Source: a virus (lineage: Duplodnaviria; Caudoviricetes). Taken from it: 61,719 nt of DNA. Position numbers and translations under genes: made by a program. The DNA lies in IMG/VR virus record IMGVR_UViG_3300045999_005102, positions 1 to 61,719 of that record; one strand, written 5' to 3'. Below the pieces are notes generated by a model. It did not search any database. It had not been told where the DNA came from and saw nothing but the letters and a program-made list of their open reading frames with translations. Below, piece after piece: positions 1 through 61,719 of this stretch. The number at the start of each line of letters is the position of its first letter. The first letter of the stretch is position 1.

Positions 1-4
1 GGGC

Positions 5-703
5 ATGGCTCTCAAGACAAACACCACGCTCCTGGCGCAGCTACCCCTGCGCCAGATCGGCGGCTCGCCGGGAACTTTCCGTTCCATGTGGAGGCGTGGT
101 GACCGGATGAACCAGTCCGTGGGCGAGGGCATCCCGTCCAAACTAGCGGGCGTCCCCAGCGGGCACTTGGCTCCATCGTCGTGGGTGCTGCCGTACAAGC
201 CGGGGGCGATGTCGTCGTTCACCAATCTGGTGGTGACGGTCACGCCGGGTACGCTCAACCTCGCGGCGGGGCGCAACATCAGCGGCGATGCGGCGGTCAC
301 GATCACCGTCAACCCGGCCGATGGCCAGCTCATAGTCTCGGCGGCCGGCAACGCTTCCATCACGTTCGACCTGGCCGCCAACCTGGCCGGCGCCCTGTCG
401 GCTGCGGGCAGCACTTCCTTTTCGTTCACAGTGCCCAGCGCCACGCTCGGCGCCATCGTCGACGCCGTGGGCGCTGCGCTGGTCCAGTTCTCAAACAGCG
501 CCACGATCAGGGCCACGGGAAATTTGAGCGGCGACATCACGCCCTTCACCGAGCTGAGCCCGCAGTCTTTGGCGGCGGCCGTGAGAACAAACCTGGAATC
601 CGGCACCCCGATCCCGGTAGACGCCCAGCGCATCAACGGCGCCGAAGTCATCGGCGATGGCACCACCGGCAACGCATGGCGGGGCCTTGGTGTTTCGCCG
701 TAG
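5..703 (+). CDS. Putative virion structural protein (Ala/Gly/Thr-rich)
   Basis: 232-aa ORF with genome-typical codons, continuing the structural block from the right end of the window. Confidence 0.7.
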   Translation: MALKTNTTLLAQLPLRQIGGSPGTFRSMWRRGDRMNQSVGEGIPSKLAGVPSGHLAPSSWVLPYKPGAMSSFTNLVVTVTPGTLNLAAGRNISGDAAVTITVNPADGQLIVSAAGNASITFDLAANLAGALSAAGSTSFSFTVPSATLGAIVDAVGAALVQFSNSATIRATGNLSGDITPFTELSPQSLAAAVRTNLESGTPIPVDAQRINGAEVIGDGTTGNAWRGLGVSP

Positions 704-1355
704 CAGCTTTTCCGACCAGTCGTTCAAGGCCGACTCATTCGAGTTCGGCGACGACATTGGCGGCACCGCACAAGGACAGACCACAACCGGCGCGGGAACA
801 GTCAGCGTCGCCATCACGGGCAGCGCGACCACGGCGCAAGGACAGACCGCAACGGCATCTGGCGTCCTGGCATTCAGCGGAACTGCCAACACGGCGCAAG
901 GGCAATCCAACGAGACTGCTGGAACACTGGCGTTCACCGGGGCCGCAAACGCTTCGCAAGGGCAATCCATTGCCGGCACTGGCGCCCAAGCGTTCAGTGG
1001 AGCGGCCACCACCGCACAGGCTCAAGCCGTTGATGGTGCCGCCACCCTGGCGTTCAGTGGCGCAGCCGGCACAGCGCAAGGGCAGGCCGCTGATGGCGCG
1101 GGCACAGTCCTGGGGGGCATCACCGGATTTGCCGAGACAGGCCAAGCACAGGGAATTGTTGCGCGTGGCTTTTACGACGAGTTCCTGGAGCCGATAGGCG
1201 TCGGCGCAGATGCTCGGATTGCTCGGCGCCGGTCAGAATCAGACACCTTCGTTCCAGCCGACGTGCTGGCAATGCGCCGCCTGGACGAAGATGAGATCTT
1301 GCTTGTCATGATCGCCCGCGCTGTCACCTCTGGGGCCTTGAACCAATGGCACTGA
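690..1355 (+). CDS. Putative structural protein with ~20-aa repeats (AFSG..TAQGQ)
   Basis: GTG at 690 overlaps the upstream gene. About six repeats of type LAFSGAANTAQGQ; acidic/hydrophobic C-terminus DEDEILLVM. Confidence 0.7.
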   Translation: MFRRSSFSDQSFKADSFEFGDDIGGTAQGQTTTGAGTVSVAITGSATTAQGQTATASGVLAFSGTANTAQGQSNETAGTLAFTGAANASQGQSIAGTGAQAFSGAATTAQAQAVDGAATLAFSGAAGTAQGQAADGAGTVLGGITGFAETGQAQGIVARGFYDEFLEPIGVGADARIARRRSESDTFVPADVLAMRRLDEDEILLVMIARAVTSGALNQWH

Positions 1356-4300
1356 ACACCAAACTCGCCGGGTCCGGCTGCGTCGAAATCGCCGCACGGA
1401 TTTCCCAGGAAGACCAGGACGCGCTGCTGCAGCGCCTCGAAGACCTGGAGGCGGCCGGCACCGGGCGCAAAGAGGCCCAGGTCATCGCCGCGCAGGACGC
1501 CCTGCAGGCGATCCTCGATGAGCGCAAGGAGTTTCAGCGGCTGCTGCGCGAGCAGCACCCGGATCTCTTCGCCGACGACCTCGACGCAATGTTCGATGAC
1601 GTCCTGGCCGAGGAGATGGGCAAGGACAAGGCCGAGGGCAAGAAACCGCTGCGCACGGTGCGCCAGGCGCTGGGCTCCGCGGCCAAGAACACCGGCTCGG
1701 GCCTGACCAACGCTATCGACGGCCTGGGCAAGTTGTTCGGCGGCAAGCCGGGGCAACTGAACTCCGGCATCGGCTTCGACGAGGAGACCTACGCCAAGGC
1801 CAAGCCGTTCTTCCTCCAGGCGATCAAGAACCTCAAGGACGCAGCCCAGGATCTGCGCGAAGCCATGCGGGCAATCGTGCGCATGGTGCTGGACAAGTTC
1901 GGCGCCCAGGCCGCGGAGAACATGAAGCCCTACGTGGTGCGCTTCATGAAGGACGTGCAGGCGGGGGAGGTCAAGTTGGAAGGCCCGGCCACCGCCACCG
2001 AAGGCGAGCGCGTCACCCTGGCGCGTGGGTTCCTGCAGGACTTCGAGGCGGGCAAGTCGTTCGGCACGATCGTGGCAGCCCGCACGCGGGCCAGCGAGAT
2101 CATCGGACGCAAGATCGAGCCGGGCACCGCTGACGCGAAGCTGGTGGACGAGGCGGTCGAACTGGCCGGGGTCATGTTCGCCCGGGGCGTGGTGCGTGCT
2201 GGCGGCACGGCGGTGGAGATCTACAACCGGCTGCAGGAGTTCCAGGAGAACCAGATGCCGGGCCTGAACGTGCGCGACACGATCAGCCTGCGCAATCAGG
2301 CCTACAGCACGCCGCTGCCCCTGGCCTACGTGGCGAGCAAGCTCGCGGGCATCAACTTCCAGACGACGGTCCTGGAGCCCACGGCCGGCAACGGCGCGCT
2401 CGTAATGCGCGCCATGCCCAGCAAGACGGTCACCAACGAGATCAACCCCGACCGGGCCGAGGCGCTGCGCGCCCAAGGCTACACGCCCACGCAGGAAGAC
2501 GCGGCGACGATGAAGTTCGCGCCGAAGTCGGTCAAGGTGGTGATCGCCAACCCGCCGTTCGGCCCGCGTGGCGACGAGCGGTGGCAGATCGACGGCCTGG
2601 ACACACGGGAGATCGACCACGCCATCTCGCTGAACTCCCTGCAGGCCATGGATGACGACGGCACGGCCGTGCTCATCATCGGAGGACCGATCGCACGCGA
2701 GGACGGCGCACGGCGCGACACCTACCGCGGCAAGAGCAAGCGCGAGTTCTTCTACACGCTTTACAACTCCTACAATGTCGTCGATCATTTCACCGTGGCC
2801 GGCGACCTGTACGCTAAACAGGGCGCCACGTTCCCGGTCGATGTCATCGTCATCAAGGGCCGCGGCAAATCGAATCGAGCCCTGCCGGCCGCCCAGTTGC
2901 CGCAACTGGTGGACACCTGGGACGCACTACGGGAGAAGCTGAATGCCAATGCTGATGACTTGGGCGCCGAAGGGACAGGAACTCCTGGGGGCGATACGCG
3001 GGGTCAAGGGCCAGGAACTCAGCCGGGATCTGTACCCGGTACTCCTCCGACGCCGACTGGAGCAGATGGTGGAGACGGCGGAACCAGAGGACGTCCAACA
3101 GATGGAGGATCTGCTGCTGGAGGCGGGACTACTGGCACAGCCACTGGATCGAACCAGGATCGGCCGGGAGGTGGTCGAGGACAACGAGGAAGTCCTGATG
3201 GAACTGCGCAGCCGGGGGATACCGGGACGGATGCCACCGTCCCTGGAGACCAGCAACTCGGCAGCGGAACAGACGGTGCTCGAAACCAACCTGCTGGAGT
3301 GGACACACGCGTTGGTGAGCGGAAGGATCGAGCGCGGGTAAGCGAGGACGACGCTGGCAAGCTCCAGGTCAAGTACAACAACTTCTCCGGCAACAAGTCG
3401 GTCAACACCCTCGTTGCCACCAACCACCTGACGGCCATCGAGCGCGCCTTCGAGGCGCTGCGGGCCCGGGTCGGTGAAATCGACGAGTTCGTGCGCAACG
3501 AACTCAAGTACACCCCCGAAGAGTTCAAGAAGTCGTTTTCGGCCGAACAGGTCGAGGCGCTGGCGCTTGCCATCGACAACATCAAGCGCGGGGCCGGCTT
3601 CATCATCGGCGACCAGACTGGCATCGGCAAGGGCCGGGTCGTGGCGGCCATGATCCGCTACGCCAAGCTCAACGGCAAGACACCGGTCTTCGTCACGCAG
3701 ATGCCGGACCTGTACGGCGACATGATGCGCGACCTGAACGACATCGGCATGAGCAACATCAAGCCGCTGATGACGAACAACAACGCCTCGGTTCCGCTCG
3801 ATGCGGAGGCCCTAGCGTGGTTCGGCGAGAAGCAGGGCATCCAGACCCAGATCGCCGAACTGCAGGACGACATGGACGTGCTGGCCATCGCCGACCTGGG
3901 CAACAAGCTCAACGGCATGGAGGACGCCGACCGCAAGAAGGAGATCGCGGCCGAGGTCAAGCGGTCCACCAACCCCGACATCGTGGCCATCAAGCAGCAG
4001 ATCATCGAACTGCGAGCCGAGATGCCCGAGCGCCGCGGCAAGTTCCTGGAGACGCCCGAGATCGAGCGCCACGAGTCGATGCTTCGCGGCATAGTTGAGT
4101 CCAACTCGATTGGCAACTTCGATGTGATCTTCACCACCTACAACCAGATGGCGCCGCTTGACTCAGGCAAGCCCAGGCGCGATCCGGGGACGGGGTTGAG
4201 GGTTCGCAACCCGGTGAAGTTCGGCTACCGCAATGCGTTCCTGCAGCACTTCGTCAACAGCGACTCCATGCTGATTCTGGACGAGTCGCACAACGCGGGC

Positions 4301-7300
4301 GAGGCCGGCGACGGCAGGTTCCCAAAGGTGGGCGACGTGGTGCGGCAACTCATCAACGCATCGGGCGGGGTCTTCTACTCGTCGGCCACCTTCGCCAAGA
4401 ACCCGAGGGTGATGGATGCCTACAGCAAGACCGACCTGGGTAAGGCGTTCGGCAACGTCACGACGCTGATCGAGAACATCAGCAGCGTGCCGATGCAGCA
4501 GACGTCGTCGGCCATGCTGGTCGCGGCCGGCCAGTACCTGCGGCGCGAGCGGTCGTTCGATGGCATCGAGTACCGCATCGACAGCGTTGAGGTGAACACC
4601 CAGGACGCCGAGGACGTGAGCGAGGCCATGCGCCTCATCGTGGACTTCGATCGGGCCAAGCGCGCCGCAATCCAGGATATCCAGGACGCCCTGGACTCCG
4701 AGGGCGCAGTGATGAGTGCCGGTGGCGCCGGCATGTCGCAGGCGTCGGTGGACTCGGTGAACTTCACCTCGGTGATGCACAACGTCATCAACACGTTCCT
4801 TCTGGCGCTCAAGGCCGAGCAAGCGGCCAACAAGGCGATCGAGGCGATCCGCAGGGGCGAGAAGCCTGTCATCACCGTGGCCAACACCATGGGGGCCTTC
4901 ATCGCCGAGTACGCCAGTGCCGAGAACCTGGGCATCGGCGACAAGATCGAGGCCAGCTTCGCCGACATCCTCACGCGCTACCTGGAGAAGACCCGCACCG
5001 TCACGATCAACAACGGCGACGGCTCGCAGACCAAGACTCGACTGACCGACGAGCAACTGGGTGACGAAGGTGTGGAGGCCTACAACGCGGCCCGCGACTT
5101 CATCGAGGAACTGGAACTGTCGGTCCCGCTGTCGCCCATCGACCACATCAAGCAGTTGATCCAGGGGGCCGGGCACAGCATCGGCGAGATCACGGGGCGG
5201 CAGACGATCGTTGACGAGAACGGCGTGCTGCGCAAGCGCCCGAGCGCCGAGATGAACACGGCCGGCAAGAAGAACACGATCGCCAAGTTCAACGGCGGCC
5301 AACTCGACGCGCTCATCATCAACCGCTCCGGCTCGACCGGGCTGTCGATGCACGCCTCGGAGACCTTCGCCGATCAGCGGCGGCGCGTGATGGTGATCGC
5401 CCAGGCCGAACTGGACATCAACAACCACATGCAGATGCTCGGCCGGGTCAACCGGACGGGGCAAGTCAGCGCCAACGGCAAGGCGCCGCCAGACTTCACG
5501 GCCACCTTCGGCCTGCCGCGCTACGTGCAGATGACGGCCAACGTGCCGATCGAACTGCGCCCGGCTGCGGTGCTGTCGAACAAGATGGCCGGTCTGAGCG
5601 CCAACACCACGGCCGGCCGCAAGTCGGCGGTCGAGGACAAGAGCGCGCCGGACTTCATGAACAAATACGGCGACCGGGTGGCTGCCGAGTTGGTGGGCAG
5701 CGATCAGGCGCTGAACTTGCGCCTGGGGCTTCCCGTGAGCTTCGACGAAAACGGCCGGCCAGCGGTGGATGGCGCCATGGCCAAGGTCACCGGACGCATC
5801 GGCCTGCTACCGCTCAAGGATCAGAACGAACTCTACGACCAACTCGGCGCGGCCTACGTCGAACTGATCGCGCAGTTGGACGCCCTCGGCCAGAACGAAC
5901 TGGAGGCCAAGACCTACCCGCTCGACGCCAAGACCATGGCCACCCGCGAGGTGATGCCGGCCGACGCGGGCTCCGATAGCCCGTTCACGGCCGCTGTCAA
6001 CGCCGAGCGTGTCAACGTCAAGAAGCTCGGCAAGCCCTGGCCCAAGGCCAAGGTCGAGGAACTGGTGCGCGGCGCGCTGGGGATCACGGACGGCAACCAG
6101 ACGGCGGCCAACGTCGCCAAGCTCAAGCGCGCCGAGATGCTGAGTCAGATGCGGCGCGACATCGCCGCCGAACAGCAGGCCAACACCGCGGAGGCCGGCA
6201 CGGACCCCGACAAGGTCACCGAGGCCACCAAGAAGAACGACGCCCTGGACCGGGCGCTCACGCGCTTTCAGTCGATGCTGCCCACCATCGGCCAGGGCGT
6301 GAAGCTGGAGACGGACTCAGGCAACCTGTACGGCATCGTCACCAACGTCGAGCGCAAGGGCAAGGCCAAGTCGGCTGGATCTCTGAGCGTGTGGAAGATC
6401 CGGGTTGCCGTGGTCGATGGCGCCAAGAGCATGACGTTCTCCATGACGCAGTTGGCCGCCACGCCGGAGGAGCGTGCTCTGCGCATGGACGGCGTGATGA
6501 TCTCGCCAGCCACTGAGATGACGGTCATCTCCCAGGATGGCAGCGGAACGGAGCGCGTGCCGATCGCCGACGGATTCGACCGCGGCCAGACCGATGCCCG
6601 CGAGACGCGCTGGATGATTACCGGCAACGTGCTGCGCGGCTACTCGCAGTTCAAGGGCCGCATCCTCAACTACACCGACAGCAGCGGCAACATCCTGCAG
6701 GGCATCATGATGCCTGCAAACTTCGACCTCGACGCTGCGCTGCGCAGGGTGAGGTCGGAGATGAGCGACCCCGCGAAGATCGCCGCGCTTCTGGATGCGG
6801 GCGGCGTGGTGGTGGACAAGGAGACGGGCGGCGACGTCGTCACGCTCAAGCGCAGCGGCGGGGCCTACATCATCGAGGTGCGCCGCAGCGGCACGGGCAA
6901 GAAGATCTCCAAGGATCTCGGCCCGTACTTCTCGTCGGTCGGCAACAGGATGCGTGCCGAGCTATGGAAGAACGGGGAGAGCGACAAGTTCCTGGAGGCG
7001 GTGCGCGGCATCATCAACGTGTTCAAGACGCCCCTGATCGCCGACAAGGACTCGGATTCGATCCTGCGCGGGATGCAGGAGAGGCAGCAGCCGCCGAATC
7101 CGATGGACTTTGCGCGCCAGCCACCCATCCTCGATGTCACCGGCATCAAGGAGATGAAGGGGCGCCACCTTCAAGTCCAGGCCGCGGCTCGCCTGCTGGA
7201 GCAGGGCAAGATCACCCGCAGCCAGTACGACGCCTACGTTGACTTCTACAAGCCAATCGAGTTGATCGAGCCTGACAAGCTGCTCGCGCCCACGTCGGAC

Positions 7301-10300
7301 GAGAAGATGCAGCAGACGGTGGACGCGGGCAAGCGTGACAAGGTCAACGTGCCGGTGGCCGATGGCACCAAGGTCGGTCTTCGCATGGATCTGCCGGCTC
7401 GTGATCGCGGCGGCTCTGTGGTCTCGATCCACGAAGGCAACGCCGGCAGGGCTTCGGCCGGCAAGATCATCAGCTTCCAAAGCACCGGATGGTTGAAGAA
7501 CGTCACGTTCGAGACGCGCAGTCAGACCAAGGGCCTGAAGATCGCCACAGGCGCGGCCAAGGAGCCGCTGCAGACGGTCGAGGGCACATGGTTCAACCTG
7601 TCGCCCGAGGACGCGTTCGCTAGGGCCAAGGCGCTGATGAGCGACCCGGCCTGGAAGCAGATCGGGTTCGACCCCACACGGCACGGCTACTTCTACGACA
7701 GGGCCACAAGGCAGCCTGTTGTGGCCGCTGACGAGGTCTACCAGATCGGCCAGTTCCTCATCGCCAAAAACGTCCAGTTCGCGCCGCGTGAGTCGTTCCT
7801 GTACGCGCCGCCGCCAGACATCCAATCCCCCTCCCTGGCCTTCAGCGAAACCCTGGAGTCGGTGCGGGCCGACGCGCTGCCCACGCTCACGAGCCTGGAG
7901 AAGAAGCGTGACGCGGGCAAGATCACCGAGTCCGAGTACCGCCTGGGCGTGCAGCAGTTGATCGGCCGGATGCAGCGGCGCAACGAAGAGCGCACCTACC
8001 GCAGGGTGGTCAGCGGGCGCAAGCGCGGCACCGACTGGATCATCGCCAAGATGCGCACCGGGGTCTCGCAGGGCACCGTGACGAAGGAGGCCGCTGACTT
8101 CGCGCAGTGGCTGCTCGATCAGAACCCGCACATGGGCGATGGCCTGGGGATCAGCATCAAGAGCGCCGAGAAGGACCGCACGGCAGCCGGCCAGTACGAC
8201 TACGTCAGCAAAGTATTCACGCTGGTCACGGGCAGGATGAGCGACACCACAGCCGTTCACGAGGTCTTGCACCACGCCGAGCGGATGATGCCGATCGAGG
8301 TGCAGGACGGCGTGCTCAAGGAGTGGATCCGCGCTTGGGACGCAGCCTACAAGAACGGCACCCCAGAAATGCGGCAAGCCCTGAATGACATGCTGCACTC
8401 CGGGCTGTTCGGCGACAAGGCGGCGGGCGATCGTCTGCGTGATGCCTACGCCAAGGGGGTGTGGAACTACGACGACCACTACCAGTTGTTCAGCCCGTCA
8501 GAGTTCTGGGCGGTCAACGCCACGCGCATCCTGTCGGGGCGGTATGCGGCCAAGGGCTCGTGGGTCAAGCGGGCGATCCAGTGGATGAGGGAGTTCATCC
8601 AGCGGATCAAGGCCGTCTTTGGCCTGCGCTCTGATGCGCCGATCATCGAGGGCCTGAACGCCGTCATGGAGGGCAACGGCACGTTCCTGTCGCGGCAGAT
8701 GTTGTCGGAGCAGGCGGTGCTGGAAGTTGCCGAGCGCACGCGCCGCGCCCCGCAACCCGCAGCGCCCACCGTCAACGACTTCGCTCGCAACATCACCGAT
8801 GGACTGATCCAGCACTACGGCCGGCCCAAAGCAAAGTTCAAGACGTTCAACGCCTACGACAAGACACTGTCTACCCAGTTCAATAAGGCGCTGAAGGACC
8901 GCGACTTCGGCAAGGTCTTCGCCTACGCGAACGCGATGCAGAACCAAGTGTCGCTGTCGTCGCTGCGGCCGTCCGAGTTGGCACCCAGGCTGCTGCCACG
9001 GGTGGACGACATCGTCTCCGCGGCCCGCACCATGGTGAAGGGACGAGTCGATGATGCCGACACCCAGGGCGCGGCCAACGCCATCTTCGCGGGCACGCTG
9101 GACGGCGCGAGCGTGCTGGAGGGCCGGGTCTGGAGCGAGGAAGAGTTGCGCACCCGGTTCGATCTGACCGACCGTGGCGTGGCGCTCTACAACGAGGCCA
9201 GGGCCGCGATCGACGCCAGCCTGGACGAGGTCTCGGCAGCCGAGGCGTACTCGATGGTGCAGGTCTTCGTGACCAAGGACGTGCGCCGGCAGATCATCGA
9301 CAACCCGCAGTCAGCCCAGCCCCTCATCACGGCGCAGTTGCGCCGGATGTTCGCCCAGCTTGAGGCGGCCATCAAAAAGGCTCAGGAGTTGGGCTTCGAG
9401 GATCGTGTCGCTGAACTGGAAGCGACCCGCGACTCGTACCTCGAAGTGCAACGCAAGGTCGAGTCGGTCTTCAACCTGGGCCGGGCCATGAAGGCTGCAG
9501 GCTACGCGCCCCTGATGCGCTTCGGCAAGTTCACGGTGCAGGCCGAACTCGTCAACCCGGAGACGGGGCAACTGATCCGCGGCGACGACGGCACTGCGGC
9601 CACCCTGTACTTCGAGCGGTTCGAGACCGGGGGCGAGGCTCAAGAGGCTCTGCGCAAGGCTCAGATGCTGCACGAGGGCAACCCCGAGGTGCGGGTGCGC
9701 TTCGGCACGAACAGCGAACTGCAGCACGAGATGTACGCCGGCATCTCGCCCGAGACCCTGGCGCTGTTTGCCGAGGCCGTGGGTGCCAAGGACGTCATGC
9801 GCACCTACTACCAGGACGCCATCTCGGAGCGGTCGGCGCTCAAGCGGCGCCTGAACCGCAAGGGCGTGCCGGGGTACTCCAAGGACATGCCTCGGGTGCT
9901 GTCGAACTTCATCACCAGCAACGGCCGGTACGCCGCGCAGCGGTTCTACCTGCGCGACCTGACCAACGCGGTGAAGTACATCCCGCAAGAAAAGGGCGAC
10001 GTCAGGGACGAGGCGATCAATCTCAAGAACTTCGTCATGAACCCCAACGACCCGGCCGCTCCGGTGTCTACGTTGGCCTTCGCGTGGTTCCTGGGCGGCT
10101 CGGTAGCGGCCATGTTCGTCAACATGGCCCAGCCGTACATGGTCACGTTCCCGCACCTGACGAGGTTCGCCAGCCCAGCGCAAGTGACCGCTGTCATGGC
10201 CAAGGCGCACCCATACGCCTGGGGCCGCAAAGAGATCACCGACCAAGACCTCAAGCGGGCTCTCAAGCGCGCCAGCCAGGAGGGCATCGTTGACGCCCAG

Positions 10301-11566
10301 GAGATCTTCCACCTCTACAGCATCGGCGCGCAGAGCGTGGCGGCCAAGCTGGTCGCGGGGCTGTCGCGCATCCCGGGGGCTGGACGCGGCATCAAGGCCG
10401 GCAGCGAGAGCGCCCGCGCCCGGATCAATGCCTTCCTGACCCTGTGGGGCTCGATGTTCTCGGTGGCCGAGCGGCTGAACCGCAAGGTGACGTTCATCGC
10501 CGCCTACAACCTCGCGGTCGAGAACGGCATGACGGACCCCTACGCCTTCGCGGTGCGGGCTGTCAACGAGACGCAGGGGATCTACAACAAGGTGAGTCGC
10601 CCGAACTGGGCGCGCCCAGGCTTCGGCCGGATCGTGCTCACCTTCAAGCAGTTCCCCATCATGATGGTGGAGCTAATCAACAGAATGTGGCGCAACGGCG
10701 GCCCCGAGGGCAAGCGGGCGGCGCTCATATTCCTGGCCATCCTCATGCTGCTGTCTGGCCAAGAGGGTCTGCCGTTCGCCCAGGATCTGGACGACATCAT
10801 CGACACGCTCGGGCAGATAATGGGCTTTGACACCAACATGAAGGGGTCGAAGCGCGAGTTGGCCTACACGGTCCTGGGCAAGGCGCTGGGCGACCAGTTC
10901 CTCTACGGGCTGTCGGTCTATCTGCCGCTGGACTTCTCCGGCCGCTTCAGCCTGGGCAACCTGATCCCTGGCACCGGCATGTTCAAGAAGTCGAACGCAG
11001 AGTCCACCGGGCGAGAGATCGCTGAGATCGCCGGCCCGGTGTTCGGAGGTCTCGCCACCCAGGCCATGGACGCCTTCGAGGCCTGGAACGCCGGCAACGA
11101 CAGCAAGGCGATGGAGAACATGGCACCCAAGGCCGTTAAGGACGTCGTGGCTGCAGCCAAGATGGCCAAGGAAGGCTACGCGGTGGACCGGGCCGGGCGC
11201 AAGGTGGTGGACACCACGCTCGGAGACGCGGCCATCAAGGCGGCGGGCTTCAACCCGACGGTGGTGGCCAACGTCACGCGCAAGACCATGCCCATCCAGC
11301 AGGACATCGCCCTGCAGCGCACCGTCGAGGCCTCGATCGTCGATCAGTGGGTGCGCGGCATCGTTCAGGACGACGAGGCCATGATCCAGGCAGCGCAGAA
11401 GGAGCGCGACGACTGGAACAAGCGCAACCCCAAGACCCAGATCGTGATCGGGCCGCAGCAGATCAGGAGCAGGATCAAGGCGCGCAACCAGGACAAGGAA
11501 AACCGCGTGCTTCGCAACGCCCCACCGGAGATGCGAGGCCGGATCGCCTCAGAGCTTGCTGAGTAG
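1346..11566 (+). CDS. Giant polyvalent (DarB-like) virion protein: N6-adenine methyltransferase, Strawberry-notch-type SF2 helicase, zincin-like metallopeptidase and PLxRFG domain
   Basis: VLEPTAGNG and NPPF (MTase motifs I and IV, ~2369-2560). GDQTGIGKGR, ILDESHN, YSSAT, SGSTGLSMHA and QMLGRVNRTGQ (helicase). HEVLH...SEFWA (~8258). YAPLMRFG (~9509). Confidence 0.9.
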   Translation: MALNTKLAGSGCVEIAARISQEDQDALLQRLEDLEAAGTGRKEAQVIAAQDALQAILDERKEFQRLLREQHPDLFADDLDAMFDDVLAEEMGKDKAEGKKPLRTVRQALGSAAKNTGSGLTNAIDGLGKLFGGKPGQLNSGIGFDEETYAKAKPFFLQAIKNLKDAAQDLREAMRAIVRMVLDKFGAQAAENMKPYVVRFMKDVQAGEVKLEGPATATEGERVTLARGFLQDFEAGKSFGTIVAARTRASEIIGRKIEPGTADAKLVDEAVELAGVMFARGVVRAGGTAVEIYNRLQEFQENQMPGLNVRDTISLRNQAYSTPLPLAYVASKLAGINFQTTVLEPTAGNGALVMRAMPSKTVTNEINPDRAEALRAQGYTPTQEDAATMKFAPKSVKVVIANPPFGPRGDERWQIDGLDTREIDHAISLNSLQAMDDDGTAVLIIGGPIAREDGARRDTYRGKSKREFFYTLYNSYNVVDHFTVAGDLYAKQGATFPVDVIVIKGRGKSNRALPAAQLPQLVDTWDALREKLNANADDLGAEGTGTPGGDTRGQGPGTQPGSVPGTPPTPTGADGGDGGTRGRPTDGGSAAGGGTTGTATGSNQDRPGGGRGQRGSPDGTAQPGDTGTDATVPGDQQLGSGTDGARNQPAGVDTRVGERKDRARVSEDDAGKLQVKYNNFSGNKSVNTLVATNHLTAIERAFEALRARVGEIDEFVRNELKYTPEEFKKSFSAEQVEALALAIDNIKRGAGFIIGDQTGIGKGRVVAAMIRYAKLNGKTPVFVTQMPDLYGDMMRDLNDIGMSNIKPLMTNNNASVPLDAEALAWFGEKQGIQTQIAELQDDMDVLAIADLGNKLNGMEDADRKKEIAAEVKRSTNPDIVAIKQQIIELRAEMPERRGKFLETPEIERHESMLRGIVESNSIGNFDVIFTTYNQMAPLDSGKPRRDPGTGLRVRNPVKFGYRNAFLQHFVNSDSMLILDESHNAGEAGDGRFPKVGDVVRQLINASGGVFYSSATFAKNPRVMDAYSKTDLGKAFGNVTTLIENISSVPMQQTSSAMLVAAGQYLRRERSFDGIEYRIDSVEVNTQDAEDVSEAMRLIVDFDRAKRAAIQDIQDALDSEGAVMSAGGAGMSQASVDSVNFTSVMHNVINTFLLALKAEQAANKAIEAIRRGEKPVITVANTMGAFIAEYASAENLGIGDKIEASFADILTRYLEKTRTVTINNGDGSQTKTRLTDEQLGDEGVEAYNAARDFIEELELSVPLSPIDHIKQLIQGAGHSIGEITGRQTIVDENGVLRKRPSAEMNTAGKKNTIAKFNGGQLDALIINRSGSTGLSMHASETFADQRRRVMVIAQAELDINNHMQMLGRVNRTGQVSANGKAPPDFTATFGLPRYVQMTANVPIELRPAAVLSNKMAGLSANTTAGRKSAVEDKSAPDFMNKYGDRVAAELVGSDQALNLRLGLPVSFDENGRPAVDGAMAKVTGRIGLLPLKDQNELYDQLGAAYVELIAQLDALGQNELEAKTYPLDAKTMATREVMPADAGSDSPFTAAVNAERVNVKKLGKPWPKAKVEELVRGALGITDGNQTAANVAKLKRAEMLSQMRRDIAAEQQANTAEAGTDPDKVTEATKKNDALDRALTRFQSMLPTIGQGVKLETDSGNLYGIVTNVERKGKAKSAGSLSVWKIRVAVVDGAKSMTFSMTQLAATPEERALRMDGVMISPATEMTVISQDGSGTERVPIADGFDRGQTDARETRWMITGNVLRGYSQFKGRILNYTDSSGNILQGIMMPANFDLDAALRRVRSEMSDPAKIAALLDAGGVVVDKETGGDVVTLKRSGGAYIIEVRRSGTGKKISKDLGPYFSSVGNRMRAELWKNGESDKFLEAVRGIINVFKTPLIADKDSDSILRGMQERQQPPNPMDFARQPPILDVTGIKEMKGRHLQVQAAARLLEQGKITRSQYDAYVDFYKPIELIEPDKLLAPTSDEKMQQTVDAGKRDKVNVPVADGTKVGLRMDLPARDRGGSVVSIHEGNAGRASAGKIISFQSTGWLKNVTFETRSQTKGLKIATGAAKEPLQTVEGTWFNLSPEDAFARAKALMSDPAWKQIGFDPTRHGYFYDRATRQPVVAADEVYQIGQFLIAKNVQFAPRESFLYAPPPDIQSPSLAFSETLESVRADALPTLTSLEKKRDAGKITESEYRLGVQQLIGRMQRRNEERTYRRVVSGRKRGTDWIIAKMRTGVSQGTVTKEAADFAQWLLDQNPHMGDGLGISIKSAEKDRTAAGQYDYVSKVFTLVTGRMSDTTAVHEVLHHAERMMPIEVQDGVLKEWIRAWDAAYKNGTPEMRQALNDMLHSGLFGDKAAGDRLRDAYAKGVWNYDDHYQLFSPSEFWAVNATRILSGRYAAKGSWVKRAIQWMREFIQRIKAVFGLRSDAPIIEGLNAVMEGNGTFLSRQMLSEQAVLEVAERTRRAPQPAAPTVNDFARNITDGLIQHYGRPKAKFKTFNAYDKTLSTQFNKALKDRDFGKVFAYANAMQNQVSLSSLRPSELAPRLLPRVDDIVSAARTMVKGRVDDADTQGAANAIFAGTLDGASVLEGRVWSEEELRTRFDLTDRGVALYNEARAAIDASLDEVSAAEAYSMVQVFVTKDVRRQIIDNPQSAQPLITAQLRRMFAQLEAAIKKAQELGFEDRVAELEATRDSYLEVQRKVESVFNLGRAMKAAGYAPLMRFGKFTVQAELVNPETGQLIRGDDGTAATLYFERFETGGEAQEALRKAQMLHEGNPEVRVRFGTNSELQHEMYAGISPETLALFAEAVGAKDVMRTYYQDAISERSALKRRLNRKGVPGYSKDMPRVLSNFITSNGRYAAQRFYLRDLTNAVKYIPQEKGDVRDEAINLKNFVMNPNDPAAPVSTLAFAWFLGGSVAAMFVNMAQPYMVTFPHLTRFASPAQVTAVMAKAHPYAWGRKEITDQDLKRALKRASQEGIVDAQEIFHLYSIGAQSVAAKLVAGLSRIPGAGRGIKAGSESARARINAFLTLWGSMFSVAERLNRKVTFIAAYNLAVENGMTDPYAFAVRAVNETQGIYNKVSRPNWARPGFGRIVLTFKQFPIMMVELINRMWRNGGPEGKRAALIFLAILMLLSGQEGLPFAQDLDDIIDTLGQIMGFDTNMKGSKRELAYTVLGKALGDQFLYGLSVYLPLDFSGRFSLGNLIPGTGMFKKSNAESTGREIAEIAGPVFGGLATQAMDAFEAWNAGNDSKAMENMAPKAVKDVVAAAKMAKEGYAVDRAGRKVVDTTLGDAAIKAAGFNPTVVANVTRKTMPIQQDIALQRTVEASIVDQWVRGIVQDDEAMIQAAQKERDDWNKRNPKTQIVIGPQQIRSRIKARNQDKENRVLRNAPPEMRGRIASELAE
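2943..3341 (+). CDS. Nested +1-frame gene (132 aa, Leu/Glu-rich) inside the giant gene
   Basis: GGAGAAG precedes the ATG. In this interval codon bias favours this frame (CTG/GAG/GTG) while the host frame uses atypical GGA/ACA/CCA/AGA. Confidence 0.65.
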   Translation: MPMLMTWAPKGQELLGAIRGVKGQELSRDLYPVLLRRRLEQMVETAEPEDVQQMEDLLLEAGLLAQPLDRTRIGREVVEDNEEVLMELRSRGIPGRMPPSLETSNSAAEQTVLETNLLEWTHALVSGRIERG

Positions 11567-11734
11567 CCGTGCGTCCTCCAGTGCGCTGTGCAGGGCATCG
11601 TTCTGCCGGCGCACTGCGGCGTAATGCGTCAACAAGTGCGCTTGCACGGCACGCATCTGGTTCAGTTCTTCGATGGCCTCCTCAACCGCTGGGTGCTTGG
11701 TCTCGTCCAGAACTCGATCTAGTGCTCGTCCCAC
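11549..11734 (-). CDS. Small hypothetical protein beside attP
   Basis: GAGGGGG RBS before GTG 11734; helical 61-aa product, convergent with the giant gene. Confidence 0.55.
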   Translation of the reverse strand: MGRALDRVLDETKHPAVEEAIEELNQMRAVQAHLLTHYAAVRRQNDALHSALEDARLLSKL

Positions 11735-11790
11735 AACAAATTCCCCCTCAAAGTTCGAAGGCAAGGGATCACGAACTGTGCCAACAATGA

Positions 11791-12028
11791 TGGGTCACGG
11801 TTGGGCACAACACGTCGAAAATTCAATGGGTTAAATGGCAGCAGTTGTGTCTACCGTGACCCATTGGACAGTTCGCAAGAACCTGAAAGATTGGGCCATT
11901 TTGTCCAAGCGAACGTCAGGCTACGAACCAGGGGGTCGTGGGTTCAAATCCTGCCGGGCGCGCCACTATTCAAGGACTTGCGGGCCTCCACGAGAGGCCC
12001 GTGGGTCACAGACCTGGGCATGGGTCAC
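11791..12028. other. attP: core equals the 3' half of tRNA-Arg(ACG) (11919-11965), flanked by arm-type repeats and IHF-like sites
   Basis: GGCTACGAACCAGGGGGTCGTGGGTTCAAATCCTGCCGGGCGCGCCA (anticodon loop, T arm, CCA). TGGGTCAC at 11791, 12002 and 12021, inverted at 11856-11863. ATTCAAnnnnTTR at 11821 and 11968. Adjacent to the integrase 3' end. Confidence 0.9.
11980..12002 (+). terminator. Hairpin downstream of the tRNA fragment
   Basis: GCGGGCCTC-CACGA-GAGGCCCGT stem; no clear U tract. Confidence 0.45.
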
Positions 12029-13131
12029 ACGCGCTCTGCGCGGCGCCTGTAGACCCGCTGCGTCGTGCGGGTGTCGGCGTGCTGCAGCAGGGCCCTGGCC
12101 TTGTCCAGGCTCTCGGCATCGGACCCCACCTTGGCCCGCAGATCGTGCTCGGTGAACCGCTCGCGCACCGAGGTCTCGGCCAGCACGCGATCGAGGAACC
12201 GCTGCCACATGGAGTCCCAGCCGTGGCTCTGGCCGGTCTTCTCGTCGATGTAGCCCTCGCCGCGCCGGTTGCAGAACAGGAACGGTGACAGGCACGGCCG
12301 GGCCCGGGTGGCTTGCTCGACAGCCTCGCGCCGCTCGGGCACCGCCTCGTAGGTGTAGACCGTGCTCTTGCCGGTGGTGCCCGCGGTCTTGTGCCGGGTG
12401 ACGTGGATGCCATCATCGCGCAAGTGCTCCCCGGCCCGCAGGCGCAGCAGATCCGAGCGCGCCAACCCCGTCAGCAGCTTGAGCCGGATGTAGGCCTGGA
12501 TCATCAGCACCGAGCCCTTCTTGCGGTGCGAAGTCAGGGACAGGCACTCCAGGATCTCCCAGTCCTCGACGTAGCGCGTGCGCGGGCGCAGCGCCAGATC
12601 GCCGTCCAGGCGCACCTGATCGCGGAACGGGTGGCGATCCATCTCGCCCCACTGCACGGCCTTGGTGAAGGCGTGGCTCAACACCTCGATCTCGCGGTGC
12701 GCGGCAGTCAGGGCCGGCACGTCAACCTCGACGCCATCCACCATGGCACGTTTCTTGCGTCTGGACACGTAGCCGTAGACGTGGGACGGCTTGATCGCGG
12801 TGATCTGCATCGCGCCGAAGACGGCCCGCAGCCGCACGATGATGCGCAACTCGTTGGCCTGGGTCTTGGGCGGCTTGAAAGGGGTCACCTCCAGGCTGTA
12901 GCGGTCCAGGAGGTCATTGACGCTGCGCACCCTGCCCAGGGCTCCAATGCGGGCGGCGTAGGCCGCGTGGGCCTCGTGCAGGGCCTTGCCCAGCCGAAAC
13001 CGTTTCTTGCCGTCCCAGGCCGCTTCCAGGCCCGGGGGCACCCGGTAGTAGTACGCGCCGTTGTGCCACTGCCAGCGCGCCGGCAGGCCCCTGTTCTCTG
13101 GCCTACGACAGCGCCGACCAGTCTGGCTCAT
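12025..13131 (-). CDS. int: Tyrosine recombinase (integrase)
   Basis: LTGLARSDLL, HDLRAK, LLQH and RVY catalytic motifs; sits next to attP. Confidence 0.93.
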   Translation of the reverse strand: MSQTGRRCRRPENRGLPARWQWHNGAYYYRVPPGLEAAWDGKKRFRLGKALHEAHAAYAARIGALGRVRSVNDLLDRYSLEVTPFKPPKTQANELRIIVRLRAVFGAMQITAIKPSHVYGYVSRRKKRAMVDGVEVDVPALTAAHREIEVLSHAFTKAVQWGEMDRHPFRDQVRLDGDLALRPRTRYVEDWEILECLSLTSHRKKGSVLMIQAYIRLKLLTGLARSDLLRLRAGEHLRDDGIHVTRHKTAGTTGKSTVYTYEAVPERREAVEQATRARPCLSPFLFCNRRGEGYIDEKTGQSHGWDSMWQRFLDRVLAETSVRERFTEHDLRAKVGSDAESLDKARALLQHADTRTTQRVYRRRAERV

Positions 13132-13315
13132 GCGTCTTCCCCTGTCGTTGTGGTGTCACGCCCAGGACATTCTGGACGTGCTCGCGCAGAACGGCAATGC
13201 TGCCGTCAGGACGGACGCGGTGCTCGATGCCCATCCACTTGAGGGCGCGAAGCTGGGCCGGCCTGCGCTGCCGGCCGGTGAGTTGCTGGATCTCCTGCTC
13301 TGTCAGGATCAGCAT
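13103..13315 (-). CDS. DUF4224-like protein, probable excisionase/directionality factor
   Basis: LTEQEIQQLTG..RPAQLRAL..MGI...RPDG pattern; overlaps the integrase start. Confidence 0.75.
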   Translation of the reverse strand: MLILTEQEIQQLTGRQRRPAQLRALKWMGIEHRVRPDGSIAVLREHVQNVLGVTPQRQGKTHEPDWSALS

Positions 13316-13518
13316 CAGAAGGGGATCTCATCCCAAGCCCACGCCGGGCATCCAACCTTCTCAACCTCGGGCGGCGGGCGCTCGCCGTTGGCCAGCTTGC
13401 AGCCGGAGTCGTACCAGTTGATGCAGTCGGCGCAAGACTTCTTGCGCAGGATCTCGCGCCAGTAGTGGGCCTCGCGCTCGGCGCACTGGATCTTGACCTG
13501 GATCTCTGAGACCTTCAT
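13315..13518 (-). CDS. Small Cys-rich hypothetical protein ending in DEIPF
   Basis: ATG overlaps the helicase stop; CxxC...C...C; SSB-like acidic IPF tail. Confidence 0.7.
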   Translation of the reverse strand: MKVSEIQVKIQCAEREAHYWREILRKKSCADCINWYDSGCKLANGERPPPEVEKVGCPAWAWDEIPF

Positions 13519-15161
13519 GCGTACTGCTCCGCAAACTCCACCCAGGTCTTGCGCCGGATCACCTGAGCCCGGCCCGGCACCATGGGCTTGTGGGCCTTGA
13601 CGACGCGCCAATACTTGCCCTCCAGCTTCACCGTGATGAAGGATGGAGTCAGGATCTTTTCGGCGGCCACGGCCAGGGCGTCGGTCACAGTGGCCGGGCA
13701 CATCATCCCGCGGTCCCAGAACCACGAGACAGCGTGCTTCTTGACGTAGGGCCGATCGTCCTCGATGGGCACCCACTCCTGGAACGTCGAGACGCCGCAG
13801 TGGTAGGTGACCTTCATGCTCGGGGGCTTGCCCTGCTTCTCGTGCCGCTCGTACTCAACGCGCTCAACGTCGTAGACCCGAGGCTCTTCCAGCGCGGCCA
13901 CGATCACGGCATCCGCGGCCTGGGTGCCGTGCGCGGCGCCGCGCTGCCACTCGTGGCCGCAGCCTGGGCACTCCATCACCGAGGTGTGGACAAGTTCGTG
14001 GCAGTCGGGGCACTCCTTGACCGGGGCCACGCTCACGCCCTCGCCCTTGCCGCCCTTGCGCTTGACCTTGATCTGGTCGATGGGGCCGTGGCGCTGCACG
14101 TTGCCGGCGAAGTCCAGCACCAGGGTGTTCTCCTTCACCCCGTCCCTGCGCAGCCCACGGCCCATGATCTGCACGTACAGGCCCGTGCTCTTGGTCGGGC
14201 GCAGCATCACGATGCAGTCGATCGAGGGGTAGTCGAACCCGGTGGTGAGTAGCATCGCGTTGCAGAGCATGCGCAGCTTGCCGTCCTTGAAGGCCTTGAT
14301 CTTCGCGTCACGCTCGCCGGCTGCCATGTCGCCGCTGACGTAGTCCGCAGCCCAGCCGCGATCCCTGGCGGCCTGGGCGACGTGGTTCGCGTGCTCGATG
14401 CCGGCGCAGAACGTGAGAATGTGGTGGCGGTCATGGGCCAGCCGTGTGATCTCGTCAAGCGCGCCCTGGATGAGGTTGTCCTTGTCCATGGCGGCCTGCA
14501 GTTCGCTGGCCACGAACTCCCCGCCTCGGGTGTGAACCCCGGACAGGTCAGCCTCGGTCGCGCCGCGCTTGGCCACCAGCGGGCAGAGGTAGCCGTCGCG
14601 GATCAGGTCGCCGACGTTTGCCTCGTAGGCGATGTCGGTGAAGATCCTGCTGTCGCCCTCGATCAGGATTCCGCTGTCCATGCGATAGGGCGTGGCCGTG
14701 AGGCCGATTACCTTCAGCGCAGGGTTGTGGACGCGCAGCCCGGCCAGGAACCGGCCGTACATGGTGTCGGCCGAGCGGGGGATCAGGTGCGCCTCGTCCA
14801 CCAGCACGAGGTCGATGGGGGCGAACTTCGCGGGCATGCCATGGACCGACTGGATGCCGGCCACCGTCACCTGTCCCTTGGTCTTCTGGCCCAGGCCGGC
14901 CGACCAGACGCCGATCGGCGCTTGGGGCCAGTAGCGGATGATGGCCTTGGCATCCTGCTCGATCAGTTCCTTGACGTGCGTGAGCACCATGATCCGCGTG
15001 CCGGGGTACTGCTCGATGGCCTGCTTGATGAACGCGGCCAGCACGAGGCTCTTGCCGGCGCCGGTCGGCAGCACGATCAGCGGGTTGCCGTCGTTGGCTG
15101 CGAAGTAGGTGTAGAGGGCCGCGATGCTGGCGGTCTGGTAGGGGCGTAGTTCGATGGTCAC
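13515..15161 (-). CDS. SF2 DEAH helicase with C-terminal zinc ribbon
   Basis: LRPYQ, LPTGAGKS, DEAH, GLTATPYR, QIMGRGLR and CPDC/CPGC. Start taken at GTG 15161. Confidence 0.92.
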   Translation of the reverse strand: MTIELRPYQTASIAALYTYFAANDGNPLIVLPTGAGKSLVLAAFIKQAIEQYPGTRIMVLTHVKELIEQDAKAIIRYWPQAPIGVWSAGLGQKTKGQVTVAGIQSVHGMPAKFAPIDLVLVDEAHLIPRSADTMYGRFLAGLRVHNPALKVIGLTATPYRMDSGILIEGDSRIFTDIAYEANVGDLIRDGYLCPLVAKRGATEADLSGVHTRGGEFVASELQAAMDKDNLIQGALDEITRLAHDRHHILTFCAGIEHANHVAQAARDRGWAADYVSGDMAAGERDAKIKAFKDGKLRMLCNAMLLTTGFDYPSIDCIVMLRPTKSTGLYVQIMGRGLRRDGVKENTLVLDFAGNVQRHGPIDQIKVKRKGGKGEGVSVAPVKECPDCHELVHTSVMECPGCGHEWQRGAAHGTQAADAVIVAALEEPRVYDVERVEYERHEKQGKPPSMKVTYHCGVSTFQEWVPIEDDRPYVKKHAVSWFWDRGMMCPATVTDALAVAAEKILTPSFITVKLEGKYWRVVKAHKPMVPGRAQVIRRKTWVEFAEQYA

Positions 15162-15475
15162 GCCTCCTCCTTCACAAACACCCCATTCGGCATCAGCGTG
15201 CCCTTGCGGTCCTTGATCTCGTCGTAGGCGTTGCACAGGCACTCCACGAGGTCAATGTCGCGCAGCGCGCAGTAGTTGATGAGGCAGACCATGACGTCGC
15301 CGATCGAGTCCTCGATCTTCGGTCGTTGGTTGCGGGCCTCGCCTGCAGCCAACTCGCCCATCTCCTCGAAGGCCTTGAGAAGCTGGCTCTGTGGCGTGGC
15401 GTTGGGGATGATCCTGCGGGCCTCGGCCCACTGAATCACCTTCATCTCCACCTCGCGGTAACTCATGCGTGTCAT
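15158..15475 (-). CDS. MazG-like nucleotide pyrophosphohydrolase
   Basis: KAFEEMGELA...IEDSIGDVMV and AYDEIKDRKG motifs. Confidence 0.85.
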   Translation of the reverse strand: MTRMSYREVEMKVIQWAEARRIIPNATPQSQLLKAFEEMGELAAGEARNQRPKIEDSIGDVMVCLINYCALRDIDLVECLCNAYDEIKDRKGTLMPNGVFVKEEA

Positions 15476-16548
15476 CCTGTGATCCTTCCTTGGAACTGTT
15501 GACGGACTGCTTCGATCTCCGGGTTGGCAATGGCCTTGTGGTCGGCGGCTGCGCTGACTTCATGGCTGGTGTAGGCCGGCACGTCGTTGGGCGGCGTGCA
15601 GAAGTTGTCTGCCACCACGAACTGGACCCCGTTGTCCTTGCGCTGGAAGCGGATCCAGCCGTCGCCCGCGTCGATCGGCTCGGCGTAGGTCACCAGGAAC
15701 GGCAGCGGCAGATGGCCTGGGCAGCCCTTGCGCTGGATCTCGACAGGGATGTCCACCTTCTCCTGGCCCTTCGCGCACGTCCAGCGCCCGTCACCATCGC
15801 GCTCGGCCGTGGAGTGAACGCAGGTCCTGCACGAGACGGCCGGCACCCGGTTGCCGTGGCACACGCCGTTGTGCGGGCACCAGTTGCAGAGATAGAACTT
15901 GGGGTCGCTAGAGATGCGATCAGGTGGGGTCTGGCCAAAGATGATCGACTCGGCCTTGGCCTGGATCTGCTCGAACCGCACGGGGTCGAACTCCAGTCGC
16001 TCGCTGTAGAGGTCGTCGTCGTCCTTTGAGACGGCGAGGTACAAGGCGCGATCCATTCCGCTCTTGCCCATGTACCACTGCATCTGGTCGAAGTGAGTCG
16101 GCTTGGACTTCTTGACGCCGTTCTTCTTGAGGTCGGCGAAGGACTTGGAAGAGTGCGTCTTGTACTCGGCGACGTGCCACTTGAGGCCGCCGCCTGGGAT
16201 GTTTTTCACGCACCCGTCCATGTGGCCGCGCATGTGACCCGCGTGGTCAGAGAAGCCGAACTGCTTGCCGGTGGCTGGGTCGGAGTCGTACACCGTGGCG
16301 CCGATCGAGCGCAGGTCGGCCACGAAGCGCGACTCGGCCAAGTGCCCGGTTTGGAACAGGCGCAGCATGCGGCCGTTGAATGACTCCTTGCCGGCCCAGC
16401 GGAACCCGTACCAGAGCGCCCTGGCGCACTCGTTGCCGATGACGCTGGCGCCCAGGTAGGTGCGCGCCTGCTCGGCCGCGCCGGTCTTCTCGTACTGCTC
16501 GAAGATCGCGGCTGCGATCACGTCAACATGTTTGGTGAGATCAGCCAT
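15472..16548 (-). CDS. Cas4-like PD-(D/E)XK exonuclease
   Basis: YLGASVIG.EC.R.LWY, GHMDG, EYKT, QMQWYM and a C-terminal Cys cluster. Confidence 0.85.
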   Translation of the reverse strand: MADLTKHVDVIAAAIFEQYEKTGAAEQARTYLGASVIGNECARALWYGFRWAGKESFNGRMLRLFQTGHLAESRFVADLRSIGATVYDSDPATGKQFGFSDHAGHMRGHMDGCVKNIPGGGLKWHVAEYKTHSSKSFADLKKNGVKKSKPTHFDQMQWYMGKSGMDRALYLAVSKDDDDLYSERLEFDPVRFEQIQAKAESIIFGQTPPDRISSDPKFYLCNWCPHNGVCHGNRVPAVSCRTCVHSTAERDGDGRWTCAKGQEKVDIPVEIQRKGCPGHLPLPFLVTYAEPIDAGDGWIRFQRKDNGVQFVVADNFCTPPNDVPAYTSHEVSAAADHKAIANPEIEAVRQQFQGRITG

Positions 16549-16828
16549 TGAAACTCCCAGGCTTGAAGTGGTCGCGCAAGAACTCCTCTGCGCTGACGCC
16601 GCCATCAGCCTCGGATTCGTGCAGCGTGGCGCGGCACTCCATGGCGTGCTGCACGATCGCGCCGAACATCAGGTTTGCGGCCTGCAGCATGTCCTCGCGG
16701 GTCTCGATCAGCGCCAGGGCCTCGCCCAGGCCCATGCTGACGGCCCGGGTGAAATGCGCGTACTGCTCCTTTGAAAAGTCGTTGCAGACGTGCATCAGCA
16801 TGTCCCTGACCATTTTCTCGTAGTCCAT
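16541..16828 (-). CDS. Hypothetical protein
   Basis: AAGGAG RBS; coupled within the operon. Confidence 0.7.
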   Translation of the reverse strand: MDYEKMVRDMLMHVCNDFSKEQYAHFTRAVSMGLGEALALIETREDMLQAANLMFGAIVQHAMECRATLHESEADGGVSAEEFLRDHFKPGSFNG

Positions 16829-16840
16829 CGCTCGCTCCTT

Positions 16841-16962
16841 TCCAATTCGGCAGAGGCCCGCGAGCCGCTATCGGATTGGTGCCGGTCTTTCCCGGCTGTC
16901 ACCCCTTTGCACACGCTGGGGTCAGGCGCGATCACACGGGAGGAGCGCCCGTGGTGCTTGGG
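16841..16962 (-). ncRNA. Candidate structured RNA element (four consecutive stems)
   Basis: Minus strand: CACGGG/CCCGTG, ACCCC/GGGGT, GCCGG-GAAAGA-CCGGC and CCAAT/ATTGG fill the whole intergenic gap. Confidence 0.45.
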
Positions 16963-17175
16963 TTAGGCCTCGCCACCCTCGCTGTCAGCAACCGGCGCCT
17001 CGGCCTTGGCCTGCTCCTTCTGCTGCGCCGCCTGGACCTGCTCCAGGGCCACGCGGCGGATGCCAACGACCATCTCGTTGACCTCGTCGTGCGGCAACTT
17101 GCCGAGCGCGGCCAGGATGACGTTGACGTGGCCGACCGTCATCGTCAGGGTGATGGGGATCTGTGTGATGTCCAT
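16963..17175 (-). CDS. Hypothetical protein
   Basis: 70-aa ORF within the operon. Confidence 0.7.
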   Translation of the reverse strand: MDITQIPITLTMTVGHVNVILAALGKLPHDEVNEMVVGIRRVALEQVQAAQQKEQAKAEAPVADSEGGEA

Positions 17176-17178
17176 GAG

Positions 17179-17652
17179 TTACTTCATCCAGGGAGCCACA
17201 GCCGGGGCGGCTGCGGCGGGTGCTGCGGGGCGAGGAGCGGCCGCGGCGGATTGGCCACCGCTCACGCTCTCGTACTTCTTGATGATGTTGCCTTCGCGCT
17301 TTTTGTCATCGACCTCCACGCCGACCGTAATCATCAGCGGCCGGTTGTGGAGTTCGGACGAGTCGTTGGGCTTGATGACACCGACGGCCCGGCAGATGGC
17401 GCCCAGTTCGCGCTGGGCGATATCGACCGCCGTCTGGTTCGGGTTCTGCAGGTTGAGGCGGGCCCACACCTTGCGGCCCTTGCACGGACCATCCAGCACC
17501 TCGAAGGTGAACTGCAGGTACGCGCCCGTGCCGCTCTTGGTGGGCTTCATCTCGCTGGCCGTGGCGAGCACCACGTACTGCCCCTCGGGCAGAGCATCGA
17601 AACTCTGCTGCTCGGGGACTTGGCTTGCGTCGAATCCTAAAAGTGATGCCAT
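17179..17652 (-). CDS. DUF669-like single-stranded DNA-binding protein
   Basis: FDA..V......F..LPEGQY, G.YLQFTFEVLDG..KGRKVW..LNL.N and an Ala/Pro tail ending PW; near the Sak4-like ATPase. Confidence 0.8.
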   Translation of the reverse strand: MASLLGFDASQVPEQQSFDALPEGQYVVLATASEMKPTKSGTGAYLQFTFEVLDGPCKGRKVWARLNLQNPNQTAVDIAQRELGAICRAVGVIKPNDSSELHNRPLMITVGVEVDDKKREGNIIKKYESVSGGQSAAAAPRPAAPAAAAPAVAPWMK

Positions 17653-17670
17653 GGGTTACTTCCTTCGGTA

Positions 17671-17687
17671 GTTGAGAAAAACTCGAT
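17671..17687. promoter_or_regulatory. Operator-like palindrome GTTGAG-N5-CTCGAT
   Basis: Matches the palindromes at the cI/cro switch. Confidence 0.6.
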
Positions 17688-17935
17688 CAGGCGGCCGCGG
17701 CTTCGGCCGGGGCCTCGACGGCAACCGTCTCCGGCTTGGGTGCCCGGATCACGGTCATGCCGTCGCGCACCAGCACGGCCGCTTCGAGGGCCGTTGGCAC
17801 GCTGACGCTGAACAGGTCCGATGCCATCGTCTTGATGGCGGCGGCGGGGTGGTGGGCCTCAACCAGAACGCTGTCCTGCGTCTGGTTGTTGCTCACGAGA
17901 TAAAGGCGGTTGAGTGCGGACATGATTCCTTTCAT
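17687..17935 (-). CDS. Hypothetical protein
   Basis: ORF within the operon; the true start may be ATG 17923. Confidence 0.65.
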   Translation of the reverse strand: MKGIMSALNRLYLVSNNQTQDSVLVEAHHPAAAIKTMASDLFSVSVPTALEAAVLVRDGMTVIRAPKPETVAVEAPAEAAAA

Positions 17936-17949
17936 AGTTGAGGGGCGGG

Positions 17950-18687
17950 TTATGCAGCGGAGCCTGAGATCGCGTTGGCAAACGTGTTCCAGTCAAGCGG
18001 CATCTGGGTGGGGAGACCGTACCGGTTCTTTGCGAGGTACGCGGGCGTCTCCTGGGTGTACATCAGGCGCTCGCCGGTCGTGATACCGCGAGTGACTGAC
18101 TTGTTGAACCCGACGTCGTCCTTCTTGACGAGCGTGCGGTAGTTGGCAAACAGAACCGCGTCGGCCCATTCCTGCAGCAGCGCCGATGCGCGGGCCTGGA
18201 GCTTGGGCTGATAGCGGTCGTAGGGCTCCACCTCGGGGCTGTCGAACCGCTTGATCTCGCAGTGCCCGACGAGGATTACGACCATGTTGCGGTCGTTGCG
18301 CAGGGCGTTGAAGCCGTCCAGGATCTCGCGCCACTTGTCGGCCAGGATGAGCGCACCCTTGCCGTAGGCCAGTTCCTTCGCGTCGTACTTGGTCTCAATC
18401 TCGCGCTGCAGGATGTTCTCCAGCCAGTCGGCCGAGTCCAGCACCACGGTCTTGTAGTCGTGCTTCTCGGTGTAGAGCGTCTTTACCGCGGCAAAGACGT
18501 CCCCGCTGGACTTGGCCATCGGGAAACTGCTGGTGTCAATCGAGCCCAGGCCGTCCTCAGTCGTGATGAAGATGGGGTCCGGGGCCGCTGCGGCGAACGT
18601 GCTCTTGCCGATGCCGTGGGGGGCATAGAGGAAGATGCGCGGCGCGTGGATCGCCTTGCCCTTCTTGATAGATGACAGATCAAACAT
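17950..18687 (-). CDS. AAA_24 / Sak4-like ATPase (recombination)
   Basis: YAPHGIGKSTFA, TEDG, YKTVVLDSADWLE and AKNRYGLP. Confidence 0.88.
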   Translation of the reverse strand: MFDLSSIKKGKAIHAPRIFLYAPHGIGKSTFAAAAPDPIFITTEDGLGSIDTSSFPMAKSSGDVFAAVKTLYTEKHDYKTVVLDSADWLENILQREIETKYDAKELAYGKGALILADKWREILDGFNALRNDRNMVVILVGHCEIKRFDSPEVEPYDRYQPKLQARASALLQEWADAVLFANYRTLVKKDDVGFNKSVTRGITTGERLMYTQETPAYLAKNRYGLPTQMPLDWNTFANAISGSAA

Positions 18688-18913
18688 CTTTACTTCCTTC
18701 CGTCGTGATGATGCGCGAGGGCTCCGGGTCCAGTTCCGGCACCGTGTCCTCGACTTTGGTGAACGTCTTGGCCGTGCCGAGCACAGCCTGTAGGAGTTGG
18801 TAGATCATCCCGTGAGCCTGTGACTTGGGATCGAGTTCGGCGCCGAAGTCGGCGCCGACCGTCACCTGTCCAGTCAAGGGGTCGTCTTCAATGGTGATGG
18901 TGCCTCGGGCCAT
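18680..18913 (-). CDS. Hypothetical protein
   Basis: ATG in a TAATG overlap with the upstream gene. Confidence 0.7.
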   Translation of the reverse strand: MARGTITIEDDPLTGQVTVGADFGAELDPKSQAHGMIYQLLQAVLGTAKTFTKVEDTVPELDPEPSRIITTEGSKDV

Positions 18914-19296
18914 TACGCGCCACCCCCAACAGGCTTCACTTCCACCGCCGTCTTGGCCGGCTTGATCTCGATGGGCAGGAGGGCGTAGAGGGCGGGGTCG
19001 TTGTCCCGCAGCCACTTGACTCCCTTCTCGTCGAGTTCCGGCTTCATCTTGACCGGGTGCAGGTTGGCCGGGATCGAACCCTTGACCTGATCCCACTTGT
19101 CCCAGTCCATCTTCCGGATCACCTTGCCGGTGACGGCCACCTTGAAAGCGCCGGCCTCGTGGGTCTGGGCGCCTTCGTCGCGTTTGCCGGTGAGGCCAAC
19201 GATCATGTCCTCGATGGCCACGCGCAGGGCCGCGGCCTTGCGCTCAGATTCCTTGGCCGCGAGCCAGTCTTGGCAGAGTGCTTCAAGGGTGTTCAT
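18913..19296 (-). CDS. Phage hypothetical protein of the recombination operon
   Basis: AAGGAG RBS; WLAAKESE...R..IED pattern typical of genes preceding Sak4-like ATPases. Confidence 0.75.
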   Translation of the reverse strand: MNTLEALCQDWLAAKESERKAAALRVAIEDMIVGLTGKRDEGAQTHEAGAFKVAVTGKVIRKMDWDKWDQVKGSIPANLHPVKMKPELDEKGVKWLRDNDPALYALLPIEIKPAKTAVEVKPVGGGA

Positions 19297-19441
19297 GTGC
19301 GGGCTCCTTGGCCTTGCTGGGGGGAATCCACCCGTACTTGGCCCAGGTGCGGGCGACGTCCGTGGCCGCCGCGGGCACGTAGTTGAATCGGCTGTCTGTC
19401 AGCCGATATGGCGGCATTGCTGTTTTGGGTTTTCGCTTCAT
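19283..19441 (-). CDS. Small first gene of the leftward operon
   Basis: 52 aa containing FNYVPAAATDVARTWAKYGW; directly after the PL-like promoter. Confidence 0.6.
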   Translation of the reverse strand: MKRKPKTAMPPYRLTDSRFNYVPAAATDVARTWAKYGWIPPSKAKEPAHEHP

Positions 19442-19454
19442 CGGGTACTTCGGT

Positions 19455-19499
19455 AGTGAGGGGGACTCGACTGTATTCTTGGGTCGAGAAAAACTCAAC
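19455..19499 (-). promoter_or_regulatory. PL-like sigma70 promoter overlapped by two operators
   Basis: TTGAGT(19498-19493)-N17-TACAGT(19475-19470); operators at 19455-19471 and 19483-19499. Confidence 0.75.
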
Positions 19500-19530
19500 C
19501 CCCCACCCGTAGAGTTGCGCATCCGCAACA

Positions 19531-20151
19531 TCAGATCAAAGAGCGCCTGACGGTGACCTCGGTGACGCGCCCGATGATGCGCACACCCTCCTGCAGGCGC
19601 ACGGTGGGCCAGCGCGCATCGTCGGCCACGAGCAACTGATTCCCGCCGTCGGTGACCAGTCGGCGCATGACGGGTTCCCCGGCCCTGGAGACGGCCGCGA
19701 ACACGATGGAGTTCGGCGGTGTAGGGTGCGACTTGGACACCACAGCGTAGGCCCCCGACGGGCACGCGCTGGTGAGCGCATCGCTGGCCACAAGCACGCC
19801 GGCCGCTGTGTGGGGCGGATAGGCGATCGCCGTCTGCAGCAGTTCGGTAACCGCCTCCCAGCGCCACTTCAAGAGGGAAGAGGCCGGCACCACGGGCACA
19901 GTCCACAGCGGCGGGCCGGTGCGCTTGACCTTGGAGGGTGGCATTACATCCACGCCCAGCAGCCAGTCGGTGGACACGCCGAACCACTCGGACAAGCGCG
20001 CCAGTTCCCCGGGCCGCGGCTCGGTCTTGCACTTCTCCCACAAGTTGATTGCCGAGGGCGACAAACCCATCCGCTTGGCGACGTCACGCTGCGTGGGCGT
20101 GGGGTACAGCGCGAGCCGTGCCGCTCTGATGCGTTGACCTACGTAAGACAT
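19531..20151 (-). CDS. cI: CI-like repressor (HTH plus degenerate S24 domain)
   Basis: TQRDVAKRMGLSPSAINLWE helix-turn-helix; S24-like C-terminus ending RIIGRV; divergent from cro. Confidence 0.88.
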   Translation of the reverse strand: MSYVGQRIRAARLALYPTPTQRDVAKRMGLSPSAINLWEKCKTEPRPGELARLSEWFGVSTDWLLGVDVMPPSKVKRTGPPLWTVPVVPASSLLKWRWEAVTELLQTAIAYPPHTAAGVLVASDALTSACPSGAYAVVSKSHPTPPNSIVFAAVSRAGEPVMRRLVTDGGNQLLVADDARWPTVRLQEGVRIIGRVTEVTVRRSLI

Positions 20152-20192
20152 AGATGCCTCCAGGCATAGGTACAAACCCTAGACCATAGGGT

Positions 20193-20254
20193 ATCGAGAT
20201 TGACTCGATCTTGTAAAGTCCTATGATCCAGTCTAGAGTTGAGTTTTCCTCAAG
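20193..20254 (+). promoter_or_regulatory. PR-like promoter with two operators
   Basis: TTGACT(20200)-N16-TATGAT(20222); ATCGAG-N5-CTCGAT at 20193-20209 and GTTGAG-N5-CTCAAG at 20238-20254. Confidence 0.75.
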
Positions 20255-20262
20255 CATTGAGT

Positions 20263-20514
20263 ATGAGCAAAGACAGTCCAATCGGGTTCACGGTTGATGG
20301 CGTGCTGGCTGCGGCCGGTGGCCATGCAGCGGTGGCCAATGCCTGCGGGGTGACCGTGCAGGCCGTGGCCAAGTGGGGGCGGCGAGTCCCGGATCGTCAC
20401 GCGCAGATCGTTGCGGTGATGGCCGGCTTGCCGCTGGAGATCGTGCGGCCAGACCTCGTGCGCGCAGGCCACGAGCAGGCTGCAAGATGGGCAAAAGGGA
20501 GACGAAGGAAATGA
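20263..20514 (+). CDS. cro: Cro/YdaS-like regulator
   Basis: AGG.AAVANACGVTVQAVAKW...VP and IVRPDL signature. Confidence 0.85.
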   Translation: MSKDSPIGFTVDGVLAAAGGHAAVANACGVTVQAVAKWGRRVPDRHAQIVAVMAGLPLEIVRPDLVRAGHEQAARWAKGRRRK

Positions 20515-20615
20515 CCTACGTTGCGGTGTTTGTGCTGGGGGCCTGGGTGGGCGTCTTGGTGATGTGCTTGATGTTCGTGGCAAAGGACGGAGACCAAGAG
20601 GGCTACCGTGAATGA
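20511..20615 (+). CDS. Small membrane protein
   Basis: 34 aa with one hydrophobic helix; ATGA coupling. Confidence 0.55.
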   Translation: MTYVAVFVLGAWVGVLVMCLMFVAKDGDQEGYRE

Positions 20616-20947
20616 AGTGCCCGCACTGTCACAAGGAGTCCAAGGGACGGGTGATCTCGTCGCGGCGCCTGGATGCGGACGTCTGGCGCATCCGCCTGTG
20701 CGGCATCTGCACCAAGCAGTTCGTCTCACGCGAGACGACATCCATGGACTTGAAGTTTCCATGGGACGAGATACAGAAACGCCGACGTCGGGCCGTCGCG
20801 CCCGAGGAAAAGCCCGTCCAGAAAGAGAACCGGTGGGTGTTCCCCGACAAGTTGTGGTTAGGCCATGGCCCTTCCTCTACTCCTACCAGGGAGACGGAAG
20901 AGTCGTTGTCAATCGAGCAAAACGCGGGCCCAGGTGCCCAGAAGTAG
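20612..20947 (+). CDS. NrdR-like zinc-ribbon protein (candidate transcription regulator)
   Basis: MKCPHC...VISSR...RIRLCGIC..QFVSRE. Confidence 0.7.
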   Translation: MKCPHCHKESKGRVISSRRLDADVWRIRLCGICTKQFVSRETTSMDLKFPWDEIQKRRRRAVAPEEKPVQKENRWVFPDKLWLGHGPSSTPTRETEESLSIEQNAGPGAQK

Positions 20948-20957
20948 GAGAAGCACT

Positions 20958-21140
20958 GTGGTGAAGAAGTTACCCAAGGGCCTTGACCAGCAGGGCCGCT
21001 ACCCAGAGGCCGCGCACGCGGCGACCGAGATCGACAGCCTGGAGCGCGAAATCCAGAGCGGCGTGCGAGATGCCGTGGTCGCCGTCTGTGTGGCCGCTGT
21101 GGCGATGGGCACCGGGTTGTTGGTGGCGTGGCTGTTATGA
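20958..21140 (+). CDS. Small protein with C-terminal transmembrane helix
   Basis: AGGAG RBS before GTG; DQQGRYPEAA motif. Confidence 0.6.
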   Translation: MVKKLPKGLDQQGRYPEAAHAATEIDSLEREIQSGVRDAVVAVCVAAVAMGTGLLVAWLL

Positions 21141-21292
21141 GGAGCAGAGAGGAATGGGGCGCGGTATCCACCGAGATCCTGCGGCTGCTGACCGACTACG
21201 GCCCGATGACGCGATCCGAGATCTGCGCGCACCTTGGGGGAATGGGCCGTGATGCCCGCGCCGCCATCGCACGGGCGGAGGGGGAGGTATGA
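21137..21292 (+). CDS. Small wHTH-like fragment (51 aa; not in the ORF track)
   Basis: ATGA-coupled at both ends; ILRLLTDYGPMTRSEICAHLG. Confidence 0.5.
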   Translation: MRSREEWGAVSTEILRLLTDYGPMTRSEICAHLGGMGRDARAAIARAEGEV

Positions 21293-21588
21293 CCCCCCTA
21301 CGCGAAGCCGCCCAGCAGGCGCTGGCGGCGTTGGAAGGAGGCGGGGATTCTTGGGTTTTGATCGGGCCTGCAATCGAAGCCCTCCGCGCCGCGCTGGAGC
21401 AGCCCAACGAATGCCACTGGTACCAAGACGGCGACGAGGATTCCGACAAGTGGGCCGCATCGTGCGGCAGGCATCGCTATTTCCAACTGAACGACGGCAC
21501 CCCGACCGACAACAGAATGAAGCACTGCTGCTACTGCGGCAAGCCGCTGGTCGAGGTGCCCATTGAACCGGAGGATAACCATGACTGA
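21289..21588 (+). CDS. Hypothetical protein (AAQQAL module plus Cys-rich domain)
   Basis: GGAGG RBS; C..CGK zinc-like motif. Confidence 0.7.
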   Translation: MTPLREAAQQALAALEGGGDSWVLIGPAIEALRAALEQPNECHWYQDGDEDSDKWAASCGRHRYFQLNDGTPTDNRMKHCCYCGKPLVEVPIEPEDNHD

Positions 21589-21883
21589 CCTGAGAACCGC
21601 CGCCCAGCAGGCGCTTGAAGCTCTGGAAGAGCTGAACGGCTGGCAGTCGCTGGCTCCGCCGTTGGCGTCCCAAGCTGGGAGACAGGCGGCAATCAACCTG
21701 CGCGCCGCGCTGGAGCAGTTTGCCCACCCACCCCGCCGCGAGCCGGAGCGGGGGCCGCAATGCAACCCGCACCCCAATGCACCGCACGGATTTTTGCGAA
21801 ACGCCAGCCACACCGAGGGCCGCTACGTCTGCGCGTGTGAGTATTGGCAGCCCTGCGAGGCCGCGCATGAGATCAAGGAGTAG
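21581..21883 (+). CDS. Hypothetical protein (AAQQAL module plus HPNAPHGF..RYVCACE domain)
   Basis: GGAGG RBS; N-terminus paralogous to the previous gene. Confidence 0.7.
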   Translation: MTDLRTAAQQALEALEELNGWQSLAPPLASQAGRQAAINLRAALEQFAHPPRREPERGPQCNPHPNAPHGFLRNASHTEGRYVCACEYWQPCEAAHEIKE

Positions 21884-21885
21884 TA

Positions 21886-24321
21886 GTGTCCGATTCAGGT
21901 TCACCGTTCGCCCGACGCGCCTACGCCTACCTTGAGCGAGGCTACTGCGTCATCCCCATCGCGCCGGGCACCAAGCGGCCGGGCCAATGGTCCCAGGCCG
22001 ACGGCTGGCGCGGCATGCCCGACTGGGAGAGGTTCTTCACCCGCATGCCCACCGAACTCGAACTGGAGCACTGGTATCAGTGGCCAGACGCGGGCATCGG
22101 CCTGTTGCTGGGCAAGCAGTCCAAGATCATCGCCCTGGACCGTGACTACGACACCAACGGGACCGATGCCCTCGATCGCCTGATTCCCTGGACCCCAGTC
22201 AAGAAGAAGGGCGCGAAGGGCTGGACCGGCTTCTACCGGTACAACGGAGAGCGGTCCTGCAGCTTCAACATCGGCGGCGTGCGCGTGCTCGACGTCCTGG
22301 CAGAGGGGCGGCAGACCCTCATGCCCGGCACGATCCACCCCGACGGGCACACCTACGTGTACCTGACGGAGGACATGCTGGAGGACTTCGACCCGGCCGA
22401 TCTGCCCGTGCTGCCCGACGACTTTTTGCTGCAGGTCGAGCGCATCATCGCGCCGTACCAGACAGAAGAAGACCGCAAGACCATGCGCGGCAAGACCTCG
22501 TACAAGGTCGATGACGCGCCGATCAACACGGACCTGAGCATCCAGGCCCAGTATTTCCGCGAGATCAACTCCCAGGCCCTGGCCAACCTCGACTTGTGGG
22601 TGCCGCGACTGGTGCCGCACGCGACCCGCGACGGTGCGGGATATCGGTGCGTGGCCGTCTGGCGCAACGTCAAGAATCCCAACGTCGGCATCCACCCCCG
22701 AGGCATCTTCGACTTCGGTGGCAACTACGGGATGACGCCGATCGACATCGTGATGTACCTGCACGGCCTGTCGTTCGCCAAGGCGGCCGAGTCCCTGCGC
22801 TCGTGCTTGCCGATGGCCGAGCCGGAGCCGATCCAGATGACGGTGGGCGCAGCCATCGCACCCTTGAGAGAGTCGCCACCACCGACCCCCAAGGAGCCGC
22901 CCAAGCCGTTGACACCAGCACCAAAGCCGCTGACGCTGCCCTGGCAGAGAGCCACTGCCGTGGAGTCGGTGCAACTGCCATCCGAGACCAGCGTGGACCC
23001 CGCGCCGGCCATCGAGGCGTTCATCCTCAACCCGCCCGGCATCCTCAAGACCATCGCCGACTGGATCACGGCCACCGCCCCAAAGAGCCAGCCGGAACTC
23101 GCCGTTGCCGCGGCCATCGCCCTGTGCTCGACCGTCATGGGCCGCGCCTATCGCAGCCAGTACGGCAACTGGACGTCGCTGTACCTCGTGATGGTGGCGC
23201 GCTCTACAGAGGGCAAGGAGCACCCCCAGGCCTGCGCAGAGAAGATCTTGACCCACTCCAACCTTTCATCGCTCATCGGAGGGTCAGGCTACACCTCGTC
23301 GGGCGCCGTGTTCTCGGCTTTGCTCAAGTCTCCAGCGCATCTCGTCACCATCGACGAGATGGGCAAGCTGCTCAAACTCAGCCGGGCCAAAGGGCAGTCC
23401 CACGCCGAGGCCGCGATCGACAAACTCATCGAGGCCTACGGCCGCTGCGACGGCATCATGCGCCCACCGACCTACAGCACGATGGCGCTCAAGGCGTCCG
23501 AGAAGCCATCTGAGAGAGTGATCCACAACCCGTCGATCACGCTGCTCGGCGCGACCACCCCAGGCACGTTCTACGGGGCGCTGACGGATGACCTCGTGCA
23601 TGACGGCTTCCTGGGCCGCTGCATCGTGGTGGAAAGCCGCCAGCCGCGCCAGTTGACCCGCTTCGTGGATCGCACCGACCCACCTCAGAGAGCGATCGAC
23701 TGGTGCCGAGGCGTCTACATCGAGGCCGCCCAGCCAGAGGAGGGGAACCTAGTCAACCTCGTGGCAGCGGAGATGCCGCCGCATCACATCGTCCTGCCCT
23801 TTAGCGACGAATGCAGGCCGCTGATGGATCGCTTCGAGGGAGTGCTCAACGATGCCAAGGAGGCCGCAGAGGGTGACAAGCTGGACGTGCTGCTGGGCCG
23901 CACCCTTGAGAAGGCGCTGCGACTGGCGATGATCTGCGCCAAGGCGGACAACCCCGACAACAAGCAGATTCAGCCCGCCCACCTGGAGTGGGCCATCAAG
24001 TACGTGCGTCACTACGACATGGCCCTGCTGCGCACGGTCAAGGCACAGAGAGCGGTCAACGAGACCGACGCCGACATCAAGAGAGCGGTGGAGTTCATCA
24101 AGCAGGCCAAGACCTACCTCAAGAATCCCAAGTACCGGCCCAAGTGGGGCAAGGCCCTCGAAGCCGGTGGCATGCCTCACAGCATGCTGTTGCGATTCAT
24201 GCACATGAAGGCCGCGGACTTCAAGAGGCTGATGGAAACCGCCAAGGAGGCGGGCATCATCCATTGGGGTCCGACACCCGACCTCGGAGCGGGTGACGTC
24301 TATTTCCTGGTCGATGAATAG
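21886..24321 (+). CDS. Bifunctional primase-polymerase fused to a DUF3987-like helicase
   Basis: VIPIAPGTKRP, GIGLLLG and IIALD in the N-terminus; ARSTEGKE (Walker A-like), IDEMG (Walker B) and DGFLGR in the C-terminus. Confidence 0.85.
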   Translation: MSDSGSPFARRAYAYLERGYCVIPIAPGTKRPGQWSQADGWRGMPDWERFFTRMPTELELEHWYQWPDAGIGLLLGKQSKIIALDRDYDTNGTDALDRLIPWTPVKKKGAKGWTGFYRYNGERSCSFNIGGVRVLDVLAEGRQTLMPGTIHPDGHTYVYLTEDMLEDFDPADLPVLPDDFLLQVERIIAPYQTEEDRKTMRGKTSYKVDDAPINTDLSIQAQYFREINSQALANLDLWVPRLVPHATRDGAGYRCVAVWRNVKNPNVGIHPRGIFDFGGNYGMTPIDIVMYLHGLSFAKAAESLRSCLPMAEPEPIQMTVGAAIAPLRESPPPTPKEPPKPLTPAPKPLTLPWQRATAVESVQLPSETSVDPAPAIEAFILNPPGILKTIADWITATAPKSQPELAVAAAIALCSTVMGRAYRSQYGNWTSLYLVMVARSTEGKEHPQACAEKILTHSNLSSLIGGSGYTSSGAVFSALLKSPAHLVTIDEMGKLLKLSRAKGQSHAEAAIDKLIEAYGRCDGIMRPPTYSTMALKASEKPSERVIHNPSITLLGATTPGTFYGALTDDLVHDGFLGRCIVVESRQPRQLTRFVDRTDPPQRAIDWCRGVYIEAAQPEEGNLVNLVAAEMPPHHIVLPFSDECRPLMDRFEGVLNDAKEAAEGDKLDVLLGRTLEKALRLAMICAKADNPDNKQIQPAHLEWAIKYVRHYDMALLRTVKAQRAVNETDADIKRAVEFIKQAKTYLKNPKYRPKWGKALEAGGMPHSMLLRFMHMKAADFKRLMETAKEAGIIHWGPTPDLGAGDVYFLVDE

Positions 24322-24323
24322 AG

Positions 24324-24344
24324 AGGGGCCCCGAGGGGCCCCTT
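24324..24344. terminator. GC hairpin between convergent operons
   Basis: AGGGGCCCC-GA-GGGGCCCCT between the stops at 24321 and 24346. Confidence 0.55.
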
Positions 24345-24345
24345 G

Positions 24346-24690
24346 TCATGCTGCTGGTTGTTCCTTGGCCTTGCGTGGCCGCTTCACCCCCTTGGGGTAA
24401 GGCTTCTTGTTGCGGGCCCCTGGCGGGCGCCCACGAGGCCGCCCGGTGGGTGGCCGCTTGTAATCCTTGTAATCCCAGTGAGGCACGTCGTTGGGGTTGA
24501 TGACAGCGTGGCGCTCCGGCACAACCAGCACCCGATCCTCGCCCCACTTGTCAGGCCCCCAGACAACCCCCGGGAGGAAGTTGTCGATCCTGAACCAGTG
24601 CGCGGCGACGTACAGGGGCACGCCGTGCTTCTTGGCAACGTCCGCGACGGTCAGCCAGCGAGTCACCCGAATGTGCGCGGCCCGTGGCAT
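24346..24690 (-). CDS. Putative DNA-binding protein (HTH-like N-terminus, AT-hook-like basic tail)
   Basis: LTVADVAKKHGV; TGRPRGRPPGARNKK. Confidence 0.65.
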   Translation of the reverse strand: MPRAAHIRVTRWLTVADVAKKHGVPLYVAAHWFRIDNFLPGVVWGPDKWGEDRVLVVPERHAVINPNDVPHWDYKDYKRPPTGRPRGRPPGARNKKPYPKGVKRPRKAKEQPAA

Positions 24691-24691
24691 G

Positions 24692-25180
24692 TCAGATCAA
24701 CCCCCGCTCGGCCATCGACACTGCCGAAGACCCACCGACGATGACGTGATCCAGCACCCGCACGTCCACCAAGTGCAGCGAAGCCTTCAGCGTTTGCGTC
24801 ATGAACTCATCGGCTCGGCTGGGCTCGGCTTGGCCCGAGGGGTGGTTGTGAGACAGGATCACTCCAGCCGCGTTGTGTCGCAGGGCAGCCTTCACGATCT
24901 CGCGGGGGTACACGCTGGTTTGGGTAAGGGTGCCCCGAAACATGGTCTCGGTCGCAAGGGGGCGGTTATGCGAGTCAAGGAACATGACCGTGAACTCCTC
25001 GTGCTCCAGGTGCGCAGCGCGCAGGGTCAGGAAAGACCTGACGGTACGCGGGTCGCTCATCGCGTCCGCCTTGTTGACGCGGCGCTCCAGAATCTCCAGG
25101 GCACGGGCAATGGTGTCGTTTTCGATGTCACCCAGCAGGCGATAGGGTGCGGGGTCTTCGGTGCGTACTTCAGTCTTCAT
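24692..25180 (-). CDS. radC: RadC-family JAB-domain protein
   Basis: EEF.VMFLD, GTL..TSVYPREIVK, HNHPSG..EPS.AD and VLDHVIVG. Confidence 0.92.
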   Translation of the reverse strand: MKTEVRTEDPAPYRLLGDIENDTIARALEILERRVNKADAMSDPRTVRSFLTLRAAHLEHEEFTVMFLDSHNRPLATETMFRGTLTQTSVYPREIVKAALRHNAAGVILSHNHPSGQAEPSRADEFMTQTLKASLHLVDVRVLDHVIVGGSSAVSMAERGLI

Positions 25181-25343
25181 GATGCTTCAATGCTTTCGAT
25201 GCTGCTAGGCCAGCGCACACAGCGCCAGCCAGGATGGTAAAGAAGGGGGCCGGGCCAATCAGCCCGACCCACAACCATATGACCGCCACGAATACGACGA
25301 TCATGGATGCCACTAGGGTTAGGGCGGCGATGGTGTCACGCAT
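25170..25343 (-). CDS. Small two-helix membrane protein (57 aa; not in the ORF track)
   Basis: MRDTIAALTLVASMIVVFVAVIWLWVGLIG...; fills the gap between neighbours. Confidence 0.5.
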   Translation of the reverse strand: MRDTIAALTLVASMIVVFVAVIWLWVGLIGPAPFFTILAGAVCAGLAASKALKHHED

Positions 25344-25346
25344 GGG

Positions 25347-25685
25347 TCAGTAGTTGTAGGACACCCGCGTCTCCAGCACCACGCGCCGGCCATGCCGGTG
25401 CAGGACTCGGGTGGTGTAGCTGGCGCAGCCGCAGCAGTCGTACTCGTGGGCACAGCCCCAGCGGGAGAAGGTGTCCACCAGGGCCCGGCAGGCCGCGTCC
25501 CGGTCCACCCCGGGCGGCAGGGTGGCCCAGCGGATGTAGGTACGCCCCTCGTCGTACCCGTTGCCGGGATCGACGATCCGCCCGGGAGTGACCTTGGCCG
25601 CGCCGAGGTAGCGCCATTCGTCCAGGTGTCTGAACGTGCCGACATAGCGGTGGGTCAGGCGTAGGGATAGGGGGTGGGTGTTCAT
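25347..25685 (-). CDS. Hypothetical early protein with C.HEYDCCGC motif
   Basis: ATGA-coupled; Cys/His cluster. Confidence 0.7.
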   Translation of the reverse strand: MNTHPLSLRLTHRYVGTFRHLDEWRYLGAAKVTPGRIVDPGNGYDEGRTYIRWATLPPGVDRDAACRALVDTFSRWGCAHEYDCCGCASYTTRVLHRHGRRVVLETRVSYNY

Positions 25686-26068
25686 GCTGCCCCCTTGGAT
25701 CGGATCACGTCGTCGGCTATTGCGACCGCCTCGCCGGGGTTCAGCAGTTTCTCCAGGGCATCCCGTCCAATGGGCTGGCCGTTGTGCTCAATGGCCCAGT
25801 AGATCGGTTCAAGGTCGTGGTCATCCTTGTACATAGTGCCGTCTGAACTCCAACCATCGACCATGGCGAAGTAAATCGTGTCCACGATGCCGTCGGGCCA
25901 ATCCTCCCAATGGTTGTGGTCGATTTCCTCTGAGACTTCCTGAGTCACGCGGGGCAGGATGCTGACGGTCAATTCAGACCCGTGGAAGTATTCCACCGGG
26001 GCAGTGAACATCGGGTAACGCGAGTCGTTAATTCTGAGTTTGAACTCAGTGTCTTGTGTGGTGGTCAT
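25682..26068 (-). CDS. Acidic hypothetical early protein
   Basis: ATGA-coupled; lower GC than the genome. Confidence 0.7.
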   Translation of the reverse strand: MTTTQDTEFKLRINDSRYPMFTAPVEYFHGSELTVSILPRVTQEVSEEIDHNHWEDWPDGIVDTIYFAMVDGWSSDGTMYKDDHDLEPIYWAIEHNGQPIGRDALEKLLNPGEAVAIADDVIRSKGAA

Positions 26069-26541
26069 GCTGCTTTGCTCCCGTCTTCGTAGAACTCGAA
26101 CCCGTTCAAATCAAGGTCTTCGTCCACTGCCGCATCGGTCAGTCGGTACTCCATGTCATCGCGCCAGCCACGGAAGCCAGCATCTAGCGCTTCTTCAAAT
26201 GCCTGCTTGGCGTTGCCTGTGTTCTTGAACACGAGGTAGAACGTCTGCCACAGATCGCAGTCAAGGTAGTACCCCGTTGGCATGTGGTCGTAACTGAAGT
26301 CCTTGAGCTTGAGCCCTCTGAAGTTTTCGTTGCTGGCGTCGTGCCGGTACTCGATGGGGCTGTGTGCGGACACAGACCAGTCCGTGATGCGCACCCCGAA
26401 GTGCTCACAGAACTTGTCGATGCTGTGCTTCTCGTCGGTGCCATCGAAGTCGATGGTCTCGCGCCACCAAGCCCGAGCCTTGTCCTTGGCCGCGTCCGGC
26501 AGTTCCTCGAACCGGTAGAGGTTGAGTGTGATGCTTCTCAT
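26065..26541 (-). CDS. Hypothetical early protein (Y.F.EL...AK.KAR.WW family)
   Basis: N-terminal YRFEELPDAAKDKARAWW and C-terminal NGFEFYEDG, a pattern seen in phage and plasmid early regions. Confidence 0.75.
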   Translation of the reverse strand: MRSITLNLYRFEELPDAAKDKARAWWRETIDFDGTDEKHSIDKFCEHFGVRITDWSVSAHSPIEYRHDASNENFRGLKLKDFSYDHMPTGYYLDCDLWQTFYLVFKNTGNAKQAFEEALDAGFRGWRDDMEYRLTDAAVDEDLDLNGFEFYEDGSKAA

Positions 26542-26798
26542 ACCGCCCCCCTCATCAATGCCGCTTGGTGCGGGCCGTAGGAGCGTTCGAGGTCGTCGGT
26601 CGTGGCAGTGTCCTGGTAGTGCTCATCTGCCCCACCATCCGGAACCCACACCCAGGCCTGAACCCAGGCCCCGCCGTCGCCCTCGGACACCAGGGCATCG
26701 TCGTCAATCTCGATGTCGTCGTCCGAGTACATCTCCCTGGCCTCGTCGATCTGGTCAGGGGTCGCCCGGGGGCGATCGTCTGTCGTTGCTGCATCCAT
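26538..26798 (-). CDS. Highly acidic small early protein
   Basis: GAAGGAAG leader; SDDDIEIDDDA and WVQAWVWV. Confidence 0.7.
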   Translation of the reverse strand: MDAATTDDRPRATPDQIDEAREMYSDDDIEIDDDALVSEGDGGAWVQAWVWVPDGGADEHYQDTATTDDLERSYGPHQAALMRGAV

Positions 26799-26926
26799 CG
26801 GTACTTCCTTCCTTCGTTACTTCGGCGCGCCAATCGCACCCCCGAGGGCCCCGCAAGGCCCAAGGGGCTAGGATCAAGTCAGCACGTAGTCGCTCATGTT
26901 CAGGCCGCGAACGTCTTGTGTGGTGG

Positions 26927-27139
26927 TCATGCCCCCCTCCCCAAAGTCGCCCGCTGGGCCAAGGCTTGGCTGACCTCTCCGGCCTCCTGCATGGCATCCA
27001 GCCAATCGACAAACGCCACGCGGGTGTCAGTCGGGTACATCTTGCCGTTGCCGCTGTAGTCGCGGATGCGCCTGCGCGGCAGGCCGGGATGCTGGGCCCA
27101 GAAGACCCGCCTCAATTCGCGTTGGGTGGTGATGGTCAT
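26927..27139 (-). CDS. Hypothetical early protein
   Basis: MTITTQRELRRVFW...TDTRVAFVDWLDAM; ATGA-coupled. Confidence 0.7.
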   Translation of the reverse strand: MTITTQRELRRVFWAQHPGLPRRRIRDYSGNGKMYPTDTRVAFVDWLDAMQEAGEVSQALAQRATLGRGA

Positions 27140-27255
27140 GCGTCCGCCCCCTTCGCCACCTCGCACCGCAGCCGCACGGGCCAGCAGGTGGCGCATTTGA
27201 AACCTCGCCCGTGCGGGCAGGTCGGGCACTTATTGGGGGGTTGTGTCGTGTTCAT
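27136..27255 (-). CDS. Small Cys-rich peptide (39 aa)
   Basis: CPTC...CATC; GAAGGA leader; ATGA-coupled downstream. Confidence 0.5.
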   Translation of the reverse strand: MNTTQPPNKCPTCPHGRGFKCATCWPVRLRCEVAKGADA

Positions 27256-27335
27256 GCTTCAGTCCGTCCTTCGGTTGCGTGTCGGGGTGACACTGGTCAG
27301 GCTCGGGGCCTGACCGCTGCCACCGCAGCGGGGCT

Positions 27336-27530
27336 CTACCAAGCCCGGGTCTTCACAACCCGCTCCCCCTCGCGCAGGGTCACGGCCCGGATGTCCCCAA
27401 CTTGGTCCCGGGGCCCGTACACAGCGGCCCAGGTGGCATCGACATAGGCCTCGTGGGCCTCGTCGGCGTCGGGGTACTCGGACACGATGGGCGGACCATC
27501 GTAGTAGGCCACCGTCACGGTATGGGTCAT
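27336..27530 (-). CDS. Hypothetical early protein
   Basis: ATGA-coupled. Confidence 0.65.
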   Translation of the reverse strand: MTHTVTVAYYDGPPIVSEYPDADEAHEAYVDATWAAVYGPRDQVGDIRAVTLREGERVVKTRAW

Positions 27531-27751
27531 GCTGCACCCCCGGTGGCAGTCCCGAAGATGATTTCTCGGATGGCACTGAACCCGTCATCGAGCCGCATAA
27601 GGCGAACGGCAGCAGGGGTACTGTCGTCCATCAGCAAGACGGCCAAGGCCAACCTTGCCCGGGCCATGTCTTCAATGACGTTGAGCGAAAGGTACGGCGC
27701 GGCTTTGCGGGCCTCCCGTACCGCATCGCGAGCAAGTTGTGTTGCGGTCAT
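27527..27751 (-). CDS. Hypothetical early protein
   Basis: GGAGG RBS; ATGA-coupled. Confidence 0.65.
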   Translation of the reverse strand: MTATQLARDAVREARKAAPYLSLNVIEDMARARLALAVLLMDDSTPAAVRLMRLDDGFSAIREIIFGTATGGAA

Positions 27752-27951
27752 GCCCTGCCCTCCGCCCAATCGGCCACCACAGCCGCACCCCAGCCGCAGC
27801 CCAGGCACAGCCCAGCACCGGCCACAGCCAGCACCGGGTGAATGCCCGAGCCATCGGTCAGGTAGGACGCACCCAGCAGGGCCAGCAGGCCAGCCCCCAC
27901 CATCGACAGGCCCAGGGTCGCCCAGGCCATCCAGCACAGGGCCCGGGTCAT
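27748..27951 (-). CDS. Small membrane protein
   Basis: Two hydrophobic segments; ATGA-coupled. Confidence 0.6.
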   Translation of the reverse strand: MTRALCWMAWATLGLSMVGAGLLALLGASYLTDGSGIHPVLAVAGAGLCLGCGWGAAVVADWAEGRA

Positions 27952-28133
27952 GCTGCACCCCCCACCGGGCGACGCAGAATCTCCAGCACATCGTCTCGAA
28001 CGCCTTCAGTGACCAAGTCCCATGCGGCGTACTGCCGACGGGTGAACTCGTTCCAGTCGATACGGTTGGCGGTCACGTCGGCCACGTTCTGATTGATCTT
28101 CGCGGCAATGGTGGCGGCATCGGTCTTGGTCAT
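27948..28133 (-). CDS. Hypothetical early protein
   Basis: GGAGG RBS; ATGA-coupled. Confidence 0.65.
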   Translation of the reverse strand: MTKTDAATIAAKINQNVADVTANRIDWNEFTRRQYAAWDLVTEGVRDDVLEILRRPVGGAA

Positions 28134-28453
28134 ACCGCCTCCCCTTGCGTCACCCTCTGGTCATTGAAGGGCAGCGCCGCCCGCATGGTGGCGATCCACA
28201 CATCCAGGTCGGCCACAGCCGCCTCGGCCTGACCGCGCCGGTAGGCCTTGCCCGTGATGGCCCCGGCTGCCGCCAGCATCTTCGTGGGCCCAAAGCCCCG
28301 GGTCGGAATCAGGCCGGTCTTGGCATGCAGGCGGATGGCCGCCCGCAATTGGATGGCCCGGTAGAAGGCCATCCCGTCCCGCCCGGAAACGCACACGGCG
28401 CCTCCCTTGGTGATGGTGATCTCGGAGTCGTCTCTGATGCTTGCCGTGGTCAT
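28130..28453 (-). CDS. Hypothetical early protein
   Basis: GGAGG RBS; ITGKAYRRGQ. Confidence 0.7.
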   Translation of the reverse strand: MTTASIRDDSEITITKGGAVCVSGRDGMAFYRAIQLRAAIRLHAKTGLIPTRGFGPTKMLAAAGAITGKAYRRGQAEAAVADLDVWIATMRAALPFNDQRVTQGEAV

Positions 28454-28593
28454 GCTGCCCTCCGCGCATCCAGCCATGCCTTGGCCTCTTCCCGGCTGTC
28501 GAACCGGCCACCTAGCGGCGTCTGGTGCGGCCCACGAACCACGAACCAGCCGCCAAGCAGCCGGTTGTGAACGATCCTGATTCCTGTCTTCAT
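28450..28593 (-). CDS. Small early protein (47 aa; not in the ORF track)
   Basis: MKTGIRIVHNRLLGGWFVVRGPHQTPLGGRFDSREEAKAWL; AAGGAAGG leader. Confidence 0.65.
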   Translation of the reverse strand: MKTGIRIVHNRLLGGWFVVRGPHQTPLGGRFDSREEAKAWLDARRAA

Positions 28594-28666
28594 ACTTCGG
28601 TCCTTCCTTGCTTCAGCAGTGCCACCATGGCCCCACTGACAAACCCCCGGGGGCTTGTCGCTGGGG

Positions 28667-29047
28667 TCACGCTGCCTTGCGCCAGATCACGACCTCCCAC
28701 TCGCCCACCCAGGGGTCATACGCACAGTCGGCGTACTGTCGCGGGTTGACCGCGTAGTCGATGCCACCCTCGATTGACAGCATGTCGGCCCCAAGCCCGA
28801 ACCGGGCTTCCTCGACCGCAGCCAGCAGACTCTTCAGCGTGCCGTCCCAAGGCCAGCACTCGGCTTCCCCCGCGACCAGTTCACCGCCTCGCATGGCCCG
28901 CAGGTGCCGACCACGGCTGTGGTAGCTACCCCGACCACAGTCGCGCCGGGCTTCGGCTAACGCGGCTTGGTAGCCATCGCTGCAGGCAGACTTAACGTCC
29001 GTCAGGTTGTTGAACAAGGAACCAGTCGGGAATGTGTTGTTGCGCAT
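28667..29047 (-). CDS. First gene of the leftward early array, hypothetical
   Basis: GAAGGAAG leader; downstream of an AT-rich promoter-like segment. Confidence 0.7.
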   Translation of the reverse strand: MRNNTFPTGSLFNNLTDVKSACSDGYQAALAEARRDCGRGSYHSRGRHLRAMRGGELVAGEAECWPWDGTLKSLLAAVEEARFGLGADMLSIEGGIDYAVNPRQYADCAYDPWVGEWEVVIWRKAA

Positions 29048-29094
29048 GTTCGTCTTCCTTCGTTGCCCCGCCCCTTGCGGGAACCCCGAGTGTA

Positions 29095-29124
29095 ATTAAA
29101 TAATCTGCAGTCGGATGCGGACAA
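29095..29124 (-). promoter_or_regulatory. Candidate early promoter
   Basis: Minus strand TTGTCC-N18-TTTAAT upstream of the array. Confidence 0.4.
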
Positions 29125-29254
29125 ACCCTAATCTGGCACGATTGTTGCTTTCGCGCCACAGTTTTGCCCGGGCCAGCTGGTCCAGGCCACCACCAGCCGG
29201 GCCGCAGCCGGGGCCTCCCCCACCCCCGCCCTTGCCCCGCCCTTGCCCCGCCCA

Positions 29255-29560
29255 ATGCACCGATTCACAGTCGATTCACAGGCCAGCAAGTGAACAGACG
29301 TGGTCAGGTAAGTTGTTGATTTGATTAGTATTTATATAAGACACATATATATATTCACTACTTCACTCTCTCCTACTCCCTCTCTCTCTTTCTCTATCTA
29401 TTTCCTACCCTTAATATTTACTTTATTAGGGTGAACCCGTGAAACCGTGAATTTTGACCCCCCAAACGCACGTAAGTCCTTGTCAGCATTCATCTTTTTG
29501 GCCTGGAACGGTTCACAAACGGGCTTGTGAACGACAGTGAACCGCCGTGGAAGCCCGTTG
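29255..29560. other. Candidate replication origin
   Basis: Most AT-rich tract in the window, a polypyrimidine run, about 11 GTGAA/TTCAC pentamers in both orientations, and a perfect IHF consensus at 29309-29321 (minus strand AATCAACAACTTA). Confidence 0.55.
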
Positions 29561-29611
29561 TCGGCTTGGTGGACACACGAAGGTGTCAACCCGGCTTGGC
29601 ATGTGCTCCAG

Positions 29612-29657
29612 GTTGACCACGACTCGACCCGAGGCCCACAATTGAGGCCAACTCGAC
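29612..29657 (+). promoter_or_regulatory. Rightward promoter candidate with two operator-like sites
   Basis: TTGACC-N18-CACAAT; GTTGAC-N5-CTCGAC at 29612 and ATTGAG-N5-CTCGAC at 29641. Confidence 0.5.
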
Positions 29658-29669
29658 TCGGACAACGTT

Positions 29670-30080
29670 ATGCAAGATGCGCATAGATCGGAGCTTCGTC
29701 AGCAAGGACGACTCATCCGATGGTCTCACTTGACAGTGTCTAGGGCACTCATGCCCGAACTGAAATGGCTGCACCACAGCCCCAACGGAGGCCTGCGATC
29801 GGGCTTCACCGGGGCCCAAATGAAGGCCCTCGGGTGCAAGGCAGGCTTCCCCGACCTCGTGCTCCCGGTGCGCCAACCCGGCTCGCTTGGCACAGTCCCA
29901 GGCCTCGCCATCGAAATGAAGACCGACACCGGCAGGACGAGCAGCCACCAGGACGACTGGCTCGCCCACCTGGACAACCAGGGCTGGACTACCCACGTCT
30001 GCCGCTCCGCCGACGAGGCCCGGGACATCCTCTGCCGCTACCTCGCGGTCGATCCCGCCACCGCTCCACCCTTGCCCTAG
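29670..30080 (+). CDS. VRR-NUC domain nuclease (resolvase-like)
   Basis: HHSPNGG.R, G.KAGFPDL and IEMK...GR.S..Q..W. Confidence 0.85.
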   Translation: MQDAHRSELRQQGRLIRWSHLTVSRALMPELKWLHHSPNGGLRSGFTGAQMKALGCKAGFPDLVLPVRQPGSLGTVPGLAIEMKTDTGRTSSHQDDWLAHLDNQGWTTHVCRSADEARDILCRYLAVDPATAPPLP

Positions 30081-30365
30081 ATGGTCACCGTCCGCGCCCG
30101 AGCCCGAGCCGCCCAGGCGGCACGCACCACCTACCGCGCCCGTGTCCTGGTTGTGGTGTCCACCGCCCAGGCCTGCCTTACCGGCCTGGAGATCGCCAGC
30201 CGCTCCGGACTCACCTACCGGCAGACCGTGGACGCCCTCGGCGCGCTCCACGACCAAGGCCGCATCGAGCGCCATGGCCGCAAGTTCTCGGCCCGATGGT
30301 GCCCGCTCCCAGACCCACAACCCAACCCCATCGCCCTTCTGGAGGCCATCTGGAGGCAAAAATGA
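30081..30365 (+). CDS. Winged-HTH-like protein (candidate late activator)
   Basis: LTGLEIASRSGLTYRQTVDALGALHDQGRIER. Confidence 0.6.
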   Translation: MVTVRARARAAQAARTTYRARVLVVVSTAQACLTGLEIASRSGLTYRQTVDALGALHDQGRIERHGRKFSARWCPLPDPQPNPIALLEAIWRQK

Positions 30366-30769
30366 CCACCCAGCACCCACCAGGACACGCAGAATCGCCC
30401 AAAACGCGCCCGGATTGCTCAAAAAAGCAGCAACCGACCCCCATTCCGGGCGCCTGCCCACCCCCTTCCATCCTCTCCGAGGCCGCCCGCATCGTCGATG
30501 GAGACCGCGAACACACCCACGGAGACCCCGGCCGCAACCTCCGAACCATCGCCAACCTCTGGGATTCCTGGCTCCTCGCACGCGGATGGTCCGGCCCAGG
30601 CCTCTCCACCGACGACGTTGCCCTCTTGATGGTGTTGCTCAAGGTCGCTCGCCTCGCCAACCAGCCCACCCACCGCGACTCCCAGGTGGACATCTGCGGC
30701 TATGCCCGCCTCCTCGAACGCATCCAAGCCTCGAATTCCACCCAGCCGGGTACGCTTGGCCGCACCTAA
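30362..30769 (+). CDS. DUF6378-like protein
   Basis: SILSEA..IV.GDR...HG.P..N...IA.LW, DVALLM.LLKVAR and H.DS.VDI.GYA; start at ATG 30362. Confidence 0.8.
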   Translation: MTTQHPPGHAESPKTRPDCSKKQQPTPIPGACPPPSILSEAARIVDGDREHTHGDPGRNLRTIANLWDSWLLARGWSGPGLSTDDVALLMVLLKVARLANQPTHRDSQVDICGYARLLERIQASNSTQPGTLGRT

Positions 30770-30875
30770 CCCCCCCACCACCAGGGGGGGAGGCCCCCGC
30801 GGCAGGGGGGGCGGGAAGATTTTTTTGTACCACCCCCCGGGCGCGGCGATTTTGAAAATCACCTAAAAATTCACC

Positions 30876-31373
30876 ATGATCGACATCCTTTCAGGCGGCA
30901 TATTCGGATCACTTCTAGGCGGCCTCTTTCGCCTAGCGCCCGAAGTGCTCAAGTTCTTCGACAGAAAGAACGAACGCCAGCACGAACTGGAGATGTTCAA
31001 GAACCAGTGCCAACTCGAAGCCCAGCGCGGATCGCAGAAGCTGCAGGAGATTGGTGCGCAGCACGGCATGGCGGTGGATGTCGGCGTGTTGGATGCCTTC
31101 AAGTCGGCCGTAGAGCAGCAGACGGAGATGGTCAAGGCGGCCGGTGGGTGGGTGGCTTCACTGAGCGCGAGCGTGAGGCCGATGGTCACCTACTGGATCC
31201 TGGCGCTGTGGTCGTTCGTGCATGTCTGGTTCGCCTGGAATGCGTGGCTTTTGGGGGCATCGCCCAAGGAAGTGTTCATTACCATGATGACCGCTGACTT
31301 CGCGGCCTTGGTCTCTGGCACGCTGAACTACTGGTTCCTCGACCGCACATTGAAGCAGCGGGGGCTGGCGTGA
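30876..31373 (+). CDS. Holin-like membrane protein
   Basis: SVRPMVTY followed by hydrophobic helices and YWFLDR; immediately upstream of the lysozyme. Confidence 0.6.
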   Translation: MIDILSGGIFGSLLGGLFRLAPEVLKFFDRKNERQHELEMFKNQCQLEAQRGSQKLQEIGAQHGMAVDVGVLDAFKSAVEQQTEMVKAAGGWVASLSASVRPMVTYWILALWSFVHVWFAWNAWLLGASPKEVFITMMTADFAALVSGTLNYWFLDRTLKQRGLA

Positions 31374-31400
31374 ACCTGGATCTGGCGTGAGGAGCACGAA

Positions 31401-31886
31401 ATGAACCTGGATCTAGCGGTGGCGCTGTGCAAGCAGTTCGAGGGCCTGCATCGACTCGGCAAGGACGGACTCATCTACCCCTACATCTGCCCGGCTGGAT
31501 ACCCCACCATCGGCTGGGGGACGGTCTACAAGCCTGACGGCAGCAAGGTGACCATGGAGCACCCGCCCATTACCCGCGAAACGGCTGACGCTTGGCTGAT
31601 CGAAGACCTGCGCAAGGTGTACGCCTCTGCGGTGATGCGTCAGTGCCCGGAGCTATTCGCCTGGAGCCTGACCAACGGCAACTGGCGGGCCTTCTGCGCC
31701 ATTGCAGACTTCACCTACAACCTGGGCACCGGCCGGTTGCAGACGAGCACGCTGCGCCGCAAGCTGCGGGCCCTGGATTGGGATGGAGCGCGGGAGCAAC
31801 TGGCGCTGTGGGTGCGCGGCGGTGGTCGGGTGTTGCCTGGGCTGGTCAGGCGCAGACAGGCCGAAGCGGCGTTGCTGGAAGTCTGA
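31401..31886 (+). CDS. Endolysin, GH24 phage lysozyme
   Basis: FEG...YICPAGYPTIGWG, FTYNLG.G.L..STL.RKL and LPGLVRRRQAE. Confidence 0.93.
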   Translation: MNLDLAVALCKQFEGLHRLGKDGLIYPYICPAGYPTIGWGTVYKPDGSKVTMEHPPITRETADAWLIEDLRKVYASAVMRQCPELFAWSLTNGNWRAFCAIADFTYNLGTGRLQTSTLRRKLRALDWDGAREQLALWVRGGGRVLPGLVRRRQAEAALLEV

Positions 31887-32809
31887 TGGCCGCACCGAAC
31901 AACCCGAACCCCAAAGGCACTCGCGTCAAGCGCACGCCCGGATACTTCCGAAAGCCCCGGCTCGACTCGAACATCACGAACGAGCAGGAGGCCTACTGCC
32001 GCGGCCGGGCCATGGGGATGGACATCACGGAGGCCCTCAGCGCGGCTGGGTTGAACGTCACTTACACGACGGCAAAGAATTGGGAGAAAAATCTCTCAGC
32101 GGTGCGCGACCGCATCCAGGAACTGGCCAACATCGCCACCAAAAACGCGATCATCAACACCCGCCTGGACCGGGAGTGGGTCATCAAGCGGTTGATGTCG
32201 GTGGTGGACCGGTGCATGCAGGCCGAGCCGGTGATGGACAAGAAGGGCGAGCTTACGGGCGAGTTCAAGTTCGACTCTGCCGGTGCCAACGCTGCGTTGA
32301 AGATGCTTGGTGACACGATGGGCATGTTCAAGCCCGCGGAAAAGAAGCCTGGGGATGAATATGCCGAACTCACCGACGATGACATTGCCAGAATCGCTGC
32401 GGAACTTGCCGCCCAAACAGGCCTTACTGAGGCTATTGCAGGAGCAAAAGAGGCGCCAGGACCGCAACAAGTTGTCGAGATACGCGCCCTACCTCAAGCA
32501 GATCGAGTTCCACAACGCTGGGGCGACGAAGCGGGAGAGGTTGTTCCGAGCGGGGAACCAGTTGGGGAAGACGTGGAGTTCGGCCTACGAGACGGCCTAC
32601 CACCTGACGGGGATGTACCCGGACTGGTGGAAGGGCAAGAGGTGGAGCCGGGGGGTGACGGGCTGGGCGCTGGGCGAGTCGATGGAATCGACCCGGGACA
32701 CGATGCAGCGCCTCATCATGGGTCGGCCGGGGGAGTGGGGGACGGGGTCGATCCCGATGGACCGGATCATCGAGGTCAAGCGCGCACAGGGGATCGCGGA
32801 CTCCATTGA
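31886..32809 (+). CDS. terS: Terminase small subunit with a long C-terminal overlap into terL
   Basis: TNEQEAYC, V..RIQEL, REWVIKRL..V.DRCMQAEPV and FDSAGAN.AL..LG...GMF; directly before terL. Confidence 0.82.
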   Translation: MAAPNNPNPKGTRVKRTPGYFRKPRLDSNITNEQEAYCRGRAMGMDITEALSAAGLNVTYTTAKNWEKNLSAVRDRIQELANIATKNAIINTRLDREWVIKRLMSVVDRCMQAEPVMDKKGELTGEFKFDSAGANAALKMLGDTMGMFKPAEKKPGDEYAELTDDDIARIAAELAAQTGLTEAIAGAKEAPGPQQVVEIRALPQADRVPQRWGDEAGEVVPSGEPVGEDVEFGLRDGLPPDGDVPGLVEGQEVEPGGDGLGAGRVDGIDPGHDAAPHHGSAGGVGDGVDPDGPDHRGQARTGDRGLH

Positions 32810-33827
32810 CTGCGTCTATATCCGGCACATCTCGGGCGGGGTGAGCCGGCTGTACTTCAAGTCCTACGAGAAGGGGCGCAGCAAGCTGCAGGGCGAGACC
32901 CTGGACTTCGCGGCGCTGGACGAGGAACCGCCGCAGGACATCTACACCGAGGTGCTGACCCGCACGAACGCCACCAAGGGCATCGTGTGGATCACGTTCA
33001 CGCCGCTGCTGGGCATGTCGGAGGTGGTGCGGCGCTTTCTGCAGGAGTTCAGCCCAGACCGCGCCGACATCAACATGACGATCGACGACGTCGGCCACTA
33101 CACCGAAGAGGACAAGCAGCGCATTATCTCGTCCTACCCCCCGCACGAGCGCGAGGCGCGAGCCAAGGGCATCCCCATCCTGGGCTCGGGGCGGGTGTTC
33201 CCGATCGCCGAGGCGCAGATTTCGGTTGACCCGTTCCTCATCCCGGAGCACTGGCCGCGCATCGCCGGCATCGACTTCGGCATCGACCACCCCTCGGCCG
33301 GCGCATGGCTGGCCTGGGACCGGGACGCCGACGTCACATACCTCTACGACACCTACCGGGTCAAGGACGAGACGCCCACCGAGATCGTGCCGCGCATCAA
33401 CCAGCGCGGGCCCTGGATCCCGGTGTCGTGGCCGGCCGACGGCCTGCAACGCTCCAAGGGCGACGGGATCCAGTTGGCCGACCAGTACCGCATGCACGGG
33501 GCCAACATGCTGCACGAGTTCGCCCAGTTGCCCGAGACCGGCGACGAAGAAGGCAAGAAGATGAGCCGCACCAGCGTCGAAGCGGGGGTGCTGCAGATGT
33601 ACGAGGCCATGAAAGCGGGCAAGTTCAGGGTCTTCAAGGGCCTGGAGGACTGGTTTTCGGAGTTCCGGCTGTACCACCGCAAGGACGGACAGATCGTCAA
33701 GCTGCAGGACGACCTCATGAGCGCCACGCGCTACGCCTGGGTGATGCGGCGCTACGCTCAAATTGCCCCCGACCCGTCCAAAATCACCCTCAACCCGCGA
33801 CGTGACTACGACTGGCGGGCCGGATGA
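32361..33827 (+). CDS. terL: Terminase large subunit, P22-like
   Basis: AGNQLGKT, LQG...DF..LDEEPP, TFTPLLGMS, GIDFG and DDLMSATRYA; start uncertain among 32355, 32361 and 32379. Confidence 0.95.
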   Translation: MPNSPTMTLPESLRNLPPKQALLRLLQEQKRRQDRNKLSRYAPYLKQIEFHNAGATKRERLFRAGNQLGKTWSSAYETAYHLTGMYPDWWKGKRWSRGVTGWALGESMESTRDTMQRLIMGRPGEWGTGSIPMDRIIEVKRAQGIADSIDCVYIRHISGGVSRLYFKSYEKGRSKLQGETLDFAALDEEPPQDIYTEVLTRTNATKGIVWITFTPLLGMSEVVRRFLQEFSPDRADINMTIDDVGHYTEEDKQRIISSYPPHEREARAKGIPILGSGRVFPIAEAQISVDPFLIPEHWPRIAGIDFGIDHPSAGAWLAWDRDADVTYLYDTYRVKDETPTEIVPRINQRGPWIPVSWPADGLQRSKGDGIQLADQYRMHGANMLHEFAQLPETGDEEGKKMSRTSVEAGVLQMYEAMKAGKFRVFKGLEDWFSEFRLYHRKDGQIVKLQDDLMSATRYAWVMRRYAQIAPDPSKITLNPRRDYDWRAG

Positions 33828-33848
33828 CCCCCATCCCTCAGAAACGTA

Positions 33849-33877
33849 GGGTCAAATTGCGCCCGAATGGCCAAAAT
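33849..33877 (+). promoter_or_regulatory. Late-promoter motif copy 1
   Basis: GGGTCAAATTG-N12-CAAAAT upstream of the portal gene. Confidence 0.55.
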
Positions 33878-33909
33878 CGACGCCACTACCCCCATCCTGG
33901 ACCCGATTC

Positions 33910-36030
33910 ATGCCTATCGGCGACATCCAACTGACGGGCGCGGCCATGGAGATGGGCTCGCAGCCCGTCGCCCAGGTCGATGAGCGCCCAAGCGGCGACG
34001 TCGTGATCGGCGAAAAGCCCACCGACGGCTCACAGACCCCCGAAGACCTCGAAAACACCGCCCTGCCGAGGGCTCAGGTCGAGCAATTCCTGATGGAGAT
34101 CCGTCACCAGCCCAACTGGCGGCGTGAAGCCGACCGGGCGGCCGACTACTACGACGGAAATCAACTCTCCCCCGAGGTGGTGGAGCGGCTGCAGGAGCGC
34201 GGACAGCCCCCGCTCATCACCAACCTCATCAAACCCAGCATCGACACGGTCCTGGGCATGGAGGCCAAGACCAGAACCGACTGGAAGGTACGGCCGGAGG
34301 ACAACGACGAGTGCCCGGACGAGTTGGCCGAGGCCATGTCGATCAAGTTGAAGCACTCCGAGGCCGAATCAAGGGCCGACCGGGCCGTTTCCGACGCCTA
34401 CGCGGCCCAAGTCAAGGCCGGGTTGGGGTGGGTGGAGGTCGCACGCGAGGCCGACCCATTCAAGTGCCCGTACCGGGTCAAGTACATCCACCGCCGCGAA
34501 ATCTTCTGGGACTGGCGGGCCGAGCAACCCGACCTGAGCGATGCGCGCTACCTGATCCGCCGCCGCTGGCTCGACCTGGAGCACGCCATCGCGCTGATGC
34601 CCCAGTACGCTTCGCTCTTCAGGATGACCACGGGGGGCTGGGCCGGCTTTGACCCGCTCCTGGAGCAGGATTCCCGCCTTGTGCAGTCCTGGGAGATCGA
34701 GCGCGACACGCGCATCGAGGCCGTTGACTGGCGCGACATCCAGCGCATGCGGGTCTGCCTGTACGAGATCTGGTATCGCAAGTGGGTCAGCGGCTACGTC
34801 ATGCGCCTCCCCAACGGCACGGTCATGGAGGCCGACTTCAACAACCCGCGGCACAACGAGGCCATCGTCGCGGGCATCGCCCAGGTCAGCCGCGCCACCT
34901 TCCAGAAGGTTCGACTGGCTTGGTACGTCGGCCCGCACTTCCTCTACGACGTGCCGAGCCCGTACAAGCACGGCCACTTCCCCTACGTGCCCTTCTTTGG
35001 CCATCGGGAAGACCTGACCAACGTGCCCTACGGCATCATCCGCACGATGATCTCGCCCCAGGACGAGATCAACGCCCGCAAGTCCAAGATGCTCTGGCTG
35101 CTCAACAGCCGGCGCGCTGTGGTAGACGCGGATGCGGTGCTCGATCACCAGAAAGCCGCCAGCGAGATCAGCCGGCCGGACTCCTACATCATCCTCAACG
35201 CCAACCGCAAGCCGAACTCCAAGTTCACGGTGGAGCCGGGCGGCGATCTGGCGCGTGACCAGTTCACGGTCATGCAAGAGGCCAAGCAGGAGATCGCCGA
35301 GGCCAGCGGCATCCACAAGTCGATGATGGGTCAGCAGACCAACGCCCGCTCGGGGCTGGCGATCAACTCGCTGGTCGAGCAGGGCATGAACACCATCGCC
35401 GAGATCAACGACAACTTCCGCTACGCCCGCCGACTGGTGGGCGAGATGCTGTTCGAGTTGGTGCGCCAGCAGATCGGCCAGGGCCCCACGCGGGTCACCA
35501 TCGGCGAGGGCGCACGCAAGCGCACCATCGTGCTCAACGGCCTGGGCATCGACCCCGAGACCGGCGAGGAGGTGAAGATCAACGACATCTCCCGCATCAA
35601 GACCAAGATCGTGCTGGACGACGTGCAGAACACGCCGACCTACAAGATGCAGATGCTCACGATGCTCACCGAGGTCGCCAAGAGCCTGCCCCCCGAGCAG
35701 CAGGGTCTGGTCATGGACTTCGTTGTGGAGGCCACCGATCTGCCCAAGCGGTTCGAGATCGCCGACCGCCTGCGCGGGGCGCTGGGCATTCTGCCGCCCG
35801 AGCAGCAAGCCGCGGCCATGGAGCAGCAGGCCGCACAGCAGGCCCAGGCTGCAGCCATGCAGAATAAGATGTTTGTCTTGGATGCGGCCGAGAAAGCGGC
35901 CAAGATTCGCAAGCTCTCAGCCGAGGCCGAGAAGGTTCAGCGCGAGTCAGAGATGGTGGGCATGCAGCCGGCAGGCGCGGGCGACGACGTCGTCGAGCCC
36001 GTCACGGTCAACGCCCCAAACATCCAGTAG
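33910..36030 (+). CDS. Portal protein (P22-like)
   Basis: DYYDGNQ, RGQPPL..NLIKP.I..VLG, FPYVPF, YGIIR.M.SPQDEIN and SG.AI; follows terL. Confidence 0.92.
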   Translation: MPIGDIQLTGAAMEMGSQPVAQVDERPSGDVVIGEKPTDGSQTPEDLENTALPRAQVEQFLMEIRHQPNWRREADRAADYYDGNQLSPEVVERLQERGQPPLITNLIKPSIDTVLGMEAKTRTDWKVRPEDNDECPDELAEAMSIKLKHSEAESRADRAVSDAYAAQVKAGLGWVEVAREADPFKCPYRVKYIHRREIFWDWRAEQPDLSDARYLIRRRWLDLEHAIALMPQYASLFRMTTGGWAGFDPLLEQDSRLVQSWEIERDTRIEAVDWRDIQRMRVCLYEIWYRKWVSGYVMRLPNGTVMEADFNNPRHNEAIVAGIAQVSRATFQKVRLAWYVGPHFLYDVPSPYKHGHFPYVPFFGHREDLTNVPYGIIRTMISPQDEINARKSKMLWLLNSRRAVVDADAVLDHQKAASEISRPDSYIILNANRKPNSKFTVEPGGDLARDQFTVMQEAKQEIAEASGIHKSMMGQQTNARSGLAINSLVEQGMNTIAEINDNFRYARRLVGEMLFELVRQQIGQGPTRVTIGEGARKRTIVLNGLGIDPETGEEVKINDISRIKTKIVLDDVQNTPTYKMQMLTMLTEVAKSLPPEQQGLVMDFVVEATDLPKRFEIADRLRGALGILPPEQQAAAMEQQAAQQAQAAAMQNKMFVLDAAEKAAKIRKLSAEAEKVQRESEMVGMQPAGAGDDVVEPVTVNAPNIQ

Positions 36031-36059
36031 CAGTTGTCTCCATCCTTGCAAGTGCAAGT

Positions 36060-36088
36060 TCGGCCCGCCGCGTGCGGGCCGTTTTTTC
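36060..36088 (+). terminator. Rho-independent terminator
   Basis: CGGCCCGC-CGCGT-GCGGGCCG followed by TTTTTT. Confidence 0.8.
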
Positions 36089-36103
36089 GCGTGGGGCCTC
36101 ATG

Positions 36104-36132
36104 GGGTCGAATTGCTCGACCGGTCAGATACT
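36104..36132 (+). promoter_or_regulatory. Late-promoter motif copy 2
   Basis: GGGTCGAATTG-N12-GATACT just after the terminator and before the scaffold gene. Confidence 0.55.
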
Positions 36133-36225
36133 TGGGGCGCCTGTCAAGCCGTATTCCCCCGCCATGGGTCATTGGCCGGTTGAAGCAGGATTTCCGCAAC
36201 CAACGCGATACGTGGAGTGAAGTGA

Positions 36226-37236
36226 ATGGCAGATCTTGACTTGGATGTGAATACCACTGACCCCGAGGCTCTGGCCAAGGTGTTCGAGCAGATCGAAAGC
36301 GGGCAAGACCTGCAGACGATCGACACGAAAACCGAGGCGGCAACAAGTCAGACACCCCAAGCCGAGTCGGCAGGAACATCGAAGGAGCAGCAGGCCGCGC
36401 AGGGCCAGACAGACCAAGACGACGACGGCGCAGCCGGCGTTGCCACCAAGGACGGGAAGCATGTCATTCCGTACTCGGTGCTCAAGAGCGAGCGCGAGCG
36501 CGCCACCCGGGCCGAGCAGTTGGCCCAGGAAATGCGGGAGCGAGTCGAAGCCCTTGAGGCAATGGTCAAGTCTGGTAATCAAGGGGCGAACAACGGTGAG
36601 AGCGCCCGCACCGACCAGCAACAGCCAGCAGCAGCGGAACAACTTTCTCAGGAGGATCTGGAGTCTCTGAAAGAGGATTTCCCGACGGTCTACAAGGCGG
36701 TGATGGCGTCCATGGCGAAAGCCCAGGCGCTGGAAGCCAAACTGCAGCCAGTCGAAGAAAGTGTGCGCAACGCCCAGGAAGATCAAGCGCGGACGGCAGC
36801 CGACACGGTGCAAGACGCGATCGACTCAATCCCCAAGCTATCGCACATTCAGGCCAACGACCCAGAAGCGTTCGAGCTTGCCAAGCAGTTCGACGCCACC
36901 CTGCGGACACAGAAGTCCTGGGCCAGCAAGTCCCTCGCAGAGCGATTCCAGAAAGTCTCTGAGATGGTGGAAGCCGCCATCGGTCCGATCGAAATTCCAG
37001 GAGCCAAGCCAACAGCCTCACAACCGAGTGCCGAAGAACTTAGGAAAGCGGCGATCGCCAAGGCCAGCAGCGCCACCAAGCGCGATGTGCCGACGTCGTT
37101 GTCCGAGTTCCCGGCAGGTCAGGCGCCAGCAACGGATGAACGTGCGGCAGCGGAGCAACTGAGTCCGCTCCAGCTTGCCGAAAAGTTCTCCAAGATGTCG
37201 TCTGAAGACATGGATGCGTATTTCCGCGCTTTGTAA
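36226..37236 (+). CDS. Capsid scaffolding protein
   Basis: Acidic and helical, KDGKHVIPYSVL..ER; lies between portal and capsid. Confidence 0.8.
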   Translation: MADLDLDVNTTDPEALAKVFEQIESGQDLQTIDTKTEAATSQTPQAESAGTSKEQQAAQGQTDQDDDGAAGVATKDGKHVIPYSVLKSERERATRAEQLAQEMRERVEALEAMVKSGNQGANNGESARTDQQQPAAAEQLSQEDLESLKEDFPTVYKAVMASMAKAQALEAKLQPVEESVRNAQEDQARTAADTVQDAIDSIPKLSHIQANDPEAFELAKQFDATLRTQKSWASKSLAERFQKVSEMVEAAIGPIEIPGAKPTASQPSAEELRKAAIAKASSATKRDVPTSLSEFPAGQAPATDERAAAEQLSPLQLAEKFSKMSSEDMDAYFRAL

Positions 37237-37259
37237 CCAACCTCTGAGGAGCCAACACC

Positions 37260-38528
37260 ATGGCAACCAATATCCCCGTCGGGTCTGCGCTTGCGCGCAA
37301 GATCTACTCGGTGGGCCTGTTCACTCGCGTGCAGCATGCTCCCGGCTTCATGAACCTGCTCTCCGGCGAAATGCCCAAGGAAGGCTCGTTCGCCGCCAAG
37401 ACCAAGGGCCAGACCTCTCCGGACTACCCGATCGTCAAGGCCGGTGATCTGGCCAAGGGCGCTGGCGACACCGTCTCCATCGACTTGTTCAACATTCTGC
37501 AGGGCAAGCCTGTGATGGGTGACCGTCGCATCGCCGGCAAGATGATGCAGTTGACCTACTCGTCTATGGACGTGAAGATCGACCAAGTCCGCGGCGGCGC
37601 CGACTCGGGCGGTCGCATGACCCAGAAGCGCACGGTCCACAACCTGCGCAACATCTCCATGGCCGGTCTGCAGGCCTGGATGCAGCGTCTCGAAGACCAG
37701 ACCGCCCTCGTGCATCTGGCCGGTGCCCGCGGCACCCAGAACACCAGCGACTGGGTGGTGCCTTTGGTCGCCGACCCCGACTTTGGTGACATCATGGTCA
37801 ACGCCATCAAGGCCCCGACCAAGAACCGCCACTACTTCGCCAACGACGCGACCAGCCCGGCAACGATCGGCACCAACGACGCCCTGACCCTGCAGGACGT
37901 GGACCGCATCGTCGCCCAGTTGCGCGAGTCTCCGGTGGTGATGCAGTCGGTTCGCATCAAGGGCGATGACCGCGCCTGGAACGATCCGCTGTGGGTCATG
38001 TTCGTCACCGAGCGCCAGTGGCTGTACCTGCAGTCCCGGACCTCGCAGACGACGTGGCGCCAGGCCGTCCAGTACGCCTTCGAGCGCAAGGCCTCTGGCG
38101 TCAAGCACCCGCTGTTCGACGCCTACGAGACCATCATGTGGAACGGCGTGCTCATCAAGCGCATGAACCGCTACGCGGTTCGTTTCGACACCGGCACGGC
38201 AGTGACGATCGACAGCGGCGGCGGCGACGGCGTGACCTACACCGAGACGACCTCCACGACCGCCGAACCGGTGGATCGGGCGATCATCGTCGGTGCCCAG
38301 GCGCTGGCCAAGGCCTACGGCAAGTCGGCTTCCGACTACTTCTACGACTGGAGCGAAGAAGAGGTCGATCACGGCAACTCGATGGAAACGGTGTGCGCGG
38401 CCATGTGCGGCACGAGCAAGATCCGTTTCAAGATCGACGGCGCCGACACCGACTTCGGTGTGGCCGTCCTCGACAGCTACGCACCGGATCCCGCCTCGGC
38501 GGCCGGTCGCACGCTGCTCGGCTCGTGA
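37260..38528 (+). CDS. Major capsid protein, N4-gp56/DUF4043 family
   Basis: DL.KGAGD.VS.DL, PVMGD, IDQ.R, GGRMTQKRTVHNLR and HLAGARG; strong RBS. Confidence 0.92.
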   Translation: MATNIPVGSALARKIYSVGLFTRVQHAPGFMNLLSGEMPKEGSFAAKTKGQTSPDYPIVKAGDLAKGAGDTVSIDLFNILQGKPVMGDRRIAGKMMQLTYSSMDVKIDQVRGGADSGGRMTQKRTVHNLRNISMAGLQAWMQRLEDQTALVHLAGARGTQNTSDWVVPLVADPDFGDIMVNAIKAPTKNRHYFANDATSPATIGTNDALTLQDVDRIVAQLRESPVVMQSVRIKGDDRAWNDPLWVMFVTERQWLYLQSRTSQTTWRQAVQYAFERKASGVKHPLFDAYETIMWNGVLIKRMNRYAVRFDTGTAVTIDSGGGDGVTYTETTSTTAEPVDRAIIVGAQALAKAYGKSASDYFYDWSEEEVDHGNSMETVCAAMCGTSKIRFKIDGADTDFGVAVLDSYAPDPASAAGRTLLGS

Positions 38529-38532
38529 TGAC

Positions 38533-38557
38533 GAGGGGGGCTTCGGCCCCCCTCTCC
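38533..38557 (+). terminator. Hairpin after the capsid gene
   Basis: GAGGGGGGC-TTCG-GCCCCCCTC; no U tract, so it may be a stabiliser or attenuator. Confidence 0.5.
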
Positions 38558-38585
38558 CACAACACCCCCTTCTGAAGGAACTGAC

Positions 38586-38993
38586 ATGGCAACCCTCAAT
38601 GCCTCGACCCTGAACGACACGCAGTACAGCGGCGACTGCCCCCTGGCCAACGCGCACGGCGTTTTCACCTTCGCTGCCACTCCCATCGCGGACGTGGTGC
38701 GACTGGTGAAGCTGTACGCCGGCACGAAGATCCACGACATCAAGTTGGTCAACGCCGCTCTGGGCGCGTCCACCACGGTCTCGTTGGGCTTCACCTACGT
38801 CAACGGCGAAGCTGGTGGCGGCGCGGCTGCGCTGCTGGCTGCAACCTCGACGTCTTCGGCTGCGGCTACCCACATGGGCGCAACTTCTCCGGTCGTCCTG
38901 GAATACGACGCCTTCATCACCGCCACGGTGGGCGGCGGCGCGGCCACGGGCAAGATCGACGTCATCACCACCTACGAGTTCCGGGGCGAGTGA
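38586..38993 (+). CDS. Putative capsid decoration protein
   Basis: Small beta-rich ORF right after the capsid gene, with an AAGGA RBS. Confidence 0.65.
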   Translation: MATLNASTLNDTQYSGDCPLANAHGVFTFAATPIADVVRLVKLYAGTKIHDIKLVNAALGASTTVSLGFTYVNGEAGGGAAALLAATSTSSAAATHMGATSPVVLEYDAFITATVGGGAATGKIDVITTYEFRGE

Positions 38994-39021
38994 TTGCCCC
39001 CGATCTTGCGGCCTGAGTGAC

Positions 39022-39052
39022 GCGGGGCGGCCGGTGGCTGCCCCGTTTTTCT
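39022..39052 (+). terminator. Rho-independent terminator
   Basis: CGGGGCGGCC-GGT-GGCTGCCCCG followed by TTTTT. Confidence 0.7.
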
Positions 39053-39065
39053 TGGAAGGAACCCT

Positions 39066-39464
39066 ATGAGCACCATCCCCATCGTCTACCTTGGCAACAA
39101 GGACATCGCTTTCGACAACGTCGCCCACTCCGGCAGATCATGGCATGGCAACGGCGACGTGCAGTACGTCACCCCGGCCCAAGCCAAGCTGTTGCTCAAG
39201 CACCCCAAGGTGTGGGGCTTGAAAGATCAAGCCGACGCGGCCATCGTCGCGCACCCGGTCAAGATCGAGGTGAAAGACGAGGACGGGGAACAGGTCAAGG
39301 TTGACACCGACGACTTGCGCAAGCCGCTGGAGAAGATGAGCAAGCCCGAACTCATCGCCTTCGCCTACACGCGCTGGGGCAAGCACCTGGACGCTCGACG
39401 CTCCACCAAGCTGCTAATCGACCAGATCGAGGAAATGCAGCGCGGCGAGCCCGAACTGGTCTGA
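39066..39464 (+). CDS. Hypothetical virion-associated protein
   Basis: ORF with RBS; C-terminal LEKMSKPELIAFA helix pair. Confidence 0.7.
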   Translation: MSTIPIVYLGNKDIAFDNVAHSGRSWHGNGDVQYVTPAQAKLLLKHPKVWGLKDQADAAIVAHPVKIEVKDEDGEQVKVDTDDLRKPLEKMSKPELIAFAYTRWGKHLDARRSTKLLIDQIEEMQRGEPELV

Positions 39465-39465
39465 C

Positions 39466-39494
39466 GGGTCGAATAGCGGCACCGGCTACAAAAT
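39466..39494 (+). promoter_or_regulatory. Late-promoter motif copy 3
   Basis: GGGTCGAATAG...ACCGG.TACAAAT in an intergenic gap. Confidence 0.5.
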
Positions 39495-39522
39495 CCCCGA
39501 ACCACCACCCAGGTGACGTTCC

Positions 39523-40161
39523 GTGTCCACCATCAAGTATTCCGATCTGCTGCCGGACGTCTTGCCTTTCCTCAAGGCCGATCCGTCTGACCCTGTGACC
39601 GAGCGCGCCGTCAAGCGCGCCGTCATCGAGTTCTGCGCGGGTTCCTGGATCTGGCAAAACCTGATGGACCCCATCGACTTAGTCGCGGGCGAGTCGTTCT
39701 ACGACCTGGAGACGCCGACCGGGGGGGACATCTCGACCGTCATGCACGTAGAGTGCAACGGCTTGCCACTGGTCAACAAGTCAGTGGAATGGCTGAACAA
39801 GGAACAGCCGTTCTGGCGCCTGGACCAGGAGACGCCCAAGTGGTTCACCCAGGTCACGCCGGACCAAGTAATCCTGGCCAAGGTGCCTGACGTCACGGTG
39901 GCCGGTGGCCTGTACGTGACCATCGCGGCCGAGCCTGCGCGCACCTCGACCAGCTTCCCCAAGTGGATCTGCAATCAGTACATCTACGCGCTAGTTGACG
40001 GCGCCCTGTCCACGCTGATGCTGATGCCGGACAAGCCCTGGACTGACTTGAAAAACGGCGCGGCGCGACTGGATAGCTTCAACGCGGCCATCAACAACGC
40101 TCGCGCCTCCGGCATCGCGGCTCTCTCGCGTGCCCCGCTGCGTACCACCTCGCAGCATTGA
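39523..40161 (+). CDS. Head-tail adaptor-like protein
   Basis: LLPDVLP...P......AV..A.IEFC..S.IW and GALSTLMLMP.KPW. Confidence 0.65.
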   Translation: MSTIKYSDLLPDVLPFLKADPSDPVTERAVKRAVIEFCAGSWIWQNLMDPIDLVAGESFYDLETPTGGDISTVMHVECNGLPLVNKSVEWLNKEQPFWRLDQETPKWFTQVTPDQVILAKVPDVTVAGGLYVTIAAEPARTSTSFPKWICNQYIYALVDGALSTLMLMPDKPWTDLKNGAARLDSFNAAINNARASGIAALSRAPLRTTSQH

Positions 40162-40174
40162 CTAGGAACACACC

Positions 40175-40855
40175 ATGGCAACCGTCACCGTCGCCTCCGT
40201 CATCGACAAGACTCAGGTCATCCTGCAGGACACCACCGGCATTCGCTGGCCGGATGATGAACTGCTGGGCTGGCTCAACGACGGCCAGCGCGAGATCGTC
40301 CTCTACAAGCCCAACACCTTCGTGCGCAACACCTCGGTGCGGATGTCGTCGGGCACCAAGCAGGGCCTGCCGGCCGACGGCGTGCAGTTGATCGACGTGG
40401 TGCGCAACATGGGCATCAACGGCTCCACGGCCGGGCGCGCCATCCGCATCACCATGCGCGAGATCCTGGACTCCCAGATCCCGAATTGGCACACCGAGAC
40501 GCCGGACAACGAGGTCAAGCACTATATGTACTCGATGCTCGACCCCAAGAACTTCTACGTCTACCCACCCAACACCGGCAACGGTTACGTCGAACTGGTC
40601 TACGGCGCGGCACCCACCGACGCCACGCTCAACAGCACGATCACGCTGGACGACATCTACCAGACCATCCTGGTGGACTACATCCTGTACCGAGCCTACA
40701 GCAAGGACACCGAATTTGCGGCCGACGTCAACCGGGCGTCTTCGCATCAGCAAGCCTACCTAACCGCGCTGACCGGGAAGGCCAAGGTGGAGATCGGGGC
40801 CAACCCGAATTCAATGGCTCCGGCCAATCCCAACATCCAACCCAACAGCAAGTAA
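40175..40855 (+). CDS. Adaptor/tail tubular-like protein (DUF6682-like)
   Basis: LQD...RW.DDELL.WLNDGQREI, FYVYPP and LVDYILYRAYSKD.E. Confidence 0.75.
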   Translation: MATVTVASVIDKTQVILQDTTGIRWPDDELLGWLNDGQREIVLYKPNTFVRNTSVRMSSGTKQGLPADGVQLIDVVRNMGINGSTAGRAIRITMREILDSQIPNWHTETPDNEVKHYMYSMLDPKNFYVYPPNTGNGYVELVYGAAPTDATLNSTITLDDIYQTILVDYILYRAYSKDTEFAADVNRASSHQQAYLTALTGKAKVEIGANPNSMAPANPNIQPNSK

Positions 40856-40872
40856 CCTGAAAGGGGAACGTC

Positions 40873-41301
40873 ATGCCCGGCTTTTCGCAACAAGTCGCTC
40901 AAGAGATCTTCAACGCCACCCTAGCGTCATCCCGCAGCAACCTCGCGGCCAAGGCCGGGGTGTGGATGAGCCTGCACACGGCAGCGCCCTCCGACGCCAG
41001 CGGCGGCAACGAGGCCACCTACACCGGCTACGCCCGGGTCAACATCGCCTCGGTGATGACCTCCTCCGTGGTCGGTACAGCGCCTGAGCAGTCAGTGCGC
41101 GCCACCAACAACACAGACATCAACTTCCCGGCCTCCACGGGTGCCAACCAGACGGTCACCCACTGGGCCATCTGGTCAGACCAGACGCTGGGCACCTCGT
41201 CTTACCTGATGTACTCCGGAGCGCTGTCATCCAGTCGCACCGTGCAATCGGGCGACGTGGTGGTGATCCCGTCCGGCCAACTCCAGATCGACCTGACCTG
41301 A
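40873..41301 (+). CDS. Small structural protein, paralog A
   Basis: SLHTAAP.D...GNEATY.GYAR, FPAST and THWAIW. Confidence 0.75.
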   Translation: MPGFSQQVAQEIFNATLASSRSNLAAKAGVWMSLHTAAPSDASGGNEATYTGYARVNIASVMTSSVVGTAPEQSVRATNNTDINFPASTGANQTVTHWAIWSDQTLGTSSYLMYSGALSSSRTVQSGDVVVIPSGQLQIDLT

Positions 41302-41311
41302 TAGGTGCCGC

Positions 41312-41743
41312 ATGGCCGGCCTGTCCAAGTACCTCGCGCTGGCGCTGTTCAACGCAACGCTCAACCCGTTGCGCGTTAGCCTGACGCCGCCGCCTGGGTT
41401 GTGGCTGGCCTTGCACACCGCCGCGCCAGGAGACGCTACTTACGGTCAGGAGGCCACCTACGCATCCTACGCCCGGCAACCGCTGAACAGCTTGATTTCT
41501 GACAGCGGTGTTGAAAACGGTCAAGGTGAAGTCCTCGTCACCATCACCAACGGATCGGCAGTGGTGTTCCCGGCCTCAACCGACACCTCTGGGCAAACGA
41601 TCACCCATTGGGCGATCTGGGACAGTGCCGCTGCCGGCGACGGCAACATCCTCTACTCCGGGAACCTGACGTCATCTCGCTTGATCGTGGTGGGCGATAG
41701 CGTGGTCGTGCCGGAAGGCAACATCGTCATCGAGGTGGTATGA
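41312..41743 (+). CDS. Small structural protein, paralog B
   Basis: Same motifs as 40873-41301. Confidence 0.75.
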   Translation: MAGLSKYLALALFNATLNPLRVSLTPPPGLWLALHTAAPGDATYGQEATYASYARQPLNSLISDSGVENGQGEVLVTITNGSAVVFPASTDTSGQTITHWAIWDSAAAGDGNILYSGNLTSSRLIVVGDSVVVPEGNIVIEVV

Positions 41744-42750
41744 GCCAGCAGGGCCCGATCAACTCGGGGGCGATCAATGCCCTATCGTTTCCGGGGGCAG
41801 AGTCAGGGTTGTCGCTGGTGCAACTGGTCGGGTCGGTCTCTGTTACCTGCCGGATCATCGGCACCTACCGCCGACTGAACGCAGGTGCATCGGTCGCCGC
41901 GACGGCGACCACGTCCAGCAATATCAGGCTGCGTCGCTTCATTGACGCAACGACCTCCGCTGCAGCGGTGACGCTGGTAACGCCGCGTTCCAAGTCAATA
42001 AGCGCAGCCTCTACCCAAGGCACGGCTGCCGCCTCTGCTTCGATTTCTAGGCGCCTTTTGCTGTCGGCGCTGACCTCGGCAACGGCCTCCGCTGCAGTTA
42101 TCGCAGCTAGGTCACGCATCTCCTTTGGCGCAAGCGCCGCGCCTACAGCCGTCGCGTCAGTCGCCTCGCGCAAAATGGTCTTTGTCGTTGCCAGCGCAAT
42201 GGCAACAGCCGTCAATGCAGCAACCGCTTTGCGCAAGCTGCGATTCGGTGTTCAGACGGTCGGCAGCGCAAACGTCACCGCCAGCATTATTTTTCTCCGT
42301 AGGACTGGCGGATCCACTGTTTCGTCGGCTGCGACCTCAGTAAACAACACGACATTGCGGCTGCCGGCCTCCGCTGGCACCGTGGCCACAATCACCCACA
42401 GCGTCACCCCGTATCGAGGACTGCAGCAGCAAGCCCCCGGCGCGGCATTCGCAGCGACTTCTGCTATTGCCACCCGTGCGAGGACGCCAAGAGGAGCCAG
42501 CGGTCAGGCCAGCGTCCAGTCGTCGGCCAACGCGATTCTGACTACCAAGCGGTTTGTCGCTGGCGGCATCACGGCCGCGGCCATTGGATCGGTGCAAGCA
42601 GCGGGCCGAATTGTTACTGGCGCCTATACCGTAGCGTCCTTCGCTTCGTTCATCGTGGCCACAGACCTCAACATCACTCAGCCTGCGCCCACGGATCGCC
42701 GAATGGTAGTTCCGCTTGAAGAGCGTCGGATGGAGGTTGGAGAATCATGA
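41740..42750 (+). CDS. Ala/Ser/Thr-rich basic repetitive structural protein
   Basis: Degenerate periodic composition; coupled to both neighbours. Confidence 0.65.
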   Translation: MSQQGPINSGAINALSFPGAESGLSLVQLVGSVSVTCRIIGTYRRLNAGASVAATATTSSNIRLRRFIDATTSAAAVTLVTPRSKSISAASTQGTAAASASISRRLLLSALTSATASAAVIAARSRISFGASAAPTAVASVASRKMVFVVASAMATAVNAATALRKLRFGVQTVGSANVTASIIFLRRTGGSTVSSAATSVNNTTLRLPASAGTVATITHSVTPYRGLQQQAPGAAFAATSAIATRARTPRGASGQASVQSSANAILTTKRFVAGGITAAAIGSVQAAGRIVTGAYTVASFASFIVATDLNITQPAPTDRRMVVPLEERRMEVGES

Positions 42751-43058
42751 TCCTTGGAACCTTCATCAAGCAGCCGGCTGAAAACCTGGACTACGACATC
42801 GACTTCTCGGAGTTCCTGTCGGCTGGAGACACCTTGCAGTTCACCGGCTCGCCGCCAGTGCCAAGCCCATTGTCGGTGACCGTCGCGCCATCAGGGATCA
42901 CCCTCGGACCGACCTTCGTCATCAACAACGGCACCGGCATCAAGCAGTGGCTGTCGGGAGGCACCAACGGCGTGCGCTACAAGGTGACGCTGACCGCAAC
43001 CACCAACGGCGGCCGGATCAAACAAGTCGAGTTCGTGGTTCGCGTGAAGGACGAGTGA
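42747..43058 (+). CDS. Fibre-adaptor-like small protein
   Basis: KQPAE.LDYDIDFSEFL and WLSGGT.G..YKVT. Confidence 0.65.
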   Translation: MILGTFIKQPAENLDYDIDFSEFLSAGDTLQFTGSPPVPSPLSVTVAPSGITLGPTFVINNGTGIKQWLSGGTNGVRYKVTLTATTNGGRIKQVEFVVRVKDE

Positions 43059-43059
43059 C

Positions 43060-46000
43060 ATGCCCACCTTGCTTTTCAAGAACAACGCGAGCACGACCCT
43101 GTCAGGGTCGATCAACAACACCCAGACGACTTTCACGGTTGGGAGTAGCTCAGGCTTTCCTACGATTTCCGGGTCGGACTACTTCTACGCCACGATGTAC
43201 GAGGTCTCGGCAACTGTCGAGATCAACATCGAAATCGTCAAGGTCACCGCAGTCGCCGGCAGCACTTGGACCGTCGTGCGCGCTCAGGATGGCACCACCG
43301 CTCGAAGCCGCAATGGCATCACAAACTGCTTCGTCGAACTGCGCTGGACAGCGGCCTCCGGCGAGTTGATGGTGCAGCGGGACAACAATCTGTCCGACCT
43401 TGCCAACGCAGCCACGGCGCGGACCAACCTGGGGCTGGGCTCAATAGCCACTCAGTCGGCCGCCTCAGTTGCGATCACCGGCGGCACGATTTCGGGCGTG
43501 ACGTTGACCTCGCTCGACGCCACCACCACGATCCAGGACAACACCGACCCGACCAAGCAGTTCCGTTTCGAGGCCTCGGGCATTACCGCTGGCGCCACGC
43601 GAGTGCTGACCGTGCCCGACGCCGACGGCACGATCGTCACCACCGCCGCCGTGGCTGCGGCATACCAGCCGCTCGATGCCGAACTGACCGCCATCGCCGG
43701 GTTGTCAAGCAACGGCCTGATTGCCCGCACCAGCGCAACCACCGCGGCTGCGCGCACGCTCACGGCTCCCGCTGCAGGCTTTACCATCACCGACGGCAAC
43801 GGCGTGGCAGGCAACCCCACGTTTGTGCTGGCTAACGATCTGGCCGCGGCCGAGGCCATTAACACCACCGGCTTCGTGCGCCGCACGGCCACCGACACCT
43901 GGAGCGCATCGGCGATCGTCGATGGCGACCTGCCGGCCGCGCTCACCGGCAAGACCTACAACGGCCTCACGCCAACCGCGCTGGCAACCGGCTTCTCCGT
44001 GGCCGGTGGGACCACCAGCAAGACCCTCACGGTCAGCAACAGCATGACCCTGGCGGGCACCGACGGCACGACCATCACGCTGCCGGCCACCAGCGGCACG
44101 CTGCCCCTGAACAACCAGACGTTCTTCATCGGCACGTCCTCGATCGCCATCAACCGCACCAGCGGCTCGATGTCGCTGACCGGCGTCAACATCGACGGCT
44201 CTGCCGGCTCTGCGACCAGCGCCACCAGCGCCACGACCGCCACCAACCTCGCGTCTGGCGTCCTGGGCTCACTGCCCTACCAGTCGGCGGCGGCCACCAC
44301 TGCCCTGCTGGCCCCCAACACCAGCACCACGCGCAACTTCCTGCGCATGACGGGCACTGGCACGGTTGGAGCGGCCCCGGCCTGGGACACGGTCACCAAG
44401 ACCGATGTCGGACTTGCCAACGTCGAGAACACGGCGCTGTCAACCTGGACGGGCTCGGCCAACATCACGACGCTGGGCACCATTGCCACCGGCACCTGGA
44501 GCGCCAGCACCATCGCCATCGCCCGGGGCGGCACGGGGGCTACGACGGCCGTGGCGGCGTTCGACGCGCTGTCCCCTGCCACCACCCTGGGCGACCTGAT
44601 CTACAGCGATGGCACGGACAACGTCCGATTGGCCGGCAACACGGTGGCAGGGCGCCGCTTCCTGCGCCAGACCGGCAACGGCACGATCTCGGCGGCGCCG
44701 TCCTGGGACAGCCTGCAAGACGGCGATGTGCCCTCGGCGCTCACCGGCAAGACCTACAACGCCCTGACGCTCACCGCTGCGGCCACCGGCTTCACAGTGG
44801 CGGGCGGCACAACGTCCAAGACGCTCACGGTCAGCAACACGCTGACCCTGGCCGGCACCGACGCCAGCACGTTGAACGTCGGCGCGGGCGGCACCCTCGG
44901 CTCGGCAGCGTTCACCGCCAGCACGGCCTACGCTCCCGCTGCCGGGTCCGCCAGCATCGTGACGGTGGGCGTGGTCACGTCCGGGACGTGGCAGGGCAGC
45001 GCCATTGGCATCAGTTCCGGCGGCACTGGCGCCACTACCAAGGCGGCAGGCTTCAACGCCCTGTCGCCGGTCACGACCCTGGGTGACCTCATCTACGGCG
45101 ACGGCGCCAACAGCAACACCCGGTTGGCCGGCAACACCGCTGCGGCCAAGCGGTTCTTGACCCAGACGGGCAACGGCACGGTGTCGGCGGCGCCTGGGTG
45201 GAATGCCATCGTGGACGGAGACGTGCCCTCGGCCCTGACCGGCAAGACCTACAACGGTCTCACGCTGACGGCCAATGCCACCGGGTTCTCGGTGGCGGGC
45301 GGCACGACGTCGAAGACGCTCCAGGTCAACAACAACATCACGCTGGCCGGCACGGACGGCTCGACGCTGAACATCGGCGGCGGCGGCACCTTGGGCAGTG
45401 CGGCTTACACCGCGTCTTCGGCTTATGAGCCCGCGATCACGACGCTGTCCGTCGCCAAGGGCGGAACCGGCTCAGGCACGGCGTCTGGGGCCAGAACAAA
45501 CCTGCTGGCTGCTGAGTCTTCGCAGCAAACCGGCGCCGCATACGACTTCAACAACTACCGCCCAAGCACTCCGGGGCTCCAGCGCATCGTCTGGAACACT
45601 GGTGACGCAGCGATAGCCAACGGCCCGAATGGAAATGCCACGGGTTTCGTTCTTGCCTCCCAGGGCTCTCACGACCTCTGGAATGCCCAGATGTTCTTTG
45701 AGCAGGGGCAGACCGGCGATCTCTGGATTCGCGGGTCAAATGACAGCGGCGGGACCCGCGTGTGGGGAAGCTGGCGCAGGGTGCTCAACACCAGCAGCGT
45801 GTTGACCGGCTACGCCAGTGGCGCCAACTCTGCCCTGGCGGCAACCGACACGATCCTGGGTGCCTTTGGCAAGGTTCAGGGGCAGTTGGACGCCAAGGCT
45901 CCCCTGGCATCGCCTACGCTCACCGGCACTCCGGCTGCGCCCACGGCAGCAGCGGACACCAACACGACGCAACTGGCTACGACGGCGTTTGTGGTGGGTC

Positions 46001-47535
46001 AGGCTTCATCCGCGACTCCGGGGATGAGCGGCACGGCGGCCGTAGGCACGTCGCTGCGCTACGCCAGGGGCGACCACATCCACCCCACGGACACGTCGCG
46101 TGCGCCGATTGCCTCGCCGACGTTCACGGGCACTCCGGCGGCACCGACTGCGGCGGCCAACACCAACACCACGCAGATCGCCACGACAGCGTTCGTGCTC
46201 GGCCAGGGCAACTCGACGGCGGGCACCATCGCCATGAACGGCACCCAGGCGGCGGGTTTGTCAAACCTGTACGCCAGGGCGGACCACGTTCACCCGACAG
46301 ACACGTCTCGCGCCCCGTTGGCAAGCCCGAGCTTCACGGGGAACGTGGCTACCACGGGCACTGTCACGGCTCGGGGCACGATTGCGATGCAGTCGAGCAG
46401 CATCGGGGGCAACCCAACGATATTCAGTGTGCAGGACCAATCCGGCGCCACCTTCATTGAGTGGGGCAGAACAGACGGCACGGCCAGCTCCTCTGGCATC
46501 GACTTCCACACCGGGGCTACCTCTACCGACTACGACTCCCGCATTATCGCCAGCGGCGGCACGGGCTCGATTGGCGGCGGCACGCTGCAATTCCTGGCTG
46601 CGAGCGTCCTTGCGCCCACGGCGGCAGTCGATACCAACAACACTCAGATCGCTACGACGGCTTACGTCATCGGTCAGGCATCGGCCACCACCCCGGTCAT
46701 GAACGGTACGGCAGCGGTCGGAACCTCGGCGCGCTACGCCCGCGCTGACCACGTCCACGCCTCCGACACGTCGCGCGCCGCGCTGGCGGGGTCCAACACC
46801 TTCACAAACAACCAGACCATCACTGGCACCAGCGCGGGTGCGCTGCTCCAGGTGACGCAGTCAGGCGCGGGGCCGGCGGCGACATTCGGCGGGAGCCTGA
46901 CCTTCAGCGGCACGGCCCGCCGCATCATCGCCGACTTTGACAACGGCACCCTGGCGAACCGGCTGGCCTTCCAGACCAGCACGACCAACGGCACCACGGC
47001 TGTCCAGGCCATCGCCAACGGCTCGGGTGCAGCGTCGTACTACGTCGCCTTCGCCGGCTCCGACCCGGCCAATTCCGCCTATGGCTGGCTGTCGGCCACC
47101 ACGACCGGGGTGGACATCTACTCCGACAAGACCGGCACTGGCACGGTTCAGCCGATTCGTCTGCTCACGGGCGGGTCTGTGCGGACAACGGTCGGCGCCC
47201 TGGGGGGATTCGATCTCTCCACCGGCCTGCGTGAGGCCCGCGTGACGATGGGCGCCAGCGATATCGACGTGCGCTCCGGCAACTACTTCACCCGCACCAT
47301 CAGCGGCGCGACCACGCTCACGGTCAGCAACGTGCCGGCCAGCGGCACGGCGGCGAGCTTCATCCTCGACCTCACCAATGGTGGCAGTGCGGTAATCACA
47401 TGGTGGGCCAACGTGAAGTGGGCCGGGGGCATATCGCCAGCGCTCACGGCGGCAGGTCGTGATGTCTTGGGCTTCTTCACGCACGACGCTGGCAACACCT
47501 GGAGCGGACTGCTATTGGCAAAGGACATCAAATGA
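43060..47535 (+). CDS. Long tail fibre with modular internal repeats
   Basis: NNASTTL, EIV.VTA, VVRAQDGT, NNLSDLAN..TARTNLGLG, SPT.TGTP.APT, ARADH.HP and a C-terminal VKWAGG..P.LT..G.D. Confidence 0.9.
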   Translation: MPTLLFKNNASTTLSGSINNTQTTFTVGSSSGFPTISGSDYFYATMYEVSATVEINIEIVKVTAVAGSTWTVVRAQDGTTARSRNGITNCFVELRWTAASGELMVQRDNNLSDLANAATARTNLGLGSIATQSAASVAITGGTISGVTLTSLDATTTIQDNTDPTKQFRFEASGITAGATRVLTVPDADGTIVTTAAVAAAYQPLDAELTAIAGLSSNGLIARTSATTAAARTLTAPAAGFTITDGNGVAGNPTFVLANDLAAAEAINTTGFVRRTATDTWSASAIVDGDLPAALTGKTYNGLTPTALATGFSVAGGTTSKTLTVSNSMTLAGTDGTTITLPATSGTLPLNNQTFFIGTSSIAINRTSGSMSLTGVNIDGSAGSATSATSATTATNLASGVLGSLPYQSAAATTALLAPNTSTTRNFLRMTGTGTVGAAPAWDTVTKTDVGLANVENTALSTWTGSANITTLGTIATGTWSASTIAIARGGTGATTAVAAFDALSPATTLGDLIYSDGTDNVRLAGNTVAGRRFLRQTGNGTISAAPSWDSLQDGDVPSALTGKTYNALTLTAAATGFTVAGGTTSKTLTVSNTLTLAGTDASTLNVGAGGTLGSAAFTASTAYAPAAGSASIVTVGVVTSGTWQGSAIGISSGGTGATTKAAGFNALSPVTTLGDLIYGDGANSNTRLAGNTAAAKRFLTQTGNGTVSAAPGWNAIVDGDVPSALTGKTYNGLTLTANATGFSVAGGTTSKTLQVNNNITLAGTDGSTLNIGGGGTLGSAAYTASSAYEPAITTLSVAKGGTGSGTASGARTNLLAAESSQQTGAAYDFNNYRPSTPGLQRIVWNTGDAAIANGPNGNATGFVLASQGSHDLWNAQMFFEQGQTGDLWIRGSNDSGGTRVWGSWRRVLNTSSVLTGYASGANSALAATDTILGAFGKVQGQLDAKAPLASPTLTGTPAAPTAAADTNTTQLATTAFVVGQASSATPGMSGTAAVGTSLRYARGDHIHPTDTSRAPIASPTFTGTPAAPTAAANTNTTQIATTAFVLGQGNSTAGTIAMNGTQAAGLSNLYARADHVHPTDTSRAPLASPSFTGNVATTGTVTARGTIAMQSSSIGGNPTIFSVQDQSGATFIEWGRTDGTASSSGIDFHTGATSTDYDSRIIASGGTGSIGGGTLQFLAASVLAPTAAVDTNNTQIATTAYVIGQASATTPVMNGTAAVGTSARYARADHVHASDTSRAALAGSNTFTNNQTITGTSAGALLQVTQSGAGPAATFGGSLTFSGTARRIIADFDNGTLANRLAFQTSTTNGTTAVQAIANGSGAASYYVAFAGSDPANSAYGWLSATTTGVDIYSDKTGTGTVQPIRLLTGGSVRTTVGALGGFDLSTGLREARVTMGASDIDVRSGNYFTRTISGATTLTVSNVPASGTAASFILDLTNGGSAVITWWANVKWAGGISPALTAAGRDVLGFFTHDAGNTWSGLLLAKDIK

Positions 47536-48293
47536 GCGCCAAAAACATTTTGATGGCTGCGGCAGGTGCGGTGAACCCGACTTTGCCGGCAATTGCAGTA
47601 GCCCACAGTACTTCACCCTTTATCACTGCATACCCTTGGTCCGGTTCGGGGTTCGGAACCAAATACGCAAACCCCAGTACGACTCCTTCGAGTACTGGTA
47701 ATAGCGTAGCCTTCAGTCCAGATGGATCTGTTCTTGCAGTAGCTCACAATTCTTCACCCAACATTACTGCATACCCTTGGTCTGGTTCGGGGTTCGGAAC
47801 CAAATACGCAAACCCCAGTACGCTGCCTGCCGGCGACGGCAATGGCGTAGCTTTTAGCCCAAATGGATCTGACATTGCAGTAGCCCACAGTACTTCACCC
47901 TTTATCACTGCATACCCTTGGTCTGGCTCAGGCTTTGGAACCAAATATGCAGACCCCAGTACGCTGCCTGCCAGCACGGGCCGTAGCGTAGCTTTCAGCC
48001 CCAACGGCTCAGCAATTGCAGTAGCTCACTTTACTTCACCCTTTATCACTGCATACCCTTGGTCTGGTTCGGGGTTCGGAACCAAATACGCAAACCCCAG
48101 TACGCTGCCTCCAAACAGCGGCCGTGGCGTAGCTTTCAGCCCCAACAGCTCAGCAATTGCAGTAGCCCACAGTACTTCACCCTTTATCACTGCATACCCT
48201 TGGTCTGGCTCAGGCTTTGGAACCAAATATGCAGACCCCAGTACGCTGCCTGCCAGCGACGGCCGTGGCGTGGCATTCAATACACTGACCTAA
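47532..48293 (+). CDS. WD40-like beta-propeller protein with five 47-aa repeats
   Basis: Repeat IAVAHSTSPFITAYPWSGSGFGTKYANPSTLP...VAFSP.GS. Confidence 0.85.
   Translation: MSAKNILMAAAGAVNPTLPAIAVAHSTSPFITAYPWSGSGFGTKYANPSTTPSSTGNSVAFSPDGSVLAVAHNSSPNITAYPWSGSGFGTKYANPSTLPAGDGNGVAFSPNGSDIAVAHSTSPFITAYPWSGSGFGTKYADPSTLPASTGRSVAFSPNGSAIAVAHFTSPFITAYPWSGSGFGTKYANPSTLPPNSGRGVAFSPNSSAIAVAHSTSPFITAYPWSGSGFGTKYADPSTLPASDGRGVAFNTLT
47589..48280 (+). repeat. Five near-identical 141-bp tandem repeats
   Basis: Direct inspection; register 47595 to 47736 and onward. Confidence 0.95.
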
Positions 48294-48303
48294 AGAAAAC
48301 CAA

Positions 48304-48552
48304 ATGGAAATTCAAACACGCAAGGAAATCATCGCCGCAGCCTTCGGGGCTCGACAGCAGGAGGTGATGCACTACCAGATCAACATCGACAACTACACAT
48401 TGGCTCTAGCGGAAATCCGCAAGTTGCCTGACGCAGAGCAGAGCGAGTTGCAGTCTTTTGCTGACCAGTTGCGCGGCCTGCTGGCTTCGGAAAAGCTGGA
48501 GCAGAAAAAAGCCAAGATTATGTTGAAAGTGGTCAAGCAGCAGTTGGAGTAA
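48304..48552 (+). CDS. Small helical hypothetical protein
   Basis: EVMHYQINIDNY..A; follows the propeller gene. Confidence 0.7.
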   Translation: MEIQTRKEIIAAAFGARQQEVMHYQINIDNYTLALAEIRKLPDAEQSELQSFADQLRGLLASEKLEQKKAKIMLKVVKQQLE

Positions 48553-48555
48553 AGC

Positions 48556-49104
48556 ATGTTTGCACTCATCGAGAACGACGCTGTGTCTCAGTATCCGTAC
48601 ACGGTTACGGACTTGCGCCTCGCCAATCCTGGCACCAGTTTTCCAAACACTCCTAGTGACGAAACGCTGGCTGACTTCGGGTTGTATCGCGTGGCACAGG
48701 TGGCCGTGCCGCAGGTTCAATCTGGGCAGGTGGCAGTCGAAGGCACGCCAGTGCTGGTGAGTGGGCAGTGGACGCAAGTGTGGACCTTGCGAGACAAGAC
48801 GCCCGGCGAGTTGGCCGCTGAAATGCAGGCTCTGAAAGCCGGCATCGTGCAAGCCACTCAAGACCGCCTGGACGCCTTCGCCCGCGAGCGTAGCTACGAC
48901 GACATCAAGAGCGCCAGCGACTACGCCGGATGCTCGGTGCCGCGCTTTGCGACTGAAGGGACGTACTGCCGGGACGCCAGGGCCGAAACCTGGGACGTGC
49001 TCTACACCATGCTGGCCGAGGTGCAGGCCGGCACGCGGCCTATGCCCAGCGGCTTTGCCGACATCGAGCCGGAACTTCCCGCGCTGGTGTGGCCCACCGT
49101 ATGA
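48556..49104 (+). CDS. Tail-fibre assembly/chaperone-like protein
   Basis: YPY...LR.ANP.TSFP, Q.RLDAFARER.YD.I.SA and ELPALVWP. Confidence 0.7.
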   Translation: MFALIENDAVSQYPYTVTDLRLANPGTSFPNTPSDETLADFGLYRVAQVAVPQVQSGQVAVEGTPVLVSGQWTQVWTLRDKTPGELAAEMQALKAGIVQATQDRLDAFARERSYDDIKSASDYAGCSVPRFATEGTYCRDARAETWDVLYTMLAEVQAGTRPMPSGFADIEPELPALVWPTV

Positions 49105-49133
49105 TTCGTTGTGACCTGTAGTTGAGGTGCGGT

Positions 49134-49373
49134 ATGAACGAGGAACAGATCGAAGCGATGTTGGAGCGAGCGGCCAAAAAGGGGGCGCGTGAGGCTCTGG
49201 AATCCATTGGCCTGCACGACGACTGCGCGGTCCATGACGTAACCGAACTTCGTGGCCTGCTGGACGCATGGCGTAGTGCCAAACGGACAATCTGGAAGAC
49301 GATCATGCAGGCGTTCACGATGGCCGCGTTGGGCGCCCTGGCGGCGGGCGCGTTCATTCATCTGAAAAAGTGA
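49134..49373 (+). CDS. DUF6127-like small membrane protein (possible second holin)
   Basis: AA..GAR.AL..IGL.D..A..DV.ELR.LLDAWR.AK followed by a C-terminal transmembrane helix. Confidence 0.65.
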   Translation: MNEEQIEAMLERAAKKGAREALESIGLHDDCAVHDVTELRGLLDAWRSAKRTIWKTIMQAFTMAALGALAAGAFIHLKK

Positions 49374-49399
49374 CGCGGCTGCAGCGTTGAGGCGTACTC

Positions 49400-51358
49400 A
49401 TGGCGGGCTACAAACTCCAGACATTCTCAGGAATCCGGCCGCGGTTGCCTGATTCCCGGCTGTCCGAGGGTGAAGCCTCGCTGGCCGAGAACTGTGACTT
49501 CGCTTACGGCGAACTGCGCAACACCAAGGGCGGGTTCTTGCTGCAGAGCCTGCAAAACGACGCCGGCTCGATCTACACCGAGGATGGCCTGTCGTTCTAC
49601 ACCTGGACGGGCGACGTCGATGCCGTGCGCTCGCCGCTGGCGAATGACAAGTTCAGCCGGATGTACTACACCGGCGACGGTGGCATGAAGGTGGCCAGCC
49701 GGCTTGGCACGCGCATCAACGGCGGCCCCCCGGGTTCGTCCTACGTCGTGGGGGTGCCGCGCCCAGGTACGGCCCCTGCGCTGTCCGTGTCGCAACTGGC
49801 ACTGACTACGGCCACGATGACCTTCACTCACCAGTTCCACTGGGAGTACGGTGGGGTCAAGTACCAAGAGCAGAACGTCACCCCCAACAGCGCGTCCTAC
49901 GGCGACAGCGTGACGCTGACCTTCTCCGACCCCCCGGCGCGGGCCGCGGACACGCCTGAAGCCGCCTATCCGGTGTACCGCGTCACGGCCAAAACCACGC
50001 AGACGCAGGTTCAGGTGTTCGACGTCTACACCGCCAACTCGTCGCTTGTTGCCGCCAATCAGGCCTATGTGGCCACGATAGGAGACACCGGGCAAGGCGC
50101 TGGCTACACCGTCAAGATCTCAGCCAACCAAGTCGAAGCGACTAAGGAGACGCGGGCCTACGTCTACACCTACGTCAACTCCTACGGCGAGGAAGGGCCG
50201 CCCAGCGACCCGGGAGTGATTACGCTGACCCCAGCGCAGACCGTCCAGGTGTCGGTGCAACGCGACTCGGTCGCACTCAACTACGCCCCGATCACCGAGA
50301 TCCGGGTGTACCGCACGCCCACGGGTTCTTCGATCGCTCAGTATTTCTACGTCGGCACCATCGTGACCGCGGGGGGGTCTGGCGTCTTCACGTTCGCCGA
50401 CAACGTGCGCGGGGAACAGTTGAACGAGCCGTTGTCGTCGTTCAACTACTACCCCCCTGACCCCGCCCTTCAGGGCCTGATGAGCCTGCCCAACGGCATC
50501 CTCGCAGCCTGGAAGGGCAACGAGTTGCACTTCAGCGAGGCCTACAAGCCCTGGGCGTGGCCACCTGGGTACGTCAAGACGCTGCCCAACGGAATCGTTG
50601 GTGGCATCGTCTACGGCGCCGGGGCGCTGGTCACGACCCGGGCCCAGCCCTACCTCGTCTCCGGGGTGTCGCCGGACTCGATGACAACCAGCAAGATCAA
50701 CGTCGATCAGGCCGGTGTCTCCAAGCGGTCGATTGCGGTGGTGGACGGGTCCGTGATCTACGCCAGCCACGACGGGCTGGTGGTGGTCTCAGGCGGCAGC
50801 GCCAGCCTCGCTCAGGGGCAAAAGTTCTTCACCCGCGACGTCTGGCGCCAGCGGTACGCTGCGGGCCTGTCTTCGATGCACTTCAGTTCTTGGGACGGCC
50901 GGCTGGTGGCGTTCTCGTCGGCGGGCACGTTTCGGCCGTTCATGATCCGGCTGGACGAGGCTGATGGCACGATGACAGAACTGCCGTCGTTTGTAGCCAA
51001 GTGCGCGTTCGTGAGCCAGTTGTCCGACCAGATGTACTACGCTCACGACAGCAAGATCTATCAGTTCAACGGCGGCAATGACCTGCAGACGACATGGGCC
51101 TCACGCGAGATCGTGATTCCCAGGCCGTGCAACTTCGGTATTGCGCAGACGCTGGTGGAAGGATCGTGGACCGTCGAGTTCTGGTCTTGGGGTGGCACCT
51201 GGGTCAAGCGTCACACCGAGACGCTGACCACCGGACAGCGCACATTCAGATTGCCATCAGGCTACGAGTCCGACCGCTACCAGATCAAGATCACCGGCCA
51301 AGGGCGCTTCCGTGAGTTGCGCGTGGCGCAGTCAGCGCGAGAACTCGCAACCATATGA
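49400..51358 (+). CDS. Tail nozzle/stabilisation-like protein
   Basis: F.G..PRL...L....A..A.N, RAYVYTYVN.YGEEG.PS, FSE.YKP.AWP and YAS.DGLV. Confidence 0.75.
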   Translation: MAGYKLQTFSGIRPRLPDSRLSEGEASLAENCDFAYGELRNTKGGFLLQSLQNDAGSIYTEDGLSFYTWTGDVDAVRSPLANDKFSRMYYTGDGGMKVASRLGTRINGGPPGSSYVVGVPRPGTAPALSVSQLALTTATMTFTHQFHWEYGGVKYQEQNVTPNSASYGDSVTLTFSDPPARAADTPEAAYPVYRVTAKTTQTQVQVFDVYTANSSLVAANQAYVATIGDTGQGAGYTVKISANQVEATKETRAYVYTYVNSYGEEGPPSDPGVITLTPAQTVQVSVQRDSVALNYAPITEIRVYRTPTGSSIAQYFYVGTIVTAGGSGVFTFADNVRGEQLNEPLSSFNYYPPDPALQGLMSLPNGILAAWKGNELHFSEAYKPWAWPPGYVKTLPNGIVGGIVYGAGALVTTRAQPYLVSGVSPDSMTTSKINVDQAGVSKRSIAVVDGSVIYASHDGLVVVSGGSASLAQGQKFFTRDVWRQRYAAGLSSMHFSSWDGRLVAFSSAGTFRPFMIRLDEADGTMTELPSFVAKCAFVSQLSDQMYYAHDSKIYQFNGGNDLQTTWASREIVIPRPCNFGIAQTLVEGSWTVEFWSWGGTWVKRHTETLTTGQRTFRLPSGYESDRYQIKITGQGRFRELRVAQSARELATI

Positions 51359-53313
51359 CCCAGTCCGTGCTGGGCGCATTTGCGCAGTTGAACAAGGGCG
51401 TGCCTGGGGTGCCTTTGCACTCGCTGGACGCCATCGCCGACGAGAACACACGGCAGGTTCTGCGCTCCATCGTTGACGGCTGGCATGTGCGCAACGGCTC
51501 GTCGGGGACCGGCGATCAGCGGTTCGTCACAGCGTCAGAACTGGGCAGCATCGAAGGCTCGATCAACGGCATCCGACGCACTCTCAACGCAGTCCAGAGC
51601 GAGACCAAGGACGCCATCAAGCCGGGGGACATCAGCAGGATCATCTACGACCTGCAGGTCTCCATCATGGAGTCCGCGCTGTTTAAGAAGTTGGGCGAGC
51701 GGATTGACTTGATCGACCTGGACTTGGTCGAGGAGCAGCAAGAGCGCATCGCGCAGGCGCAGGGGCTCGCCAACCAGATCCAGGGGGTGGCCAACAACCT
51801 TGCAGCTACCTCCAACGCCCTCGCTGCCGAGGCGGCCACGCGGCTCGGGTTCGACAACGTGCAGGGCTCCAAGATCGCGTCCCTGGAAACCACGACAGCC
51901 AATCAGGCAACTCAGATCTCCGGGCTGACGACCCGCGTAGGCGGCGCCGAGTCCACGATCATCAACCTGCAGACCACCACGGCCACGCAGGCACAGTCGC
52001 TGACCACCCTGACGACCAGGACCGCGAATTCGGAGTCGAACATCGTCAGCCTGCAGCAGACCACTGCGACACAGGCCACGCAACTCAACACCCTCAGCAC
52101 GCGGGCCGAATCCTCAGAGTCCAACATCACCAGCCTGCAGCAGACCAGCGCCACCCAGGCGCAGTCGCTGACGACCTTGACCACGCGGGTAGGAACCGCC
52201 GAGTCCAGCATCACGGCGCTGAACACGACGACGGCCACGCAGGCTACGCAACTCAACAGCCTGACGACGCGGACGACGACCGCAGAGTCAAACATCAGCA
52301 CGCTCAACACGACCACGGCGAACCAAGCCAATTCTCTGACCAGCCTGACCACAAGGGTCGCCAATTCAGAGGCGGCCATCACCTCGGAGCAGACGACGCG
52401 GGCCAACGCCGACAACGCGATTACGAGCAACGTCAACACTCAGGTGTCCAGGATCGACACCAACGTGGCGGCGATCCAGACGCAGACCACCACGCTGTCG
52501 AACAACTTTGCGTCTCTGAGCAGCCAGATCACGACCATCCAGGCCTCGATCGGCGCCAACAGCGTTGCCATCCAGCAAGAGGCCCAGGCCAGGGCGAACA
52601 AGGACGGGCTGCTCGACGCTCAGTACACGGTCAAGATCGACAACAACGGCTATGTGTCCGGGTTCGGACTGGCGAGCACGTCCAACAACTCGACGCCGTT
52701 CTCGGAGTTCATCTTCCGAGCCGATCGCTTCTCGATCGCCAGTCCGTCGGGGCCGTCCATCGCCCCGGCGATCCCCTTCATCGTCCTGACGACACCGCAA
52801 AGCGTCAACGGGCAAACACGTCCTGCTGGCGTCTACATCAAAGACGCCTTCCTGGGCAACGGCGTCATCGACAACGCCAAGATCGGCGACGCGGCGATCG
52901 ACACGCTGCAGTTGGCCGGTGAGGCGGTGACCATCCCGGTCTATGCGGAAGGATTCCTGTCTACCACCGTCACCTCGTCATGGAGCGCGGACATTGCATC
53001 TGCGTCTTTCACGGTGAATGGGCTTTCATCTTTCGGTCTTGCTCGTGTCGCGGTGACGGCTGCGCTGCAAGCCTACCCAACGGACGCTTCGGCGGCCAAT
53101 CTGGAGTTCGGCATCTTCGCCAGCGGGACTCTGAACACATCATCTACCTCGACAATCTCAGACTTCGGGATCTCGGTCACAACCATGGGTAGCTTCATGG
53201 TTCCCAACGGAACCCACACGGTCAGTCTGCGGGTCAGAATCGCTGATGGCGGCGCCTCAACCAAGGGGGCCAGCATGCTGGCTAGGTTCATCTCACTCAC
53301 GGCAAAACGATGA
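51355..53313 (+). CDS. Tail spike/fibre with 28-aa coiled-coil repeats and a DUF1983-like domain
   Basis: About six ES.I..L.TTTATQA..L..LTTR repeats; AQYTVKID.NGYVSGFGLAS and ADRFSI. Confidence 0.8.
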   Translation: MTQSVLGAFAQLNKGVPGVPLHSLDAIADENTRQVLRSIVDGWHVRNGSSGTGDQRFVTASELGSIEGSINGIRRTLNAVQSETKDAIKPGDISRIIYDLQVSIMESALFKKLGERIDLIDLDLVEEQQERIAQAQGLANQIQGVANNLAATSNALAAEAATRLGFDNVQGSKIASLETTTANQATQISGLTTRVGGAESTIINLQTTTATQAQSLTTLTTRTANSESNIVSLQQTTATQATQLNTLSTRAESSESNITSLQQTSATQAQSLTTLTTRVGTAESSITALNTTTATQATQLNSLTTRTTTAESNISTLNTTTANQANSLTSLTTRVANSEAAITSEQTTRANADNAITSNVNTQVSRIDTNVAAIQTQTTTLSNNFASLSSQITTIQASIGANSVAIQQEAQARANKDGLLDAQYTVKIDNNGYVSGFGLASTSNNSTPFSEFIFRADRFSIASPSGPSIAPAIPFIVLTTPQSVNGQTRPAGVYIKDAFLGNGVIDNAKIGDAAIDTLQLAGEAVTIPVYAEGFLSTTVTSSWSADIASASFTVNGLSSFGLARVAVTAALQAYPTDASAANLEFGIFASGTLNTSSTSTISDFGISVTTMGSFMVPNGTHTVSLRVRIADGGASTKGASMLARFISLTAKR

Positions 53314-53654
53314 AGACCTACGCTCGACTCGATGAAGGCGGTTACGTCACCGCCATCTTCAGTGCCGTTGAGGCACCTGATGGCGCGGTTGAATACCCCG
53401 AGTCCGCGCCGCGCCTGAGTTTCCAGCGCATCCAACTGGTCGATGGTGAGTTCGTCCAGACCAGCGAAAGTTGGGCGCCGGACCCGGCCTATGACCTGCA
53501 GCGCGTGCGCGCCTACCCCAGCCTGGGCGACCAAATGGACATGATCTGGCACGCGATGGACGACAACGTGATCCCTCGGGTCGAGCCGTTCTACAGCCAG
53601 ATCAAGGCGGTCAAGGAGGCGCACCCCAAGCCCGGTGCGCCGGGGTCGAATTGA
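53310..53654 (+). CDS. Fibre-associated small protein
   Basis: R.RAYPSLGDQMDMIWH and IKAVKEAHPKP. Confidence 0.7.
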   Translation: MKTYARLDEGGYVTAIFSAVEAPDGAVEYPESAPRLSFQRIQLVDGEFVQTSESWAPDPAYDLQRVRAYPSLGDQMDMIWHAMDDNVIPRVEPFYSQIKAVKEAHPKPGAPGSN

Positions 53655-53671
53655 CCTCGCACCGGCAGAAT
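53643..53671 (+). promoter_or_regulatory. Late-promoter motif copy 4
   Basis: GGGTCGAATTG-N12-CAGAAT, 5 nt before ATG 53677. Confidence 0.55.
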
Positions 53672-53676
53672 TGGTC

Positions 53677-54162
53677 ATGCTCGCCAATTCCGCGTCCACC
53701 GTCTGCGTGCGCCCAGCCGAGCCGGACGACCTGCCGGCGCTGATGCGCATGGCCGAGCAATTCCACACCGCCTCGCCCTGCGCGGCCTACATCCCGTTTT
53801 GCCCGGCCTCGATGGCCGACACGTTCCACCGGCTGGCAGTGGGCGAGACGTCATGCCTGCTGGTGGGCGACGTCGGCGGGGAAGTGCTGGGCATGATCGC
53901 CGGGGTCGCATCGCCGCACTATGTCAACGCGGCGCACACGACCACGCACGAACTGTTCTGGTGGGTGGACCCTGCCGCACGTCACACACGCACGGCGTTG
54001 CGCCTGCTGCAGGCCTTTGAGGACTGGGCCAAGGCGATCGGATCGAGCACCCTTTTCATGGCCAGCACCGCCACCATGACGCCTGACAAGCTGGCGCGCT
54101 TCTACGAGCGCAAGGGCTACGGCGCAGTGGACGTGAACTACGCCAAGAACCTGGAGAACTGA
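53677..54162 (+). CDS. GNAT-family acetyltransferase
   Basis: VRPAEPDDLPAL, ELFWWVDP.AR, AFE.WAK..G and FYERKGY; precedes the ejection genes. Confidence 0.85.
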   Translation: MLANSASTVCVRPAEPDDLPALMRMAEQFHTASPCAAYIPFCPASMADTFHRLAVGETSCLLVGDVGGEVLGMIAGVASPHYVNAAHTTTHELFWWVDPAARHTRTALRLLQAFEDWAKAIGSSTLFMASTATMTPDKLARFYERKGYGAVDVNYAKNLEN

Positions 54163-54164
54163 AC

Positions 54165-54866
54165 ATGGCTATCGGCACTGCAGCGGCCATCATCGGCTCG
54201 GCCGTCATCGGGGGGGTCGCTTCCAACAGCGCATCGAGAAGGGCCGCCCGTGCCCAGCAGGGCGCCTCCGACGCCGCGGCTCAACAGGCCGAGATTGCGC
54301 GAGAGCAGTGGGACACCTACAAGGAAACCTACCAGCCGCTGGAGCGGCGACTGGTGGCCGATGCGCAGCAGTTCGACTCGCCCGAGCGGTACGCCGAAGC
54401 GGCTGGCGAAGCGGCGGCCGACGTCAACAGCCAGTTCGGCCTTGCCCGCGAGCGCCTGAGCCGGCAGCCGGGCTTCGATCCCTCGTCGGCTGCAGCCCAG
54501 TCCAGCATGGTCGGGTTGGAGTTGTCTCAAGCAGCGGCGGGCGCCACCAGCCAGAACACGGCCCGGCGCAACATCCGCGACACGGCCTGGGCGCGCAAGG
54601 TGGACGCGATGAGCCTGGGCAAAGGTCTGCCCGCGCAGGCCTCGTCGATGCTGAATTCGTCGGCGAACACGATGGGTAACATCGCGGCCAACCAGTACAG
54701 TCTGGCCGACTCGCAGGCGCGCAACGCCGGCCGAGTGGCGGATCGGATCTTTTCCACGCCGACGGTGAGCAACTGGTTGGGGAACGTAGGCACCTCAGTC
54801 AAGTACGGCACGGACATCGGCTCGCAGCAGACCAACATGCTGCAGCAGCAAGAGTTCGGGATGTAG
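54165..54866 (+). CDS. Internal virion (ejection) protein
   Basis: Gly/Ala-rich hydrophobic N-terminus and Ala/Gln-rich body. Confidence 0.75.
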   Translation: MAIGTAAAIIGSAVIGGVASNSASRRAARAQQGASDAAAQQAEIAREQWDTYKETYQPLERRLVADAQQFDSPERYAEAAGEAAADVNSQFGLARERLSRQPGFDPSSAAAQSSMVGLELSQAAAGATSQNTARRNIRDTAWARKVDAMSLGKGLPAQASSMLNSSANTMGNIAANQYSLADSQARNAGRVADRIFSTPTVSNWLGNVGTSVKYGTDIGSQQTNMLQQQEFGM

Positions 54867-54874
54867 GAGATACC

Positions 54875-56113
54875 ATGAGCCTCGCAATGGGCCTGTCGGC
54901 CCTCGATGAATACTTCCGCGAAGGCGACCGCCGAGAACTGCGCGACCGCGACCGCAAACGGTTTGGCTGGGAGTCGCAACGCTCCGATGCTGAGATGTCG
55001 GTGCTGGGCGACAAGACCGAGGCCGACCGCCTGAGCTACCGCGATCGGGTAGGGGAGTCCGGTGCGCGCATCGCCACCCGACCGCAGCGCACGGCCAACG
55101 AGATTGTTCGCCTGGGCCAGGAAGGCTACAGCCTGGAGCGCGCCGGGGCGCGTCAGCCCAGGGTCGAGGACACCACCGACGCCAAGGTCGATTACTCCCT
55201 GGCCGACGCCAAGTTCGGACTTACCCAGCAGCCGACCGTGCAGGACACCCAGCGCAACACCAACGAAGTCGGCCTGCAGAACTCGGCCAACGCGCTGCAG
55301 AACAACCCGGCTCGTCTGGAGACCGCGACCAACCAGACCATGGTGGGGCTGAACCAGTCGCGTGAGGATCTTTCCACGCAACCGGTCAAGATCGCCACCC
55401 AAGCGGCGCAGGGCGTCATCAGTCAGGCCCAGGCTCAAGGCCAGTTGGTCTCGGGCCTGTACGACACCCTGCAGTCTGGCAACCCGGACATGGTGCGCAA
55501 CTACATCCAGGGTTCAATCAACACCGGCCTGTTCCCGTCGCTCAAGGGCAAGACGGTGGCCGAGGTCGGCTCAATGAAGGATGCCAAAGGCCAGCCCCTA
55601 CTGGTGGCCAAGGGCGCAGACGGCGCGGTGCTGTTCCAGATGCCGCTGGCCGACATGCAGCGCGTGCGTGACTCGATGGACAAGGGTCAAGTGTTCAACG
55701 TGAACGACGGCAACAGCCTTGTGCAGGTCAAGGGCGGCAAGGCCACGCCGCTCTACACGGCGCCTACCTCACCGGGCAAGGCGGTTGAGCGCGAAGGCAA
55801 GAAGCCGGCCGAGGTGCAGCTTGCAGAATGGCTCATCAAGAGCAGGGTCGCGCCCAACGAGGCAGAGGCATGGAGGCTTGTGCGCTCGTCAAAGGAAAAG
55901 AGCAGATCTGCATTCGTCCAAGAGTACGTGCTGAAAACTGCAGGAATTGTGGACCCATCCAAGGCCGCGACTGACGCCGGAAAGATGTGGGACAGCCAGA
56001 ACCAACCGCAAGGCGGGGGGCCAGCCGCTGGTGGTCCGCGTGCAACGCCTGCCGCGCCCGCAGCCCAACCCGGCATGGACCCGGCCCTCAAGAAGTTGCT
56101 CGGCATCCCCTGA
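54875..56113 (+). CDS. Internal virion (ejection) protein
   Basis: AGGAG RBS; genomic position and Gln/Ala-rich composition. Confidence 0.7.
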   Translation: MSLAMGLSALDEYFREGDRRELRDRDRKRFGWESQRSDAEMSVLGDKTEADRLSYRDRVGESGARIATRPQRTANEIVRLGQEGYSLERAGARQPRVEDTTDAKVDYSLADAKFGLTQQPTVQDTQRNTNEVGLQNSANALQNNPARLETATNQTMVGLNQSREDLSTQPVKIATQAAQGVISQAQAQGQLVSGLYDTLQSGNPDMVRNYIQGSINTGLFPSLKGKTVAEVGSMKDAKGQPLLVAKGADGAVLFQMPLADMQRVRDSMDKGQVFNVNDGNSLVQVKGGKATPLYTAPTSPGKAVEREGKKPAEVQLAEWLIKSRVAPNEAEAWRLVRSSKEKSRSAFVQEYVLKTAGIVDPSKAATDAGKMWDSQNQPQGGGPAAGGPRATPAAPAAQPGMDPALKKLLGIP

Positions 56114-56116
56114 GTC

Positions 56117-59100
56117 ATGGCACTGAACCAGAACTTCTCGGACTTCTTCGAGCAGCCGGCGCCGAAGCCGGCGCAGCCGAAGCCCGCCCAGCCCAAGCCG
56201 GCCGCGCCCGCCGAAGACAAGTTCGCAGGCGTGCCGGCCTGGACCGACATCCAGTCCAAGCCCGAGTTCCAGGCGCTGCCTGCGGCCAAGCAAGCCGAGG
56301 CCAAGGCCGCCTACTTCGACTACTGGGTGGCGCCGCGAGTCGGCCAGGACGCGGGCGCGATCCGCGAGCAGTTCCTGGGCCCAGCGCCAGAGCCAGCCCC
56401 CGCCGTAGACGAGCAGGCTGGGCAGGCGGCGTTCGGGATCTACCCCAAGGCCAAGAGCGCCAAGCCGGCCAAGCCGATCCTGGAGCAGCCGGGCCCGGTG
56501 CCCGACCAGGAGTTCACCAGCCGGGCGCCCGTCAAGCCCGAGGTTCGGCGTGCGTTCGAGGCGGCTTGGAACTCGGCCACGCCCGCCGAGCGGTCGATGA
56601 TGGGCGCTGCCCCCGGCTGGACGGGACAACTGGCCCGCGAGCGCGCCGGTTTCGCCCAGGCCACCGACCAGGGCATGGCTCAGGCCGGCACCGGCATGCG
56701 CACCATGCTCGAAGGCCTGGACCCCCGCGCCGAGTTCCGAGCCGCCCGTCTGCGCCTGCAGGGCGAAGACCCGCGCTTTGCCGAGACGGCCGGGCGCGAG
56801 GGCGCCAAGCGCAACGTCACGCCTGGGCAAGAGATCAAGGCGCTGGACGGCACGGTCCAAGAGTCCACGTTCAACTTCGAGACTGCCGACTTCTTCGACC
56901 CCAAGAACCCGGCCAACGGCGCGAACAACGCGCTGGTGCGCGGCATCACCAAGGGCGTGCTCGGGATCGGCAAGACCTACGCCGGCCTGTTCCAGTTCCA
57001 GTCCGACTTGATCGGGTTCGATGCAGCCTCGAAGTCGGCGGCTGACGCCGGGCGCGGCATTCGCGGCCAGGAAGAGGCCATCGGCGAGCGCGGAACTTTC
57101 CTGGAGCGCAACCTGGAAGGCGCAGTCAGTTCGATCGCCCAACAGTTGCCGCTCCTCATCACCGGCACGGCCGTGGCATCGCAGGCCATCCCGCTCGCCG
57201 GCATGGCGCTGCAGTCGTTCGGCCAGGAGTACAGCGACGGTCGGGCCAAGGGGCAGAACACTGGACAGGCCGCCACCCGGGCTGGGATGTTCTCTGCCTT
57301 CGAGGTGATCGGCGAGAAGTTCGGCCTGGGCGCCCAGATGGACGCGCTGCGCGCCGCGGCTCGGGGCATGCCCACGGACGAGATCGCCAACCTGCTGTTC
57401 TCGGCGCTGAAGAAGGAGATCCCGGGCGAACTGCTGACCACCACCGGCCAGTTCTCGGTGGACAAGTTCGCGGGCAACGGCATTGGCCTAAACCCGAACG
57501 CCACGTTCGGCGACTACATGAAGCAGGTCGCCGACACGATCGCGCAGACCATCATGCAGTCGGGGCTCATGGGTGCTGGCACCACGGGCGTCTCGGCAGG
57601 CGTGCGTTTTCTGCGCGACAGTGGCGTGAGCCAGGGCGTGGCCGAGGCCGACGCAGAGGCCGCTAAGCGCACGGCGCTGGATCGTTGGTCCGGTTTCATC
57701 GGTCGCAAGCAGCCGGCCGCGGACACGCCGACCACGGTGGACGGCCGGATCGAGCCCAGCCTGGGCGCCACCGCGCCGGCCGGGGATCCGCTCGTCCAGA
57801 CCGCCGACGAGATCGTGCGCGGCATGGCAACCGACGCGGGCCTGCCCGAGTCCACGGTGCTGCCGACCGCACCCACGGCGACGAATGCCCCGGCTGCGGA
57901 GGCGCAACCGACGGTGGATGCCGGGATCGCTGCGCAGACGTCGGCTGGGGCGCCCGCCACACCGGCCGCCATCACCCAGGGCGACCAGGACATCCTCGAC
58001 TTCGCGGGCACGCGCTTCCAGCAGTTGCGCGACAAGCAGGGCACGCCCGAAGAACCCGGCCCGGGGTTGTCCGCAAGCGAGTCCCAGGAACTGCAGGCCC
58101 TCGTGCAGGCACGCGGCAACCCTGTCGCGTTGCGCGAGTTCTACGGCATCGACCAACCAGGAGAAGCAGATGTACGGCAAACCGAAGAATCACTCGATGG
58201 GTCTGCATCAGGCCCGGCCACCGGCCAAGGCGCCCAAGGGCAAGCAGCCCCCGGCGCAGTACCAGAACAGCCAGGGCAACAGCCCAATGAAGATGGCCAA
58301 GCGCAAGGGCTAGACCAAGCGATCGACGGCCTGGGCGCCCTGTTCGGCGGTCAACAGCAAGAGACCGAAGCGCAGCGCGAAGCCCGCCTGGAGCGCGAGG
58401 CGATCCAGGGCGAGAGCGCCTTCCAGGCCCAGGCGCCTACCAACGACGACGACATCCCATTGGATCTCGGCCCACCCAGGACCGAGAAAGAGGCACGCCA
58501 GCGAAAGGAGCAGCAGCCCAATGTCCAAGCCGATCAAGCCCAGCAAGCAGAAACGCCGCGAGAAGAAACCCTACGAGCCCCCGCCGCACCGCAGGGTGCT
58601 GCCGCCCCAGGGGTAGGGCCCAAGACCGAGCGCGAGGCCAAGCGGCAACGCGACGTGGAAGATCTGACTGCGCAAGTCAACTCGGCGACAAGTCTTGAAG
58701 AGCTTTCCAGGATCGCCAACGAATCCAATGCGCGCTTTCCCGAAGCCGACGTGCTGGGAGAAGGTGAGCCGAATGACGATGACAGGGCGATGGCCGCTGT
58801 CTCGCGGGCGGCTGCGCAACGCGCAAAGCAAATCATGGAAAGTGGTAGGGGCAATTCCACCACTCCCAAGACCGAGAAAGAAGCCAAGGAGCGCAAGCAA
58901 CAGCCTGCGACAGAGGCTGAACTAGATGCGCTGTATGACCGCGCCGAAAAGCTGACAAAGGACTTCCCGAAAGAGTCTGGAGAAATCCAGCAGCAGGTCA
59001 TGGACGCCGGCGAGAAGTTTTCTTTGCCGGAGGTCGAGGCGCGCCTTTCGGATCTTGAGCAGAGGCAAGAGCGCGTCAGGCAAATCAAAAACGACTTCAA

Positions 59101-60295
59101 CAGTTGGCGAGAGGGCCTGCGGCGCACAGAGGGCGAACTGCGCACGTCGTTGCTTGATCCAGCCAACAAGAATCGCACGGACGAGATCAACAAGCAGATC
59201 GAAAACCTGGGCGATCAGGCAGCAGCCGGGTATCAGAAGCTCGAAGCCGACATCGAGGCAGCCAAGACAGGCAAACCGGCCAAGCCCAAGACCGAACGCG
59301 AGGCCAAGCAGCAGCGGCTGGCCGACAAGCCGCTGCCGGAGTGGACGCAGAAAAAAGACAACTCGTTCCCGGACGGAACCTCGTTCGAGTGGGAGCAGAA
59401 CGGCGACAACGTCTTCTTGGTGGCCAAAGTCGGAGACAAAGTTGTCTCTCGTCAGAGCGAAGGACAGGTCCGCGAGCGCGTGGCTTACGGCTCAATGGTG
59501 ATGAGCAAGGCCCTGCTCGAAGAAAAGATGAGGGAACTCGGCCTGACCCCGGACCAGAAGTGGACCCCGAAAGGCGGCGACACCAGCGTCCAGGATGCCA
59601 TCGACAGGAGAGAGAAGCGGTCTGACGAGCGTTCGCGTGTAAGCGGAGCTTTAGACGACGCCATCAAGCGGGCCGACAAGGCTGGCGCAACCGAGACCAA
59701 GTCAAAGCTGGTTGGGGCGCGCATCAAGTTCGACAACAAGAGCATGGGCCCAGCCGAAGTGCGCAAGTTGATCGAGCGCACCGACTCGGACATCGAAAAG
59801 GAAACCGCACCCAAGACCGGCGCCGAGCCGCAAAGGCTGTCCGCAAAGCAAATCAACAGGCTCATAACCAAGCACGGCACGCAGTTCAACAACCCAGTCG
59901 AGATTGAGCGTGCGTTCGGCGATGGCGACCTAGTGTTTGCCTCGCACGACATGATGGAGGAGCCGGCGCAAGTCACCACCATGAAGATGCTGGAGAGCTA
60001 CACGCCTGACCAGCTTTTCATCGTGCCACGGGCGGCTGCAGAAGAGACCCTGAGCCGGGGTGGGGCGCCCAAGCCCAAGACCGAGAAAGAGGCCAAGGCC
60101 CCAGCCCCACCGCCCCCACCGCCGCCGCCGCCGCCCCAGGCCCCCACCCTCTCCGGCGTGAAGGTCAAATTCGACGTCATGGTCGAAGATACGGGCCAGA
60201 CGGCGTCGATGACGGTGGATGCTGCTGCCCAGATGAAAGAGTACGAAGACCGCGAATCAGTGTTGCGAGAGTTGATCGCTTGCCTGCAAAAGTGA
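56117..60295 (+). CDS. Large internal virion protein (1392 aa)
   Basis: Helical Gly/Ala-rich central region, long linkers, repeated PKTEKEAK motif and C-terminal LRELIACL. Confidence 0.85.
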   Translation: MALNQNFSDFFEQPAPKPAQPKPAQPKPAAPAEDKFAGVPAWTDIQSKPEFQALPAAKQAEAKAAYFDYWVAPRVGQDAGAIREQFLGPAPEPAPAVDEQAGQAAFGIYPKAKSAKPAKPILEQPGPVPDQEFTSRAPVKPEVRRAFEAAWNSATPAERSMMGAAPGWTGQLARERAGFAQATDQGMAQAGTGMRTMLEGLDPRAEFRAARLRLQGEDPRFAETAGREGAKRNVTPGQEIKALDGTVQESTFNFETADFFDPKNPANGANNALVRGITKGVLGIGKTYAGLFQFQSDLIGFDAASKSAADAGRGIRGQEEAIGERGTFLERNLEGAVSSIAQQLPLLITGTAVASQAIPLAGMALQSFGQEYSDGRAKGQNTGQAATRAGMFSAFEVIGEKFGLGAQMDALRAAARGMPTDEIANLLFSALKKEIPGELLTTTGQFSVDKFAGNGIGLNPNATFGDYMKQVADTIAQTIMQSGLMGAGTTGVSAGVRFLRDSGVSQGVAEADAEAAKRTALDRWSGFIGRKQPAADTPTTVDGRIEPSLGATAPAGDPLVQTADEIVRGMATDAGLPESTVLPTAPTATNAPAAEAQPTVDAGIAAQTSAGAPATPAAITQGDQDILDFAGTRFQQLRDKQGTPEEPGPGLSASESQELQALVQARGNPVALREFYGIDQPGEADVRQTEESLDGSASGPATGQGAQGQAAPGAVPEQPGQQPNEDGQAQGLDQAIDGLGALFGGQQQETEAQREARLEREAIQGESAFQAQAPTNDDDIPLDLGPPRTEKEARQRKEQQPNVQADQAQQAETPREETLRAPAAPQGAAAPGVGPKTEREAKRQRDVEDLTAQVNSATSLEELSRIANESNARFPEADVLGEGEPNDDDRAMAAVSRAAAQRAKQIMESGRGNSTTPKTEKEAKERKQQPATEAELDALYDRAEKLTKDFPKESGEIQQQVMDAGEKFSLPEVEARLSDLEQRQERVRQIKNDFNSWREGLRRTEGELRTSLLDPANKNRTDEINKQIENLGDQAAAGYQKLEADIEAAKTGKPAKPKTEREAKQQRLADKPLPEWTQKKDNSFPDGTSFEWEQNGDNVFLVAKVGDKVVSRQSEGQVRERVAYGSMVMSKALLEEKMRELGLTPDQKWTPKGGDTSVQDAIDRREKRSDERSRVSGALDDAIKRADKAGATETKSKLVGARIKFDNKSMGPAEVRKLIERTDSDIEKETAPKTGAEPQRLSAKQINRLITKHGTQFNNPVEIERAFGDGDLVFASHDMMEEPAQVTTMKMLESYTPDQLFIVPRAAAEETLSRGGAPKPKTEKEAKAPAPPPPPPPPPPQAPTLSGVKVKFDVMVEDTGQTASMTVDAAAQMKEYEDRESVLRELIACLQK
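58170..58313 (+). CDS. Nested +1-frame small basic protein (47 aa)
   Basis: AGGAG 6 nt before the ATG; MYGKPKNHSMG...MKMAKRKG. Confidence 0.45.
   Translation: MYGKPKNHSMGLHQARPPAKAPKGKQPPAQYQNSQGNSPMKMAKRKG
58521..58616 (+). CDS. Nested +1-frame small basic peptide (31 aa)
   Basis: AAGGAG 10 nt before the ATG; MSKPIKPSKQKRREKKPYEPPPHRRVLPPQG. Confidence 0.35.
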   Translation: MSKPIKPSKQKRREKKPYEPPPHRRVLPPQG

Positions 60296-60305
60296 GAATC
60301 CCTCA

Positions 60306-60644
60306 ATGAAGTCGGTCAAGTCGATCCAGGATCTCAAGAAAATGGCCCTGCGTCAGGGGGCCACGGTCGAGATCGGTTCGGAGCGGTTCAACACGGCCGG
60401 CGTGCGCGCCCAGGTGGTCCCCAAGCCCGCGCCCAAGCCCGCGCCCGCACCGCCACCGACGCCAGCCGTGGCGGCCATCGACATGGCGCCGATGGCGCTT
60501 GCACAGGAGAAGCTGGGAGCCATGCTGGCGCACGCGATCGCATCGCTTCCGCAGCCTCACGTCCCCGTTCGTGAGTGGCTGTTCACGGTCGAGCGGGACA
60601 AGGACGGTCTACTGACCAACATTCGCGCAACTGCGCAAAGCTGA
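60306..60644 (+). CDS. Hypothetical structural protein
   Basis: Pro-rich linker; W.FTVERDKDG C-terminus. Confidence 0.7.
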   Translation: MKSVKSIQDLKKMALRQGATVEIGSERFNTAGVRAQVVPKPAPKPAPAPPPTPAVAAIDMAPMALAQEKLGAMLAHAIASLPQPHVPVREWLFTVERDKDGLLTNIRATAQS

Positions 60645-60667
60645 AACCATCGACACGGGGCCAAGCA

Positions 60668-61093
60668 ATGCCAAAGAACACCCAACTGACCAACGCCACC
60701 GTCAACGGTCAAGCCGACGACCTCGCGACGCGGCTGAACAACGGCTACCTGCGCATCTATGACGGCGCCCAGCCGGCCGACGCAGACACCGCCGTCAGCA
60801 CGCAGACACTGCTGGCCGAGTTGCGCTTCAACACCACGGCGGCGCCTGCGGCGGTCAACGGCGTGCTGACATTCAACGCGCTCACGGCCGACAGCAGCGC
60901 CAACGCCAGCGGCACCGCGTCCTGGTTCCGCGCCCTGTCGTCCAACGGCTCCACGGCGGTCATGGATGGCACCGTGGGCGAGACCGCCGACACGCCCAAC
61001 CTCGTGCTCAACAGCAAGGCGATCTCGGCCGGCGCCAGCGTGTCAGTGTCGTCCTTCACCCACACCGTTCAGAAGGCCACCAGCGGCCTGTAA
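60668..61093 (+). CDS. Small structural protein
   Basis: LRIYDG.QPA.AD.A...TLLAEL and GTASWFR. Confidence 0.75.
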   Translation: MPKNTQLTNATVNGQADDLATRLNNGYLRIYDGAQPADADTAVSTQTLLAELRFNTTAAPAAVNGVLTFNALTADSSANASGTASWFRALSSNGSTAVMDGTVGETADTPNLVLNSKAISAGASVSVSSFTHTVQKATSGL

Positions 61094-61105
61094 AGGAGTT
61101 GCCCC

Positions 61106-61546
61106 ATGTCCATGACCAACGCTGCCGAGCACGCATTTCTCGACCTCCTGTTCCTCAACGTCGATTGGAGCAACATCGGCGACGCCGCCGGCCTGCAGAA
61201 CAGCGCTGCTGCAGGCTCGTTTTTCATCTCGCTGCACAGCGCAGACCCTGGCGAGGCGGGCAACCAGAGCACAAACGAGATCGCCTACACCGGCTACGGC
61301 CGCGTAGGTGTAACCCGCACGGCAGGCGGCTTCACTCGCACCGGGTCTACCATCGCCAACACCGCGCTGGTGCAGTTCGGTCAGTGTACGGCGGGCAGCG
61401 CCACGGCCACGCACTTCGGCATCGGCACGGACTCCACGGGCACCGGCCACCTGCTGCTGAAGGGAGCACTGAACGCCAGCCTGTCCATCTCCAACGGCAT
61501 CCAGCCGCAGTTCGCCGCTGGTGCGCTGACGGCCACGGTTGATTGA
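61106..61546 (+). CDS. Small structural protein, paralog C of 40873/41312
   Basis: SLHSADPGEAGNQSTNE.AYTGY.RV and THFGIG. Confidence 0.78.
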   Translation: MSMTNAAEHAFLDLLFLNVDWSNIGDAAGLQNSAAAGSFFISLHSADPGEAGNQSTNEIAYTGYGRVGVTRTAGGFTRTGSTIANTALVQFGQCTAGSATATHFGIGTDSTGTGHLLLKGALNASLSISNGIQPQFAAGALTATVD

Positions 61547-61547
61547 T

Positions 61548-61694
61548 GTGGTGTACCGCTGCGCTCACTGTCGGGAGTTGCTGACGCTGACCGACACCGA
61601 GTTGTCGGCCTGCTCAGAGCACCCTGACGGGGGCGTGGAGTGGTCACCCGACGAAGTGGAGTGGATACCGCTGGAGGACCCTGATGCCGTTTAG
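61548..61694 (+). CDS. Small Cys-containing hypothetical protein (not in the ORF track)
   Basis: YRCAHC...C.EHPDG; fills the gap and overlaps the next start. Confidence 0.5.
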   Translation: MVYRCAHCRELLTLTDTELSACSEHPDGGVEWSPDEVEWIPLEDPDAV

Positions 61695-61719
61695 GTCCGT
61701 TGCCGAGGTGGCTAATGCC
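61684..61719 (+). CDS. 5' end of a gene truncated by the window edge
   Basis: GGAGG RBS followed by MPFRSVAEVANA. Confidence 0.55.
   Translation, partial: MPFRSVAEVANA

Follow-up and report, generated by a model that had tools for sequence, protein, structure and literature searches.

The window considered here, by which we mean the whole stretch of 61,719 nucleotides that was analysed, raises the question of whether one run of bases inside the gene for a giant phage protein serves two proteins at once, supplying an inter-domain linker of the giant in one frame and a complete small gene in another. The host gene of this candidate overlap is an ORF of 3406 aa on the plus strand (1346..11566), whose Pfam and PHROG matches point to a polyvalent DarB-like protein, and in which a methyltransferase is followed by an SF2 helicase of the strawberry-notch type and then by an extended C-terminal portion. 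An alignment of 110 relatives and the translation place the last two thirds of the methyltransferase domain, with its NPPFG motif, at 2231..2941 (plus strand); a second alignment of 110 relatives and Pfam place the start of the helicase part, namely the first RecA-like lobe with its GDQTGIGKGR and DESHNAG motifs, at 3362..4600 (plus strand). Pfam matches of the ORF are AAA_34 (4e-20), Helicase_C_4 (3e-15) and ResIII (1e-4). None of the Pfam methyltransferase models passed on it, and the methyltransferase is indicated by IANPPFG in the translation and a match to PHROG 6263, a DNA methyltransferase (4e-9). PHROG 10089, 'DarB-like antirestriction', matches residues 2642-3392 of the giant protein (3e-34), which on these grounds is predicted to be of the polyvalent, DarB-like type with a methylase-helicase dyad. 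The name of this PHROG is what would suggest packaging in the virion, injection and protection of DNA from restriction. In the main text of Iyer et al. (2017, PMC5512222), the archetype of this dyad is P1 DarB, which combines an adenine methyltransferase with a C-terminal SF2 helicase, and the strawberry-notch-type helicase is the rarer case among dyads; an N-terminal LPD36 domain is named there as well. Like P1 DarB, the host gene has the dyad, along with a C-terminal part matching the DarB-like antirestriction PHROG; unlike most of the dyads described there, its helicase is of the strawberry-notch type.

The main-frame linker (2954..3361, plus strand) is of low complexity, being rich in Gly, Thr, Asp, Pro, Ala and Arg, and shares bases with an embedded ORF (2943..3341, plus strand) which, in the ORF list of the window, lies wholly within 1346..11566 on the same strand but in the +1 frame. 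Over the 133 codons of the embedded ORF the main-frame residues include 37 G, 19 T, 14 D, 13 P, 12 A and 11 R. The ORF begins with ATG, encodes 132 aa and ends with a TAA stop at 3339-3341, leaving a gap of 20 nt to the helicase anchor. A Shine-Dalgarno-like (SD) sequence, GGGAGAAG (2931..2938, plus strand), carries GGGAG at 2931-2935, 7 nt 5' of the ATG, and a +1-frame TGA (2940..2942, plus strand) abuts the start in the motif TGAATG. A preliminary description of this DNA had claimed just such an ORF between the methyltransferase and the helicase, with its own ribosome-binding site and ATG and a stop shortly before the helicase, and each of these elements is present. The predicted product is acidic (pI 4.7) and 45% identical to the copy in locus L001 (E 3e-32). 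When 2300-3600 was scanned for promoters and terminators, a single weak promoter-like site emerged, and no terminator.

Codon composition and conservation of the overlap

The giant gene changes its codon usage over the linker. GC at main-frame codon positions 1, 2 and 3 is 0.77/0.73/0.41 there, as against 0.63/0.44/0.88 in the gene, and it is the +1 frame that has a gene-like pattern over these bases (0.73/0.41/0.77). In windows of 133 codons, GC3 is nowhere lower in the giant gene than in the linker (0.406), where the minimum falls exactly at codon 532; this corresponds to z = -19 relative to the remaining windows (0.905 +/- 0.026, minimum 0.827). This profile, which the preliminary description had put forward as a check, thus collapses in the main frame precisely where the +1 frame looks like a gene. 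The same description had singled out A-ending codons as rare elsewhere in the gene and frequent here, which holds, but T-ending codons are enriched too, since third positions in the linker are A in 0.29 and T in 0.31 of cases as against 0.06 each in the whole gene.

The length of the embedded ORF, on the other hand, is uninformative in the window. When the linker amino acids were kept fixed and the codons were redrawn from the rest of the giant gene (5000 draws), the +1 frame was open in 4673 draws, and an ATG fell at the start position in 305. The window has a GC content of 65%, and off-frame ORFs of 80-128 aa occur in the giant gene, including one of 128 aa on the same strand at 10444..10830. 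The openness and length of the embedded ORF alone are therefore not significant in the window. These figures speak for a reading in which the ORF is an accident of the Gly/Thr/Pro linker and no protein is made from it: the linker is nearly devoid of T at codon position 2 (0.05), because of which the +1 frame cannot hold stops. The GC3 collapse is at odds with this compositional by-product, and it is the codon-position anomaly together with the comparative data, not ORF length, that exceeds chance.

The comparative data come from 126 non-redundant related loci with GC contents of 37-71%, which are not independent samples. A +1 ORF of 88-203 aa occupies the linker position in all 126; it starts with ATG in 124 and is preceded in 122 by an SD match (at least four matching bases, 3-12 nt 5' of the start), mostly AAGGAG and including genomes of 37-45% GC, with four loci having none. 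The upstream sequences of these loci place the ribosome-binding site and start within the codons of a conserved main-frame motif, (R/K)EKLN, in which the methyltransferase domain ends; AAGGAG and AAT-G are retained even where local codon usage predicts AAA GAA and AAC. In 48 of the 126 loci a stop immediately precedes the embedded start. Coverage of the linker by the ORF reaches 84% or more in 117 loci (median 92%) and is lower in nine, among them four long linkers that are about 40% covered, and ORF length is correlated with linker length (Spearman 0.87). Stops in the +2 frame number between 2 and 25 in 125 loci and 47 in the remaining one (L146). An open +1 frame in homologous linkers, with a conserved start and SD, is what the preliminary description had anticipated for a real gene, and an accidental ORF leaves the retention of the ATG and the SD unexplained.

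Both frames are, moreover, constrained. The main frame is free of stops over the linker in 124 of the 126 loci, and wherever the methyltransferase and helicase anchors are both present (146 loci), they share one frame. An assembly error or compensated frameshift can be ruled out as the source of the overlap, since neither frame is broken in 124 of the 126 independent assemblies. We estimated for each locus the probability of an open +1 frame by keeping the main-frame protein and redrawing codons from the flanks: the median for the full set is 0.18, falling to 0.007 for the 25 loci with GC of at most 0.45, and the open frame in these low-GC relatives again counts against a by-product of composition. 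The converse probability, of an open main frame given the embedded protein, has a median of 0, and 104 of the 126 loci have values under 0.05. Thus, each of the two frames is held open against expectation. Outside this set, a distant methyltransferase-helicase relative without a +1 ORF has a quite different linker, which is acidic and contains hydrophobic residues. Against this, the +1 ORF that Bacteroides phage BS-TP4 has at the same position shows no detectable similarity to the family (hhalign probability 1%), and a search of the BS-TP4 and MD-2021a records with the family profile gave no match.

Two other readings of the ORF were weighed. In the first, the domain is a C-terminal extension of the methyltransferase, reached by a +1 shift near EKLN and ending at the stop at 3341, such that a short methyltransferase-domain protein would accompany the full-length giant. 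SD-like sequences can stimulate +1 shifts, as in prfB, and since the domain is C-terminal in most of its fusions, a fusion to the methyltransferase domain would suit the architecture of the family. However, a +1-frame stop adjoins the ATG in the 48 loci noted above and lies about 100 nt or less upstream in nearly all; the ATG kept in 124 loci is unneeded for a shift; the 126 upstream sequences have neither a slippery run nor a slow main-frame codon; and the spacing of SD and ATG is typical of an initiation site. We hence regard frameshifting as highly unlikely. In the second, the ORF is a translational device that, for example, tunes translation of the downstream helicase part, with which its position at a domain boundary and the conserved SD within a coding sequence would agree. 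Such a device needs no conserved, confidently folding protein sequence of about 130 codons, nor would it lead one to expect in-frame fused homologues, and its probability appears negligible.

Substitutions across the overlap

The manner in which the overlap diverges was examined in 44 independent pairs, chosen at an embedded-protein identity of 35-85%. Substitution rates at positions 1, 2 and 3 of the +1 frame are 0.359/0.266/0.460, and a frame-blind nucleotide alignment agrees (0.355/0.266/0.447); with either alignment, position 3 of the +1 frame changes faster than position 2, which is the third position of the main frame, in all 44 pairs. As the substitutions follow the +1 frame, the third codon position of the giant gene becomes the most conserved one at the overlap, with a rate of 0.266 there against 0.546 in the helicase flank, a pattern that the by-product reading does not account for. 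Concordantly, 41 of the 44 pairs show higher conservation of the embedded protein than of the linker protein. Selection seen in the main frame only would, by the preliminary description, have refuted the embedded gene; these sequence comparisons instead show that synonymous change in the host gene is lowered and that selection tracks mainly the +1 frame. At the same time, the overlap is the fastest-evolving stretch between the window and its closest relative, with a nucleotide identity of 0.63-0.72 in the embedded gene against 0.82-0.99 in the flanks. Such rapid divergence is compatible with weak constraint and equally with an arms race.

The embedded domain and its homologues

AlphaFold2 predicts, on the basis of a 120-sequence alignment, that the embedded product folds compactly into six helices and a beta hairpin (pLDDT 93.5, pTM 0.87), which agrees with the globular appearance attributed to it previously; the same order of secondary structures recurs in a fused homologue that was modelled independently. 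A confidently predicted fold would be a further oddity for an accidental ORF. The model has no evident counterpart among known structures: Foldseek against the PDB (best E 0.25) and a fold search of BFVD (best E 0.55) returned nothing, and a wide VIA-align search gave no fold match (best Z 3.3, rmsd 4.0, 92 residues aligned). Sequence searches with the embedded protein were likewise negative in PHROGs, NCBIfam and PADLOC, in PDB sequences (best E 0.048) and, as regards usable matches, in the ESM Atlas. Pfam gave only DUF438 (E 0.025, below the cut-off) for the protein in the window and, across 120 family members, a single match to DUF4129 (0.0058) in one of them.

The family nevertheless proved to be large. 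Its profile recovers 750 proteins, 241 of them at an E of at most 1e-10, among 1.84 billion representatives, whereas a set of 5.8 billion protein clusters holds just four relatives, each of them on a contig of 1.1-4.1 kb. In two GenBank phage records the giant CDS is annotated and the embedded gene is not. The earlier claim that such genes are missed by standard annotation is thus upheld by these two records and by the four relatives, but must be tempered by the 750 profile matches found elsewhere. Cultured phages contribute little: tblastn of P0001 against their records gave only two chance-level matches (E = 7), tblastn of P0009 against cultured phages and plasmids gave none, and a blastn search of phages with the region was equally empty. 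When another 400 genomes were sampled at class level, nothing matched beyond G001, the genome used as the search centre. We conclude that the embedded product belongs to a widespread family without annotation, which has a confident predicted fold and for which no relative was found in these searches.

Several homologues carry the domain within larger proteins. The RefSeq protein WP_128000194.1 is an in-frame fusion of a T5orf172/GIY-YIG domain with it, and further in-frame fusions combine it with a TM segment and ankyrin repeats, with multiple TM segments or with DUF3293; an arrangement of two copies in tandem also occurs. Most fused homologues have the domain at the C-terminus of another module. 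For one stand-alone fusion gene the DNA was checked and lies outside any giant ORF, whereas the prophage-like copies in genomes G091 and G160 are embedded. Sequence analysis thus shows that the embedded domain also exists in ordinary, non-overlapping genes, and such in-frame homologues, taken with the results above, leave the notion of an untranslated accident exceedingly improbable. In a stand-alone copy of the domain the -1 frame is again open and rich in Gly, Ser, Thr and Pro. Proteins of the P0039 type (330-347 aa) have the domain at the N-terminus and a predicted YbjN/secretion-chaperone-like fold at the C-terminus. The top 21 VIA-align matches of this C-terminal domain are all of the YbjN/chaperone fold (Z 9.2 to 6.6, rmsd 3.0-5.5, 104-129 residues aligned), and Foldseek matches it to 8q8o, 5fr7 and 1k3s (probability 0.99-1.00, E 0.006-0.05). 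It is this domain, not the embedded protein, that carries the fold of YbjN and the class I chaperones of type III secretion, and the fusion offers only a hint that the embedded domain may work with a binding or chaperoning module. A phage context for the P0039 architecture was sought in viral contigs and none was found; the P0162 architecture gave one match there, an ordinary embedded copy.

Possible roles of the small protein and parallels in other systems

In our assessment, bases 2943-3341 are very probably dual-coding, with the linker of the giant protein in the main frame and a complete small gene in the +1 frame. The main frame would yield a disordered Gly/Thr/Pro linker joining the methyltransferase and helicase halves, and ribosomes would start at the embedded gene's own SD and ATG inside the (R/K)EKLN codons, such that an acidic, compact and, by prediction, mostly helical protein of about 130 aa would be made from the giant protein's own mRNA. 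The globular domain probably dictates the sequence, with the linker being whatever its -1 frame reads; the linker may tolerate an imposed sequence because it need only stay open and hydrophilic. The linker had already been proposed to be a by-product of the embedded gene, and the correlation of the two lengths, the -1 frame of the stand-alone copy and the different linker of the relative without the ORF all favor this direction.

A close parallel is the Rz/Rz1 pair of phage lambda: Rz1 is embedded in Rz on the same strand, in the +1 frame, is initiated from a ribosome-binding site and start codon of its own, and yields a product that works together with that of Rz. The likeness consists in a complete same-strand +1 gene with its own start inside another phage gene. 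Rz1, however, is a lysis-system lipoprotein of roughly 60 aa, whereas here a predicted soluble acidic domain of 130 aa lies inside the gene for a polyvalent protein of 3406 aa, the overlap falls exactly at an inter-domain linker, and joint action of the two products is here only conjectural. In P1, the accessory Dar proteins are encoded separately. In the usual account of overprinting in small viruses, the younger frame specifies a disordered accessory protein. Such overprinting is found in phiX174 (B in A, E in D) and in RNA viruses (reviews: PMC8227390, PMC6188560). The overlap described here shares with those cases the pairing of an ordered with a biased or disordered frame and the lower synonymous variation in the host frame; it differs from that account in that the frame of the large host gene is the disordered one and the embedded frame is globular and elsewhere an ordinary domain. 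In the main text of PMC5512222, neither 'overlapping' nor 'linker' nor 'low-complexity' occurs, and 'frame' is used once, of other open reading frames. Neither this main text nor literature searches gave a description of the embedded gene.

With regard to function, our leading guess, which we hold tentatively, is that the giant ejected protein is the binding partner of the small one, which would serve it as adaptor, chaperone or regulator. Co-folding of the small protein with two parts of the giant, its methyltransferase domain and its first helicase lobe, each entered as an alignment, gave a score of 0.00 in two uncontrolled runs, which speaks neither for nor against binding. A separate anti-defence role is possible and nearly as likely: the product would be a free-standing anti-defence or host-takeover factor without contact with the giant protein, and the linker a tolerant site co-expressed with an anti-restriction gene. 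The acidity of the family (median pI 4.5, with 94% of proteins below 6) and the status of the embedded gene as the fastest-evolving segment lend this some support, as do cellular homologues fused to or placed beside defence-type modules: a fused T5orf172 matches PADLOC PDC-S57, a neighbor matches PD-T4-3, and a P4-like island with HKD and SNF2 is among the contexts. However, these defence associations are limited to two cases, and the searches gave no similarity to a known anti-defence protein or fold. Tolerance alone, moreover, does not explain why the ORF sits at precisely this point of the dyad in every one of the 126 loci. An anti-restriction DNA mimic in the manner of Ocr or ArdA may be considered as well; no known mimic is among the matches listed by Foldseek, BFVD and VIA-align, and none came from Pfam, PHROGs, NCBIfam or PADLOC.

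A more speculative proposal, which we consider rather improbable, would connect the phage and cellular homologues. Here, the embedded protein would be the giant protein's dedicated handle, translated from the mRNA they share, which binds it for packaging or keeps it inactive until ejection, and bacteria and satellites would reuse the domain as phage bait. The captured domain, fused to nucleases, membrane anchors, ankyrin repeats or chaperone-like modules, would then sense or block incoming phages that have giant proteins. If this were true, an arms race would have left its trace in the fast divergence of the embedded gene, and the disordered linker of a large phage protein family would be the shadow of a folded gene.

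To our knowledge, same-strand overlapping genes are thought to be rare in double-stranded DNA phages, and gene callers forbid them. The present case adds a well-supported one of about 130 codons, and protein catalogues built with standard callers would miss embedded genes of such a kind almost entirely. It also provides a clean experimental handle, because the embedded start codon can be removed without altering the giant protein. Finally, it defines an unannotated domain that occurs in phages and in bacterial defence-island contexts, and it suggests that the inter-domain 'disordered linker' of a giant anti-restriction-type family has been shaped by a second gene, which matters to anyone who reads meaning into linker composition or codon usage.

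An embedded gene in the giant phage gene

The window is a complete virus record of 61.7 kb from a temperate, tailed phage with an integrase, terminase, portal, major head protein and internal virion protein. Its giant gene (1346..11566, + strand; 65% GC) codes for a protein of 3406 aa in which a methyltransferase (NPPFG; PHROG 6263) is combined with an SF2 helicase of the strawberry-notch type (Pfam AAA_34 and Helicase_C_4) and a C-terminal part matching a PHROG named 'DarB-like antirestriction'. The first two form the 'DNA methylase-helicase dyad' of polyvalent proteins (Iyer et al., 2017, PMC5512222). Between them lies a main-frame linker of 133 residues (G37 T19 D14 P13 A12 R11), which coincides exactly with an ORF at 2943..3341 in the +1 frame. 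The preliminary description had proposed a complete gene here, and all its elements are present: an ATG, 132 codons, a TAA and, in the GGAGAAG region, a GGGAG 7 nt 5' of the start; a +1-frame TGA immediately precedes the ATG. A single weak sigma-70-like site (2760-2788; TTTACA, 17 nt spacer, GATCAT; 9/12, mean in shuffles 0.0) lies within the methyltransferase coding region, about 155 nt 5' of the embedded start.

By itself, the length of this ORF is within chance, as the giant gene contains other off-frame ORFs, the longest of them 128 aa. Because T occupies only 5% of second positions in the linker, +1 stops are hardly possible there; in the window alone, the +1 frame stayed open in 4673 of 5000 draws in which the linker amino acids were fixed and the codons redrawn. 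The codon pattern of the linker is far beyond chance. GC at codon positions 1, 2 and 3 is 0.77/0.73/0.41, as against 0.63/0.44/0.88 for the giant gene, and the same bases read in the +1 frame yield a gene-like 0.73/0.41/0.77. The unusual main-frame codon use that had been pointed out earlier is thus borne out: among 133-codon windows the linker is the GC3 minimum of the giant gene (0.406; z = -19), the others having 0.905 +/- 0.026 and never falling below 0.827. Second in length among the same-strand, off-frame ORFs of the giant gene, the one at 10444-10830 (128 aa, GTG start) is probably a chance occurrence, since no such GC3 dip is seen elsewhere in the gene.

Conservation and selection in both frames

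Relatives were gathered by scans with the flanking domains, retaining 80 of the 228 found in viral contigs and 80 of the 110 in metagenome contigs, along with one genome contig. Both anchors, namely the methyltransferase end and the helicase start, were recovered in 146 loci, invariably in the same frame, and 126 of these are non-redundant. We examined these homologous linkers for +1 stops and for loss of the RBS or ATG, and found a +1 ORF of 88-203 aa at the linker position in 126/126. It starts with ATG in 124 loci and with GTG and TTG in one each, and is preceded by a Shine-Dalgarno match (at least 4 bases, 3-12 nt 5' of the start) in 122, with none in the other four. In 117 loci the ORF takes up 84% or more of the linker (median 92%); the nine with less include four whose linkers are long and about 40% occupied. 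Stops in the +2 frame number 2-25 in 125 loci and 47 in the remaining one (L146), where an IS-type DDE transposase (4522-5421, - strand; DDE_Tnp_4, 4e-26) has inserted after the linker, ahead of the helicase part, and splits the giant gene, with the embedded ORF (178 aa) intact. The AAGGAGAAATTAAATG motif is retained at 37-45% GC, though local usage there favours AAA GAA and AAC.

When the main-frame protein is fixed and codons follow local usage, the probability of an open +1 frame has a median of 0.18 over all loci and a median of 0.007 for the 25 loci with GC at or below 0.45. Conversely, with the embedded protein fixed, the median probability of an open main frame is 0, and 104 of the 126 loci fall below 0.05; 124 of the 126 have an uninterrupted main frame. 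Therefore, both frames are actively kept. At the locus L126 (1194-4310), two main-frame stops at the linker start mean that it reads as a methyltransferase gene, a 184-aa small gene and a helicase ORF; these stops may be errors, the contig being short and of low coverage. A distant methyltransferase-helicase relative from Acinetobacter phage MD-2021a (3735-4144) lacks the embedded gene: its linker is similar in length, but acidic with hydrophobic residues, and the +1 frame there is interrupted by many stops. In the cultured Bacteroides phage BS-TP4 (PQ571277.1; 3710-4069) the same place in the giant CDS holds an unannotated +1 ORF of 119 aa, whose similarity to the family profile, if any, is below detection; the main-frame linker there is Gly/Arg/Ser/Thr-rich.

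Selection was assessed in 44 independent pairs, drawn from 1015 candidate pairs chosen by embedded-protein identity (35-85%). Rather than reflecting the main frame only, substitutions follow the +1 frame in all 44: rates at its positions 1, 2 and 3 are 0.359/0.266/0.460, position 3 exceeding position 2 in every pair, and a frame-blind nucleotide alignment agrees (0.355/0.266/0.447; 44/44). Position 2 of the +1 frame is the third position of the giant gene, whose rate is 0.266 in the linker versus 0.546 in the helicase flank; slowing of this kind is classic for overlapping genes. In 41 of the 44 pairs, conservation is also higher for the embedded protein than for the linker protein. Compared with its closest relative (L084), the window at 2876-3325 has a nucleotide identity of 0.63-0.72 against 0.82-0.99 in the flanks, making the dual-coding stretch the most diverged portion of the 2.4 kb compared; each of its three codon positions differs more than flank synonymous sites. 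This divergence means cassette recombination, diversifying selection or weak constraint.

The embedded product as a domain family

An alignment of 120 distinct ATG-started embedded proteins reveals shared motifs: W-x-P near the N-terminus, an ALADRV-like motif, N-x-x-L, FP, and L-x-x-W near the C-terminus. The proteins are acidic (median pI 4.5), and AlphaFold2 with this alignment predicts a fold that opens with a small beta hairpin and continues with six helices (pLDDT 93.5, pTM 0.87). This model resembled nothing among solved structures or predicted viral structures, the family libraries searched gave no match, and cultured phage records and plasmids held no detectable homologue. A protein set of 5.8 billion clusters contributed four relatives, each from a contig of 1.1-4.1 kb. 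HMMER, run in full against 1.84 billion representatives, recovered 750 proteins, 241 at E <= 1e-10. Among the best 150 of these, 115 are at most 170 aa and 27 at least 200 aa, and in the long ones the domain is in frame with other modules. The architectures include T5orf172 + zinc ribbon + domain (a RefSeq 'GIY-YIG nuclease family protein'), TM + ankyrin + domain, multi-TM + domain (several proteins), DUF3293 + domain, two tandem copies (residues 1-130 and 162-283 of the 305-aa protein P0029), an uncharacterised N-domain + poly-Asp/Glu + domain, and the domain with a C-domain of about 200 aa. The model of this C-domain has the fold of YbjN/type III secretion chaperones (top 21 VIA rows, Z 9.2-6.6; model pLDDT 74.7).

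The domain occurs in 4 of 401 genomes of one bacterial order, with two copies embedded in giant ORFs. A further copy (L170, G051:C57; 5443-7575) is a stand-alone 313-aa gene of the N-domain + poly-Asp/Glu + domain type in a P4-like island that also carries an integrase and a Toprim/DUF3987 primase. Next to it comes a LEM-3-like GIY-YIG gene matching PADLOC PD-T4-3 (6e-16), with a 1125-aa HKD+SNF2 gene opposite; the arrangement may represent a pair acting in defence or anti-defence. The -1 frame of the stand-alone copy is likewise open and Gly/Ser/Thr/Pro-rich, from which it follows that the linker composition is the coding sequence of the domain read one base back, as expected from the earlier proposal that the linker is a by-product of the embedded gene.

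Probable expression and possible roles

The region is thus dual-coding: its start signals are conserved, selection acts in the +1 frame, and the product is foldable and occurs elsewhere as an ordinary domain. Lambda Rz1 lies embedded in Rz, and this pair and overprinted viral genes share the embedded-gene architecture. Unlike in those, the host gene here is a different one, the overlap sits on an inter-domain linker, the embedded product comes from an unannotated domain family, and the roles are reversed, with a globular protein embedded and the disordered frame being that of the host. We found no description of the embedded gene in the literature, including the main text of the polyvalent-protein paper (PMC5512222). 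Internal initiation on the mRNA of the giant gene would yield the small protein, and the linker would be tolerated as its by-product. The location between the dyad halves in every relative, together with one subfamily's fusion to a chaperone-like fold, makes us lean tentatively towards the small protein being a partner or adaptor of the giant one. The acidity of the small protein, the defence-island contexts and the fast divergence favour an anti-defence role instead, which we regard as nearly as probable.
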